Shown piece by piece: positions 1-64,000 of a stretch of 64,000 bases of DNA. A program made the translations under genes and the position numbers. Each line of letters begins with the position of its first letter. The stretch's first letter is position 1. The notes beneath the pieces are model-generated. The model saw only the letters and a program-made list of their open reading frames with translations. It did not search any database and was not told where the DNA came from. The DNA is from Balanoglossus misakiensis (lineage: Eukaryota > Animalia > Hemichordata): NCBI GenBank assembly GCA_040954595.2, contig CM082590.2, positions 682,001-746,000 of the forward strand, given 5' to 3'.

Positions 1-249
1 TGAACGTTAATCCATAAATGGAAAATGCCTCGGCTTTTCGGCGATCGAGAGAACCTTCTGAATGTTGGTGGCAGACAGAAGTGTTGCAGACCTGGCAAAC
101 CGTGAATGGTTTGAAAACCACTCGCGTCCAGTGTGATTGACTTCACAATGGAAACTGACCAAAGATAATGGGCTATTCCTCATAAACATAACCAAAAGTC
201 ACAGCAGGGTGGTGTATGGCAAGCCTCAGGGGTCTTAAGTATAGCAATA

Positions 250-371
250 GTAGTATATAATGTTGAAGTAGTACGATTATATTTTGATTCGTTAATATAT
301 TATAAATAAATAGTAGTATATAATGTTGAAGTAGTACGATTATATTTTGATTTGTTAATATATTATAAATA
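250..371. repeat. Tandem duplication of about 61 bp
   Basis: tagtagtatataatgttgaagtagtacgattatattttgatt.gttaatatattataaataaa occurs twice in a row. The motif aatgggctat...aaaagtcac.gcagggtgg also recurs near 167 and 482. Confidence 0.8.
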
Positions 372-870
372 AACTTGACTCTATTAATGGTAACACTGTG
401 TATATTATGAAAAGCTACAAGTTTATTATAAGTGGACATTATTATTTTATTCTAAAAGCTTATCCATTAATTAACTAAGACAATGGGCTATACCTAATAA
501 ACATACCCAAAAGTCACTGCAGGGTGGCGCTTTTGAACGGTGTTTGTTTATCTTTGCGTTCTCACTGACTATTTGCGTCAGAGCGCTGGCCCAGCACTGG
601 CCCTGACCCACCACCCATCGTCGTCACACACCGGCCCAGCACCGGTGTAAAGCGTTCTCACTTGTTTTTTTCCGTCAGTGTCAAATCTACACCGGTGTAG
701 CACCGGTGTAAACGTGCCAGTGAGAACGCCCTATAAGCTTTTACTTTGTGAGTGTGCGTGTGTGTGGATACAAAGCAACTCAAAGGATATATCCTCTGTG
801 TTTACAAATGGCAATAAGTGTCTCCGAAACATTTCGAGTTTAACCCAGTGTGAACCTGGTATAATTCTGA

Positions 871-972
<102 letters not shown>

Positions 973-1680
973 GTCAATGTTGCTGTCAACCAACCTACCA
1001 ACCAATGAACATAGTCCTAACATCAAACTTGTGCTGAGCACCAGTCTCCACAAGAAAAGGGGAATGTTATTGACTGATGTGGTAGCTGTTTTATTCTTTG
1101 TAGTTCCAACATCAAATAAAAAAAAGTTTTATGTAAATTGAAGCTCAAATTGTTTGCTAGCCCCATCACCCCCAGAAACTGGATATAGTAAATTCCCTCC
1201 TGTGGACTGCTGGGTCTAACAACTATTAACTGGGGGTGAGCAGAGTAAAAGCTGAGTTTCGAATACATTTACATTTCTTAAAATGTCAGACGTTTTTTTT
1301 CTTTCTTTCCAGTATGTCAGCTTTTTTTTCCAGAAGTTGTAGTAAACACGGAAACCTGTTGTACGCCGTTCTCATTTTATGTTATTTTGACAAAGCATTA
1401 CTTTATGTTTTTAAGTTGTTGTATACATACTGTCATGTATACATGGAGTTGTGGCCTTTAGATACTTTGCCAAAAAAAAACTTGTCGTTGATAGCCATGT
1501 CTGCCTGCTGTAAATAAAGGTATGGTCCCCTCTATGTTTAGTGATATCATCTATATTATCTACATACAAGATAGTATGTGCCTCGGGGACAGATCCTTAG
1601 ACCTTTCAATTCTTTCTTATGTAAAGAGTGTGAGGAGTCATTTTGAAAACAAAGATGAAAACATGCTGTTCACTGTCTTT

Positions 1681-3447
1681 TTAGGTCCTATTTGGTTATG
1701 TAATATACCATGGGACCTTATGGAATCAGTTGCGTCTGTATGTATGTATGTATGTATGTCCGTCCGTCCGTCCACATCAAAAACTTGAAAACCTCTCGGC
1801 GTGTAATGTCGATATTTGGTGTGCAGATGCATTATGGCCGGTAGATGAGAGTTTGTTCAAATGAAGTTGTCATTGCCAAAACTGGCCAGTGGTCATTGAT
1901 TTGAAAATTGGTATGCATGTACCTTATGATAACAATACACAGTTCTGTATGTTTTGAGCTAATAGTGTGAATTTTCTATTTTTTGTGCATTTTTTGGCTT
2001 TTTTCAGATTTTTGGTAAAAAATCTACTTTTCTGGAATCGATCAGCCAACTCCTTCGACATTTACTATGAAGCTTCATATATGTGATCTGAGTTACCATA
2101 GTTTTGTTTAAATTGTTGCAAAATGTTCATATTTATAATTTTTGCCTTATTTGATCAATTTTTCTATAAAACCGCTTGTCAGATTGCATTGAAATTTGTT
2201 CCTAGGGGTACCCAAGTAAGATTTGCATGTATGTTTTTCAAATCAATGTGATGAATTCAATAGTATACAGTGTTCTCCCCAGAAATTTTTTATAGGATAT
2301 TGCATAAATTTACATAACAATGAACATGTTGAGATTGCTTTTTTACATTTCTATGAGTAGAAATGGCAGTAAACAATATTTAACATGGCATAAAAAACAT
2401 TCAAAAGGAATATTTTGCAAAACTTCAAAATCAAGTTACATCATCTAAGGCCTTCTGATGGTATGTTGTACTGCCCACACTGCCAGCAGCTACACGGCTT
2501 TAGCTTTGCACCTGTGGTTGAGTAAATACCGCACGCTATCGCTGAGGTGAAGTGTCAAGTAAAAGTAGTCGCTGGCCGATCAATCGACTTGGCTGTGAAC
2601 ACACAGAAATTAGCACCATGCAAACCCCCAGGTTTCGAAAGACAGATCAAGTTGTAATAAACAGACTTTTACTTTGAACATAATAAACATGTGGACATCA
2701 GAAGCAACTACCTCTACCATGCATACATAATACTGCGTCTCGATCAGACTGCATGCACGGAAGACGTGAACAAATATGCCGGCCACCATGTACCAGCTGA
2801 CCCCACGACGGCGCGATCTATTCCTCTCGCAGTTTACTAGCGAAAACTTTAATCCATGGCTCGCATACTTATACTTGAAATTTGATTTGAAGGTTCCTGG
2901 GTGAGTTCTCATGATGATTTACAAAACCCATGATTAAATTGTCAATGTTTTTTGGGGGCAATATCTAGTATTTTGGGGGCATATTTTCGAATTTTGGTAA
3001 AAAAATTCTGTGTACACTGTATAACTGATAACTTTAAAATTTGAGTTGAAAGTTAATGGGATTGGCTTCTTTAGAATTATTATGAAATCATATCATAGGT
3101 AATTTGGAACGTCTATATTTTGCAGGATATTTTGTCTTATACCACACAATTTTTTTTATCTTATCTCACAAAGAGCAATTACCACTACATAGTTCTTTGT
3201 AATAAGAGAGAACCCCTACTGACATTTGTAAACACAGCAAATTCCTGCATGTTTACATAACTGGCTAACTATTAAAGAGATCAGCTGTTCTATTTGGTGT
3301 ATGTACAGCACACATGCCATTGCCAACTTATGGGGCAGTCAGTGTTTGCCTGTGACTGTGTGTCTATCTGTCTGTATATGTACTCCAGTGTAGACTTTTT
3401 CTGTGTAATCCCTAAATAGGACCACCGTGTCCTTGACGCGAATTTTT
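1681..3447 (+). mobile_element. Helentron-associated non-autonomous element (HINE/DINE-1-like), family B
   Basis: 5' subTIR ggtcctattt, (TATG)n(GTCC)n microsatellite at about 1738-1772, 3' subTIR aaataggacc plus short hairpin cgtgtccttgacgcg, T-rich flanks. Confidence 0.7.
2268..3019. mobile_element. Putative non-autonomous DNA transposon nested in the HINE
   Basis: Imperfect termini cagtgt...cagaaattttttt and aaaaaattctg...acactg, with TA(TA) on both sides. Confidence 0.4.
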
Positions 3448-3603
3448 CAAAAAAACCAATGCTTTCATGTTTCTCTGTAGAGTTATAAAATACAGAAGTT
3501 GGCGGCCATTTTGAATTTCAAGTGTTAGACAATTTCGTTCTCTCATAAAAATGTTGCAAAGTGATCCCTGATGATTCTAAGTTTTAAGAAAGAATAGTGT
3601 TAA

Positions 3604-3949
3604 AGGGACAAAGTCTCTCTCTCGCTGCCCTTTTTCCATTAATTATGTTTGATACAAGACACCGTTTGTTATTCTACATGTGGATATATAGTGAATGAAC
3701 GTTCAACCACACACAACTTCCATCCCTCTTATAGACAGGAGAGTGAAAAAACTCGCCAAAATGAATAATCGTTCTTTACCATTTATTCATTTGGGGCGAG
3801 TTTTTACTCTCATATCATACAAGTGGGATGGAAGTTGTGTGTGGTTGAACGTTGATTCACTATATATCCACATTAACATTAACATAACCAGTGTCTTGTA
3901 TCAAACATAATTAATGGAAAAGGGGCAGTGAGAGAGAGACTTTGTCCCT
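3604..3949. mobile_element. Fold-back MITE, Kolobok-like
   Basis: TTAA at 3600-3603 and 3950-3953, termini AGGGACAAAG/CTTTGTCCCT, and an almost fully palindromic body with arms of about 165 bp. Confidence 0.8.
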
Positions 3950-4283
3950 TTAACTTTTATTCAGCAACATATGAGAAAAAGTCGATTTTTCAGGCACGTA
4001 CTACCACAAGAAAATAAAAGCACCGTATGAAAACAAAGTGCTTTGTTGGTCTTTTAGATACACATCATTGCATGGAAGGAGTGACATATTTCTCAAATCT
4101 ACATACAGTGATGTCATAGCTTTGTGAGATCTCCATATTGTGATGTCATAGCTTTGTGAGATCTCCATATTGTTATGTTCAAAGTCGCCGGTGAGGAGGA
4201 AATTGAGACTTTCAAACATGATCATCCATCTGGTTGATCTTTGTATTTTTGTAAATGGATGCAGAATTCAAATTGCATATACT

Positions 4284-5590
4284 TTAACCCTTTCACCACA
4301 ATGGTTCAGTTTAAACCCATTGTTTACTTACATTGGTAAGGTTGGACCTCCAAAGAGGGAACAGGGTTGGTGGGGGGGGGGGGGGGGGGTGAAAAGGGTA
4401 AAACCTGTCTATTCCGAACTCTGTCTAATCTTACCCTTTTCCAGTCTCTATTCACATAGGCCTCTACATACCAAACAATTTCTTCACTCCAGTTTATTGT
4501 TTGTTTGGCAGACTTGGGTGCCCTGTTTAAAGAGGTTAAAGGTATACGATCACCTACGCAAATTTAGCTACAGTTACCATGGTAAATTGAGATCTAGCCA
4601 AAAACAGATTTTTAGTGGGTGGCACACATGAAAAAGAGAGTGTTACCATGTGTTCTTTAGAACAATCAGATATGTCGTTTTAGCCATTTATGGACATATG
4701 TAAATTGGAGGTGACCGTGTACCTTTAACATGTTTTATATGAAAGATGCTGCAAAATGTGTTTGGTACACAGGTTTCCAGATAAGACAGGGTTCAGTTTA
4801 TACTGGTTTTACTGTACCACCTGTTTGTTGGTGTTATTTTGTAGTATTTTTTAGTATTATGTTGAATAGATTCAGTATTTTTCTTTGAATCACAGTAACC
4901 CTTCCACTACCTTGGTTTGGTCCAAACCCTTTGTTTTCTATGGCAAAGTTGGACCTCTATACAGGCAAATGGGGTGAAAGGGTTAAACCAGACAGTTAAC
5001 TTTCACACCTCGAAAAGTAAAATAAACTTGTCAATAAACGCAAACACTTGTTATTCTGAGTACTATTGCATGCTTTATTTTCACTGGAACTTATTTTCGC
5101 TGAAATAAAAAAGAAATAATATCACTGGTATTTTTTTTCACTATTCTTGTAAATGTGTGTACAGAATGTGGAAATAATGATTTTCACTAAGAGTTCATTT
5201 AAGCAGAAAAGCACGTCCAGTGAAAATCATTCCAAGTGAAAAATAAAGTATTCCACAGTTTTTTGGGGGAGGGAATGTTTTTTTTGTCAAGCTTGCATTC
5301 CATGAAACATGAACAATACATCATTCAAAAACTCTCACCATGTTGGCCTGTTAAGGTACACTTTTGCAGTGGTATACAGTGTTGTCATAGAGGGAGTAGT
5401 GTGTTAAACCGTTCACCACCATGGTTGGTCCAAATCCATGGTTTTCCACGGTCAAGTTGAACCCCTAAAGAGGGAAACAGAGGTGAAAGAGTTGAATCCC
5501 CAAGAGCTGCTACTTTGTGCATCATTTTCCGGATTTTACTTTCCAAAGAAAAGACTGGATTTGAACTGGACCATAGTGGTGAAAGGGTTA
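4284..5590. repeat. Cluster of short piggyBac-type MITEs (about 4284-4403, 4896-4986, 5404-5590)
   Basis: Related units of 90-190 bp beginning (T)TAACCC(T/G)TT(T/C)CAC and ending GTGAAAGGGTTAA. Confidence 0.55.
4540..4724. mobile_element. Kolobok-like MITE
   Basis: TTAA flanks, TIR aggtatacgatcacct / aggtgaccgtgtacct. A related left end occurs near 57196. Confidence 0.7.
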
Positions 5591-5731
5591 AAGGATAGGG
5601 AGAAGATCTGACATATTTCATTGTAGAAATTTGGCAGCTCTGGGGCTTTAATGGCTGGAAAGGGGACCTACCTCTGAGAGAAAAGCACATATTGACAGGT
5701 ACTTGAAACCTACTATAAAAAATCAAATTAA

Positions 5732-6460
5732 GGTGGCATTGCATGAAACCGTCGAGACTTTTTCAGAGGCCTATTTCTCATCAAAGACAACGTTAAAACC
5801 CCCATAAACCATATATATTCTGGAAGCTGAGTTTTTGAACTTTTGTTTGAGTTGCAAATATTATTGATCCCCGGAAATTGTGGCGATTTTGGGTTAAAAA
5901 AACATTTTTTGATATTATTTCATTAAATTTAAATTAGGTTAAATTGACCATGCATCATGCATCTTAGTATGTCATTCGAAACTAGAGTACGCGTGCAAAA
6001 AAAACGGTAATTTTGTTTTGCGTTATCTGCTTCCATTGAGGAGTAACGGCGTTTGAAAGTTAGATTTTTAGTAAAATTTGATCAAATTCACGGTGAGTTG
6101 TATTGAATCAGAGTTTATTCCCGCCAGGGACATTATCGACTAACAAAAATACCGTTTTGTTGGATGGGTCATACACAATCCCCTGTTAAAATTTGAGCAA
6201 ATTCGGCCAACGCAGAGTGGAGCTAAATTCTTCTGAAGTTGTCAAGAGCAGCGAAAATGCAAACTGAGAAAAACGGCCATTTGCATTGTTGACACCTATT
6301 TGTTAAGCTGTGAACTCATTCAGAAAAGTTCTATTTTTGGGTGATTATGCACCATTTCCGCCAAGACGCATTAGTCAGGATGTGGGTCAGTATTAGGCCT
6401 ACCGATTTATGTAAAAAAGTAAAATTTGGCAAAAATCACAACTTTTCATGCAATGCCACC
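5732..6460. mobile_element. Kolobok-like non-autonomous DNA transposon
   Basis: Perfect 17-bp TIR GGTGGCATTGCATGAAA/TTTCATGCAATGCCACC with TTAA TSD. A partial inverted copy lies at 36610-36994. Confidence 0.8.
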
Positions 6461-6933
6461 TTAACTCAACCATAGTTTACATTGTGCAGTACAGTGCGAT
6501 AAATCTCCACATAATAATATCAATTAAGGCCAATGTACGTCCACTAAACATTTTGAAAGGTAGGCAGCTAAACGGTTATAAAACACACACACAAAATTTA
6601 ACACAAAACAATTTGCCTGCATTGACGTTTTTTTCATGCTATATGCATGTTCCTCTGGTGTTTTGACATGGCCATTTTACATTGCCAAGTGGTTCTTTGT
6701 GCTGTCGTATGACTGCAAAAAAGCTAGCCAGGGTATGGAGACCAGGCTACACAAAAGCAAACGTTGCTACAATATTGTAAGACTGCAAATTAACATACCT
6801 CTTTATGTAGGCCCTTTTGCAATTTGCATGTTAACTATACCTACATCTGTTTTCGAATATAAAAGTCACAAACACGTTTGGAGTGGGTTGCCACTCTACA
6901 ACTCCGACCCGTCTGAGGCTGTTTGTCTTACAT

Positions 6934-6991
6934 TGGTGGCAGCGGTGGGATTCGAACCCACGCCATCGAAATGACTGGTGCCTAAAACCAG
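6934..6991 (-). pseudogene. 5'-truncated reverse-transcribed tRNA-Leu(TAG) with encoded CCA
   Basis: Minus strand CTGGTTTTAGGCACCAG (anticodon arm), long variable arm, GTGGGTTCGAATCCCAC (T arm), CGCTGCCA-CCA. The D arm and 5' acceptor strand are missing. Confidence 0.85.
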
Positions 6992-8012
6992 TCATTAACA
7001 TACCTCATTATGTAGGCCCTTTTGCAATTTGCAGTCTTACAATATGAAAGCCATGGCTTGTTTTTGTGCCACAATATTGCCATGAGGAAAATTTCCCAAG
7101 GAAACTGGTGTGTTTTTCTGAAAAACCTCTGACAACATATGCACGTGTGGACGCAAAAAAAAAATTACTTGCTTTGGCCTAATGCAATATTCAGCTCTAA
7201 TATCCAGAAGTAACAGAGATCACAGTATAACTTTTTTGTGTTTGTGCATATTTTTTGCATAACATGTCACAGTGTTTCATCCAGGATGGCATCAACAGGG
7301 AGATATTTTTGGGGAGATTCCACTCTAGCCAGGGGGGGGGGGGGGGATGTAATATCTCTAGCATGTGAGTGTCATAACTTTAAGGGGCACCGGTCCCCAC
7401 TTGACATATTGCTAGAGGGTGCCAACATGTCAACAAGGGGTCAAGCCCCCAAAATTAACAGGTGCAAGTTGAAAAATTTGCCCAATCCCTGTTAACAATT
7501 ACAAAATTAACTACATCATGCTTAGATATGTATCAGATTTGTTGAAAAGGTTATGTAGCACAAAGAACACAACATCAGTATTTTTAAGTATCTATTTCTG
7601 AAATATATTGTCATCAAACACAAGCTTTTACAATAATTTATTATTTTGAAAGTTAAACTTTTCTTTTTATAGACAATATATTTTCCCCAATAGCAAACTT
7701 AAATTCTGGTAGTAGTAAATTTATTCAAATTTTTATTTTGTACAGAAAATTTTATTTCGTGGTTAATTGTATTAATCTTTTTTATAAGAATAAACTAACC
7801 TTTTCAAGTAAACTTTTGACACATCAAACAAGACATTTGTTTCTCAAAGTCTAGTCTTATTTTGTAGAACAGAAGTAAAATATTCTCAGAGAATCATTTT
7901 TATTTTTTTACAGAAGTAAACAAAAGTTTTTTTCCTTTAGGATAAAATTTATTTCTTTATGGAAAACATGTTTTTTCTGAGCAGTAATTTGAAAAAAAAA
8001 TGGTGTAAAAAT

Positions 8013-9618
8013 ACAAGTGACCTATCGGTCAAAAGAGCTCTGCTGACTTTAACAGTGTAACCAGGGCAATGATATGAATACCCTTGGTTTTAATTCATAA
8101 CAATTGTATTCTATTGAACAAAACCAAACATAGACATCACAAGTATTTATTCAAATTCAACTCGATTCATTGTGCTAAAGAAAGAAAGAATTGAATCCTA
8201 AAGAACAACATCAAAAGGAAGCACCAAGGTTCTAATTTGCATATTTATGACCCCATCATATCCAAATTAACAAAATCAGTTAAGGGCACCATAACACACA
8301 TTCCAACCAAATTTCAGCTAAGGGACCGTTCAGTTTTTACGGCCGGGGGGGGGGGGGGGGGGCGGCAAAATCCAGGGGGGGGGGGGTCACTTAAATTTTG
8401 AAGTCCACAAGGGGGGGGGGGTCATCTGGTTTTTTTAAACGTTTAGGGGGGGGGGTCACATACTTTTGCCACTGAACTTTTGCTTTTGAGTCTACAAAAT
8501 TGCAGTTTCGCACCCTTTATTTTACAAAATTTTCTAATGTGGGAGGGGGACACCCCACACCCACCCCCTTCATTCTCTGCAACATTTTTTGCTGGTTTGT
8601 CTAGTGTACCAGGGCAGAGTGCTTGCCACCCCAACCCCACCGATGATAATATTTAACAAAGTGAATACATAAAGGAGAATAATTGTTTAAACCATTTTGC
8701 ATAACTGATAGTTTCGCACTGCATCTTCTATATATAAATAATGTCATGACGAAGATGACGCCAAATCTTCTAACTTTGAGTGGAGTGGCAAAAAGTAAAA
8801 TTGGTCCTCCCAAACATTGAGATAATTTGCTTTTGAGTTCATTAAAATGCAACTTTGCGCTACATATTTTACAAAATTTTCTTATGTGGGAGGGGGACAC
8901 CCCCTCCCACACCCACTCACTCCATTCTTCGCCACATTGCATTTATTCACTGGTTTGTCTACTGTACCAGGGAAGACATCTTGCCACCCCACCCCTGATG
9001 CTTTCTTTGAGTGGAGTGGCAAAATTAAAAATTGTCCTCCCTAACATTGAGTTAATTTGCTTTTGGGTTCATTAAATTGCAACTTTGAGCACCGTATTTT
9101 ACAAAATTCTCTTATGTGGGAGGGGGTGTCCTCCTCCAACACCCACCCCCTCCACTTTTCTTGTTTTACCGATTCTAGCAACTATTGTATTGACTTGTCA
9201 TTTTAATTTGTTCATAGATTTCTTTATTGCAACAATATATTGTTATATACTTCAATAATACTTTAAGAAATTTATAATTGAGGTGTGAGGAGCCTCATTC
9301 CCTTTATTGCATACAGTGTACATAGGATCAGGACGGCGAATGTTGTCGGCGTGGGGGGGGGGTCATCATATTTTTGGGTCTGTCAAAGGGGGGGTCATCA
9401 TTTTTTGGTCCTGGGTGAAGGGGGGGGTCGGCCTGATTTTGAGAACCGATGACACAAACCTGCCGCCCCCCCCCCCCTGCCGTAAAAACTGAACGTTCTT
9501 TAAATATGCCAAGTTGTTTTAAAGAAGACGATTGAAATACCAAAAGTTGACGGACGACGGACGGACACTTATCAACCTACTGCTACAGCTCGGCAAACAC
9601 AAGTGACAGCAGAGCTAA
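8013..9618 (-). mobile_element. HINE family A, copy 1 (interrupted by a MITE)
   Basis: On the minus strand it starts TTAGCTCTGCTG with a (GTCC/GTC)n microsatellite and ends CAGCAGAGCT, hairpin TGACCGATAGGTCA, CTTGT. Same termini as 31610-43780. Confidence 0.75.
8322..9500. mobile_element. PIF/Harbinger-type (Tourist-like) MITE, copy 1
   Basis: TIR GGGACCGTTCAGTTTTTACG with 3-bp TSD TAA. The empty site tttcagc-TAA-atatgcc is visible in the paralogous HINE near 43655. Confidence 0.8.
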
Positions 9619-10779
9619 CAAGAAATAAAGCAGAAAACTTGAGGGTTTTCTTGAGGATGCAATTTAGTTTCACGGATAATATTCTTGTGTGGGGGCGCAA
9701 TTATCTTCTTGGCTTATCAAACTCTTTCTTTGGGAAGAGTGGAATATTTTTTTCGACAAGCACTAATTTTATTTTAAGGTTGAGATGCACTTTTAATGAC
9801 ACTTGTTTTTAATTGATTATTTCTCCTTATCTTTCATGTTTCCCACCATATTATATATTTTCTGTTAGCTCTATACTATACTAGTTTATAAAAATATGGT
9901 TTATTTTCCAAAATTTGTGTTTTCATTCTCGTTTTGCTAAAAAAATGCACGATTTTAATTTTTTACGCAAAGGAGTGGAAATAAAAAAGACAATGCCTCC
10001 AGGTGATCTGTTACTGGCATATCGAGAGTTGTGTATAGTGAAGAAAATAACTTACCATGGAATTTTTATATTCACTTTTGTTTTTGAGCAATCAGACTTT
10101 AAAGTATCAACTGTCGATTTTTGCATACATTATCGACTTTTGTTCACTTGTGTGGTGATTTCTTTCGTTCTATCAACTTTATTGGTAATCCGATCTAAGT
10201 TTTTGGAGACAGGTATTTTTCCCTTCCTCAGGCCAAAAAAGAACAATCTGTGCACGTGTTGCTAAGTTACACTCTTTTGAAGTTGCACACCTGAGCCCAA
10301 AACCGAACAGAGAAAATCGACAATTTGTGTGAACGGCACTTTCAGTTGGAAAAAAACGATCATTAATAGTACTTACTCACTGTTTTGTTATGTTTTAATG
10401 AAGTAACATAATACTTGAGACTTTAGACCAAGTCATATTCATCTAGAACGTTTTGCAAGTTCATAAATTTGGGGGAAATCGGGGAAACACCAACACCATT
10501 ATTGACAGAGTACAATAATGAGGTTGGTTTGTTTATTCAGCAAACAAGGGACTGTTAATCCCTGCCACTGATAACTTCTCCAAACGACAACTAAGCCTAT
10601 TAAGCATACACTTCTGAAAACACATTTAATCTTGTTTTCTGACTCCCACCATAACATGTTTTTGTAATTGTACATTTGCAGGTGTTTCATTGCCCTATGT
10701 CCGGTCAATAAGTCTGTGCCACGGAGCATGATGATCGAACCCTGATGGAAGCCATAATTGACCATCATGCTCCGCCTTG

Positions 10780-11010
10780 CAAACACATAAATGGCTTTCC
10801 CCAGTTAGCTATACACTAACCGTGCAAAAGTCTGTCTGGTCGCAACAGCTGATCTTTTGCACATTCCTGTGTTAGTTAGTTCCTGTGTCTACACATTTTT
10901 TTTCTGCCGCAACACTGTCCACACAAGTCCTGTCGTCGCTTGAAACCCTTCCCACATTCCATACAGTTGATCAGATTCTTCTCAGAGTGATTTTGTTCGT
11001 GGGAAGATAT
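10780..11010 (-). pseudogene. Decayed C2H2 zinc-finger coding fragment
   Basis: Minus strand reads SHEQNHSEKNLINCMECGKGFKRRQDL, with a frameshifted TGE-linker-like remnant near 10800. The flanking frames are broken. Confidence 0.4.
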
Positions 11011-11414
11011 TTATCTTATGGTGTTTCGTGTCGAGAAAGACTACCTGAAATCATTTTCGGATGTGATGCTCACATTGTCCACGTAATCCTTTGATTGCTT
11101 TGTGATAATCTGCGGGACAGCTGAAGTGGAATTGCTATTTTTGTACACAATCCCAGGCGGTGCACACACACTTTCTACACGAGACTTCCTCCGCTGAGGT
11201 GGACAGACACTGGAATAATAATGAGGATCTGAGTTTCTGGTTGGCTTCTGTCAGTTCCCCCCCCCCTCTGCTACTTTGCCCCTTTGTAACGAGCTGGCTC
11301 AGTAACATTCCACCCTGGGTGGACAACCACAATCTGCTGAGACTGACATGTTACCATGACAATGTGATGTGTTGCAAGGGCGACATGCTATATGATAATG
11401 TTCTTTCTCCACGC

Positions 11415-14400
11415 CATGGCTGACATATTGGATTTTCTGAAAAAATCAAATCTCAGATCTCAGAAACTACAAGTCAGATCGACTTCAAATTTGGCATGCA
11501 GGTAGACTACCTTCTACCCATCATTTGTGTAATTGGAAATTTTGCTGTCAATGTTGCAGTTTTTTTGCTACAGTTGTTTTTCTCAAATCTGGCTTAAATT
11601 TCAAAAATCTTCTTCTCCAGAACCAGTGATAAGGGACTTCCAGGGGGGGGGGGGGGGCTGGAGGATTTTCAGGGGGGGCCACCCATTTTCCCCAAGAAAA
11701 ATTAGGGGGGATCAGACATAAAAATCACAATCCTTTAGGGGGGGCCATGTAAAATACTCTCACAAACTCAATATTTGCCCAGAAGCACTGATTTATACAA
11801 TGTATAAGAAACAAACCACCATGGCTACCTGGATGACAGATGAACTCCGCAAGTGCATTAAATCTTCATAAGCTTGAATTTCCGGTAATTTTTACGGTGG
11901 GTTATTTTGTATATCTACTACAGTTTCTTTTTCTACTCTGTGAAGCATAATAAAATGCCCAGTATTTGGCCTGCCAGCACAGACCATAAATGTACAGTGA
12001 ACAGTCAGTGTTGTTACTGTTGACGAGCTCAATTCAAGTCCAGACTAGAATTCGTTAATTTTCTCATCAATCATTCATATATGTATATAAAAAGTTCATT
12101 TGCTTTTGGGTTCATTAAAATGCAGCTTTGAGCTCTGTATTTTATAAAATTTTCTTACAGGGGAGGGGGACACCCCCTCCCAAACCCACCCCCTTCACTT
12201 CTCGGTTTACAATATCTGCCAACACAGAATACAAATACTTAACAAATATAAACAATGTTCAGTTTTAATATCCACTGATGAGGAAAAACATCAGTTTCAA
12301 ATTCTTTTCATGGGAGCGCTGTTTTTCTTTTTTTACAAGATAGATGATGTGTTTTGCTGTGTGAAAGAAAATGGGGGGTGGGATTTCAAAATTTTAAGCT
12401 GTTCGGAAGGGGGGGATTTGAAAATATTTCGGGTTGTTGAGGGGGGCATGTGAAAATTAACGGTAAAAAAAAATTAATTCTCCCCCCCCCTTCCAGAGGT
12501 GTTTGTAAATGCAGCCTTATCAGACTGTATGTGTCGTAGTATGTACCGGTAAGCATGCATGTATATATTGGGGGGGGGGGGGGGTCATGGAAAAAAAACA
12601 GGAAATTTACGGGGGGGGGGCCACAGATTTCCTCCAAAATTTACAAGGGGGGGGGGCCATGGAAAAAAATCACCAGGAAAATAAGAAATCCTCCAGCCCC
12701 ACCCTGGAAGTAAATTCTGGACAGTCCCTAACCGAGACACGGGGTTTGGGGTATGTGGTCACCTAACTGATGTCTATCAAGTTTGCGAAGATCATTGTGA
12801 TTGGTCGAAGATTATGGCGGCCATATTGGATTTTCGAAAAACCATAGTAAAACTGCAAAAATCTTCTTCTCCAGAACGACCGATGACTGAGTCGCAAGAT
12901 TCGGGGAGTATGGTCACTACACTGATGTCTATCAAGTTTGCAAAGAGCATTGTGATTGGTCGAAGATTATGGCGGCCATATTGGATTTTGTAAAAAGCAG
13001 TGAAAAATTGAAATTCCTTTTTCTAGTCTAAAAATTGATAGCATACAAATTCTTTTTATGGATATCAGTCGTCATGTGACTAAAATATGCTACAATTTTT
13101 TGGCGATTTTTCACATGACCTTTGACCTACTTATCACGCGTTATTATTTCTGCATATCTAATTCCAGGCTAACCTATAGGGCTAGACGTTTGGTTGGGTG
13201 ACCTCTGGTGACCTTTGACCTACTTTCGCATATCTCAGCATCCAGAGCAGATACAGCCATGGCATTTGGCAGGATGGGACCAAAATGTAAAGCCACATTT
13301 TTGGGTCACCTGTTACACCTGCTGACCTCATTAAATATGCACATACCTTATTACAGGCGAACCAATAGAGCTAGAGTTTTGGTTTTTTTGGACATGGACC
13401 AGTATGGGTAAAAAAAAATTGCCCAAATGTTGGGTGACCTCAGGTGACCTTTGACCTACTTCACCCTATTTCAGCAGCAAAAATACATACGTCCTTGTTA
13501 TGTCATGAGATAATACACCCGATAGAAAATTCTATTTCTTCTCATTCATACTGTGCATATATAATTCGAGATCAGCGCTTGGGCCCGACAATGCTGCTTG
13601 CAGCTTTAATTCTTTCTTTATTCTTATGTCAATCTTTGCTCTCCTAGATCTCTGAAACGGCTACCGGTACACTTCTCAAACTTGCTACAGTGGTCAAGGT
13701 CAATGAGTAGATGTGAATATTTAATTAGTCACGTGACCTGGCGGCCATATTGGATTTTCTGAAAATCTTTAAATGGCTTCTTCTCAAAAACCACAGGGCC
13801 AATCAAGTTCAAATTTGGTGTATGGTACACATGTCCTCTGCCCTTCAAAGTTTGACAATAAAATCCTGAGCGGTCACGTGACTTTGGCCGCCATAGTACA
13901 GTAAAATCTTCAAAAATCTTCTTCTCCAGAACCGGCAATAACCGAGTCATGGGATTTAGGGTATGACATCACCTAACTGATGTCTATCAAGTTTGCGAAG
14001 AGCGTTGTGATTGGTCGAAGATTATGGCGGCCATATTGGATTTTGTAAAAACCAGTGAAAATTAAGAAATCATTTTTCTAGTCTAAAAATAGATAGCATA
14101 CAAATTCTTTTTGTGGATATGAGTCGTCATATGACTAGAATATGTTGCAAATTTTTTGGCAATTTTCACATGACCTTTGACCTACTTTTTTAAGAACCTG
14201 CATATATGCATATATAGCTCATACTACCTGTTCTAAATGTACCAGAGTTCTGATTTTTGTGCACATTGGTATCACCCCTGCCAGGACCTACCCCAAATAT
14301 TTTGGTAATTTTGGCAATGACCTTTGACCTACTTTTGACACATCGTTTTTTCTGCATATCTAATTCCAGGCTAACCTATAGGGCTATCATTTTGGTTTTT

Positions 14401-14994
14401 GATGTATGTGGATTTGTATGTGATCAAAAAATTTCGCTACTTTTCATGACCCCTTTGACCTCTGCTGACCTCATTAAATATGTGCATACCTAATTTCAGA
14501 TGAACCAATAGACCTAGAGGTTTGGTTTCTGTTGGACATGGACCAGTATTGGGTCAAAAAAATTTGCCCAAATGTTGGGTGACCTCTGGTGACCTTTGAC
14601 CTACTTTTGCATATCTCGACATCCACAGCAGATACAGCCTATGCGTTTGGAGGTATGGGGCCATAATGAAAAGCCAAAGTTTTGGGTCACCTGTGACACC
14701 TGCTTAACTCATTATTTATGTGCATACCTAATTACGGGCTACCCAAAAGGGCTAGAGGTCTGGTTTTTGTTGGACATGGACCACTATGGGTCAAAACTTT
14801 CTGCCCAAATTTTGGGTGACCTCAGATGACCTTTGACCTACTTAACACTATATCAGCACCAAACATAGATATAACCTTGATATTTCATGGGATAAAACAC
14901 AGCATTATGTTTCTACTCATTAATTATGTGCATATCTAATAATCTGATCAGATAATAGAGCTTGGGCCCGGACAATGCTGCTTGCAGCTTTAAT
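11415..14994 (+). mobile_element. Two head-to-tail HINE-like elements, family C (about 11415-13611 and 13612-14994)
   Basis: Both end gcttgggccc(g)gacaatGCTGCttGCAGCtttaat (subTIR plus hairpin). Internal repeats of about 155 bp (ggcggccatattggatttt) and about 238 bp. Confidence 0.65.
11633..12728. mobile_element. PIF/Harbinger-type MITE related to 8322-9500
   Basis: GGGAC...GTCCC termini with TAA on both sides. The empty site ggcaa-TAA-ccgag is seen near 13939. Shares an internal block with 9055-9150. Confidence 0.7.
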
Positions 14995-15324
14995 CTCTTG
15001 TTGGGTATATAACATTATGTTGAAATGTCAGAGTATTTCCTCATTTTAGTTCGTTTCCCCTGTATATTTATACCACTTTCATCAAATCCATCATCACCTT
15101 GACAACCTGATCTAGGATGTGACTTTGGCGACAATATTTCATCTGGACTGGTTGAAGTAGCTCCCTTGGTGAGTAGCTGATATAATACTCCACTTGAAAT
15201 GACACTAGAATTAACGGATGAAGACTGTTCTGGCTATCAGATATCATGGACAAACCGCCACAATTACCCTGTAGCAACATTCTAAGTGTTGAAATCACAT
15301 GAACACCCTTGTGCAAATCATGAT

Positions 15325-16205
15325 TTTTTTTCTTTAAAATAATGTTTATTCAACTCAATTAACATACATTTTTTACATTCAACTCAATTAACATACATTT
15401 TTACACATTGTTCTGATAAAGGCAAGATCCAACTTTACAATGTTTCTGTTCAATATCAATATTTCTAATACATATATACTTGTGGTGAACTTTAACTTAG
15501 ACACTCTTGAATTTTTCCATCATTTTTTATCTGTTGAATGCACGTTAACTCATCTATTAATAATCGCCATATGTTATTTTCGTTAATAATTCTTGCTTTG
15601 TATACACAGATAGTTGCCACCATTATGATCACATTTAGTGATTCTAGATTGTCGCATTCCAACATGTACCCAAATACAATATGCTTCCAAATTAGCTTTA
15701 TTTTATATTGTACACATTTTTAATAAGAATGTTCAGCCTTTTCCAAAATGCTTCACAGCAGAACAATCAAAAAGAAAATGTATGCAGTTATCCATACATT
15801 TACATAGTTTACAATTCGGGTTGTCTGCTTTCTTCCATTTCCACAGATTTAAACTGTGTGGAATTGTGTTGTAAAGTAAAAAGTAACTAAATTGGGCAAT
15901 TTTTTAACACCCATGTCTTTTATTTTAATTTTCATTATAAACGCCCAGTTTATGTGTTCTATATAGTATATCTGCTGGCCCAAAATGTCGGCGCATATGA
16001 TTTCACTCCCTTTCTCACTACAATATTCCAATAAAAGTCTTTGCATAAAAAATTGTGTACATCTTTGTATTTCCCTGTATGGTCTTGTCTCATTATTGGC
16101 TTTGTATCCCGGTATACACACAGAAAATTCTTTGCAGACATCATACTTCTCTTCCGTTCGTATGGTATGACTTTTTTCAATATTAAATACTTTGTTGTCC
16201 AATTT
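15325..16205 (-). mobile_element. 3' fragment of an L1/Tx1-type LINE
   Basis: Minus strand LLYNTIPHSLNLWKWKKADNPNCKLCKCMDNCIHFLFDC (zf-RVT-like C-terminal CCHC), then AATAAA and an A-rich tail near 15325-15350. Confidence 0.6.
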
Positions 16206-16209
16206 CTTT

Positions 16210-16827
16210 GTATGTATGTATGTATGTATGTATGTATGTATGTATGTATGTATGTATGTATGTATGTATGTATGTATGTATGTATGTATGTATGTATGTA
16301 TGTATGTATGAATGAATGAATGAATGAATGAATGTATGGATAGATGGATGGATGGATGTCTGTCCGTCCACATCAAAAACTTGAAAACCGCTGCGTGTAT
16401 CACCTTGATATTTGGTGTGCAGGTGCAGGCTGGGCTGTAGATGGGAGTTTGTTCAAATGAAGTTGTCATTGCCAAAAATATGCAAATTAGCTGGAAAATG
16501 TGAATTTGGTCAAAACTCAGTAACTCAAGAACTACTGGTCAGATTGCTTTGCGAAGTGGTGTGTATTTACTTTATTGAGTTGTTTATATACACAGCAATT
16601 CCTGAATTATGATTACATAACTGGCTAAGTTTTAAAGAGGCCAGCTGTTCTATTTAGTGTATGTGTACAGTACATATGCCATTGGCAGCTTATGGGTCAG
16701 TAAGTGCTTGCCCATTGATCTCTCGCTATGTGTGTGTGTGTGTGTGTGTCTGTCTGTCTGTCTGTATATGGCCAAGTACCCCGGTGTACACTTTTTCTTG
16801 TGTCACTGTGTCCTTGACGCGATTTTT
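16210..16827 (+). mobile_element. HINE family B, partial copy with expanded (TATG)n/(AATG)n microsatellite
   Basis: Homologous to 1738-1880 and 3235-3445. 3' hairpin tgtgtccttgacgcg. Confidence 0.7.
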
Positions 16828-16869
16828 AATAATACTATTAGATAGCACCTTTTTGAAACAAATCTGAGC

Positions 16870-17113
16870 CATACATTTTTTAATTTTTTATCTTTTATTT
16901 GAACCTTCATCTTAATTACATGTTTATATAAATATAGAAAATATAGTGTTGTTGCAAGAGGTAAAAAATTACAGCAAACTCGTAATTTTCTCAAAAGTTT
17001 CTAGTACAACATCTTTTGCATCCAGCTGTTTTTCAATCTTGTATCTTAAAATAAACTCATTTTTGATTACAACTTCAATTTGTGTTTTTTCATTAGTCAC
17101 CCAGTACTTATGA
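16870..17113 (-). mobile_element. 3' end of the L1/Tx1-type LINE that hosts the Gypsy element
   Basis: Joining 47407-47387 to 17113 on the minus strand gives ILLGKWSI|HKYWVTNEKTQIEVVIKNEFILRYKIEK...*, which parallels the + strand paralog at 51288-51455 (ILLGKWSIHKYWICQTNTPIEVIFKNEFKLRYNIEK). Confidence 0.85.
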
Positions 17114-17117
17114 ATAC

Positions 17118-17583
17118 TGTTGTAGTTTTCTCAGCGTAGCTAGATTTCACGTCGTTGACCCGGTAATGGTAGCATCGCCCACAATGAAATCATCCCGTAC
17201 ACTTCGACTGGATTACCAACCGCCTCGGCAGGTTCGGATCGCTTGGAATAGTTGTCAGTGAATCTGTTTCCCCTGCTCTGTCTGATGCAGTGACGCCCTC
17301 TCACATGTACATTGACTCAGCGCAACACCAGCCGGAATAGTTAACAAGAACAACGGATTTATTCGTATTTTGACTGTGTTACAAACTTTCACGTCTGCCC
17401 AGTTCGGAGGTGGGAACCCAAGAGAGCGAGAATGAGGTGTATCCCCGGCAAAAGTAGCCCGCCCCAACTATTACCCAATCAGCACGAATGTGAAGTTCAC
17501 GTGATATAGTCCGGCCAATCACAGTTCCAGCCTACTTCCTGATAGGCTCAAGCAGTGGTAACTTTGCAAGGTTTTCCATGACA
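17118..17583 (-). repeat. Gypsy 3' LTR
   Basis: About 14 substitutions against 46921-47386 by manual count (about 97% identity). Confidence 0.95.
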
Positions 17584-17854
17584 TTCCCCCCACAAGACTT
17601 GGTTACTTTCCGAGACCCAGTCATAGCAATCTAAAACTACAATAACAAATGGAACACAGAAATCAATAATTCAAATACTAAGTCAAAAGAACACATCACT
17701 GTTTCTGTTTTAAAGTCTTTGACTCTTAGTGTTCGAAGGTGCAGTTCAATCTACCTTCTGTCTCAGTAAAATAAGTGTCCTTGTCAAATGGCACACGTAT
17801 CCTGGTACCCATTTTGTTTTCTTCATCGTCAACAGGTGCTTGAAGTTTTCGTCC

Positions 17855-20800
17855 TCAACAGGCGCCTGTGAATCCATAGAAGAGCGTTGGCTTCCGCCTT
17901 CTTTTAGGGTATCTCTTAGGTGTATCTTCGTCTCTGATCATTTCCGGTTTAACCCCCGATGGATCATCAGTGGTTACATCCAGGGTTTCTCCGCCTACTG
18001 CTTCATCTGCATCAGTGTCAAAGTAGTGTTCTTGGGTTTCGGGTGGGGAATCCTTTTGACCGCTGGCATACGTCTTTCCATCAGATGACAATTTGTCAAT
18101 AGGTTCTTCTGATTTTGGTCCACTTGGGGTCCTGGTGTCTGCTTTCTGGGCCTCTTCAAAGGGATCTTCAGGTCTGTTTTCTTGCACCCTCTCATCTAAG
18201 GGGGCGAGCTTCACTTTGTCTAGCCAGCCAGGTAGGTCAGGACCTGTGTATCCCTTCAGCTTCTCAAAGTGAACCACTTTAAACTTTGTCCGGGGCCGAT
18301 GCACGCTGGATCCGGTATACGACGTCAGTCAGTCTGTTCACCACCATATACGGTCCCTCATATGCCATCTGTAGTTTCGGGCTTTGACCTTTCTTCCTCC
18401 TTTCGTCTCTTAGCCAAACAAATTCACCAGGCTGGAAAGACTTATGAAGGGCATTACGATCGTAATAGCTCTTTTGGGTTCTAGTACTTGCTTTCAACTG
18501 CTCTCTTGCCCGGTCATGGGCATTTCGCAACTTATCGCGCAGTTTATCCACATAGTCACCCCCAGATTCCTCCTCAAATTCAATCTCAAATATCAGATCG
18601 TTGGGCAGTGTCACCTCTCTACCCAGCATCATCATATTCAGAGTTTCACCTGTGGCTGGGTGTACCGAAGAGCGGTATGCCATCGTAGCACAAGACAGAT
18701 GTTGGTCCCAGTCTTTTGGTATTTCAAGGGGTCCATATAAGATTTTATCGTTAGACACACAATGGTTGAATTTTTCAACCATCCCGTCTCCCTGTGGGTG
18801 TCTAGGCGTGGTGTATGTTTTGTCCACCCCTAGCAATTTGCAGACTTCCACGAATACTGACGAGATGAAATTTCGGCCTCTATCTGAATGTACCTCGTGA
18901 GGCATACCAAACCTACTGAAAAATTCGTCGACCAGTACCTTTGCCACTGTGGTTGCCTTCTCATTTGAAATAGGGAATGCCTCCATCCATTTGCTAAAAT
19001 AGTCTCCTACAACCAATACCTTCCGGTTGCCATTGTAACTCTCCACAAATGGTCCCAGAACATCAATGGCCACCCTCTCCATGGGACACCCCACCACATA
19101 CAATTGTAAGTGTGAGGATATAAAACCATAATTGTCGTGTGAGGGCGCTATAATTTGTGTGCATGCGCAGACAGTGTTTTTCTTGCTATAGTACATGTAC
19201 TTACCTTGTAACCCTGTCATTCGATCACTGAATTTCATCCGGAGCCATCCACTATGTGGTGAGCGCTGCTACTTTGTACTTACCTTGTGAGATTCAACCA
19301 CTGAATTTCATCCGGCGACATCTACTTTGTGGCCAGCGTTGTTACTTTGATAACTACACATACTTGTTTGGTTCTTTGTTGTTGCGTAGTTGTTTGTTTG
19401 AGGTACTTGTTTTCAAGTCACTTACAGTTTACTATACAAGTCTCGCTCCTGTCAAAACCACTTATGGTCTATCATTATCCAAATTGAACCATTGTAATGT
19501 GTGACTGTATACGGAAGCTGGAATAAAAGTGCTCATTGGAATTGAACTCTAACCGTGGTGTGCGTGTCCAATGTTCCTGTGTTACATAAGGGAGCCTTGT
19601 GCCTTTTACCAGGCACCCGCTTGCGTGAACACACCTCACATGAACGCACCCAAGATCTGACATCTACGGACATGCCATGCCAGTAATACCTCTGCCTCAC
19701 CTTGTCATGTGTTTTTGTCATCCCTAAGTGACCACCTGCGTTTGCATCATGCAACCCTCCAATCACCACATTGTGACACACTTTAGGCAGAATTAATTGC
19801 CATTTCACTAAAGTCCCATCAGCCGACTCCCATCTCCTGTACAGCACACCCCTGTAGACTATCAATTGTTCATACATAGCCCAGTATGCCTTCGTGGCTG
19901 CCGAACACGGAGAGATCTCATTCCAGTCTGGTCGACTTTCCCTCCCCTCCCTAGCCTTCAAGACAACTGAAATATCGGGATCACTAAGTTGACAATCTCT
20001 AAGCTTTTCACTGGACCAAACGACTTCCCTGGCAACAACCTCTGCCTTTGTTGCCAAGGCATTCTCCCCAGTGCCCTTCGCGGTTGGCCAGTCCTGCTCA
20101 TCACAGCTGCCAGGATCAAAATTTTCCCAGTCACCTGGACAGCTGTCCTTGTTTGTCATAGCCGTATCAAACAATCCGCAACCCTCTACTTTGGCATTTT
20201 TGTCCTGAGAACTGTCATCTAGTCTATCGGTCCCTGCACACTCTGGCAGTTCACGGTACAACTGTTCGGACCGTACAACACTATTTTGTCTCATCGATGG
20301 AGATTTGCATTCAAACTCTGGTGCAAGCTTAGTGGATTCAACGCACCTGTACCATTAGTGGTGGTTGGTTCGTGTGCCATACCACACTGTTTGCACTCCA
20401 GACTGGTTTCCGAGATAGCGCATCAGCATTTCCATGGCGTACACCGGGACGATGGATACAGGTATAGTCAAAGCGACCGAGCGTCTCTAACCACCTAGCC
20501 AACTGCCCCTCTGGGTTCTTGAAATTAAGCAACCACACTAATGCAGCATGGTCAGTCCTCAGTGTGAATTTCTGGCCCAGCAAGTAGTGTTTGAAGTATT
20601 TTGTGTACTCGATTACAGCCAACAGTTCACGACGCGTTACACAGTACTTCCTTTCAGCACCCGATAGCACTCGGCCCGCATAACTAACAGGTCTCTCTTG
20701 ACCACCCTGTACTTGGCTCAACACTGCCCCTATGCCAATACCGCTAGCATCTGTATCCAGTATGAACTCACCCTTTTCCATCGGAAAAGCCAAAACTGGT

Positions 20801-21232
20801 GCCGATGTTAGTCTTGCCTTGAGCTGATCAAATGCGTTTTGACAATTCTCTGTCCAAGCAAATACAGAATCTTTCTTTGTTAAGTCATGAAGAGGACGGG
20901 CCAATTCAGCAAACCCCTGTACAAAGAGTCTGTAGTATGACGCCAGCCCCAAGAAGCTTCTTACTTCTGTGACTGTCTCAGGAATCAGCCAGTCTCTAAT
21001 AGCCTTGACCTTTCCTGGATCAGTAGCAACCCCTTCCCGAGAAACACGATGCCCCAAAAACTCAACACTGCGTGCAAAAAGCACACACTTACTCGGCTTT
21101 AATTTGAGATTTGAAGTACGAAGACGTTCAAATACCTTGCACAACCTTTCCAACTCTTCATGCATCAAATGATCTGCCAAATATTATGATGTCATCTAGA
21201 TACAAAAGCAGTATTTCCCACTGCATACCGGT
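17855..21232 (-). pseudogene. Gypsy pol 3' part: RT C-terminal half, RNase H, integrase with GPY/F module
   Basis: YLDD; LDTDASGIGIGAVL...ELLAV...RTDH; HHCC zinc finger (H...GH...C..C); RVAIDVLGPF...SDRGRNF...E; GPY...VVHFEKLK. Several frameshifts and a solo-LTR insertion. Confidence 0.92.
19111..19586 (+). mobile_element. Solo LTR inserted in the Gypsy integrase
   Basis: TG...CA, 476 bp, TSD TAAG at 19107-19110 and 19587-19590, AATAAA near 19522. Removing it restores KAPL|QLYVVGCPMERV. Confidence 0.85.
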
Positions 21233-24200
21233 TGTAGCTGCATAGAGATCGACTTTTGAAGTTTTGTGAGCAATAGCGCCCACTAGAGTTTTAAAAGTTT
21301 TGTTGTTGGAATCTGATTTCCCATGATTCAGCGGCAGCCATCTTTTTTTTCTATTTTCCTTTGACTTATATGCATTTTGTGAGTTTACATATGAGACGTA
21401 CACGCGTTTAGAGCCGATATAGAGATTTTATTCCATCGTTTATGTCATGATGCGGAGAGCATTGCGCAATCGATGCCATTTTGGACTATAGTGATGTTCA
21501 GCCTATACACGGACATATGTTTGTTTGTTGCACTTTGAGCGCGATCGCAGTGAAAGGACATTATGAACAGTCATTGGCTGTATGCCTTGAACTATATTTC
21601 GCGTTCATACATCAGCTCTGTTTGCTGACGTTTTGCAGTTTTGCTTGCTTATTTTCACGAGATCTTACGGTGTTGGCTTACATACGGTGTTGGTCTATAA
21701 CAGTAAACGGTGTTAACGACAGAGAGCCACATTAAAGAGATATGCCACATCAGTCAAGAACGTGTCCGCCTAAATAAATTGGTTGTTGCTGCTACAGTAA
21801 GATCTCTACCTTGAGAGGCGACGTATAGAAAGATCTCCACCCTTCGGAGGCAACATATAGAAAGACACAGAGAAAGAAAACAACCTCCTAAAGTGATGTA
21901 AACAAAGATCTCCATCTTCCAAAGAAATGCACAGAGAACCAGAGACATTGTATACAGAGAGTTGGTGAAGAAAACAAACAAACCACAAACAAACAGAAAG
22001 AGAGAGAGAGAGAGAGCTTCACCAGTAACAATACAGTATACAAAAAAAGAAAGTCTACATACAACAGTGAGTTCATCATAGAGAACATTACTGGTTCACA
22101 TCACTGAAATTATGCATGCAAATATGGAGACAAAGGAAAGAATCACATGCTTAGAACAGAAAATAGAAGAGCTACAAGACACATTGGAAGTGGAAACTAG
22201 CCAAACTGAAAGAGACAAAATACTGAGATGCATGTTAGAATTACAAGATGAAATTCTAGAGCTGAGCAAGTCAGTAGAGAGCAGCAAAGAGCCACGCAGA
22301 AGTGAAAGAAGTCGTAAACCCACAGAGATAATGACTGAATTCCAGGAAACAGAGAGAGTGAAGAAAGAGAAACGAATGACAAAGATCTTTACTCAAAATT
22401 ACCAAACCTGGAAATTAGTCACAAAGTCTGTTCGTGCAAGTCTATGGGAATATTGCACCGAGGACACACTTGATAGTCTGAACAGATCAATGAACCAAAA
22501 CCGAGATGAAGTTATTAAAGCATATGAAGCCCTGTGTGAAGTTTGTCTCCCAGATCAAGAAATGCGGCGACAGACAGACACTTGCACTGCCATCACATGG
22601 CAATTACTCCAAATGATTATAAACAAGACAAAGAATGCAACTGAAGAGAATAACGAACAGCAACTAAACGTCATATTGCAGCAAGACGTCAATGTATCAA
22701 TATTCAGTACAAATTTATCGAGCTCATCGTACACATCGCTGTCTTCAGTAGAGAAACGAGCAGAAGCAGTTGCTGAAATCGCAGCACAAGAACTAGAACT
22801 GGAAACGTTTTGACAAAGAATCGTCCTGGCCAAACAACAAATGACAACATAGGACATACTACACACAGCATAGATACATCCGCCATAGCCAGTATTTTAC
22901 AGAACAGCCTGATGATCAGTAGGTTGCCACTACCAGAGCCGCCTTTGTTCACCGGCAACCCCCTGCAGTACATCGAATGGAAAATCAGCTTTAAAAGTCT
23001 TATAGAGAGCAGAGGTATTGCAGCAGCTGAAAGAATGTACTATTTGAAGAGATATGTGAGTGGCGCAGCACGGAAAGCAGTAGAAGGATTTTCCTACAGC
23101 AGTTCTGAAGAATCATACACAGCGGCATGGAACTTGCTGGAAGAGAGATATGGGCATACTTTCAAAGTTCAAAAGGCATTCAGAGATAGCTTTCCAAATG
23201 GCCGAAAATTAGTCCCAAAGATTCAGCCGGTCTCCAAGAGTTTGCAGATTACCTCAGAGCTTGCAAAGATGCAATCCCACATGTATGAGGACTGAAGATT
23301 TTGAATGACTGTGAGGAAAATCAGCGGTTGTTGATGAAACTGCCAGATTGGGTTGCTTCACGTTGGAATCGCAAGGTGACACAAATGTTGGACAGCACAG
23401 CAGAGTATCCAGGTTTCGAAAGCTTTGTTGAGTTCGTAGCGAAGGAAGCACGTATCGCCTGCAATCCAATTTCATCATTGTATGCCATGAAAGAATCAGG
23501 TTTCGCTGACAACACAAGAGAACCTAATGACAAGGGAAGAAAGGTCAGTAGAAACAAAGGCACCACATTCACAACAGAGTTCAGAGAAGTCAAGAAAGAA
23601 ACGTCTGATGTCAAACAAACATTTGACTCTAAGACATACATACCGAAACCATGCACGTTTTGTCATATTGCAGATCATCAACTCAGCTCCTGTTCTGAAT
23701 TCAAGAAAGGATCGCTAGAAGAAAAGAGGAAGTACATACAGGAAAAAAGAATATGTTTCAGTTGTCTCAAGAGAGGACATAATGCACGAGATTGCCGACG
23801 GAAATCAATATGCGATAGGTGTAAAGGGAGACACCCAACCACACTTCACGATGACTCGAAAGACAGAAAACCTCCCAATGAAACAAAGGACACTACAGAG
23901 GTCTCAGCAGTAGCACACAAGACTCAGTTGGGAGATGGTAAAGGTACTTCAATGATAGTTCCAGTGTGGGTGTCTTCGAAAGAGTCTCCGTCAAAGGAAG
24001 TCCTCACATATGCACTGTTGGACACACAAAGTGACTCAACATTCATCCTAGAAGATATAGCAAAGACAGTCTCTGATGAATGTCAACCAGTTCGGCTGAA
24101 ACTCTCAACGATGTCTTCAGCATCATCCATTGTGGACTGCAAGGTTGTCCCAAACCTGCGTGTCAGAGGAATGTCTTCACACACCTACGTAGACATTCGA

Positions 24201-27200
24201 CAAGCATATACCAGAGACTTCATTCCTATCGATAGATCACACATCCCTACATCAGACACAGCCAAGAGATGGTCTCATCTGCAGAGTATAGTTCATGAGC
24301 TCGCCCCCCTGCAAGGTTGCGAAGTAGGTTTGCTCATCAGCTACAATTACCCACAAGCACCAAGAGAGACTATAATTGGAGGAAGTAATGAACCTTATGC
24401 TGTCAAAACAGACCTGGGATGGAGCATTGTTGGGTATGAAGATCCAGTCCTACACAACAATACACACTTCTGCAATTGCGTCTCTGTGAAGGAGATTCCC
24501 TTCATATCTCCCAAGCAAGTCATAGATGCATTAGAGTCCGACTTTTCAGAAAAGAGTCATGGCGAGAAAGCCATTTCACAGGAGGACATCCAATTCCTCA
24601 ACATTCTAGAGACTGGCATACAACAAACAGAGGATGGTCAGTACAGTATGCCACTTCCGTTCAAATCACGAAAACCATCACCGCCGAACAACCGAAGAGC
24701 AGCAGAGATACGCCTGCAACATTTGAAGAAGAGATTCAACAGTGATCTAAAGTATTATTCCGACTACAAGAGATTCATGGAAGAAGTTCTAGAGAGAGGT
24801 GACGCAGAGAGAGCAGACCCCCAAAGACAGAGATGAAACAGTCTGGTACATACCGCACCACGGTGTGTATCATCCCCACAAACCAGAGAAAAAACGGGTG
24901 GTCTTCGATTGCTCAGCGCGCTAAGGTGGAACCTCCCTGAATGATCATCTACTCACTGGACCGGACTTGATAAACAGTTTGGTTGGTGTATTATGCAGGT
25001 TCAGGAAACACCCTATAGCAGTAGCATGTGACATAGAGAAGATGTTTCATCAGTTCCTCGTACACGAAGCAGATAGAGATTACCTAAGGTTCCTATGGTG
25101 GGAGAACGGCGATATCAACACAGAACCCCAGGAATATCGCATGAAAGTACACCTGTTCGGAGCCGCATCATCTCCCGCATGTGCAAATTACGGTCTGAAG
25201 CATCTTGCAAATGAAAACAAGATAGAGTTTCCCCTAGCAGCGAGTTTCCTGCAAGAGAACTTCTATGTAGACGATGGCCTCACCAGTACAAACTCTACAG
25301 ACGAAGCAATAAAGGTGATAGAAGAAGCACAGAGTGTGTGCGCCAGAGGAGGATTACATCTCCACAAGTTTATTTCGAACAGCAGAGAAGTAATGGACGC
25401 TATCCCTGTTGGTGAAAGAGCCAGTGGTGTAAAGAATGTATATTTGAGTCTTGACAGCCTACCAGTAGAGAGAGTGCTAGGGATCCAGTGGTGTGTAGAA
25501 ACAGACATGTTCAAATTCAACATAGAGGCCAAGGATCAACCCCCCACACGTCTTGGAATCCTGTCTACAGTAGCCTCAAGCTACGATCCGCTCAGCTTCC
25601 TTGCTCCATTCATCCTGATTGGCAAGAGAATTCTTCAAGATATGTGTCAGAAGAATATCAGCTGGGATGAGCCATTACCTGAACACTTACATCCAGTGTG
25701 GAACAAGTGGAAGGCAGATTTTGAGAATTTGAGAGAAATTCACATTCCATGGAGCTATATCCCTCCCGACTTTGGAACGGTCCTGAAAACGGAACTACAC
25801 CACTTTTCAGATGCGAGCAGTAGCGGGTACGTACAGTGTTCTTACCTTCGCGTCATCGGTCACAACCAAGTACACTGCTCATTAGTTGTTGGAAAGGCCA
25901 GAGTTGCTCCAATCAAGATAGTCACTATTCCACGCCTGGAGCTGACTGCAGCAGTAGTGTCTGCAAACGTAAGCAGTAAACTCAAAGAAAGGTTAAACAT
26001 CAATATTGACGAAGAGTACTTCTGGACAGACTCACAGGTGGTGTTGAGATACATCAAAAATGAAGCCAGAAGATTCCATGTATTCGTAGCCAATAGAATC
26101 CAGAGAATCAGACAAGTTTCCGAGCCAAGTCAGTGGCATTACATTCCCACTGGAATGAATCCAGCAGACCACGCGTCGAGAGGAGTCTTTGCATCTGAGT
26201 TGCAAAACTCAAACTGGTTCAAGGGACCTGATTTTCTAAGGGAGAGAGAGTTGGAATTGGTAGAGGAACCAGCCTACGAATTGAATATCGGAGACCCAGA
26301 GGTGAAGAATGTGACAACTCTCACAACTTCTACGCAAAGGGAACCGTTCAACATAGAGAACCGCATGTCCTGTTTCTCCGTATGGTCAAAAGCAGTTGGA
26401 GCAGTAGCACGTATCAGAAGAATATTGAGAAACAGAAAGGGTAGCAACGCTCCATCCAACCCAAAAGAGAGAGAGGAAACAGAAAGATTTATCGTCAAAG
26501 CAATCCAAGGTCAAGCCTTTGGTAAGGAAATCATGGCGCTAAAGAAGTCATCCAAGGTGAACAGAAACAGTAACGTCTACAGTCTCAACACATTCCTTGA
26601 TGAAACTGGTGTTTTGAGAGTTGGAGGCCGCTTGAAGAATATCAAGACTCCAGATACAGTCAAACACCCAGCCATTCTGCCTAGAGAAAGCCATGTCACA
26701 AGATTGATCATTTCCCACTATCACAGTAAAGTTCAGCACCAATGAAGGGGAATGACACTCAACAGTATTCGAGCCAATGGTTATTGGATCATTAGAGGAA
26801 TAAAGGTCGTATCCTCTCACATTCACAAATGCATTACATGCCGTCGACTTCGCCGCCCAGTTGAAGAGCAGAAAATGGCAAACCTTCCAGAAGATAGAGT
26901 GGAACCGGCACCCCCTTCACCTACAGTGGTATGGACTGCTTCGGTCCCTTCATAGTGAGAGATGGAAGGAAGCAACAGAAGAAGTATGGTCTTCTATTCA
27001 CATGTATGTGTTCAAGGGCCATCCACATCGAGATGCTTGACGACATGTCCACAGATTGCTTTATCAACAGCCTGCGATGTTTCATTGCTATACGAGGTTG
27101 TGTACGACAGCTACGGTCGGATCATGGAAGCAACTTCGTGGGAGCGAAGAACGAATTTTAAGAAGCCCAAAGAGAATTGGATGTAGAAAGAGTTCAAGTA

Positions 27201-28561
27201 TATCTTACAGAGCAACAGTGTGAGTTCACCATGAACTCCCCCCATGCCAGTCATGCAGGTGGTGTATGGGAACGACAAATTAGAACAGTCAGAAGTGTTT
27301 TGTTTTCACTTCTACAGTAGTCTTCAGGACGTCTAGACTCGGCATCGCTACGTACATTCCTGTATGAAGTCATGGCCATTGTAAACAGTCGTCCACTCAC
27401 AGCAGAGACCCTCAATGACCCTATAAGTCCAGAACCTCTTACTCCAAATCATATACTCACCATGAAGTCCTCATCAGCTTTGCCACCCCCTGGTACATTT
27501 GTAAAGGAAGACTTGTACATCAGAAAACGCTGGAGGAGAGTGCAGTATCTGGCAGAACAGTTTTGGGGCAGATGAAAGCATGAATACCTGAATACCCTCA
27601 TGAAATGCCAGAAGTGGAACACACCCAAGAGAAATGTAAAGGTGGGAGATGTCGTCCTAGTAGGTGATGATCAACTCCATCGTATGGAATGGCCACTGGG
27701 CATAGTAACGAAGACTATAGAGAGTGATGATTGCCTGGTGAGGAGAGCTATGATTCAACTTGGTACGAAGAGACTTGACAAGAAGGGCAGACGAGAGAAC
27801 AAGCTGTCACTTTTGGAGAGACCAGTCCAGAAACTGATTGTTTTGCTTGAACGAGAGTGAAGATATGAACTAGTTGTAGTCGATCATTATGCCTGAACTT
27901 TTAAATTTCTTATGGCATAAGTAATTTGGTGGGAGTGTAGCTGCATAGAGATCGACTTTTGAAGTTTTGTGAGCAATAGCGCCCACTAGAGTTTTTGTAG
28001 TTTTGTTGTTGGAATCTGATTTCCCATGATTCAGCGGCAGCCATCTTTTTTTTCTATTTTCCTTTGACTTATATGCATCAAACGGAGGTGAAAATCGCCA
28101 TCATTTCTTAGCGTACCAACTGATAGGCCCACGAGGTAACACATTTTCCCAGTTTGTATTTTGTGAGTTTACATATGAGACGTACACGCGTTTAGAGCCT
28201 ATATAGAGATTTTATTCCATCGTTTATGTCATGATGCGGAGAGCATTGTGCAATCGATGCCATTTTGGACTATACACGGACATGTTTGTTTGTTGCACTT
28301 TGAGCGCGATCGCAGTGAAAGGACATTATGAACAGTCATTGGCTGTATGCCTTGAACTATATTTCGCGTTCATACATCAGCTCTGTTTGCTGACGTTTTG
28401 CAGTTTTGCTTGCTTATTTTCACGAGATCTTACGGTGTTGGCTTACATACGGTGTTGGTCTATAACAGTAAACGGTGTTAACGACAGAGAGCCACATTAA
28501 AGAGATATGCCACATCAGTCAAGAACGTGTCCGCCTAAATAAATTGGTTGGTGCTGCTACA
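21233..28561 (+). mobile_element. BEL/Pao LTR retrotransposon, full length but inactivated
   Basis: LTRs at 21233-21796 and 27936-28561 (TGT...ACA), 5-bp TSD CCGGT, PPT ggtgggag at 27928-27935. It interrupts the Gypsy RT between ERVFTG and MQWEILLLYLDD. Confidence 0.95.
22112..27860 (+). pseudogene. BEL/Pao gag-pol polyprotein (stops and frameshifts)
   Basis: Three Cys-His knuckles, protease ALLDTQS, RT FYVDD, Pao RNase H HFSDAS...TIPRLEL...WTDS...NPAD, integrase MDCFGPF...SDHGSNF. Confidence 0.92.
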
Positions 28562-28566
28562 CCGGT

Positions 28567-29140
28567 AAAGACGCGCTCCATCAGACGTTCAAACCTACTA
28601 GGGGCATTACACAACCCAGACGGGAGCACCCTCCACTGATAGAGTCCACTGCGCGTGACAAATGCGGTCTTTTCTTTAGATCCCTCGTCCAGTTTTACCT
28701 GCCAATACCCTGCTTGAAGGTCTAGTGTAGAAAACCATTCCGACCCGTACAACGCATCTAAAGAATCATTTATTCGTGGTATAGGTATCTTTAATTGACA
28801 CAGCGTTCAATTTTCTATAATCAACGCACAATCTTTGTGACCCATCTTTCTTACTAACAAGTACACATGGGGCTGCCCATGGACTAGTTGATTCTTCTAT
28901 CAAACCCCGCTGTAACAAGTCAGAAACCTGTCATTCTATTTCTTCCCGTTTCCATACCTGAGTTCGATATGCAGTTTGCCTTACTGGCGTGGCATTATTG
29001 GTTTCAATTTTATGTCGAATGATCCCAGCCTTACCAATATCATGATCTCCCTGACTAAACACATCATGGTACTGTGTCAACATCTTTGAAACCCTTTCCT
29101 GTTGGTAAACTGATAAATTTTTGCAACTTCTTGTGTATAA
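28567..29140 (-). pseudogene. Gypsy pol, RT N-terminal half
   Basis: FSTLDLQAGYWQV...KTAFVTRSGLYQWRVLPSGLCNAP; upstream HKIET and SPWAAP motifs. Confidence 0.9.
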
Positions 29141-30606
29141 TTATATATATATTTATTTCAGTATCTTAGGTCACCGGCCTTCATACAATAATTAAACTGA
29201 TAAATATACAGACATGCAGTGGGGCTTACATTGACATAATAGATACAATGCCATCAAAACAGAAATAGACGTGTATTATCTCTTAACTTAAAACATAATA
29301 AATAAACTTTGCCAGATTTACTAAGGTGTGGGGGTTTTGAGAGTTTAACAGGCTAGAGTATTTCTTCAATGAGGGTTGCTGATAGTGGAATGGTGAGAGA
29401 AAACGTGTTCTTAATTCCTTGTAGATGGGACAAATAAGACAAAAGTGAAATTCCGTTTCAACTTGCTGTAAAGTACAAGACTGACAAATTCTGTTTTCTC
29501 TTGTTAACCCTTCAAAACGGCCACTCTCTATTAAAAGTTTGTGGTTTGAAATTCTAAATTTACAAAGGGTGACTCTAAATAGCTCAATATTTACACAATT
29601 CAAATATTTTTCAAAAGACAAGTTATTTTTAAAAAAACGATAAGAATCCATCTTAGTGGAATTGACCAATTCACTGTGCCATACCTGCTGACCAATATCC
29701 AGGCATCTTTGTTTAAAATTTGAAAGAAAAAGACATTCGTTTCCCACAGCCTGTGACTCCGTGGCAATACCAAAACCAAAATAAAATAAAAGGTCTTTAA
29801 CCTTTTTGGCCCAACAATTACAACCTTTGTCTGCCATTTCACGTTGGTAATCATAACATTGCTTAGTATATCTATAATTGTCGCTATGAATTAATTTTAC
29901 CCAGTATTTAATAATGCGTGGTAGACGAAGCGTTTTCAAAGATTGTCTGCCCAGTTCACCCAAGACAGCTAAATTGGTTGACCTTGAACTAACCTTGAGT
30001 ATATATTTACAGAAATCTATTTGAATTTTTTCAACATCCTTACCCTCATGAAAACCCCATACTTCACTACTGTACATAAGTATTGGAAGAATTTTTTCAG
30101 TCGAAAATTCGTAGAGCTAGCTCTATGTCTATGTTTTTAAACTGACTCAGATATCTTTTAATATTGTACATAGCTTTGTTTAGCAAGGATTTCTTGAGCC
30201 TTTGTCCAGATTCCTGAACAAGACAAGGTCAGACCGGGGTAGTTAAAATACGGTACTGTCTGAACCTGGACCCCATTCAATGTCCATCTCTCGTAATTTT
30301 TCAACCTTCCCCCACTCCTGAAGACAACAATTTTTGTCTTGGACCCATTAACTTTTAGTTTCCATCTGTTACAATAAATACACAATTTGTTAAGCTGTCT
30401 TTGTAGTCCAATTACTGAATTACCTACAATTGTTAAATCGTCAGCAAAGCAAAGATACAAGAGCTTCAAAATTCCTACATAAACACCATTAAACATGCCA
30501 TTTTTGAGGGTTTCGCAAAGATCATCGATGAAAAGATTAAATAATAATGGGGACAAAACAGATCCTTGTTGCACACCATAAGTACACTGGAAAAAGTTTG
30601 TAATCC
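29141..30606 (-). mobile_element. 5'-truncated APE-type LINE (RTE-X-like)
   Basis: QGSVLSPLLF...FADD; SEVWG...GELGR; C-terminal CxxC...H...C; AATAAA and (TA)n tail; 11-bp TSD CTTGTGTATAA at 29130-29140 and 30607-30617. Clade name is a motif-based guess. Confidence 0.85.
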
Positions 30607-31263
30607 CTTGTGTATAAATCCACTACATGACCCGGAAGAGGAACATTGCTCCCAGGGCAGGCTTTTGCCTCTTCAGTGCCAGAGGGTGCTCTATCACTGT
30701 CATTACCCCAAGATTCAACTGCACACTGATCGTTTCGGAGTAATCCCACAACAGTACCAGCCCTCACATGTACAGGTTCAACACTAGCATTGAGAACTCT
30801 AACTGGTAAATGGGTAGATCTCGTGGTCACTAAAGCTTTACATGTTATAATGCCTTGCTCCAGCAATTTACCCCCTTGTACTGGTAACACAACCGCTGTA
30901 AGACAAGTATCTGGGGAAGACTTATCTGTTCTCCCCACCCAGGTCGAATGAATTCTCATTCCCTGTGCACACCCACCTCCAACCTTTGCTGGTCCCGCAA
31001 ACCAAGGTTCACTGGCGATGGTAGTCCTACACATTTTAGCCGAAATAATCATTTCATGTCCAGGGGGGACAAAAACGTCTCCCGCTACCTTTACACGACA
31101 AATGAACGGTTTCATTGTACCAGTGTTACTACATAAATTCAACCGTTCCCCTTTAATGACTAGCTCCCCTGTCCCTGTATCAATAATACACCCAATTGAA
31201 TGTAGAAAGCTCATACCAATAATGCCATCAGAGCATAGTTCAGCTACTAATACCGGAGAGATT
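30607..31263 (-). pseudogene. Gypsy protease C-terminal half and PR-RT spacer
   Basis: ISPVLVAELCSDGIIGMSFL...; continues from 44041. Confidence 0.8.
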
Positions 31264-32612
31264 AATAGAATCTCACACTCCCAAGGACCTGGGATCGTAT
31301 TTCTCACACGAGTTGGGGATTTTTTGTATCCCCGACGAGTGTGAGAAATACGATCCCAGGTCCTTGGTGTGTGAGATTCTTTTTCTCACACGACCAGAAA
31401 TTTGCGATATTAACGTTTATTTACAACAAAAGAACTAAATCTCTAAAATACCAACTGATAACTGCATGACCGGCCATATATTGATCCGCCCTGCAAAACA
31501 TAGTCCCCATTTCATCACGAGTTTACAGTACACACATGCTACAAAAATGTGCCCAACACATTAAAATATGGAGATTGTTTCCTGTGGCATAAATTCGCGC
31601 GATATCTAGACAAGTGACCTATCGGTCAAAAGAGCTCTGCTGACTTTAACAGTGAAACCTATAGCTGGGCAATGATATGAATACCCTAGGTTTTAATCAT
31701 AACTGTTGTATTCTATTAAAATACAAAAACAAAAAACAAAAAAAACCTTTGAACCCCAGGGCCCTGAGAGCTTGAGAAACATTTTTAGGTACCTTTTAGA
31801 ATTACAGCTGGCTTCTAAAATTATCAAGGATAACCCCGTATAACCATATATTTTTGGAATCGCCATAGAACTATTGTCCCAAAACTATGCAAATTAAGAT
31901 CATGTGACCTCATTATATATTCAAAATGGCCACCAGAATGTAAAACACTGGATATTTTTTCATATATTTATATATTTTCCTAGTAGATCTTCAAAAAATC
32001 ATGATTTTCCATCACCAAACCTTTGTTTTATAACAAATCACAATGAACTGACATGAAATTGCTCATAATACTTGAAGATACACTGGTATTTCACTCAGTC
32101 TGGCTCATCAAGTATGCAGCAAACAAAAGACCTTGGATAAGGTTTAGGGACGTCATCACATCATCTGGCATAACATTTAGTACTTGAAATTATCAAAGAT
32201 TACTCCCAATAACCATATATTTTTGAAATCACCATAAAACTGTTGTCCCAAAAATATGCAAATTAAGATCATGTGACCTCATTATATATTCAAAATGGCC
32301 ACCAGAATGTAAAAAACTGGATATTTTTTTTATATATTTATATATTTTCCTAGTAGATCTTCAAATTATTATCATTTCCCAACACTAAACTTTGCCTGAT
32401 AACAAATCAGAATGAACTGAAATAAAATTGTTTATAATATTTGAAGATAAAGACGTATTTCCCCCCATTCTGTGTAAGTTTACAAGCCAGTCATATCGCA
32501 GTATATACAGTTACTTGGCAATCATTGCAGAACTGAACATAAAACTGATCACAGTTTGCAAAGTCTATGACATAACATGCAAGAACACAAGAAAACACAA
32601 TTATATTGAAAT

Positions 32613-34110
32613 AAAAATAGCGTCAAGGACATTGTGGTCCCATTTGAGGACATAGCACGTAGCAACATAGCAATAAGCATATCTGCTCTGGATGCCAAGA
32701 TATGGAAAAGTAGGTTAAAGGTCACCTGAGGTCATGCAAAATTTGGGCAAGAAATTTTGACCCTATACTGGTCCATGTTCAACAAATCCAAACCTATAGC
32801 CCAATTGGTTAGCCTGGAATTAGGTATGCACATAATTAATGAGATATGCAGGTGTCACAGGTGACCCCCAATTTTGGCTTTTCAATTATAGTCCCAACCC
32901 TCCAAACGCCATGTCTGTACCTGCTCTGGATGCCAAGATATGGTAAAGTAGGTCAAAGGTCACCTGAGGTCATGCAAAATTTGGCAAGAAATTTTGACCC
33001 TATACTGGTCCATGTTCAACAAAAACCAAACCTATAGCCTTATTGGTTAGCCTGGAATTAGGTATGCACATAATTAATGAGATATGCAGGTGTCACAGGT
33101 GACCCCCAATTTTGGCTTTTCAATTTTAGTCCCAACCCTCCAAACGCCATGTCTGTACCTGCTCTGGATGCAAAGATATGGTAAAGTAGGTCAAAGGTCA
33201 CCTGAGGTCATGCAAAATTTGGGCAAGAAATTTTGACCCTATACTAGTCCATGTTCAACAAAAACCAAACCTATAGCCTTATTGGTTAGCCTGGAATTAG
33301 GTATGCACATAATTAATGAGATATGCAGGTGTCACAGGTGACCCATATTTTGGCTTTTCAATTTTAGTCCCAACCCTCCAAACGCCAAGTCTATACCTGC
33401 TCTGGATGCCGAGAAATGGTAAAGTAGGTCAAAGGTCACCTGAGGTCACCCAAAATTTGGGCAAGAAATTTTGACCCTATACTGGTCCATGTCCCACAAG
33501 AACGAAACCTCTAGCCCTATTAGCTAGCCCGGAATTAGGTATGCACATAATTAATGTATTAAGCAGGTGTTACAGGTGAGCCCCAAAATTTGCCTTTTCT
33601 TTTGGCCCCATTGTGTTCACTGACCAATAGACAGTCACTGTACAGGACTATTGCACAGACCAGAATTCCACAATAAGACGTGGACATAGCTTAACCATAG
33701 AGGTATAAGTAAAGGTAAAAATTTAATAAAAAGACTAAAAAATTCATAAAAAATAAAACATGATATTAACTTAACACTTACAGGTCGATGTGAGGTTGAC
33801 ATAAGGTACATGCATACCAATTTTTAAAGCAATCTGACCAGTAGTTGTTGACTTTCAGAGTTTTGACAAATTTCACATTTTACTGGCTAATTTGCATATT
33901 TTGGGGCCTGGCAACTTCGTTTTAACAAACTCCCATCTACAGCCCTGCCTGCATCTGCACACCAAATATCAAGGTGATACGCGCAGCGGTTTTCAAGTTT
34001 TTGCTGTGGACGGACATACATACATACATACATCCATACATACATACATACAGACGCAACCGATCCCATAAGGTCCCATGGTATATAGGCCTATACCAAT
34101 GACACCTAAA
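32613..34110 (-). mobile_element. HINE family B copy carrying about four 238-bp tandem repeats (32680-33610)
   Basis: Reverse complement of the family B termini. Repeat anchor aaagtaggtcaaaggtcacc recurs near 32707, 32945, 33183 and 33421. Confidence 0.75.
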
Positions 34111-34836
34111 AACCAATATTTATTTTATTCTTTCCTGCTATAACAAAATTTAAAAAATAAACAAAGGAAGTGCAAAAAATATCAGGCCAAAAACCATCAG
34201 AATATTGTGCGTGAAACATGTTTTGGAAACCTGGGGGGGGGGGGGGGGGGGCAAAGACATGTGCAAAATGGGGCTGTGATGATTCCATCATGTCACTGTC
34301 GCTGTCTGTTGTCACTGTCCGAGATATCCATGTCATCCATACGTCGTCCTTTCCCATCTACCAACAGTTACTCTGAAGAAAATAAAACAGAACGACTGCA
34401 GTATTCAAAGTGCATCATAACATGATTTTTTTCTATCACCAGGTTGCTATGAAGAAAACAAAAAGGCATTGTCTACACTATTTTGAATCTAATCTCCTAT
34501 ATTTTATTCTCGGAAAAATTAACCCTATATAAACACTGAAATGGACCCATTATCTCATCTGATACTGACAACTCTTATACACTGCAAATATAGACCGTTG
34601 CAGTTACACAATATACAAACCATAGATGTTGACATGGTATTATACACTTCACTGGTCACAAGATGATTTACTCGGTGTTGTTGAAAATGTGAGCAATCTG
34701 ATGTATCATTATGCATACTAAAAGGGGCATTGACAGAACTAAGCCACAACATAGTATCAACCTGTAATGACAATACTGACTCATGAACAGCAGTTGTCCA
34801 CTTGGTCTGGAGACCATTGATGACATTACTTGCTGC

Positions 34837-35066
34837 TCAACGCCAGAACTCCACAAGGTCATGAAACCTGTCAAAGCAGGTCCTGCCATCGGCCCTATCC
34901 GTACTCTGTATGCATAAGAATACATCACATTGTACACATTTGAAGACAGATCTCGGGTATGACCTGTTCTGTACTCGTGCGATGTCTTCAGGACGGGCAG
35001 AGTGTCTGATGGTCTCACTACAAACAACACACTGTCGTCCACCAGTGGTCACTCGATAATATCGAA
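34837..35066 (-). pseudogene. piggyBac transposase C-terminal cysteine-rich domain
   Basis: RQCVVCS...RSVFKCVQCDVFLCI...TCFDRFH, preceded by an acceptor-like tract (tttttactaattgtaaag). Confidence 0.75.
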
Positions 35067-35358
35067 TCTTTACAATTAGTAAAAATTGTAAAAAAAAAAA
35101 ATCAGAAGTAAATTACATAATAAATTTATAAAAAACAAACAAATGAAAATTATAAAAATTTATCAGAATAAACACTGTATCTAAGAAATCTAATACTGGC
35201 CAACATATGTCACTTATAGAAAATATGGATCAATGCTTTTTTAACATGTATATTAGACAATATTTAAATAATAACACATGTTAGTGAGGGTAAACAGCGG
35301 TACACGTATGATCCAAACAAGTAGACACAGACTTGTTTGAAATATTACCTGAAAAAGT

Positions 35359-36454
35359 TCACTTCTCCGTTTTCTTCCTGTCTGTCGATTTTTTGGCATA
35401 AGCCGTGCAGTCATCCTTACGGTGTCCTATCTCATTGCACAGCAGGCATGCGTGGGTATATCTGCAACCTGCAGAGTAGCACTGAGCAGTGTTGTAACGA
35501 ATGCACGGTTTAAGTTTTTCTTCATCCTTTTTTCCGCGACCGGACTGTTTGTCTTTGTCCTTGCGATCGCGAAGCCTGGTAAGGGTGTCGCTTGGTCCAA
35601 AGGTCACGTTATTGGCGTCGGAATTGGAGGGGCCCCATTTTGCGCCAGTACATTCGATGTCGTCACGGTACTTGTTATCGTACAGCATACAGGCACTTGC
35701 CTTGTATTTGTTCGCTTTGCTGGCGATAAAAGTCAGGTGCTGTATATAACCTTCGATTTCGTCGGAGGACTGGTCAACCAGAATGCCAAGAATTTTCATG
35801 TTTCCTTCCCAGAACTGGGCCCAGTTAATTTCGTCAAATTCTTTGGCTTGTTTGCCATTATCAAGACGTATGAACTCATGAGGTCGTGGAACAGTGCGTC
35901 GTTTAGGCGCGAAAATGGTGGGTTTACAAATGTAACTATGTGAGCACTCACCAGTGTTGTGTTTCTGGGAAGAAACGGGAAGACGACTGAGTAACTGTTC
36001 GAGACTGTCCAGTTCTTGTGGTGAAGGTACATCAGACTTGCGTTTAGTAGAAGCCGCATCGGCCAAGGATGAGTTGGTGGTGGCCCCTGTCATGCCCGTG
36101 TCCACAAACTTTGGAGAAGAATTGATGGGTTGTGGAGAGACGCTTGAGGGAGGCTCCATTTTCCCCCTTGGCGATGTCTGCGTACCAGCATGCAGAGAAT
36201 TGACTGCTTCACGAAGTAGGCAGCGTTGTCCGGGCAAAATGTCTAAATCGCGAAGGTCCTGTTCAAGCATCGCCTTCAAGGCGCGAAAGGTAGTGAAGCC
36301 ATTTTGAACCAGGCATGTGAAAGTCTTCGGACAGGCCAAATTCGTCCTTCGCCAGTTTTTCCATGCGAGTCAGTTCCGACTCGATCTTAGGCACTGATGA
36401 TGTCGATGATGTCGATGCTCGTTGTCGTCTGCTTCTGGCGATCTTCGTCGTCAT
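35359..36454 (-). pseudogene. DIRS/Ngaro-type gag-like ORF (one frameshift near 36325)
   Basis: SAM-like N-terminus (NGFTTFRALKAMLEQDLRDLDILPGQRCLLREAV), Y...YDNKYR...W core, C-terminal CIRYN...C...CRYTHACLLC...GH...C. No RT or tyrosine recombinase follows. Confidence 0.6.
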
Positions 36455-36609
36455 TTTTATTCAATCTCAACAACAACAACAAACTTACAGGTAACACTGC
36501 ATGCTACACTGGCTGGGAGAATTCGAATGAATGTAGGAAAACTAAGTGCGCATGCGTACAGGCTCTGGCTAATTATAATATTATAAGCAAGCTTATACTA
36601 CTCATAAAG

Positions 36610-36994
36610 TGTCCTTGGCGGGAATAAAATCTGATTCAATACAACTCATTGTGAATTTGATCAAATTTTCTAAAAATCTAACTTGCAAACACTGTTACTC
36701 CTCAATGGAAGCAGATAACGCTAAACTAAATTTTCGTTTTTTTGCATACTATGATGCATGATGCATGGTCAACCGTTTTACCTAATTTCAATTAAATGAC
36801 ATAATATCAATAAAATGTTGTTGTTTTTTAAACCCCAAAACGCCACCATTTCCGAGGGTCAATGAAATGTGCAACTCAAACAAAAGTTCAAAAACTCAGC
36901 TTCCAGAATATGTATGGTTTATAGGGGTTTTAATACTGTCTTTGAAGAGAAATAGGCCTCTGAAAAAGTCTTGACGGTTTCGTGCAATACCACA
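36610..36994 (-). mobile_element. One-ended copy of the Kolobok-like element at 5732-6460
   Basis: Reverse complement of about 5732-6135, with TTAA at 36995-36998. Confidence 0.8.
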
Positions 36995-37414
36995 TTAAGT
37001 ATTGAATTGATTTCCAAATTCTCTTCTTTTGGTGTTTCTTCTTGCGATTCATTTTGTCGTGTGCTACAAAATACGTTTATATTTGTAATGCAATGCAAGC
37101 AAAAAAAGAAAAGTAATGCGTTACTGGTGAATCGGAATCCGTGGCTGAATCTGAATCTGAAATCGACATAAACTTCGAAAACAAATATGGCGGGTAATAG
37201 GCAGTCACGATCTCGCACTTGCCATACAACGTAGTACGTCGTATTTTCTGCGGGAGTAATTTTGGCAACATTACACCTATTTGTAATCGTTATATTTAAT
37301 TATTATAATAATGATTTATTCGGATACTGTAGGCCTCCGGCCTCCTAGTAATCACAAAAGTCATACAAAGAAAAGTACAGAGGGACACTCAACTAGAAAC
37401 AAGTACAATCAGTA

Positions 37415-40400
37415 TTACACGGTTGAAAGTTCCTCAACAGTCTCGGAACGCATCTTCATGGCATAGTAGATAAATTTTGAAAAATTGCGTACAATAGTTG
37501 TGTTTTGAGACTGTAAAAGCTGGGTAAATTTTTGAAAGGAAGGATTTATGTAATAATACCTTGGAATATATTTTGACCTTAACTCCTGATATAGAGGACA
37601 CATCATACTAAAGTGGAACTCGTCTTCAATGCTTGTAGAATTACAATATACACAAATTCTTTCTGAGCGCTCGTTACGTAATTTTCTATCTGATTCGATG
37701 CGTAGTGCATGCGCAGAAACTCTAAAACGAAACATGGATTCTCTATGTGAATCGTTATCAATACATGATAAGTAATGCTCTTGCCCAAAGGTCATTTTGA
37801 AAGTACGATAACAGTCCATTTTGGGAAACAGACGTAAATTTGAATACCAATTCTGAATGTCAATGTCTCGACATCTCTGTTTAAATAAATTAATAAAGTT
37901 AACATCACAACCCACACCTTGATTAAGCCAAGCTTCGCCCATACCAAAAGAAAACAACAAGGTCTTAACATCATAGGCCCAGCATGGTTTACTCTTTTCA
38001 GCTTCCTTATATTGGAAAATATAGCATTTTTGCACAATACGCTGCTGTGGCATTGAAAGCAAGCGCAGCCAATATTTGATAATCCTTACAAGTCTACATG
38101 TACGAATTGTAAAACGCCCCAGCTCACCCCTAACAGCGAGAGTGGTCGCATTGCCATACAATCTCAAAATAAAACGACAGAATTTATTGTGTACTATTTC
38201 AATTTGGTCGGCCTGGTGGAAACCCCACACTTCACTTCCATACATTAAAATTGGAAGGATTTTACTATCAAAGATTTTAAATGCAAGATCAACATCGATG
38301 GAGCCAAAACGTGCAATAGCCTTCTTAACTTCAAATAAAGACTTTGAGGCTTTGGTCGCTAGATGTCTCTGTGCTTGATCCCAAAGACCCGAACTTGACA
38401 GAACAATGCCCAGGTAATTGTAAAAAGGAACAACTTCAAGTTTTGTACCATCTAAAAACCAATTTTCATCTGATTTTAACCTCCCCCCACGTCTGAAAAC
38501 AACTATCTTTGATTTACCCGTATTCACTTTTAGCTTCCATTTACATGTGTACAAAGACAACTTATTCAAAAGACGCTGGAGGCCAATAGGTGTACTGCTA
38601 AAAAGGGACAAGTCATCGGCGAATAATAAATAAAAAAGTTTGGAACATGCAATATGAACTCCTGCAAAGTTGTGATGTACAGCTTTACCAAGGTCATTGA
38701 TGAAAAGAGTGAAAAGCAGAGGTGATAAAATATTGCCCTGCTGGACGCCAAGTTCACATCTGAGAAAATCAGTTTTTCCCACAGGTGTACGAATACATGC
38801 TTTAACATCGGAGTACATAGAACGTAAAACGGTAAAAAGTTTCCCTCGAATTCCCATTTTGAATAACTTATAAAATAGCAATGCATGATTGACCTTATCA
38901 AATGCTTTTTCGAAATCAATAAATGCGCAATAAAGTCTTCCACTGAGTGACATGTAATGAGAAATGATTGTGTATAAAATAAAAATGTTGTCAATGGTAC
39001 AATAGCCTTTCCTGAACCCAGCTTGCTCTTCCACGAGAGGACAATGGTGTTCAACCCATTCGAGCAATCTACGGTACACAATATCGCAAAAAATCTTTGT
39101 AACAGCTGGTAACAACGTTATTCCCCGATAGTTATTTACATTTTCTCTTGAACCTTTCTTATGTAGTGGAACGATAAGTCCTGAAACCCAATCATTTGGA
39201 AATGCGCCAGTGTCCAAAATTTTGTTACAAAGCACAAGGAGAATTTCTTTAAACGACTCTGGGGCATGTTTAAGAATATCAGGCGACATTCCGTCCATGC
39301 CTGGTGCCTTGTTAGTTTTTAAACGAGTGAACGCATTTTCTATAGTGATTTCGTTGTCAAGTATATCAATACTATCAACAAAGTTAACATCTGTATTTAC
39401 ATCGAGATTCTCTAAGAATGCACGCACTTCATTATAAAACACATTATCTCTTGGTGAAAAAGCATGTGTAGGAGTCTCTGAGAATAAACTGGAAAAGAAA
39501 TTAAACCAATCATCAAGGGGAATACGTTCAGATGGACCACATGTTTTACTTTTGAGAAGATCCCAGAAGGCTTTAGAATTGTGGTTCTTTGCAGCCATTG
39601 CGAGCTTAAACTTTTGATTCTCGATATGAGACCTTTTTTTCATATTTAGAAGAGAACGGTAAGTATTTCTAAGCAGGATGTAACAATTCAGACTATCTGT
39701 TGATCTCAAAGTGCGGAACTGACTCAGAGCTTTGTTGACCTGTCTTTTCATTTGGTGACATTCCTTATCAAACCAAACATTTTTTCTATGTGAAGTGCGA
39801 AATGAAGATTTTTTTGAAGATCTCATACAACTTGCAGCATTTTCTAACATTAGCAACACAATATCAGCTGCTTCAGAAACATTATCATCAGCAATAGCGT
39901 TATAAAATACATCTTGAAAAGTTCTAAAAGATTCACCAACCCAATACATGTTAAACGTGTCTACATATTTATCATTCCAATAATATCTGTTGGGAATTTC
40001 TGCAGCGACATTATCCCTTGAATTTCTATCTACAGCAATTTCAACAGCAAGATTAAATGTCACTGGTAGGTGGTCAGAATCTGGTCTTTGACAGACGGCA
40101 AAATCACTGAATAAACTGAAATCACAAAACTGGGACAAAACATAATCGATAACACTGGCTCCTGAATGCGTGATACATGTGAAATGTCCAATACCCTTGT
40201 CTCTATACAGCCTTCCATTAATAATTCTAAAGCCAGAGCTTTAGAAGTTGTTTACCATAGAAATTAACACAATTATCGTTTGAAAACCTTATTGGAAGTT
40301 GTTCATTTGGAAAAGAAAAATCACCATGAAAATCAGACTCTTTTTCACTTTCCTGAAATACGTCTGGCTCTTCAGCCGTTCTGGCATTGAAGTCACCACA

Positions 40401-40916
40401 GATGAAATACTTGTAATCTGGAAAATGAGCTGTGTAATTTACAAGCTCATCCTCAATGATTTGAAAACAAGAATGACTAGAGAAACTGCTAGAACCATGT
40501 GGTGAGAAGTAAACAATGCAAAAACAGAGCTTCAAGCTACCAGATTGGCAGAAGAACCAAACGATATCATCAGATAAATCACTACATGAAAAGGTGACAT
40601 TTTGAAAACACTGCGGTTTATAGAAGACACTAATTCCACCAGACGGACGGCCAAGTTTCTTATTTTTAGGCCGACAATGATGAAAATTAAGGTAACCATC
40701 AAGCTCGTAGACGTTACCTTCCTGATTCCAAGTTTCCGTTAGAAAAATTACATCATAGCTTCTAAGGTATGACAAAAACTCGAGATTTCCCCATTTGGAC
40801 TTGAGTCCGTTCACATTCCAGACAACAAAAGAAACATTTACATATGAATTAACAGAACTATGAATAACGCCTGCAGATTCTTTCTTGGAAAGAGAGCGAA
40901 GGCCTTGGCCACGATC
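37415..40916 (-). CDS. LINE ORF2: APE endonuclease, reverse transcriptase, CCHC (one frameshift near 40235)
   Basis: WNVNGL...LTETW...GDFNAR...IDY...SDHLP; KAPGMDG, NYRGITL, QAGFR, FIDFEKAFD, QGNILSP, FADD. Confidence 0.9.
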
Positions 40917-41956
40917 CTATGGTTTTGATAATTTTGCAATATCATTTCTATCGCAATCAAATACAAAAATGTCCTGTTCAATGACAAGCTTATCATAGCG
41001 AAGTGAAGCAGTTTTACCATTTGATCTAGCCTCAGCTAGATAATGGCCGAGCTTACGCCTGGTTTCGCGGACTCGTGGTGAAAAGTCTTCGGCAACTCTG
41101 TAGTCTGTTGAACGCAATTTGTCCCGCGCAGCTTGTAAAACTTGTTGCCTGTCTTTATATTTCGTAAATTTCACTATAACAGGCTGAGGACGTGATTTAG
41201 TTTTGAGTCTGTGGGCTCGCTCTATATCAATGTCTTTCGGCAAAAGAAGTTTATCTGAAATTACCTCGCGAACTTTGGATTCCGACTCAGCCCAGTTTTC
41301 CTTTTCTTCTTCTTGTGTGATGTCGTGGAAAATTAGATTGTTCCTACGAAGTTGGCCGTCTTGTCTATCCTGTTCCCCTTCTGTCTTTTGGAGTCTCCTA
41401 CGAAGCTCTTTGTTCTCTGCTTCTAATTCAGCTATGCGTTGACCAGCTTCCCCAAGACGTTTTTCCACATTTCCTAGTATTTCTTTAATTTCACTGGAGT
41501 CGCTATCCGCTTTTCTTTCTAGCCTGGCAAATCTGTCTTCAATGGACGCTTGCAATGTAGACAGCTTCGAGTTGATGAAGGATTTCAGTCCGTCTAGGCC
41601 AGCGTCGCTCTTCTGCGTGTGGTCGACAGGTGGCTCGGCTGGTGACTCGGCAGATGAAGTGCCACGTGTAATATTTGCATCGGGCGCTGCCTTTGCGCGC
41701 AGAGTTTCGGTCAACTTCATTTGTCTTGTCACACATCTTTCTCCTTCAGGTTTTTCAGGCTTGATATTTGAGGTCCAGGGTTTGACTCTACATCTCCACA
41801 CACCAGTAGATTTAGAAGTACTAAAATTCGTAGAGCAAGGCTTACATGTGTTATGCCGTTACGTAATCCAATATGTCTTCCGAACCGATTTCCAGCATGC
41901 ACAGGTTGGACAAAACAACCGATTTTTTGACGCCACTGGTCAACTGAAACTCCCAT
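40917..41956 (-). CDS. LINE ORF1 (leader with 2A-like motif, coiled coil, L1-type RRM); leader offset by 1 nt
   Basis: MGVSVDQWRQKIGCF...LLVCGDVESNPGP, then ...RRNNLIFH...IERAHRL...PVIVKF...EDFS. Confidence 0.85.
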
Positions 41957-42842
41957 ATTGATGATGAAGGGATTCCTTCTACGCTTAGTTGTGATTAGGG
42001 TTGAGAATAAACGTTCAGAGTCAAATTCTGAATTGGAAAAAAAGACATTTACCGCACATCGAAATGACGGCGGTACTCACTGTTCAGCTAGAAGAGCTGT
42101 AATTAATTGCAATGATATTTAATTATACAAGTAAATTTTGGGATTATACCTGAGGTCAACAAGAATTCTGAGGTCCGGGTTCTGAGGTTCTGAAACTTCA
42201 GAGGGCTCTGAGGGGCTCTGAGTCAGAGGGCTCTGAGTCAGAGGGCTCTGAAAAGTCAACTCTACCGCCGAACTGTTGGGGGTGGTGGGATCGCGGGCTC
42301 TGGCTCGATTTCTTCTTCATCGTTCGCGCGGTTGGGGTCACCATCTTGGTCCATAACGATGTCAGGCTGGTCTTGTTCTTCATCTTCACTTTCTGAGCTA
42401 CTATCTACTAGTACTCGGTCAAAATGAGCCCAGAAAGCATCCTCGTCTTGCAATGGATCAATGCGTAACTGTCGTCGGGTCGCCATTTTTAAATCTCTGT
42501 CAACTTTCGCTAAAAATCGCTGCTTGGATATCACTATTTTTTATGTAGTCGCTCGCATAGGACTCGATTTCTAGTCATTTAGAAGGTCGCATTAGGGTCC
42601 CCTAACTTTCTAACTGGCTTTCATATGGCTGGATTTACAATGTCGGCGGGAAAATGCCTTGACGTCACCATATTGAAAAATTAGGGGTCAAAAGGTCATC
42701 CTGCGGCGGTAAACCGCCGAGCGGGGTTCAAAGGGTTAGAGACATCACAAGTCTTTAATATCCACATACAGCTTGATTCATTGTGCTAAAGAAACAAAGA
42801 ATTTATTCCTAAAGAACAACATCAAAAGGAAGCACCAAGGTT

Positions 42843-43700
42843 CTAATTTGCATATTTATGACCCCATCAAAATTCCAATTAACAAAATCAGGTAGGGGCA
42901 CCATAACACATATTCCTACCAAATTTCAGCTCCATCGTACATGTATTTAGGGAGAAGATTTTTTTCCAAAAATTCTATTTTTAGATCTAATTTGCATATT
43001 TATGACCCCATCATATCCAAATTAACTAAATCAGGTAGGGGCACCATAACACACATTCCTACCAAATTTCAGCTCCATCGTACATGTAGTTAGGGAGAAG
43101 AAGATTTTTGACCAAAAATTCTATTTTTAAGTCTAATTTGAATATTCATGACCCGATCATATCCAATTTAACAAAATCAGGTAGGGGCACCATACACACA
43201 TTCCTACCAAATTTCAGCTCCATCGTACATGTAGTTAGGGAGAGGAAAAGTTTTGACCAAAAATTCTATTTTTAGATCTAATTTGAATACTCATGACCCG
43301 ATCATATCCAATTTAACAAAATCAGGTAGGGACACCATAACACACATTCCTACCAAATTTCAGCTCCATCGTACATGTAGTTAGGGAGAGGAAAAGTTTT
43401 GACCAAAAATTCTATTTTTAGATCTAATTTGCATATTTATGACCCCACCAAATCCAAATTTACAAAATCAGGTAGTGGCACCATAACACGCATTCCTACC
43501 AAATTTCAGCTCCATTGTACATGTAGTTGTGGAGAAGAAGATTTTTACCAAAACTTCTATTTTTAGATCTAATTTGCATATTCATGACCCTATCAAATCC
43601 AAATTAACAAAATCAGTTAAGGGCACCATAACGCACATTCAAACCAAATTTCAGCTAAATATGCCATGTTGTTTTAAAGAAGAAGATTGAAATACCAAAA
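42843..43700. repeat. Tandem array of about six 145-bp units inside HINE A
   Basis: Unit starts (ctaatttg.atat) near 42843, 42987, 43133, 43278, 43424 and 43569. Confidence 0.9.
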
Positions 43701-44329
43701 GTTGACGGACGACGGACGACGGACGGACACTTATCAACCTACTGCTACAGCTCGACTGACACAAGTGACAGCAGAGCTAAAAATACAACCGTTTCTTTGC
43801 GAGTCTGTCGCCAACCACGTACGCCACTGTCGTCGGCACGTGGCCTGATCACATTGTAGTTCCGGTTTGTGTACTACACATCACACAATTGGATAATATT
43901 TGCTTGTTCTGAGGGGTATGAATATCATTATCCAATCAGAGCTCGTGTCAGTTGTCTTTGTGCGCATTAACACAGAGTGTGGGATCGATTTGATCCCACA
44001 CTCTCTATCCCACACTCCCAGTGGCCAGGAGTGTGAGAAAGACCTAGCCCCACCCAAGCAGATATCTAGGTTAACAACTCCACTAACCATAAGTGGTTCA
44101 CCTTTACATTTATTGGTTGCAATGCACCGTGAATTCCCACTGAAATTTTCCTATACATTTCTTCTGATATCACCATATCAGTTACTCCCGTATCAACCAG
44201 AAAATCCCCTGATACACCACCGGCAGAGGCCTGTATGTACATACTTCTGACACTTGTATTGTTATTAGCCGGTTGAATTTCCCTAATATTTCCAGTAGTC
44301 TGCACACATTGATCAACTGCCTCCCCTTT

Positions 44330-44389
44330 GGGTCCATACTGGTTGGCTGAGGGTTGACCCGACTTCCGCTCAGCCCCTAATCGTTTCCC
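44330..44389 (-). promoter_or_regulatory. Predicted -1 ribosomal frameshift signal (gag-pol)
   Basis: G GGA AAC slippery site just before the gag stop, then stem GGCTGAG/CTCAGCC. The -1 frame is open into the protease. Confidence 0.75.
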
Positions 44390-45194
44390 GAAACCTTGGG
44401 TCGGGTGGGACAGTCCCGCTTCAGATGCCCTGATTCATTACAGTGCCAACACACACGGCCACCAGAGGGCGCACCACTCTGAGCTTGTCCAGATGGGTTT
44501 TTTATACATGTACTAGTGTTGACAACACGGGCCTTAACCTTTTGGTCAAGTTCAGCTAATTTGTCGGTGAGCAAATCAACTTTGTTTGCTATCACCCCTA
44601 TCACTGACTCCAGAGTCTGAGCCATTTTTGCGTCGCCCGCTTCAATACCTCTCACTTGTTTACCCAACCCTTTATTGGTTTCAGGGCCACAGCTTTTCTC
44701 TAATAACTGAAAATTCTCTTCCCAAACTGTAGCCTGTATAACGTCGTCAAGTGTGGCATTGGGGGTCCTACCCGCTTCATTAACACGCCTACGCATAGCA
44801 GAATCGGTCAATGAATTGAAAAATGCGTCTATACATAGCCGTTCGAATATGTGACCTTTGGCATCAGGGTACCCAAGGGGTTACCATTTCCCTGATATCC
44901 TGTCCAAGTCCACTTAGAGACTCGCTGGGCTGGAGTAGTCTTTGTCTTAATTTTAAACGATAGGTGTCTTCCTGTCCCCCAACACCAAATCTATGATCTA
45001 GTAGTTTGCACAGTTTCTGGTATGTCAATGACTTTCTGTCAATTGATGTTAACAGCCGCTGGGCTGGCCCATACAACATGGCTTGGAGATACTTCAACTT
45101 TTCAACCTCTCTCCACTCATTTATTTCCGCATACATTTCAAAGTGTGCGAAATAATCATGCCATGCAAGCGATCCATCACACTTATCAGGTTTA

Positions 45195-46245
45195 GGGACC
45201 GTTCAGTTTTTACGGCAGGGGGGGGGGCGGCAAGTTTGTGTCATGGGTTTTCAAAATCAGGCCGACCCCCCCTTCTCCCAGGACCAAAAAATGATGACCC
45301 CCCCCCCTTTGACAGACCCAAAAATATGATGACCCCCCACGCTGAAAACATTCGCCGTCCTGATCCTATGTACACTGTATGCAATAAAGGGAATGAGGCT
45401 CCTCACACCTCAATTATAAATTTCTTAAAGTAATTGAAGTATATAACAGTATATCGTTGCAAAAAAGAAATCTATGAACAAAATAAAATGACCAGTCAAT
45501 ACACTAGTTGCTAGAATTGGTAAAACAAGAAAAGTGGCGGGGTTGGGCGTGACATAAGAAAATTTTGTAAAATACGGTGCTCAAAGTTGCATTTTAATGA
45601 ACTCTAGAGCAAATTAACCCAATGATAGGAAGGACAAATTTTAATTTTGCCACTCCATTCAAAGTAGGCATTGGGTTAGGGTGGCAAGAAGTCCGCCCTG
45701 GTAAACAAGACAGACCAACCATGAACTCAAAAGCAAATTATCTCAATGTTTGGGAGGACCAATTTAACTTTTTGCCACTCCACTCAAAGTTAGAAGATTT
45801 GGCGTCATCTTCGTCATGACATCATTTATAAAACTTCTAGTACACAGAAGATGCAGCGCGAAACTATCAGTTGTGCGAAATGGTTTAAACGATTTTTCTC
45901 CTTTATGTATTTACTTTGTTAAATATTATCATCGGCGGTGGTTGGGGTGGCAAGCACTCTGCCCTGGTACACTAGACAAGCCAGCAAACAATGACATGTG
46001 GCGGAGAATGAAGGGGTGGGTGTGGGAGGGGGTGTCCCCCTACCACTTTAGAAAATTTTGTAAAATAAAGGGCGCGTAACTGCAATTTTGTGGACTCAAA
46101 AGCAAAAGTTCGGTGGCAAAAGTATGTGACCCCCCCTAAACGTTTAAAAAAACAGATGACCCCCCCTTTTGGACTTCAAAATTTAAGTGACCCCCCCCCC
46201 CCTGGATTTTGCCGCCCCCCGCGGCCGTAAAAACTGAACGGTCCC
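45195..46245. mobile_element. PIF/Harbinger-type MITE, copy 2 (inverted relative to 8322-9500)
   Basis: TIR GGGACCGTTCAGTTTTTACGGC with TSD TTA. Confidence 0.85.
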
Positions 46246-46920
46246 TTAAGTATGGACCCGTGTTTACGTGTACATGATTTGCCTACTGGCAGGGGTGTAG
46301 CTACCTCACACAAAGCTGTAGAGGCAAACCTGTTTTCGACCGCGGAGGGCGCTGTCTGCCCCCGACTTCAGGTGATTTTGACATTTCATTATCCATAAAC
46401 AATCGTTTCGGAATTGCCCCGTTATTCTCTGACACTGCAGATGAGAAGTTCATGCTCGTTCCTTTCTTACTTGAATTCCACAAAGATTCGTATAAATTCG
46501 CCTTTCGAGTAGCAGCCTGCCTCTGAAATCTCTCTTGCTCAAGAGCACGGCGTAATGTCTCTAGTTCATTGTCTGTGCTGTCTGCAGGCTTATCAAAATT
46601 TCTAGCATCGCTGGGTGTGGGTCTAGTTTCCGTCTCCGTCACCGTTATTTCATCTGTACTATCGACATCGTCTGTAAGTTTCCCTTTGAAACTAACAATT
46701 CCACTATCACCCACAACGTGTTTATCATCTGCTTTCGCCGCAATGCTCAAGTTCCTCTATAGATCCTTCACCACGCACGGCGATATACCGCAGTGCAAAA
46801 TCGGTCAGTCAATAGTTCAATCACTTCACTCGCCTACACTAACCGAGTTACTTACAGCAGATGTGGAAACTGATGCGTTCACCATGCAGTACAACTATCC
46901 CATTAACCGCTGCACACCAA

Positions 46921-47386
46921 TGTTGTAGTTTTCTCAGCGTAGCTAGATTTCACGTCGTTGACCCGGTAATGGTAGCATCGCCCACAATGAAATCCTCCCG
47001 TACACTTCGACTGGACTACCAACCACCTCGACAGGGTCGGATCGCTTGGAATAGTTGTCAGTGAATCTGTTTCCCCTGCTCTGTCTGATGCGGCGACGCC
47101 CTCTCACATGTACATTGATTCAGCACAACACCAGCCGGAATAGTTAACAAGAACAACGGATTTATTCGTATTTCGACTGTCTTACAAACTTTCACGTCTG
47201 CCCAGTTCGGAGGTGGGAACCCAAGAGAGCGAGAATGAGGTGTATCCCCAGCAAAAGTAGCCCGCCCCAACTATTACCCAATCAGCACGAATGTGAAGTT
47301 CACGTGATATAGTCCGGCCAATCACAGTTCCAGCCTACTTCCTGATAGGCTCAAGCAGCGGTAACTTTGCAAGGTTTGCCATGACA
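46921..47386 (-). repeat. Gypsy 5' LTR
   Basis: Followed on the minus strand by T-TGGTGTGCAGCGG, a tRNA-Leu-like PBS. Confidence 0.95.
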
Positions 47387-47390
47387 ATAC

Positions 47391-50300
47391 TCCATTTCCC
47401 AAGAAGAATTAGAAGATGAAAACACAAAGTTTTTCTTTGGGTTTGACATTCTCACCAGCTTTTGTAAAAATAATGTCTGATGGTGTTATTTCGCTATTAC
47501 ACTCAGAACATCTAGAGATGACGTATTTCAGCTTTTTCCAGCATCTCACAGCTATTTGACAATATATAAATCTGTGTTCCAGGGAGTCAATCTGGCGACA
47601 AAGAGGACAGAACATTGAATCATTTAACTTCCACAAGTTTAAATACTTGTTACATGGTAATAAACGTTGTAGAAGTTTCCACTGAAACTCTCTTAACTTG
47701 GTCTCTTTAGTCAACTTGTACACACTCAGCCAGATTTTATAACAGTCGCTCTCTGGCTTTACATGGGTGATATTTAACTTAGAAAACCATTTTGAGAGTT
47801 TATCACTAGCCTATACTGAGTGCCTCTGAATGAGATGAGTATACAACACCTTACAAAATAATTTGTGGACCGGAGACTTAGAGACGCCAAGTGTGACATC
47901 ATAGTCATCGCTTGCAGAGTGAGCTGCATAAAAACACCGGAATTTGGAGGACCAGATAAGGGTACGGTTCCCTGCACGGGAGGTATTGTGTTTCACCGCA
48001 TACCAGGCATTCAGTACATTTACATAAAATTCAGGGAGTACAGATAAAAGAAAATAAGGAATCCTTTGCCAAATTTAGTGCTGATGCAATAAATTTGTGG
48101 TATTATCTAAAAGCAAATATGACCAGGGCAAAACAGTCCATGTCTCGTCTTTACACATTATTATCCTTTTAACCCAAAGAGCCATCATTGCTCCCACTTG
48201 GCATTTCACATTAATATGTTTAACTCCTCCTAGCTTGTACCCACTTTCAAGAATTTTGTTCGAAATTCTCCTTTTACGTTTTACAAAACTGTCAACGAGA
48301 CGTTGTACTTTACAGAGAATATCATTGGGAATGCCAATTACTGATGATAAATACATAATTTTTGAAACAGCAAGAGACTTGGTAATGAGAATACGGCCAT
48401 AAATCGTGAGTTGCCGTCTTCCCCACATTTCCAAAACTTTTCCTAATGATTTTAACTTATCATCCCAGTTTAGCTGCTTTCACAGAGCATCATCATACCC
48501 AAAATACACTCCAAGAGTTTTTACAGGATTGTCAGTCCAACTTATATTACCCACTTTATCGTTACATTTTCTTAAATTACCAAGTTTAAAAGCCTGCGTT
48601 TTCTTTTTATTTAACCTTAGCCCACTACATCCCTGAAACTTCTCCATTACTTACTGAGAACAGAAACAACAGAAGACAAATCTTCAACGAATACTGTTGT
48701 ATCATCTGCAAGTAAAGCTATCTTTGCTTCTTTGGCATGACCATAACCAGCAGGCAGACGAAACCCTTTGATAGTTTCATCGTGCCTGATCTTACAAGCT
48801 AAAAACTCAATTGCTATTACAAATAAAGGTGCAGAGAGGGGGCATCCTTGACGGACACCCCTTTCTAACCTGAAGAAACTTGAAGACCAACCATTGTATA
48901 AAATACAGCTCTGAATGTTCGTGTAGAAAGTTTTTACCCATTGACGAAAGGAATGACCAAAATTCATACATCGTAAAGTTTCATCAAGATAGTCCCAGAT
49001 AACGCAACTCCGTCCGTACTTCCGAAGGGCAAAGGCACTGATTAAAACAGCAAGAAGAAACGTAAGCGAAAGAGGAAGCAAAAAAGTAAATGACTCAGAA
49101 AAAAAAAAACATTGTTACTTTATACGTTAGAGGTTTGAACAATAATACTAAACGCCGTGATATTTTCCAGTGGCTTAAAAACAAAAAAGCCACTCTTTGC
49201 ATTTTGCAAGAAGTTCACTGTCAAAAGGAAAATATTGCATTGTGGGAAAAAGACATTTCTGGCAGAATTGTCATTGTAAACGGCACACATAAAGATACTG
49301 GCCTTACTGTGTGTTGTGTATATGCAACAAATGTTAGTGTACATAGAACGAGCTTCTTTACAAATTTATCAACTGTCCTTGAAGAGATCTGTATGTATGG
49401 CAATGTTATTATTGGTTGTGATTTCAACTGTGCAATCAACAGAAATTTAGATAGAACTACTCATTCAAAGCATGCTGATAAGTCTGTTCACTGGTTAATT
49501 AAACAGACTTTTGCGTCATTTTTATTTAACTGACATCTGGAGAGTTCGTCACCCAAATCTTCTGCAATATACTTGGAGGCGTTTACAACCAAATCCAATT
49601 CATAGTAGGCTAGATTACTTTTTCGTTTCTAAAAATCTTGTAAAGGTCACAAAAAGAGTTGAAATTAGACCAGCAGTTAAAACGGACCATTTGTCAGTTT
49701 TCTTAGAAATTGACAGAGGTCCTGGTTCATGGAAGTTTAACAAGTACTTACTTACCAAACAAAATTTTGTTGCTGGCATTCAAAATGTCATTAGGTCTTG
49801 CAAGGATAAATACGCAGATATCAATGCCAAAACGAGATTGGATTTGACTGGTGTTCCAGCTTTTTCAATTTACATCGTGGTGTAAGACAAGGCTGCTCTC
49901 TTTCGGCCTTGCTGTTTGTACTTGACATTGAAATGCTAGCATGCAAAATTAGACACGATAAAAACATAAAGGGTGTCAAGTTACCAACTCACAACAACAG
50001 AGTTTGTGAAGAAAAAATTTCCCTGCTAGCAGATGACACGACTATTCTTGTGCGTGACAAAGCCTCGATTGAACATTTGCTAGTTGTCATGGACAGTTTT
50101 AATAGTTGCAGTGGTCTAAAAATTAACAAGAAAAAACAAACAAAAGGTATGTGGCTAGGCGGCCACAGACAAAGCAAGGATCCCGTCAAAACACTTGGTG
50201 TTTACTTTGGACACGATGTTGAGTTGTGTAAAAGTCTGAACTGGTCAGATAAAATAACTGCTATTGAAAACTTATTAGTGTCATGGAAAAGACGACAACT

Positions 50301-52270
50301 TACACTTTATGGTAAAATTCTCGTCACAAAATCTTTAGTATTGTCAAAAATTACATACTTGTCATCTGTCATTGGTATCCCTGTTGATATTTGCTGTAAA
50401 ATTCAGGCTGTCATCGATAATTTTGTTAAGAGTAATAGGAAAATTTCAAATAGGGTTCTCCAAAGGGAATACAACTATGGTGTTAATGTACAATTTCAGA
50501 TCAAAGCAATGTACGCCATGTGGGTTAAAAGGCTAGTCGAAATTAGAGATGTGACATGGTCTGTTTTACCATGGTCCTTCTTTCAGTTAGACCAGACGAC
50601 GAATTTACTACAACAATCTGTTGTGTGGCGTAAAATCCCAAGTCATGTCCTTGTCAATTTTACCAGATTTTATGTGAAAGTTTTGAAAGCATGGTATAGT
50701 GTAAGTACAAGGCACAACACTGTTCAACAGTCATTACTTGGGCTGTCTCACAAATTTAGTTGTTTTTATGTCAAAAACACTGAAGAAAATGACTACAGTG
50801 TTGTCATTAATGATTCAAAAGTACCACTCAGTGAATTGACGTGTAATATACTTTATATGAAACTTTAACAGCAATATTCAATCCACACCGGTAACAAACT
50901 TGACAAATGGTTTCACAATCTTCAAGTCACGCCAAGGGATATAGATGCTGTAAGTCTTAACATTTGGAAACGTGTGTACACCACTACTAACGAGATAAAA
51001 AATAGAGCATTTCAATGGAAACTTTTAAATCGTTTACTTCCGTGCAACAACTATTTGTACTTTTGGAAGCTGAAAGACTCTATGTACTGTCCTGTTTGTC
51101 TTCAAGAAGATTCCTTGGAACATAGAATTTTAGATTGTAAAATTGCTGAAAGGTGCTGGACAAAGGTCAACAACATCATTTGTAATATTACAGGGAGAAC
51201 CCTACGCTTGGCCCCTCTTAATATAATTTTCGCCGAGTCTTTTGATAACATCATCCCAAAAGACTATTACCTTGTTCTACAACTTTGATCTTACTGGGTA
51301 AATGGAGCATTCATAAATATTGGATATGTCAGACGAACACACCAATTGAAGTTATATTTAAGAATGAATTTAAGTTGAGATACAACATAGAGAAAAAAAT
51401 ATATTACAGAGCCAATATAATGGATATATTTGAGAAAGTTTATAATTTGATTTGATTGTATTTTTCAATCTCTTTTGCATTCATTACGTAAGGATTTTTA
51501 ATAAAAGAAAAGAAAATAGATTTCAAAATCCCGTCCAGTTTCTTAGATTTAACAGAATGACACATCGTTACAAATGAATCAAACTTCGCATCTAAAACGG
51601 TGTTGAAATCACCTCCAATGAAGACGCAATCATCCCCATTCGTATGTTTTTGAATCCAACATTTCAATGACATAAAGAAAAGCTCCCTTTCTTTGGGTTG
51701 ATTTTGTGCGTAAATATTAACTATGGTAAATGTTTCACCATTGATATCTAGAGATACAAGAAATTTTCTCTCATACTGATCCCTTTTGAATACTTTATCT
51801 CATGATCCATATTTTCTTCGACAAAAATCGAAACCCCTTTACTGTGGCTAGTACCAAATGAATGGAACATTTTCCCTTTCCACTCTCTACACATTTTATC
51901 TTGAATTTGTTCGTCCCAGTAGGTTTCTTGTAGCAGTAATACATGTGGTCTTTGATCTCCACACCACTGAAATATCTGTCGTCTTTTCTTATCACCTCTT
52001 AAACCCCGACAGTTCAGAGATAACAAATGTATGTTATTTGAGTTCATAGGTGGCAAAGAAACCCTATATCATAGCTACTAATCGTTTACGTTGTGCTTTC
52101 TTTCTCTTTTTAGCTTCTCTTCGTGTTCTTCTCGAACCGCCACGAGTGTCTTTAACGAGCTCTGTAGTCGCAGGTCTTTCATTTTCCGACTCCAATACCT
52201 CTTCTTCTGACAGCATGGTGGAGGTCGATAGCTCTGTCGACGTGCTGGTGTGTTTACGTTTGGCGTCATT
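47391..52270 (-). mobile_element. L1/Tx1-type LINE, decayed (ORF1 tail, EN at about 51525-52056, RT and C-terminus at 47391-49000)
   Basis: SLNCRGL...LQET...GGDFN; RGVRQGCPLS...LADD; VKTLGV; FQWKLL...CPLC...EH...C. Confidence 0.85.
49001..51520 (+). mobile_element. Second L1/Tx1-type LINE, internally deleted, antisense inside the first
   Basis: Basic ORF1 tail with TAAATG at 49087-49092; EN (LQEVH, DFN, SRLDYF, TDH); RT (RQGCSLS, LADD); zf-RVT; AATAAA and A-rich tail near 51500. Confidence 0.85.
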
Positions 52271-52520
52271 AGTCCTGTTTCAAAATGACCTACACTACAC
52301 GCCCTATGCACATGTATTGAATGTTCTGATTGGTTTATCCGCTTCTCTAAGGTCCACTTGTGGCACGCTGATTGGAGGGACCTTATGTGTTAGACCTTAT
52401 TACTATGTATTATTCACTAGACCTTGTAGGGTAGGTCTTATTACTATGTATTATTCACTTTACAGCTCCCTGATTGGTTAATGTGTAGGTCTGGTCCTCC
52501 AGTGTTCACTGCCTCATTAT
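52270..52520 (+). repeat. Dispersed repeat, also at about 63460-63800
   Basis: ggtccacttg.ggca.gctgattggagggaccttatgtgttag...cactgcctcattat shared nearly verbatim. Confidence 0.8.
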
Positions 52521-52562
52521 AATACTAGTAATGGGTATAGTATATACTAGCATCATGAGCAT

Positions 52563-52682
52563 AGGGACCTTTGACCCAAGCCACTTCTTGTCTCAGCTGC
52601 CCGATCGCGCGGCTCAATTCAAGACACCGCGTTGTTTATCAAGAAGGTGGTTGTTGTTTCTTAATTTTTCTTAATTTTTTGT

Positions 52683-52745
<63 letters not shown>

Positions 52746-52754
52746 TTCATTCAT

Positions 52755-52849
<95 letters not shown>

Positions 52850-52971
52850 TTTGTTTGTTTCCCCGAAAAGAACGCCTAATTCGCCTGTGAAACAACGCGG
52901 TGTCTTGAAATGAGCCGCCCGCTCGCGCGATCGAGCAGCTGATACAAGAAGTGGCTTGTGGAAAGGTCCCT
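52563..52971. mobile_element. MITE with about 75-bp TIRs enclosing an (ATTT)n tract (52682-52852)
   Basis: agggaccttt...caagccacttcttg...caagacaccgcgttgttt and its reverse complement at 52891-52971. Confidence 0.65.
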
Positions 52972-53134
52972 TCCGTAGGCGAATTAGGCGTTCTTTTCGG
53001 GGAAACAAAAAAATAAAAAAAATAATTAGGCTAAAGCCTATATGTTAATGTTTCAAACGAACGCATATTTTCGGTGGGCAACCAATCACAGTCCCGGTAA
53101 TTTCCAGCGTTTAGCTGAAGATAGCTGGAAACAT

Positions 53135-53418
53135 GGAATGGGTGATATCGTATGGCAAGAAGTCTGCCCTGGTACACTAGACAAACCAGCAAAAAATGAA
53201 ATGTGGCGGAGAATGAAGGGGGTGGGTTGTCCCTTTCCACATTAGAAAACTTGGTAAACACAGTGGACTCAAAAGCAAAAGTTCGGTGGCAAAAGTATGT
53301 GACCCCCCCCCTAAACGTTTAAAAAAATCAGATGACCCCCCCTTTTGGACTTCAAAATTTAAGTGCCCCCCCCCCCCCCTGGATTTTGCCGCCCCGGCCG
53401 TAAAAACTGAACGGTCCC
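53135..53418. mobile_element. One-ended copy of the Harbinger-type MITE
   Basis: Ends gtaaaaactgaacggtccc-TTA; matches 45940-46245. Confidence 0.8.
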
Positions 53419-53420
53419 TT

Positions 53421-53808
53421 ATATTACCATGGCCAGTGCGTCGCATTTTAATTGGTCGAGATGAACGACGTCACTGACCACAAATACTCAGTAATGGTTT
53501 GTTTACATGCCCGTAAATCTGAATAGTAATATTAGCAAACAGTTCAGTGAATACAACATTTTGCGTAACACAAGTTCCGGGGCCGCTAGTGGGACATTTT
53601 CGTAAATTTTGGCGGTTTTCTTGACTTCGTTGGTAATATAATGGAAATAACCGACACCGCCCTGACCATTAACGTTTATTTATGGGCGCGGGCTCGAGGA
53701 AAGCCAAAATTCATGGGCTCGGAAGCCTCGCCCATGAATTTTTGGCTTTCCCCTCACCCTTGCCCATAAACAAACGTTAATGGTCAGGGCGTCGTCCATT
53801 ATTTCTAT
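53421..53808. mobile_element. Hairpin-ended non-autonomous element, unclassified
   Basis: atattacca / tggtaatat asymmetric inverted repeat, then a palindrome with arms of about 80 bp at 53642-53808. Confidence 0.55.
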
Positions 53809-56631
53809 AGCATAGTGCATACATGTACAAGCCAGGCAACAGGCGATTGTGCCTACGGTCTCATTGAGATCTTACGAGTACGCCCCTGCTTGACCAGCTA
53901 AGAGGGGCTACACAGAAAAGGATCACTGTAACAGTACGAACGCTAGCTCGTCAAATGACTATTTTTTCTAAACTTTGCAGCGCCCCAACGTTATCTTGTT
54001 TTCAAATGCGGAAGTGGTGTGCTGATTTCCCGCGTAATTTTCTAAGCTTATTTACGTCGGAATAATCGTATTTTACCAGTCATTTTCACCATTTATCGAT
54101 AGTTTGTAGTTTAAGGTATTAAACGACACATTTTTACGGAAATATCTTGATAAACCTTTCGGAAACATGATAAAACTTAGAGATTTTGGGAAAATAATAA
54201 ACATCGAATGTATAGTGTTTAAAGATGTGCAGCACTTTCTTATAAAAAATAATTGTTACATTTTGCAACGATTTTTGGTAATTTCAATATATATTCTGAC
54301 GATTTAAGAAAAAAAGTTTGTGTACCTCCATGGGTCTTTGCAAAATCGCCCCTGATTACAAGTGCAACAATTCCGTTCTATAGCATGTATAGTATAGCGC
54401 ACACGCCTGACTAGTGCATAGCTCCTGAACCTTCGTATGATGCAGTATACGTAGCGTGAGCGTCTCCTCGTGGGTGAATTTTCGTGACATGTTGATGCGA
54501 TATCGCTTGTCATACCTCGAAGACTTGCTTTTACAAAGGTTCTGACCAAAAATACAACATATTTTCTTTGTGATTTTCAATTGTCTACTTGTCGTATTGG
54601 TGTCCGGGACTATTGTCTGGCTCAAACGAAGCTCCATCGTGTGTCGGTCACGTCATATCCGCTTATTATGAAAAAGATCGGTAGTTTGAAAACGGCCTTT
54701 TGGTACTGCACTACGCTCTTTGGCTTATTATGAAAAAGATCGACAGAGTTTGAAATGATCGGTAGTTTGAAAACCGCCTTTCGGCACTGGTGTTTTTCAG
54801 CCTACGTTGGCACTACGTTTATCGGCCGACAAAGTGTGAAAATGATCGGTTGTTTTTAACACCTATATATATCTGCATAGAACAATTAATAGACGACGAC
54901 ACAGCATTTCTGTACAATTCTAGTCTTTATTGTTGATCATGATCGCACTGACGTGTAACACACTCAATTACAACCCAAACATTCACCCTCACAACCCCCC
55001 TCGGCCTCCCCCACGAAGTAATGGTATCACACAGGGTAAAGTTAGCGCCGTATACTTGTACGTACGATACACCAGATCCCACTTGTATATGGTTCACTAA
55101 GATGTGCAGCAAATTTTTATAAAAGCTCCAAGGAAGGTAACATTTTCCAGTATTACAGCTAAGTAAACAATCTAGGGTTCGAACACATTGTTTTTTGTAC
55201 CACTTGCAGTTTTCGAAATATTCGCCTCGAAACATTGAAAATGGCAATTTTTCACGACTAAACAAACAACACTACGATCTCGTAAAAAATACTAGCGTAA
55301 TTATCTGACCTTATGAAGACACAAAAATTGAACACGATACAGTTGGAGGACCACTTTCCTCACTCAAATCGTCATTTAAAAAAACACATGAGGATATGCG
55401 AAGATACACGGCCTGATTTCTGACGGTGTTGTTTACATGATTGGAGGCTGTCATTTTGAAATTTATCACATGACCTCTGCTTAATGCGCGCCCTCTATGA
55501 GAGCAACCTGCTTTCCGGCTGTAAATAAGTAATATTTTACTATATCGTGATGCATGTATGATTGAACAGGCGGGATGCATCTGTAATGTATCGGCGTAGA
55601 TGCACAGTTAGCAACCATTGTTTATAATGTCGTCGGTTTATACTGGGTAAACTAAAGGAATCACGCAGTATATTGAAGAAATGTGGAAAATTATGAAGAA
55701 ATAGAAAAGAATTTCAAAAATCGAAAACAACACGATTGTGGCATGACATATCAACTTTTGCAATGTGAAGTTTCAAGCTGTTTTATGAAGAAATGAAAAT
55801 TGTGAACCGAGAGATTTTTATAGTACCGGCGAAAACCGCACATAGCTTCATGACCCCATTGTTTCCTTGTATGCAAGTCTATTTTAGGTCATGTTCCAAA
55901 AAACTCACCGGTTCAAAATTTTTATTGACTCCCCAGTGAAAACACATATTGGAAGTCATACGTTTTTTTCATTATAACGGCCATGTTATGGTTTTCGATT
56001 CTTAAAATTGCTTATTTACTTATACCGAAATCGAAATTTTATAACGTAACTATGGCATGCAGTAATTAGCTGGCAAATTACGTATAGCTAGCAATTCCGA
56101 GGCATCGTACCTTACCGTCAGTTTCCAATAAAATTCAGTATGAAAAGTAAAATTTTCAACAGATTTCAGTAAGTTGATAACATATTTGCCAATGTACGGA
56201 AGATAATTATTAATACTTAGTGTATTATCCCAAGCCAGACCCGAATCTGGAGCGATCGCCTGTCTCAGATCGAGTGGCACAATTCGGACGCGTTGAATTC
56301 AGCTCATGAATATTTAATTTCGGCGCAGTGAACAGTTTTGAGACCGTCTTGCCCGTAGTGGAAAAATCATCAGACAATGGCATGAATCTATAAACTTAAA
56401 GAAGAAGAGTATAAAAAAGTTTCCCCTGAGCTTGTATAGGCCCAATGTCTTGGGAAATTACAACATGCACTTTTCCCATTGTTCAAGTCACGAAGCTTCG
56501 CTCCCACGAGAATAATGCAAATTAAGAAATATTGATTTTGTTAATTATTCAACAAGTCGACAAGACAAAATAATCAATGATGTGCGCACAAAATACGCCA
56601 TCTTAGAATTTGACCTTTGGAACTGACAACG

Positions 56632-56703
56632 ATGAATTCGTGGTCGTTTTTGACGACAACCATCGTCATCGTTGGAATTTCATTTTCATTTGTGGAATCT
56701 GGT
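56632..56703 (+). CDS. CTHRC1: CTHRC1-like exon 1 (signal peptide)
   Basis: MNSWSFLTTTIVIVGISFSFVESG followed by GTAAGT; phase 0 fits exon 2. Confidence 0.75.
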
Positions 56704-57834
56704 GTAAGTTCTTCACTGTTTCTGAAATCTCTATTTGTTTAATTACGTTCTCGTTGTAATGAACTTTGCTTGACATATATAGTAGCGCTTTATATGTATG
56801 CCGTGACACCAATCTGAGTTGGATAAGGGCTGTGGGCATGCCACGCTAGAAATTCAATCCAAAATCAGCAATTGACACTCATAGGCAGATTGTTTCCTTA
56901 CTAATGACAAAGGAACCAAAGCCTTCACCATTTAAGTCTTCATAACCTGACACGCACGTGCGGTAAAACAGTGGGAGAAAGTCGGAATACAAAGGGAGGA
57001 GAGGACACAGAGAGACGAGGACAGAACATAGGAGACGAGATCGACGAAGGAGGTCGAAAGACCACACATGACAGGACAGCAGCTCAGGACTCTCCTAGCT
57101 CCACGTCTTATAGACAGTTTTAACCCCCACTCCTCCCGCACTATAGTTCTGCTAGGCCATCTTATTTTAGTAGTAGCTAATATAGTCAGAACTTAAAGGT
57201 ATACGGTCACCTATGGAAAATTAGCTAGAGTTACAATGGCAAGTATATTGTGGGTTTTTCTGCGTTAAATATAAACATTCTGTAAACGTTGTAATTTTTC
57301 AATGACATGTTTAGGACCGCCAGAGAGGAGACTATCGTAGATAAAATTTAGACAATGACAAGTCTATGAGTGGCTTTAGCAGAAAGCAGATGACGAATAG
57401 AACTGCTCTGCCTCATTTGAATATAGACAGCTTCAACATGTTCTGATATAGTTAAATGACTATCTAAAGTGACACCGAGATTTTTTTTCACACGAGGAAA
57501 TTGAACTGAACCATCACTAACTAGTACACATTGAGGAAGTGAAATTTTCGCATGGCTGGTGATTTACTACAGTTTAAGTGGAGTTGTCAATTGCAGATAC
57601 ATTACTACCTTTCATCAATTTTTTCTTCATCAAAAACAGAACCATCTTTATCCTAGAAATGAGACGGTTGAGAACAGCGTACATCACAAAGTCGATGGTT
57701 CAATTGACAATTCATGGTTTGAGAGGTGAAATACAAGGCGATAAAACAAGGGCAAATTCATAGCTTGTGTCAGAGATGAAGCCTCGTGGCATGGATTAAT
57801 TCTAACTCTAACCCTTTTCTGTTTAATCTTGCAG

Positions 57835-57987
57835 TGTTCAGGACCGAAAGGCCCCGCTGGTCCAGTGGGTCCCCCTGGAAGCAAAGGTTCTGGAACCAAT
57901 GACAACTGGTATGTGGTGACGAAATCCCGAAATTGGAGACAATGCGCATGGAACTACGCAGATGGTAGAGACAGTGGTGTTCTTTAT
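57835..57987 (+). CDS. CTHRC1: CTHRC1-like exon 2 (short collagen repeat, NWRQCAW)
   Basis: cttgcAG|CSGPKGPAGPVGPPGSKGSG...RNWRQCAWNYADGRDSGVLY|GTAGGT. Confidence 0.88.
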
Positions 57988-58055
57988 GTAGGTATTTGAT
58001 ATAAACCTAACTCTGGCGAAATGAACCACTCTAAAAGCACGTTCTATTTTTCTAT

Positions 58056-58115
58056 GTGTGTGTGTATGTGAGTGTGTGTGTGTGTGTGTGTGTGTGCGTG
58101 CGTGTGTGTGTGTGT
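58056..58115. repeat. (GT)n microsatellite
   Basis: Visible run. Confidence 0.9.
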
Positions 58116-59039
58116 GAAACAGAAAAACGACATGATTTCTTCATCGACATTTTTTGATCAACTATAACTCAAATTTAAGTAAGACCTAAGAGTTTAATTA
58201 TTGATAAATCTCATATTCCTTACTGTGGAACTGCCACGAATGTATAATTTGTATAGATTTATCCATAGGGCTATACCGGATATTTATATCCTGAATTGAC
58301 AATGTCAACGTTTTCCTAAAATATTTCAAATTTTGACCTTTTCTAACCATATTGACAAAAACTCGGAAACTTTTCATTATTAAATGTATATTAAAATGGA
58401 ATGATCTTATGAAATCCGTACTTGTTTCTGAATTGTATAAAGCCGGATATTCCAATTCTTCCAATCCGCTCAAATCAACTTGAGGCGTAGTTCCATGCGC
58501 ATTGTCTCCAACAAGTAAAGTTATCATGATAAATAGATACACAGTAACAAACATCTTTGTGTAATGATAAAATACCAATGTATGTAGTGTGTTAACAGTT
58601 GGTAACAGACATGACACATGATAATGAGAACGTGCGATTTTTGTTTAATACATGTATTTTAATGTCTTCTGTAATGTACAAAAATTCATTTCTCAGATTC
58701 AACGAGAAATGTTTCAAAGTATTTGATAACGCCAGTAAATAAAAAAACAGTTGGTAAATTGTGTCCTTCAACACTGGGGCCCATTTCATTTAACCCCAGC
58801 TGTTAATTTATAAGGAAACTGTCTTTGAATGTGACCTATTCTTGTTAATTTAACGTCTAGAATGTATAAAAATGAAGTCTATATAATATAATAACAATAA
58901 GCCCCCGTCGAGGGCAGGTATACCACTAGATATAGCACAATTCACGACACATATGCTCTCGCCTACCGCTCGTGCATATATGTTTTGTGTGTGATCAAAA
59001 CAGTTTTTCAAGAGTATTGACATATGCTATCATCTAATG

Positions 59040-60676
59040 AGAGCAGTTTATTACCAATCCATCAGAGAAACAATTGATGACGTTTACCCCTGTTACCTCA
59101 GAAGTCATTAGGAAGATCATCATGCAGTCGCCAAGTAAACATGGTAAAATCTTGCATAGAGGCACTTTTGCCCTTAATTACAGAAATTATGGTTGTGTTC
59201 CTTAATCACTGAAAACGGCCTTGGTCGTACCATTGATTAAAAGCTGCAAACTTTGCCCGGAAGAACGTAAGAACTATCGGCCAATTTTTAACATGCCTTT
59301 TGTGACTAAAGTACTGGAGAAAGTAGTTGCAGCTGAGCTTTATCGGCATCTGAAAGAAAACAACTTGTATACAAAGATGCAATCTGCATATCGTAAACAT
59401 CATAGTATGTAAACAGCAATTGTTCGCATTTATACTTCGAGCCATTGTCCTGATATTAGACATATCTGCGGCATTTTATACATTTGACCACCAGATTTTA
59501 CTTGACAGATTGCAACATCATTTTTGTATAGCTGGTTTGGCACTTTCATGATTTAAATCATATTTTTTAAAAATTGAGTTTACTATATGTACTTGTTGAA
59601 GGAGCCCAAGCTGGAGGTGACACTTTGAAATTTGGAGTTCCGCAGGGATTGGTGCTTGGGGCAATGGGCCGATCCTTTTCAATATTTATACATCACCCTT
59701 GGAGACCCTGATTTTCAAGCACTATATCAACTGTATGATGTATACTGATTACTCCCAGTTGTATATGATTATGAAGCGAACACAACACCCAGCAGCGATG
59801 TCAAGTATTGAAGCCTATATTGAAGATATCAGATCATGGTATACATCAAACAAGCTTAAACTGAATTAAAACAAGACTTACGCTTTAGCAAAACAGTTTC
59901 TATACCATGTATAGAAATTGGCGAAAGCTCTGTTTGTGCATCATCAGTTAAACGTGATCTTAGTGTTATGCTTGATTCAGAACTTAAAATGACAAATCAT
60001 GTAAACTACATCTACAAGACAGCATCTTTAGCAATTAGACAGATTGATCAAATTCGCTGATACTTTGACAATGCCAGCAATGAAAAACAAGTCCATGCTT
60101 TTATTACGTCTAGAATGGATTACTGCGATGCAGTTCTGTGTGGACTTCCGAAAAAAGAGCTGCAAAAATTACGAGTTCAAAATACTGCCGCTAGACTTGT
60201 CGTCAGAAGCTGAAAATATGACCATATCTCTCCTGTATTATGATATCTTCACTGGTTGCCTGTGAAGGAGACTACAAAATAGACTACAAAATTCTACTAA
60301 CTGTCTATAAGGCCATAAACAATTTATGTCCATCGTACATCCGTGATCTTTTGTCGTTGAAAAATATGTCACGTAATTTGCGTTCCAACCACAATACTGC
60401 ATTGACTGTCCAACGTTTTGTAACGTCTATACTTATGGTGAACGGGCTTTCTCTGTTGCAAGTCCAAAATTAAGGAACTCTTTTCTACTCTTTAATATAA
60501 GATCCGCTACTTCAATTGGATTTTTTAAAACTCAACTGAAAACTTTCCATTTTTATCGATTTTTTGTCATGATTTTACACTAGACTATTTAAAATGTTTC
60601 GTAAAGCGCATAGAGGCTTTCAGCATTATGTGCTGATAAAAACTATTCTGTTATTATATTTATTATTATATATTAT
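59040..60676 (+). mobile_element. Decayed L2/CR1-group LINE fragment in CTHRC1 intron 2, inserted into a palindromic element (about 58894-60705)
   Basis: VVPLIK...NYRPI...KVLEKVV...QSAYRKHHS; GVPQG; 3' gtaaagcgcatagag and (TTA)n tail. The flanks caataagccccc...gagggc and gccctc...gggggttattg are inverted arms. Confidence 0.8.
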
Positions 60677-60818
60677 ACGCGCCCTCTGCAGGGGGTTATT
60701 GCTTAAATAAATTTAACATAATGTTGTGAAGTAAATGTGTTTATTTTAGGAAAAATGGCAAATCCGAATATGGCGAGGAAATAAATGTCTGTTAACATTG
60801 AAATTGATCACTTTTCAG

Positions 60819-61026
60819 ACATGTCAGTTTAACAAGACCCAAGACAACACCGCCCTCTTCGTCCAATACAATGCTGTTATGAGAATATGTTGTTGCCATG
60901 GTTGCTGCATACGCTGGTATTTCACTTTTGACGGATCAGAGTGTAGTGGTCCAAGATCGGTAGAGGGCGTTGTTTACATGGCAAACTATTACAACGCAGA
61001 TTTACATCGATACAGGAAGGTACAAG
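60819..61026 (+). CDS. CTHRC1: CTHRC1-like exon 3
   Basis: ttttcAG|TCQFNKTQDNTALFV...CCIRWYFTFDGSECSGPRSVEGVVY...HRYRKVQ G|GTAAGT (phase 1). Confidence 0.92.
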
Positions 61027-61254
61027 GTAAGTAGATTTTAATGATACTAGAACCCATGCGTAGAAAAGAAACACGAAACACACACATTTATCAAACCAAT
61101 TCCTGTTAATCCTTGTTGTTCCTTGTCAATCCATGATTATGGATGCTGATAAATGTGAATAAGTTAAAGGAACAATGTGCTCTTATTTGAGGATTCTGTA
61201 CTCCATTTCCTATTCAAACAGCATATACGAGGATAGCAAAACTGGCCAAAAAGG

Positions 61255-61628
61255 TAGTCTCGGTTACCCAGACCCCCTGCTTCTTCCGTTGGGCACTCCA
61301 GAAAGAGGGTCGGGGGAAACCCCATAGACAAATCTCCGGGCAAAGATGGCGATGCATGATGGTTGCAGCCTCATACATAAAAAAAACATACTGAGATGTG
61401 CTAGACCTGCTAAAATTGTCTATAAATTGAAAAGAGAGAGAGAAGTTTGGTAAATAGTTTTCTAATATCGTCATATCATAATATCGTATGTCATACATGT
61501 CGATCATCATGCATCGCTTTTGTCCCGAGTCGGCCATCTTTGCCCGGAGATTTGTCTATGGGGTTTCCCCAGACCCTCTTTCTGGAGTGCCCAACGGAAG
61601 AAGCAGGGGGTCTGGGTAACCGAGACTA
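61255..61628. mobile_element. MITE with TAG...CTA termini and 10-bp TSD (AcademH-like)
   Basis: About 95-bp near-perfect TIRs; TSD GCCAAAAAGG at 61245-61254 and 61629-61638. Confidence 0.8.
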
Positions 61629-61884
61629 GCCAAAAAGGTTGAAAGAGAGCGAAATTGCCCCTTTAATAATAAAGGGGTACCGTGCCCGTTTATTCAGCCG
61701 CTCATTGGAAGAATACACAAAGTTCGGTGTATGTCCACATAGGTATTAAATCTTCACAAATTTCAAATTGTGCCACCTGTCGACTTTGGATAATGAGAAG
61801 ATGGCAATATTTGATGTTATATATCGCAGCTAGAAGGGTATTTATATTCAATACTGTACCGAGCCTCTTTTTTCCTGACTGTAG

Positions 61885-62036
61885 GCTACTGTACAAACCT
61901 GTCTAAAGGCATAATCAACGTGGCTATTAACATCGGTGCCTGTTCTGGATATGGCTATTATGACGGCTACAGCGGTTGGAACAGCGCCTCTCGTGTCATC
62001 ATTGAAGAAGTCCCTCCATCACCTTATGGAGATTAG
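61885..62036 (+). CDS. CTHRC1: CTHRC1-like exon 4 (last)
   Basis: tgtAG|(G)YCTNLSKGIINVAINIGACSGYGYYDGYSGWNSASRVIIEEVPPSPYGD*; AATAAA at 62287. Confidence 0.92.
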
Positions 62037-64000
62037 TCGAGTCAAATCTACTCAATCCGTTGTTTGGATTTTCAAACAAATGGTCGTTGAAACAAGGAGA
62101 TCGTCTCGGCGTTATCTATTGCTTCAATAACTTATTCTGAGAGTGTGCCTTTAACATGGTAATATATTTAAATACCAATCCAAGAAATCTATGTTGAACT
62201 ATAACGCCCGTTGTCAAATCTTCATACATTTATCATACATGGCGTGTGTTACAAGTTGACTTTCTCCATCAAAATGAAGCTTCTGAAATAAAATTCGTCA
62301 AGTCTTTTATTTTATTTTAAAGAGGAAATAATCCAATGTTCTATTTAGTAAAATATGAGAAAAGGTCTAAGACTTTATTTTTTCTCCAGACGCAACGAAC
62401 TTAATTTACTGTAAGCAGCCATTCCAGTAATATGTCGTTTGATTATATAGTTGGACGTTTCCTTTTTCGGGTGTTTTACTAACCATTCTTATTTGGATAT
62501 TGAACAATACAATGTACATTGGTAACTTGGAAAAGCTTATCTCACATGTCATACAACATGTCACTCCTCCGAAGGAACATATAGATCTGATAATTAGTAG
62601 ACGCAGCATTAAGAGTAATTTGCATATTTGTTTCTATGGTCAATACTTCAAGAACGTCTAAATCACTTTTCCTTGAAATTTGGCAGGAAGATACTTTGGA
62701 TGAATATCTCCCGACTTTACAATTTATGTATGTGCTCGATTGAAGGATTACAAGCACCAAGTTCGGAACGGCTAAGATTTTCTTCGAGAAGAATGCGGCA
62801 ACCTTTCAAATTCATCTGTAATATTGATAACAAAATCACATATCGAAGTAGATAAGTTTTCTGTGACTATAAAGTGTGTAAATATCAATTTGAGTATCGC
62901 TTTTATTTCATCTAAGTAGTGTAAATGCCTTATAGCCAATAAACAAGTAGAATATGACATAGTATCCTTAATTCTTTGCAATTAAAATAATCACCAATGG
63001 GCCCCGTCCACCAAGTGATGTCGAACAGATTTTCTGTCTGTTTCTGTCAACTCGGTATTTCAAGAAGCGCCGTTGAAGAGATTAAAGTTAAATTTGGTAT
63101 ACGGGTACAGTATAGAAGATTTGAGTTGTTTGGCATGAATTGGCATATCAATGATATTCTCAATCTGATAATGCTTGTCTTTGGGAAGTGCATTGGGGAT
63201 TAAAGTTTGTTTTCCTGTGGTTTACCCTGTTGCGTTGAGTTTGACACTACACTTTGCTGGAATGATACGTCATCTTCTTGGAATTCAATGTAGTTTCTGT
63301 TTTTCCTACATGTTCACTCGCTGACATAGGCACTGATGTTATGTAAAGCTAGTAATACCCGGCCACAGCTGTTAATCCAGATAGAACCTCTCATACAGAT
63401 TTCTACAGATTTCTTTTACCCATTCTGCGTAGAAGAGAAATCCCCATATAAAGGCCAAATAGTCCTGTTTCATAAGTCAGGTACATGACATATGTACCGA
63501 CATCTGTGATTGGTAGATCTGGTAATCTTAGGTCCACTTGCGGCATGCTGATTGGAGGGACCTTATGTGTTAGGTCTTATTATTATGTATTATTCATTAG
63601 ACCTTGTAGGTTAGGTCTTATTACTATGTATTATTCACTGTACAGCTCCCTGATCGGTGAATGTGTAGGTCTGGTCCTCCAGTGTTCACTGCCTCATTAT
63701 GCAGGAGCTTGTAGGTTTGGTCTTATTAATATGTATTTATTCAATTTTCAGCTCCCTGATTGGTTAATGTGTAGGTCTCCAGTTTTCACTGCCTCGTTAT
63801 GCAAAATTGTTTGTGCTTTCTGAATACATTTGTCGTATACTGTCTGGCATGCTGCCTGCGCGTGGTCGAAGCTCGACCCCAGTGTATAAAGAAAGGCACT
63901 CATATAATGATTGGATTTCACCTTTTCCTTTACTATTCATGGCATTTTATGTGATACTGTGAACTAGATACTCGAAATAAAAATTGCCAGGAGAATTTTT

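Follow-up and report, generated by a model that had tools for sequence, protein, structure and literature searches.

The window, the whole 64,000-nt stretch of Balanoglossus misakiensis DNA analyzed here, carries a degenerate BEL/Pao element at 21233-28561, which is flanked by a 5-bp target duplication, CCGGT (21228-21232 and 28562-28566). Across the 545 nt that align between its two LTRs there are 6 substitutions, and the LTRs differ further by three gaps, of 81, 17, and 2 nt. Because an empty-site joint skipping 7334 nt (7329 + 5) is present in two of the three public runs, both ends of the element are fixed independently. Its main parts, all on the plus strand, are as follows.

21233-21796, plus strand: 5′ LTR, 564 nt (from the LTR alignment, the target duplication and the empty site)
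21659-21668, plus strand: 10-mer pairing with the primer site, consisting of a G, a predicted acceptor AG (21660-21661) and the 7 nt with which the predicted exon 2 begins (21662-21668)
21731-21778, plus strand: possible poly(A) signals in the part of the 5′ LTR that follows the 10-mer, namely ATTAAA (21731) and AATAAA (21773)
21797-21806, plus strand: predicted primer-binding site GTAAGATCTC, its first base right after the terminal CA of the LTR; no TGG
21799-21862, plus strand: two imperfect leader repeats of 31-33 nt, each beginning with AAGATCTC, with a third partial copy at 21905
22082-27859, plus strand: remains of gag-pol, with DUF1759, triple Cys-His box, protease, RT (YVDD), RNase H (DAS) and integrase
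27928-27935, plus strand: polypurine tract, abutting the 3′ LTR
27936-28561, plus strand: 3′ LTR, 626 nt (from the LTR alignment)

The assignment to BEL/Pao is made on protein evidence. The element matches the Pfam families DUF1759 (E 9e-11) and Peptidase_A17 (E 1e-45), and comparison with the protein hallmarks given in the available part of PMC554778 identified the triple Cys-His box, the order protease, RT, RNase H, integrase, the YVDD and DAS motifs and the Pao Pfam families. LTRs that begin with TG and end with CA, the target duplication and the polypurine tract are present as well. The protease site reads DTQ instead of DTG/DSG. Decay of gag-pol is evident from shifts of reading frame in at least three places (near 23200, 24820, and 26910) and from seven in-frame stops in the aligned pieces. 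The BEL element was itself inserted into a Gypsy-type element, of which RT/RNase H and integrase frames remain on the minus strand at 19533-21183. The leader repeats, each restarting with part of the primer site, are possibly decoy sites or packaging signals, and the second of them contains a CUUCG-like small hairpin sequence.

A sequence-only reading of this DNA had noted that a tRNA-type site is missing from the element and that the primer site is complementary to its own LTR, and both observations were borne out. No tRNA-type TGG follows the 5′ LTR, GTAAGATCTC directly adjoins the LTR end, and its reverse complement is present in both LTRs (21659-21668 and 28424-28433), such that pairing of the site with the element's own LTR sits in the register for priming, at the LTR edge. 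The recurrence of AAGATCTC at 21830 and 21905 was likewise found again. The LTR 10-mer ends 128 nt ahead of the LTR end, a third copy of the reverse complement lies at 53866, outside the element, and no tRNA genes were found within the 64-kb window. Of 20000 dinucleotide-shuffled versions of the LTR, 12 contained the 10-mer in this register and 42 contained it at any of the offsets 0-3. Across the window, 404 of 63426 positions show an equal match within the preceding 564 nt, a background that favors chance complementarity in a single degenerate copy; the register at the LTR edge argues against it, as do the related families described below.

Relatives were collected by aligning the RT region of the window element with 32 of 120 listed homologs, leading to 88 loci, 9 on genome contigs and 79 on metagenome contigs. 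The contigs that carry them are probably host DNA of aquatic animals, the protein matches listed included sequences from a hemichordate, fish, corals and a sea star, and scanning of viral contigs found no relatives there. Nine of the loci (L001-L009) are BEL/Pao contigs filed in bacterial genome bins, probably through contamination by host DNA. Polypurine tracts, LTR starts and gag starts were located in the relatives, and the first base of the primer site was placed by eye, often after a match had been noticed. LTR ends were checked by comparing the two LTR copies for the window, L013, L019, L070, and L077 only. The scored set holds 39 rows, the window and 38 of the 88 loci, and since the rows are related to one another, the counts given below are not counts of independent events. 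Of the 50 loci outside this set, 22 closely duplicate loci that were scored; the other 28 do not.

In all 39 rows, TGG is absent near the primer site, and the 18-nt site for a tRNA 3′ end that is listed as a feature of the family by the ICTV was found neither in the window element nor in its 38 relatives. Instead, pairing of at least 10 nt with the element's own LTR is present in 31 of the 39 rows, compared to 21 of 1442 pairs in which LTRs and sites had been swapped. This result contradicts chance complementarity at the level of the family and, together with matched changes in the locus closest to the window (L017), leaves that explanation with practically no weight. The LTR complement alters in step with the primer site across the scored rows, as had been expected from the sequence-only reading if the pairing were conserved in related families. 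Among the 31 rows there are 23 distinct primer-site 10-mers, 22 of which start with GT and vary freely thereafter. In the relatives, the complement in the LTR is 5-12 nt long, lies ~60-240 nt before the LTR end and usually follows a pyrimidine run and an AG, and pairing begins 0-5 nt past the LTR end and extends over 10-14 nt of Watson-Crick pairs. The predicted duplexes between site and primer are modest (-9 to -18 kcal/mol), and a poly(A)-type hexamer is found between the primer match and the LTR end in 23 of the 31 elements.

The same pairing might be structural or regulatory, masking a 5′ poly(A) signal, aiding packaging or acting as a translation switch, with priming left to a tRNA fragment or some other primer. 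Such a role is in keeping with the ICTV description of the family as tRNA-primed (PMC8742986) and with the priming of some copia elements by tRNA halves, described in the available part of PMC6317226. It does not predict, however, that pairing should begin at the LTR edge or at most 5 nt from it, where minus-strand synthesis starts, nor the peak of pairing lengths at 11 nt described below, and the diversity of the 10-mers is ill-suited to one conserved tRNA fragment, just as the universal absence of TGG is to a tRNA end. We consider a structural or regulatory role improbable.

In the second main branch of the relatives (L042, L046, L050, L061, L065, L067, L070, L074, L077, L078, L081, L043, L086, and L007), the primer site begins 2-5 nt past the LTR end and the purine tract stops 1-3 nt before the 3′ LTR, offsets suggesting that the cDNA ends are longer and are trimmed by the integrase. 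In L012 (5880-6010), the exon-2 start and the primer site both look duplicated, and the extra 6-nt pieces are mutually complementary.

The match between primer site and LTR is split in most relatives. Just 4-10 nt are contiguous in the DNA, following a pyrimidine tract and YAG, and the remaining letters precede a GT donor 74-1321 nt upstream, as identified by comparing the primer-site letters past the contiguous match with the letters before any upstream GT in the same LTR. Pairing of at least 10 nt is obtained across GT...AG in 27 of the 39 rows and contiguously in 7, and 24 rows, with 17 distinct 10-mers, reach this length only across GT...AG. In these 24 rows, the total length is 11 nt in 18 cases, 13 nt in four, and 10 and 12 nt in one each. 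Donors read GTRAG in 16 of the 24, compared to 56 of the 2030 GT in these LTRs, acceptors read YAG in 24 of 24, compared to 697 of 1311 AG, and the share of pyrimidines ahead of the acceptors is 0.70 versus 0.55; none of these three features played a part in the search, whereas the GT itself is found in 24 of 24 by construction. When GT was swapped for each of the 15 other dinucleotides, an equal match was found in 0-3 of the 24 rows.

Two loci are without exactly the predicted intron. In L018 precisely the 168-nt GT...AG segment present in its near twin L019 is missing, and pairing there is contiguous over 11 nt; in L041 the missing piece is precisely the 263-nt segment of L027; both are contigs that may derive from DNA or RNA. 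The features of a U2-type intron, namely a GT donor consensus, a pyrimidine tract, YAG and exact loss, are present at the level of the family. An automated scan downstream of the integrase in 18 further loci added three, L017, L002 (11 nt spliced versus 6 contiguous) and L049 (14 nt spliced versus 6 contiguous), and a scan of the region before gag in 13 of the 50 remaining loci returned no matches. Eight of the 39 rows pair over fewer than 10 nt; six of these have partial or deleted LTRs (L080, L010, L024, L001, L023, and L065), the other two, L054 with 9 nt and the distant L009 with 4 nt, seem to be genuine misses. An RT tree was built from the 39 rows, rooted at the midpoint only, without named references, with L017 left out and with L006 and L009 on long branches. 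Split forms are found in each of its two main branches, and L046, L054, L061, and L081, all contiguous, group in one clade (support 98/93), in which L054 pairs over only 9 nt.

From these sequences, a primer made at a splice junction of the element's own RNA is the best reading for the window element and its relatives, and we regard it as quite probable; a wide BEL/Pao group likely uses a piece of its own spliced RNA, rather than a tRNA, to prime reverse transcription. The support at the level of sequence consists of the absence of a tRNA-type site, the register, the co-variation, the splice signals and the two exact losses of a segment. In the mechanism that we propose, transcription would begin at a point of the 5′ LTR that precedes the donor, and the host spliceosome would excise a cap-proximal LTR intron, joining 3-8 nt from exon 1 to 4-10 nt from exon 2. 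The splice junction would base-pair with the primer-binding site, and the RNase H of the element, by analogy with Tf1, would cut just 3′ of the paired stretch, leaving a 3′-OH at the LTR edge. The strong-stop cDNA would then be transferred to the 3′ copy of exon 2, so that the intron would be inherited when the 3′ LTR copy is unspliced and lost when it is spliced. The cap-binding complex favors cap-proximal introns, a preference that could make splicing asymmetric between the 5′ and 3′ LTRs. Plus-strand synthesis would copy the primer and rewrite the primer site every cycle, which would account for the tight co-variation of site and LTR. With somewhat less assurance, we favor the view that a large aquatic branch of BEL/Pao needs, in order to copy itself and hand its LTR intron down, to have that intron spliced out near the start of the RNA and retained near its 3′ end, and that intron-less lineages have repeatedly reverted to contiguous self-priming.

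The sequence-only reading had proposed self-priming in a BEL lineage with the 10-mer as the first 10 nt of the transcript, in the manner of Tf1. The first part is upheld by the own-LTR pairing in register at a site that is not of tRNA type and by its co-variation across related families; the second part finds no support in most relatives, in which the match is only partly contiguous. A transcript start at or just before 21659, which that reading had also predicted, gives way to a predicted start upstream of the splice donor. Plain self-priming of this kind, with a start at or just before 21659, the first 10-12 nt serving as primer and no splicing, draws on the 10-mer being contiguous in both LTRs of the window element and on the seven rows in which pairing of 10 nt or more needs no splice, some of which belong to the clade of L046, L054, L061, and L081. 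A TCAGT-like sequence is an initiator motif, and the YAG acceptors resemble such motifs. Folding of the RNA gave the primer helix a probability of 0.4-0.6 for starts at 21657-21659, yet only 0.13-0.18 for starts at 21650-21655. Against plain self-priming stand the 24 rows that have 5-9 contiguous nt and gain 10-13 only across GT...AG, the closest relative of the window element, which has 9 contiguous nt plus the same donor stretch, and other copies that carry C at 28424. On balance, we judge it unlikely. No conserved TATA or initiator was found at a fixed position upstream of 27 donors (3 of them indexed 1-2 nt off), and a TATA-like motif at 28070 and a TCATTT at 28101 in the 3′ LTR of the window are candidates only. 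The AG before the match was at one time considered as an initiator A+1 marking the start site and was dropped when the donor test accounted for the remaining letters. In 12 of the 27 rows a GG(A/C)C motif starts 10-14 nt ahead of the donor, for example at 28126-28129 in the window, just upstream of the paired letters.

A primer made by splicing could also act in trans, as a short, spliced and polyadenylated LTR transcript from 3′ or solo LTRs, with the packaged genome RNA remaining unspliced, which would explain the survival of the intron. The poly(A)-type hexamer that follows the primer in 23 of the 31 rows leads one to expect a short RNA of exon 1 and exon 2, and an unspliced template is needed for the intron to be retained in most families. 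A primer in trans is required by no observation, however, since retention of the intron in the 3′ LTR accounts for its survival in cis, and the intron-less L018 and L041 fit splicing of the packaged template. We give a primer in trans a slim chance, and the junction primer in cis is followed below.

In the window's own copy, the parts of the predicted intron are found in the 3′ LTR.

28077-28157, plus strand: 81 nt that this copy has in its 3′ LTR but not in its 5′ LTR; contigs from each of the three public runs cover them
28123-28139, plus strand: 17-nt stretch identical to the LTR of L017, containing GAG (28133-28135), where exon 1 is predicted to end, and the predicted donor GT (28136)
28136-28426, plus strand: LTR intron predicted from the sequence, 291 nt; the acceptor is GAG here and YAG in relatives
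28427-28433, plus strand: 7 nt at the start of the predicted exon 2, which would form the 3′ part of the primer

The 10-mer of the window is best read as a G, the acceptor AG and 7 nt of exon 2, and the AG at 21660-21661 is taken as an acceptor because of its counterparts in the relatives. The 5′ LTR is without the 81 nt that bear the predicted donor (gap after about 21373). Since this stretch is covered by contigs of all three runs, the gap is read as a deletion from the 5′ LTR, and since both LTRs are copied from one RNA, the donor was probably lost after insertion. A similar arrangement is seen in L080 (465-798), a second element in which the 5′ LTR diverges from the 3′ LTR after 91 nt and has no donor.

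Taken by itself, the window copy makes a weak case for splicing. Joining the letters before the GT at 28136, which follows GAG, to those after 28426 yields the same 10 letters as the unspliced sequence, only 3 exon-1 letters pair, and 132 of 400 random remainders do equally well. A competing GT at 28088 ties with that at 28136, the donor at 28136 does not rank within the top 8 of 27 when scored with an intron-side matrix made from the relatives, and the best-scoring GT by that matrix, at 28163, gives no longer match. The acceptor is GAG, with a CAG 23 nt upstream; divergent copies in two of the three runs carry C at 28424, which makes a CAG acceptor, and no close copy spans that base. With this weak GAG acceptor, unspliced RNA has the same 10 letters, and the parent of the window copy may have primed either way. 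Among the joints listed for the three runs, none removes 28136-28426, although contigs cannot show absence, and a contig joining foreign sequence at 28426 was set aside as a likely Hi-C ligation artifact, as the loose ends of that run end in GATC.

Independent support for a splice in the window element comes from L017, which is the closest of the loci (64.5% over 400 aa). The 17-nt stretch around the donor is the only significant similarity between the LTRs of the two elements (E 8e-5), and only 1 of 2000 shuffles got to 16 nt. L017 has a TAG acceptor and pairs over 10 nt when spliced and 9 nt when unspliced, and compared to the window it has a matched change, with position 3 altered in the primer site and in its LTR complement alike.

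Among known systems, the nearest in function is Tf1, in which the primer-binding site pairs with 11 nt of RNA from the element itself and RNase H cleavage frees the primer (PMC7175516, PMC5341516, in the parts available). Like Tf1 and Tf2 of Schizosaccharomyces pombe and the Tf1/sushi group, the window element has no tRNA site and pairs with ~11 nt of its own RNA, beginning 0-5 nt after the LTR in the group as a whole, and 11 nt is also the modal length here. Tf1/sushi elements are Ty3/gypsy chromoviruses, a different superfamily, and the Pol of the window element is not a chromovirus Pol. By its sequence, the window element would work like a Tf1-type self-primer without belonging to the Tf1/sushi group. 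RNase H cleavage has been demonstrated for Tf1 and is assumed by analogy in the BEL/Pao group, and the predicted BEL/Pao primer would have a 5′ leader, unlike that of Tf1. The Tf1 primer is the capped 5′ end of the transcript; in the BEL/Pao rows, splice signals were seen ahead of the match in 24 of 39, and a search for a conserved start motif found none.

Self-priming has also been predicted for the plant lineages Tcn1 (Ty3/gypsy) and TAR (Ty1/copia), on the basis of a complement of 10 nt or more that begins 0-5 nt past the 5′ LTR, and the window element agrees with this description; these lineages differ in their contiguous match, plant hosts and superfamilies, and the available part of that source describes no splice junction (PMC6317226). 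The ICTV profile of Belpaoviridae (PMC8742986) gives an 18-nt site for tRNA-Arg or tRNA-Gly, unlike the window element and its 38 relatives. Domain order, LTR size, polypurine tract and hallmark motifs are shared with that family (PMC8742986, and PMC554778 as far as available). Sinbad, Sparrow and Surcouf (Sailor lineage), Suzu and Dan form clades of aquatic animals (PMC6238403, available part), and the hosts of the protein matches listed fit these clades. The main texts of PMC554778, PMC3118150, PMC6238403, and PMC8556966 contain neither 'PBS' nor 'tRNA', and the available portions of PMC3601003 and PMC8220671 have nothing on BEL priming. No report of self-primed or splice-primed BEL/Pao elements was found in the literature covered, with Repbase and subscription journals lying outside that coverage, and an earlier mention of plain BEL self-priming is possible. 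A paper on the Cer elements of C. elegans reportedly mentions an element-encoded primer.

If splice-junction priming is true of this group, the reference description of Belpaoviridae as tRNA-primed needs correcting, and self-priming extends to a third superfamily of LTR elements. The primer would be assembled by splicing, tying mobilization to host RNA processing such that it could be regulated by tissue or stress, and the group would show how an element copied from RNA can retain an intron. A primer built by splicing from the element's own LTR would also explain the failure of primer-site finders on these elements.

Elsewhere in the window, a stop-free frame of 277 aa on the minus strand at 29283-30116 has no Pfam match and is similar to the C-terminal portion of an ORF of non-LTR elements. 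Further repeats noted, at 31818-33596 and at 16209-16498 / 33801-34055, are tandem units of ~369 and 238 nt and a TGTA microsatellite, as well as a dispersed repeat present as an inverted pair.
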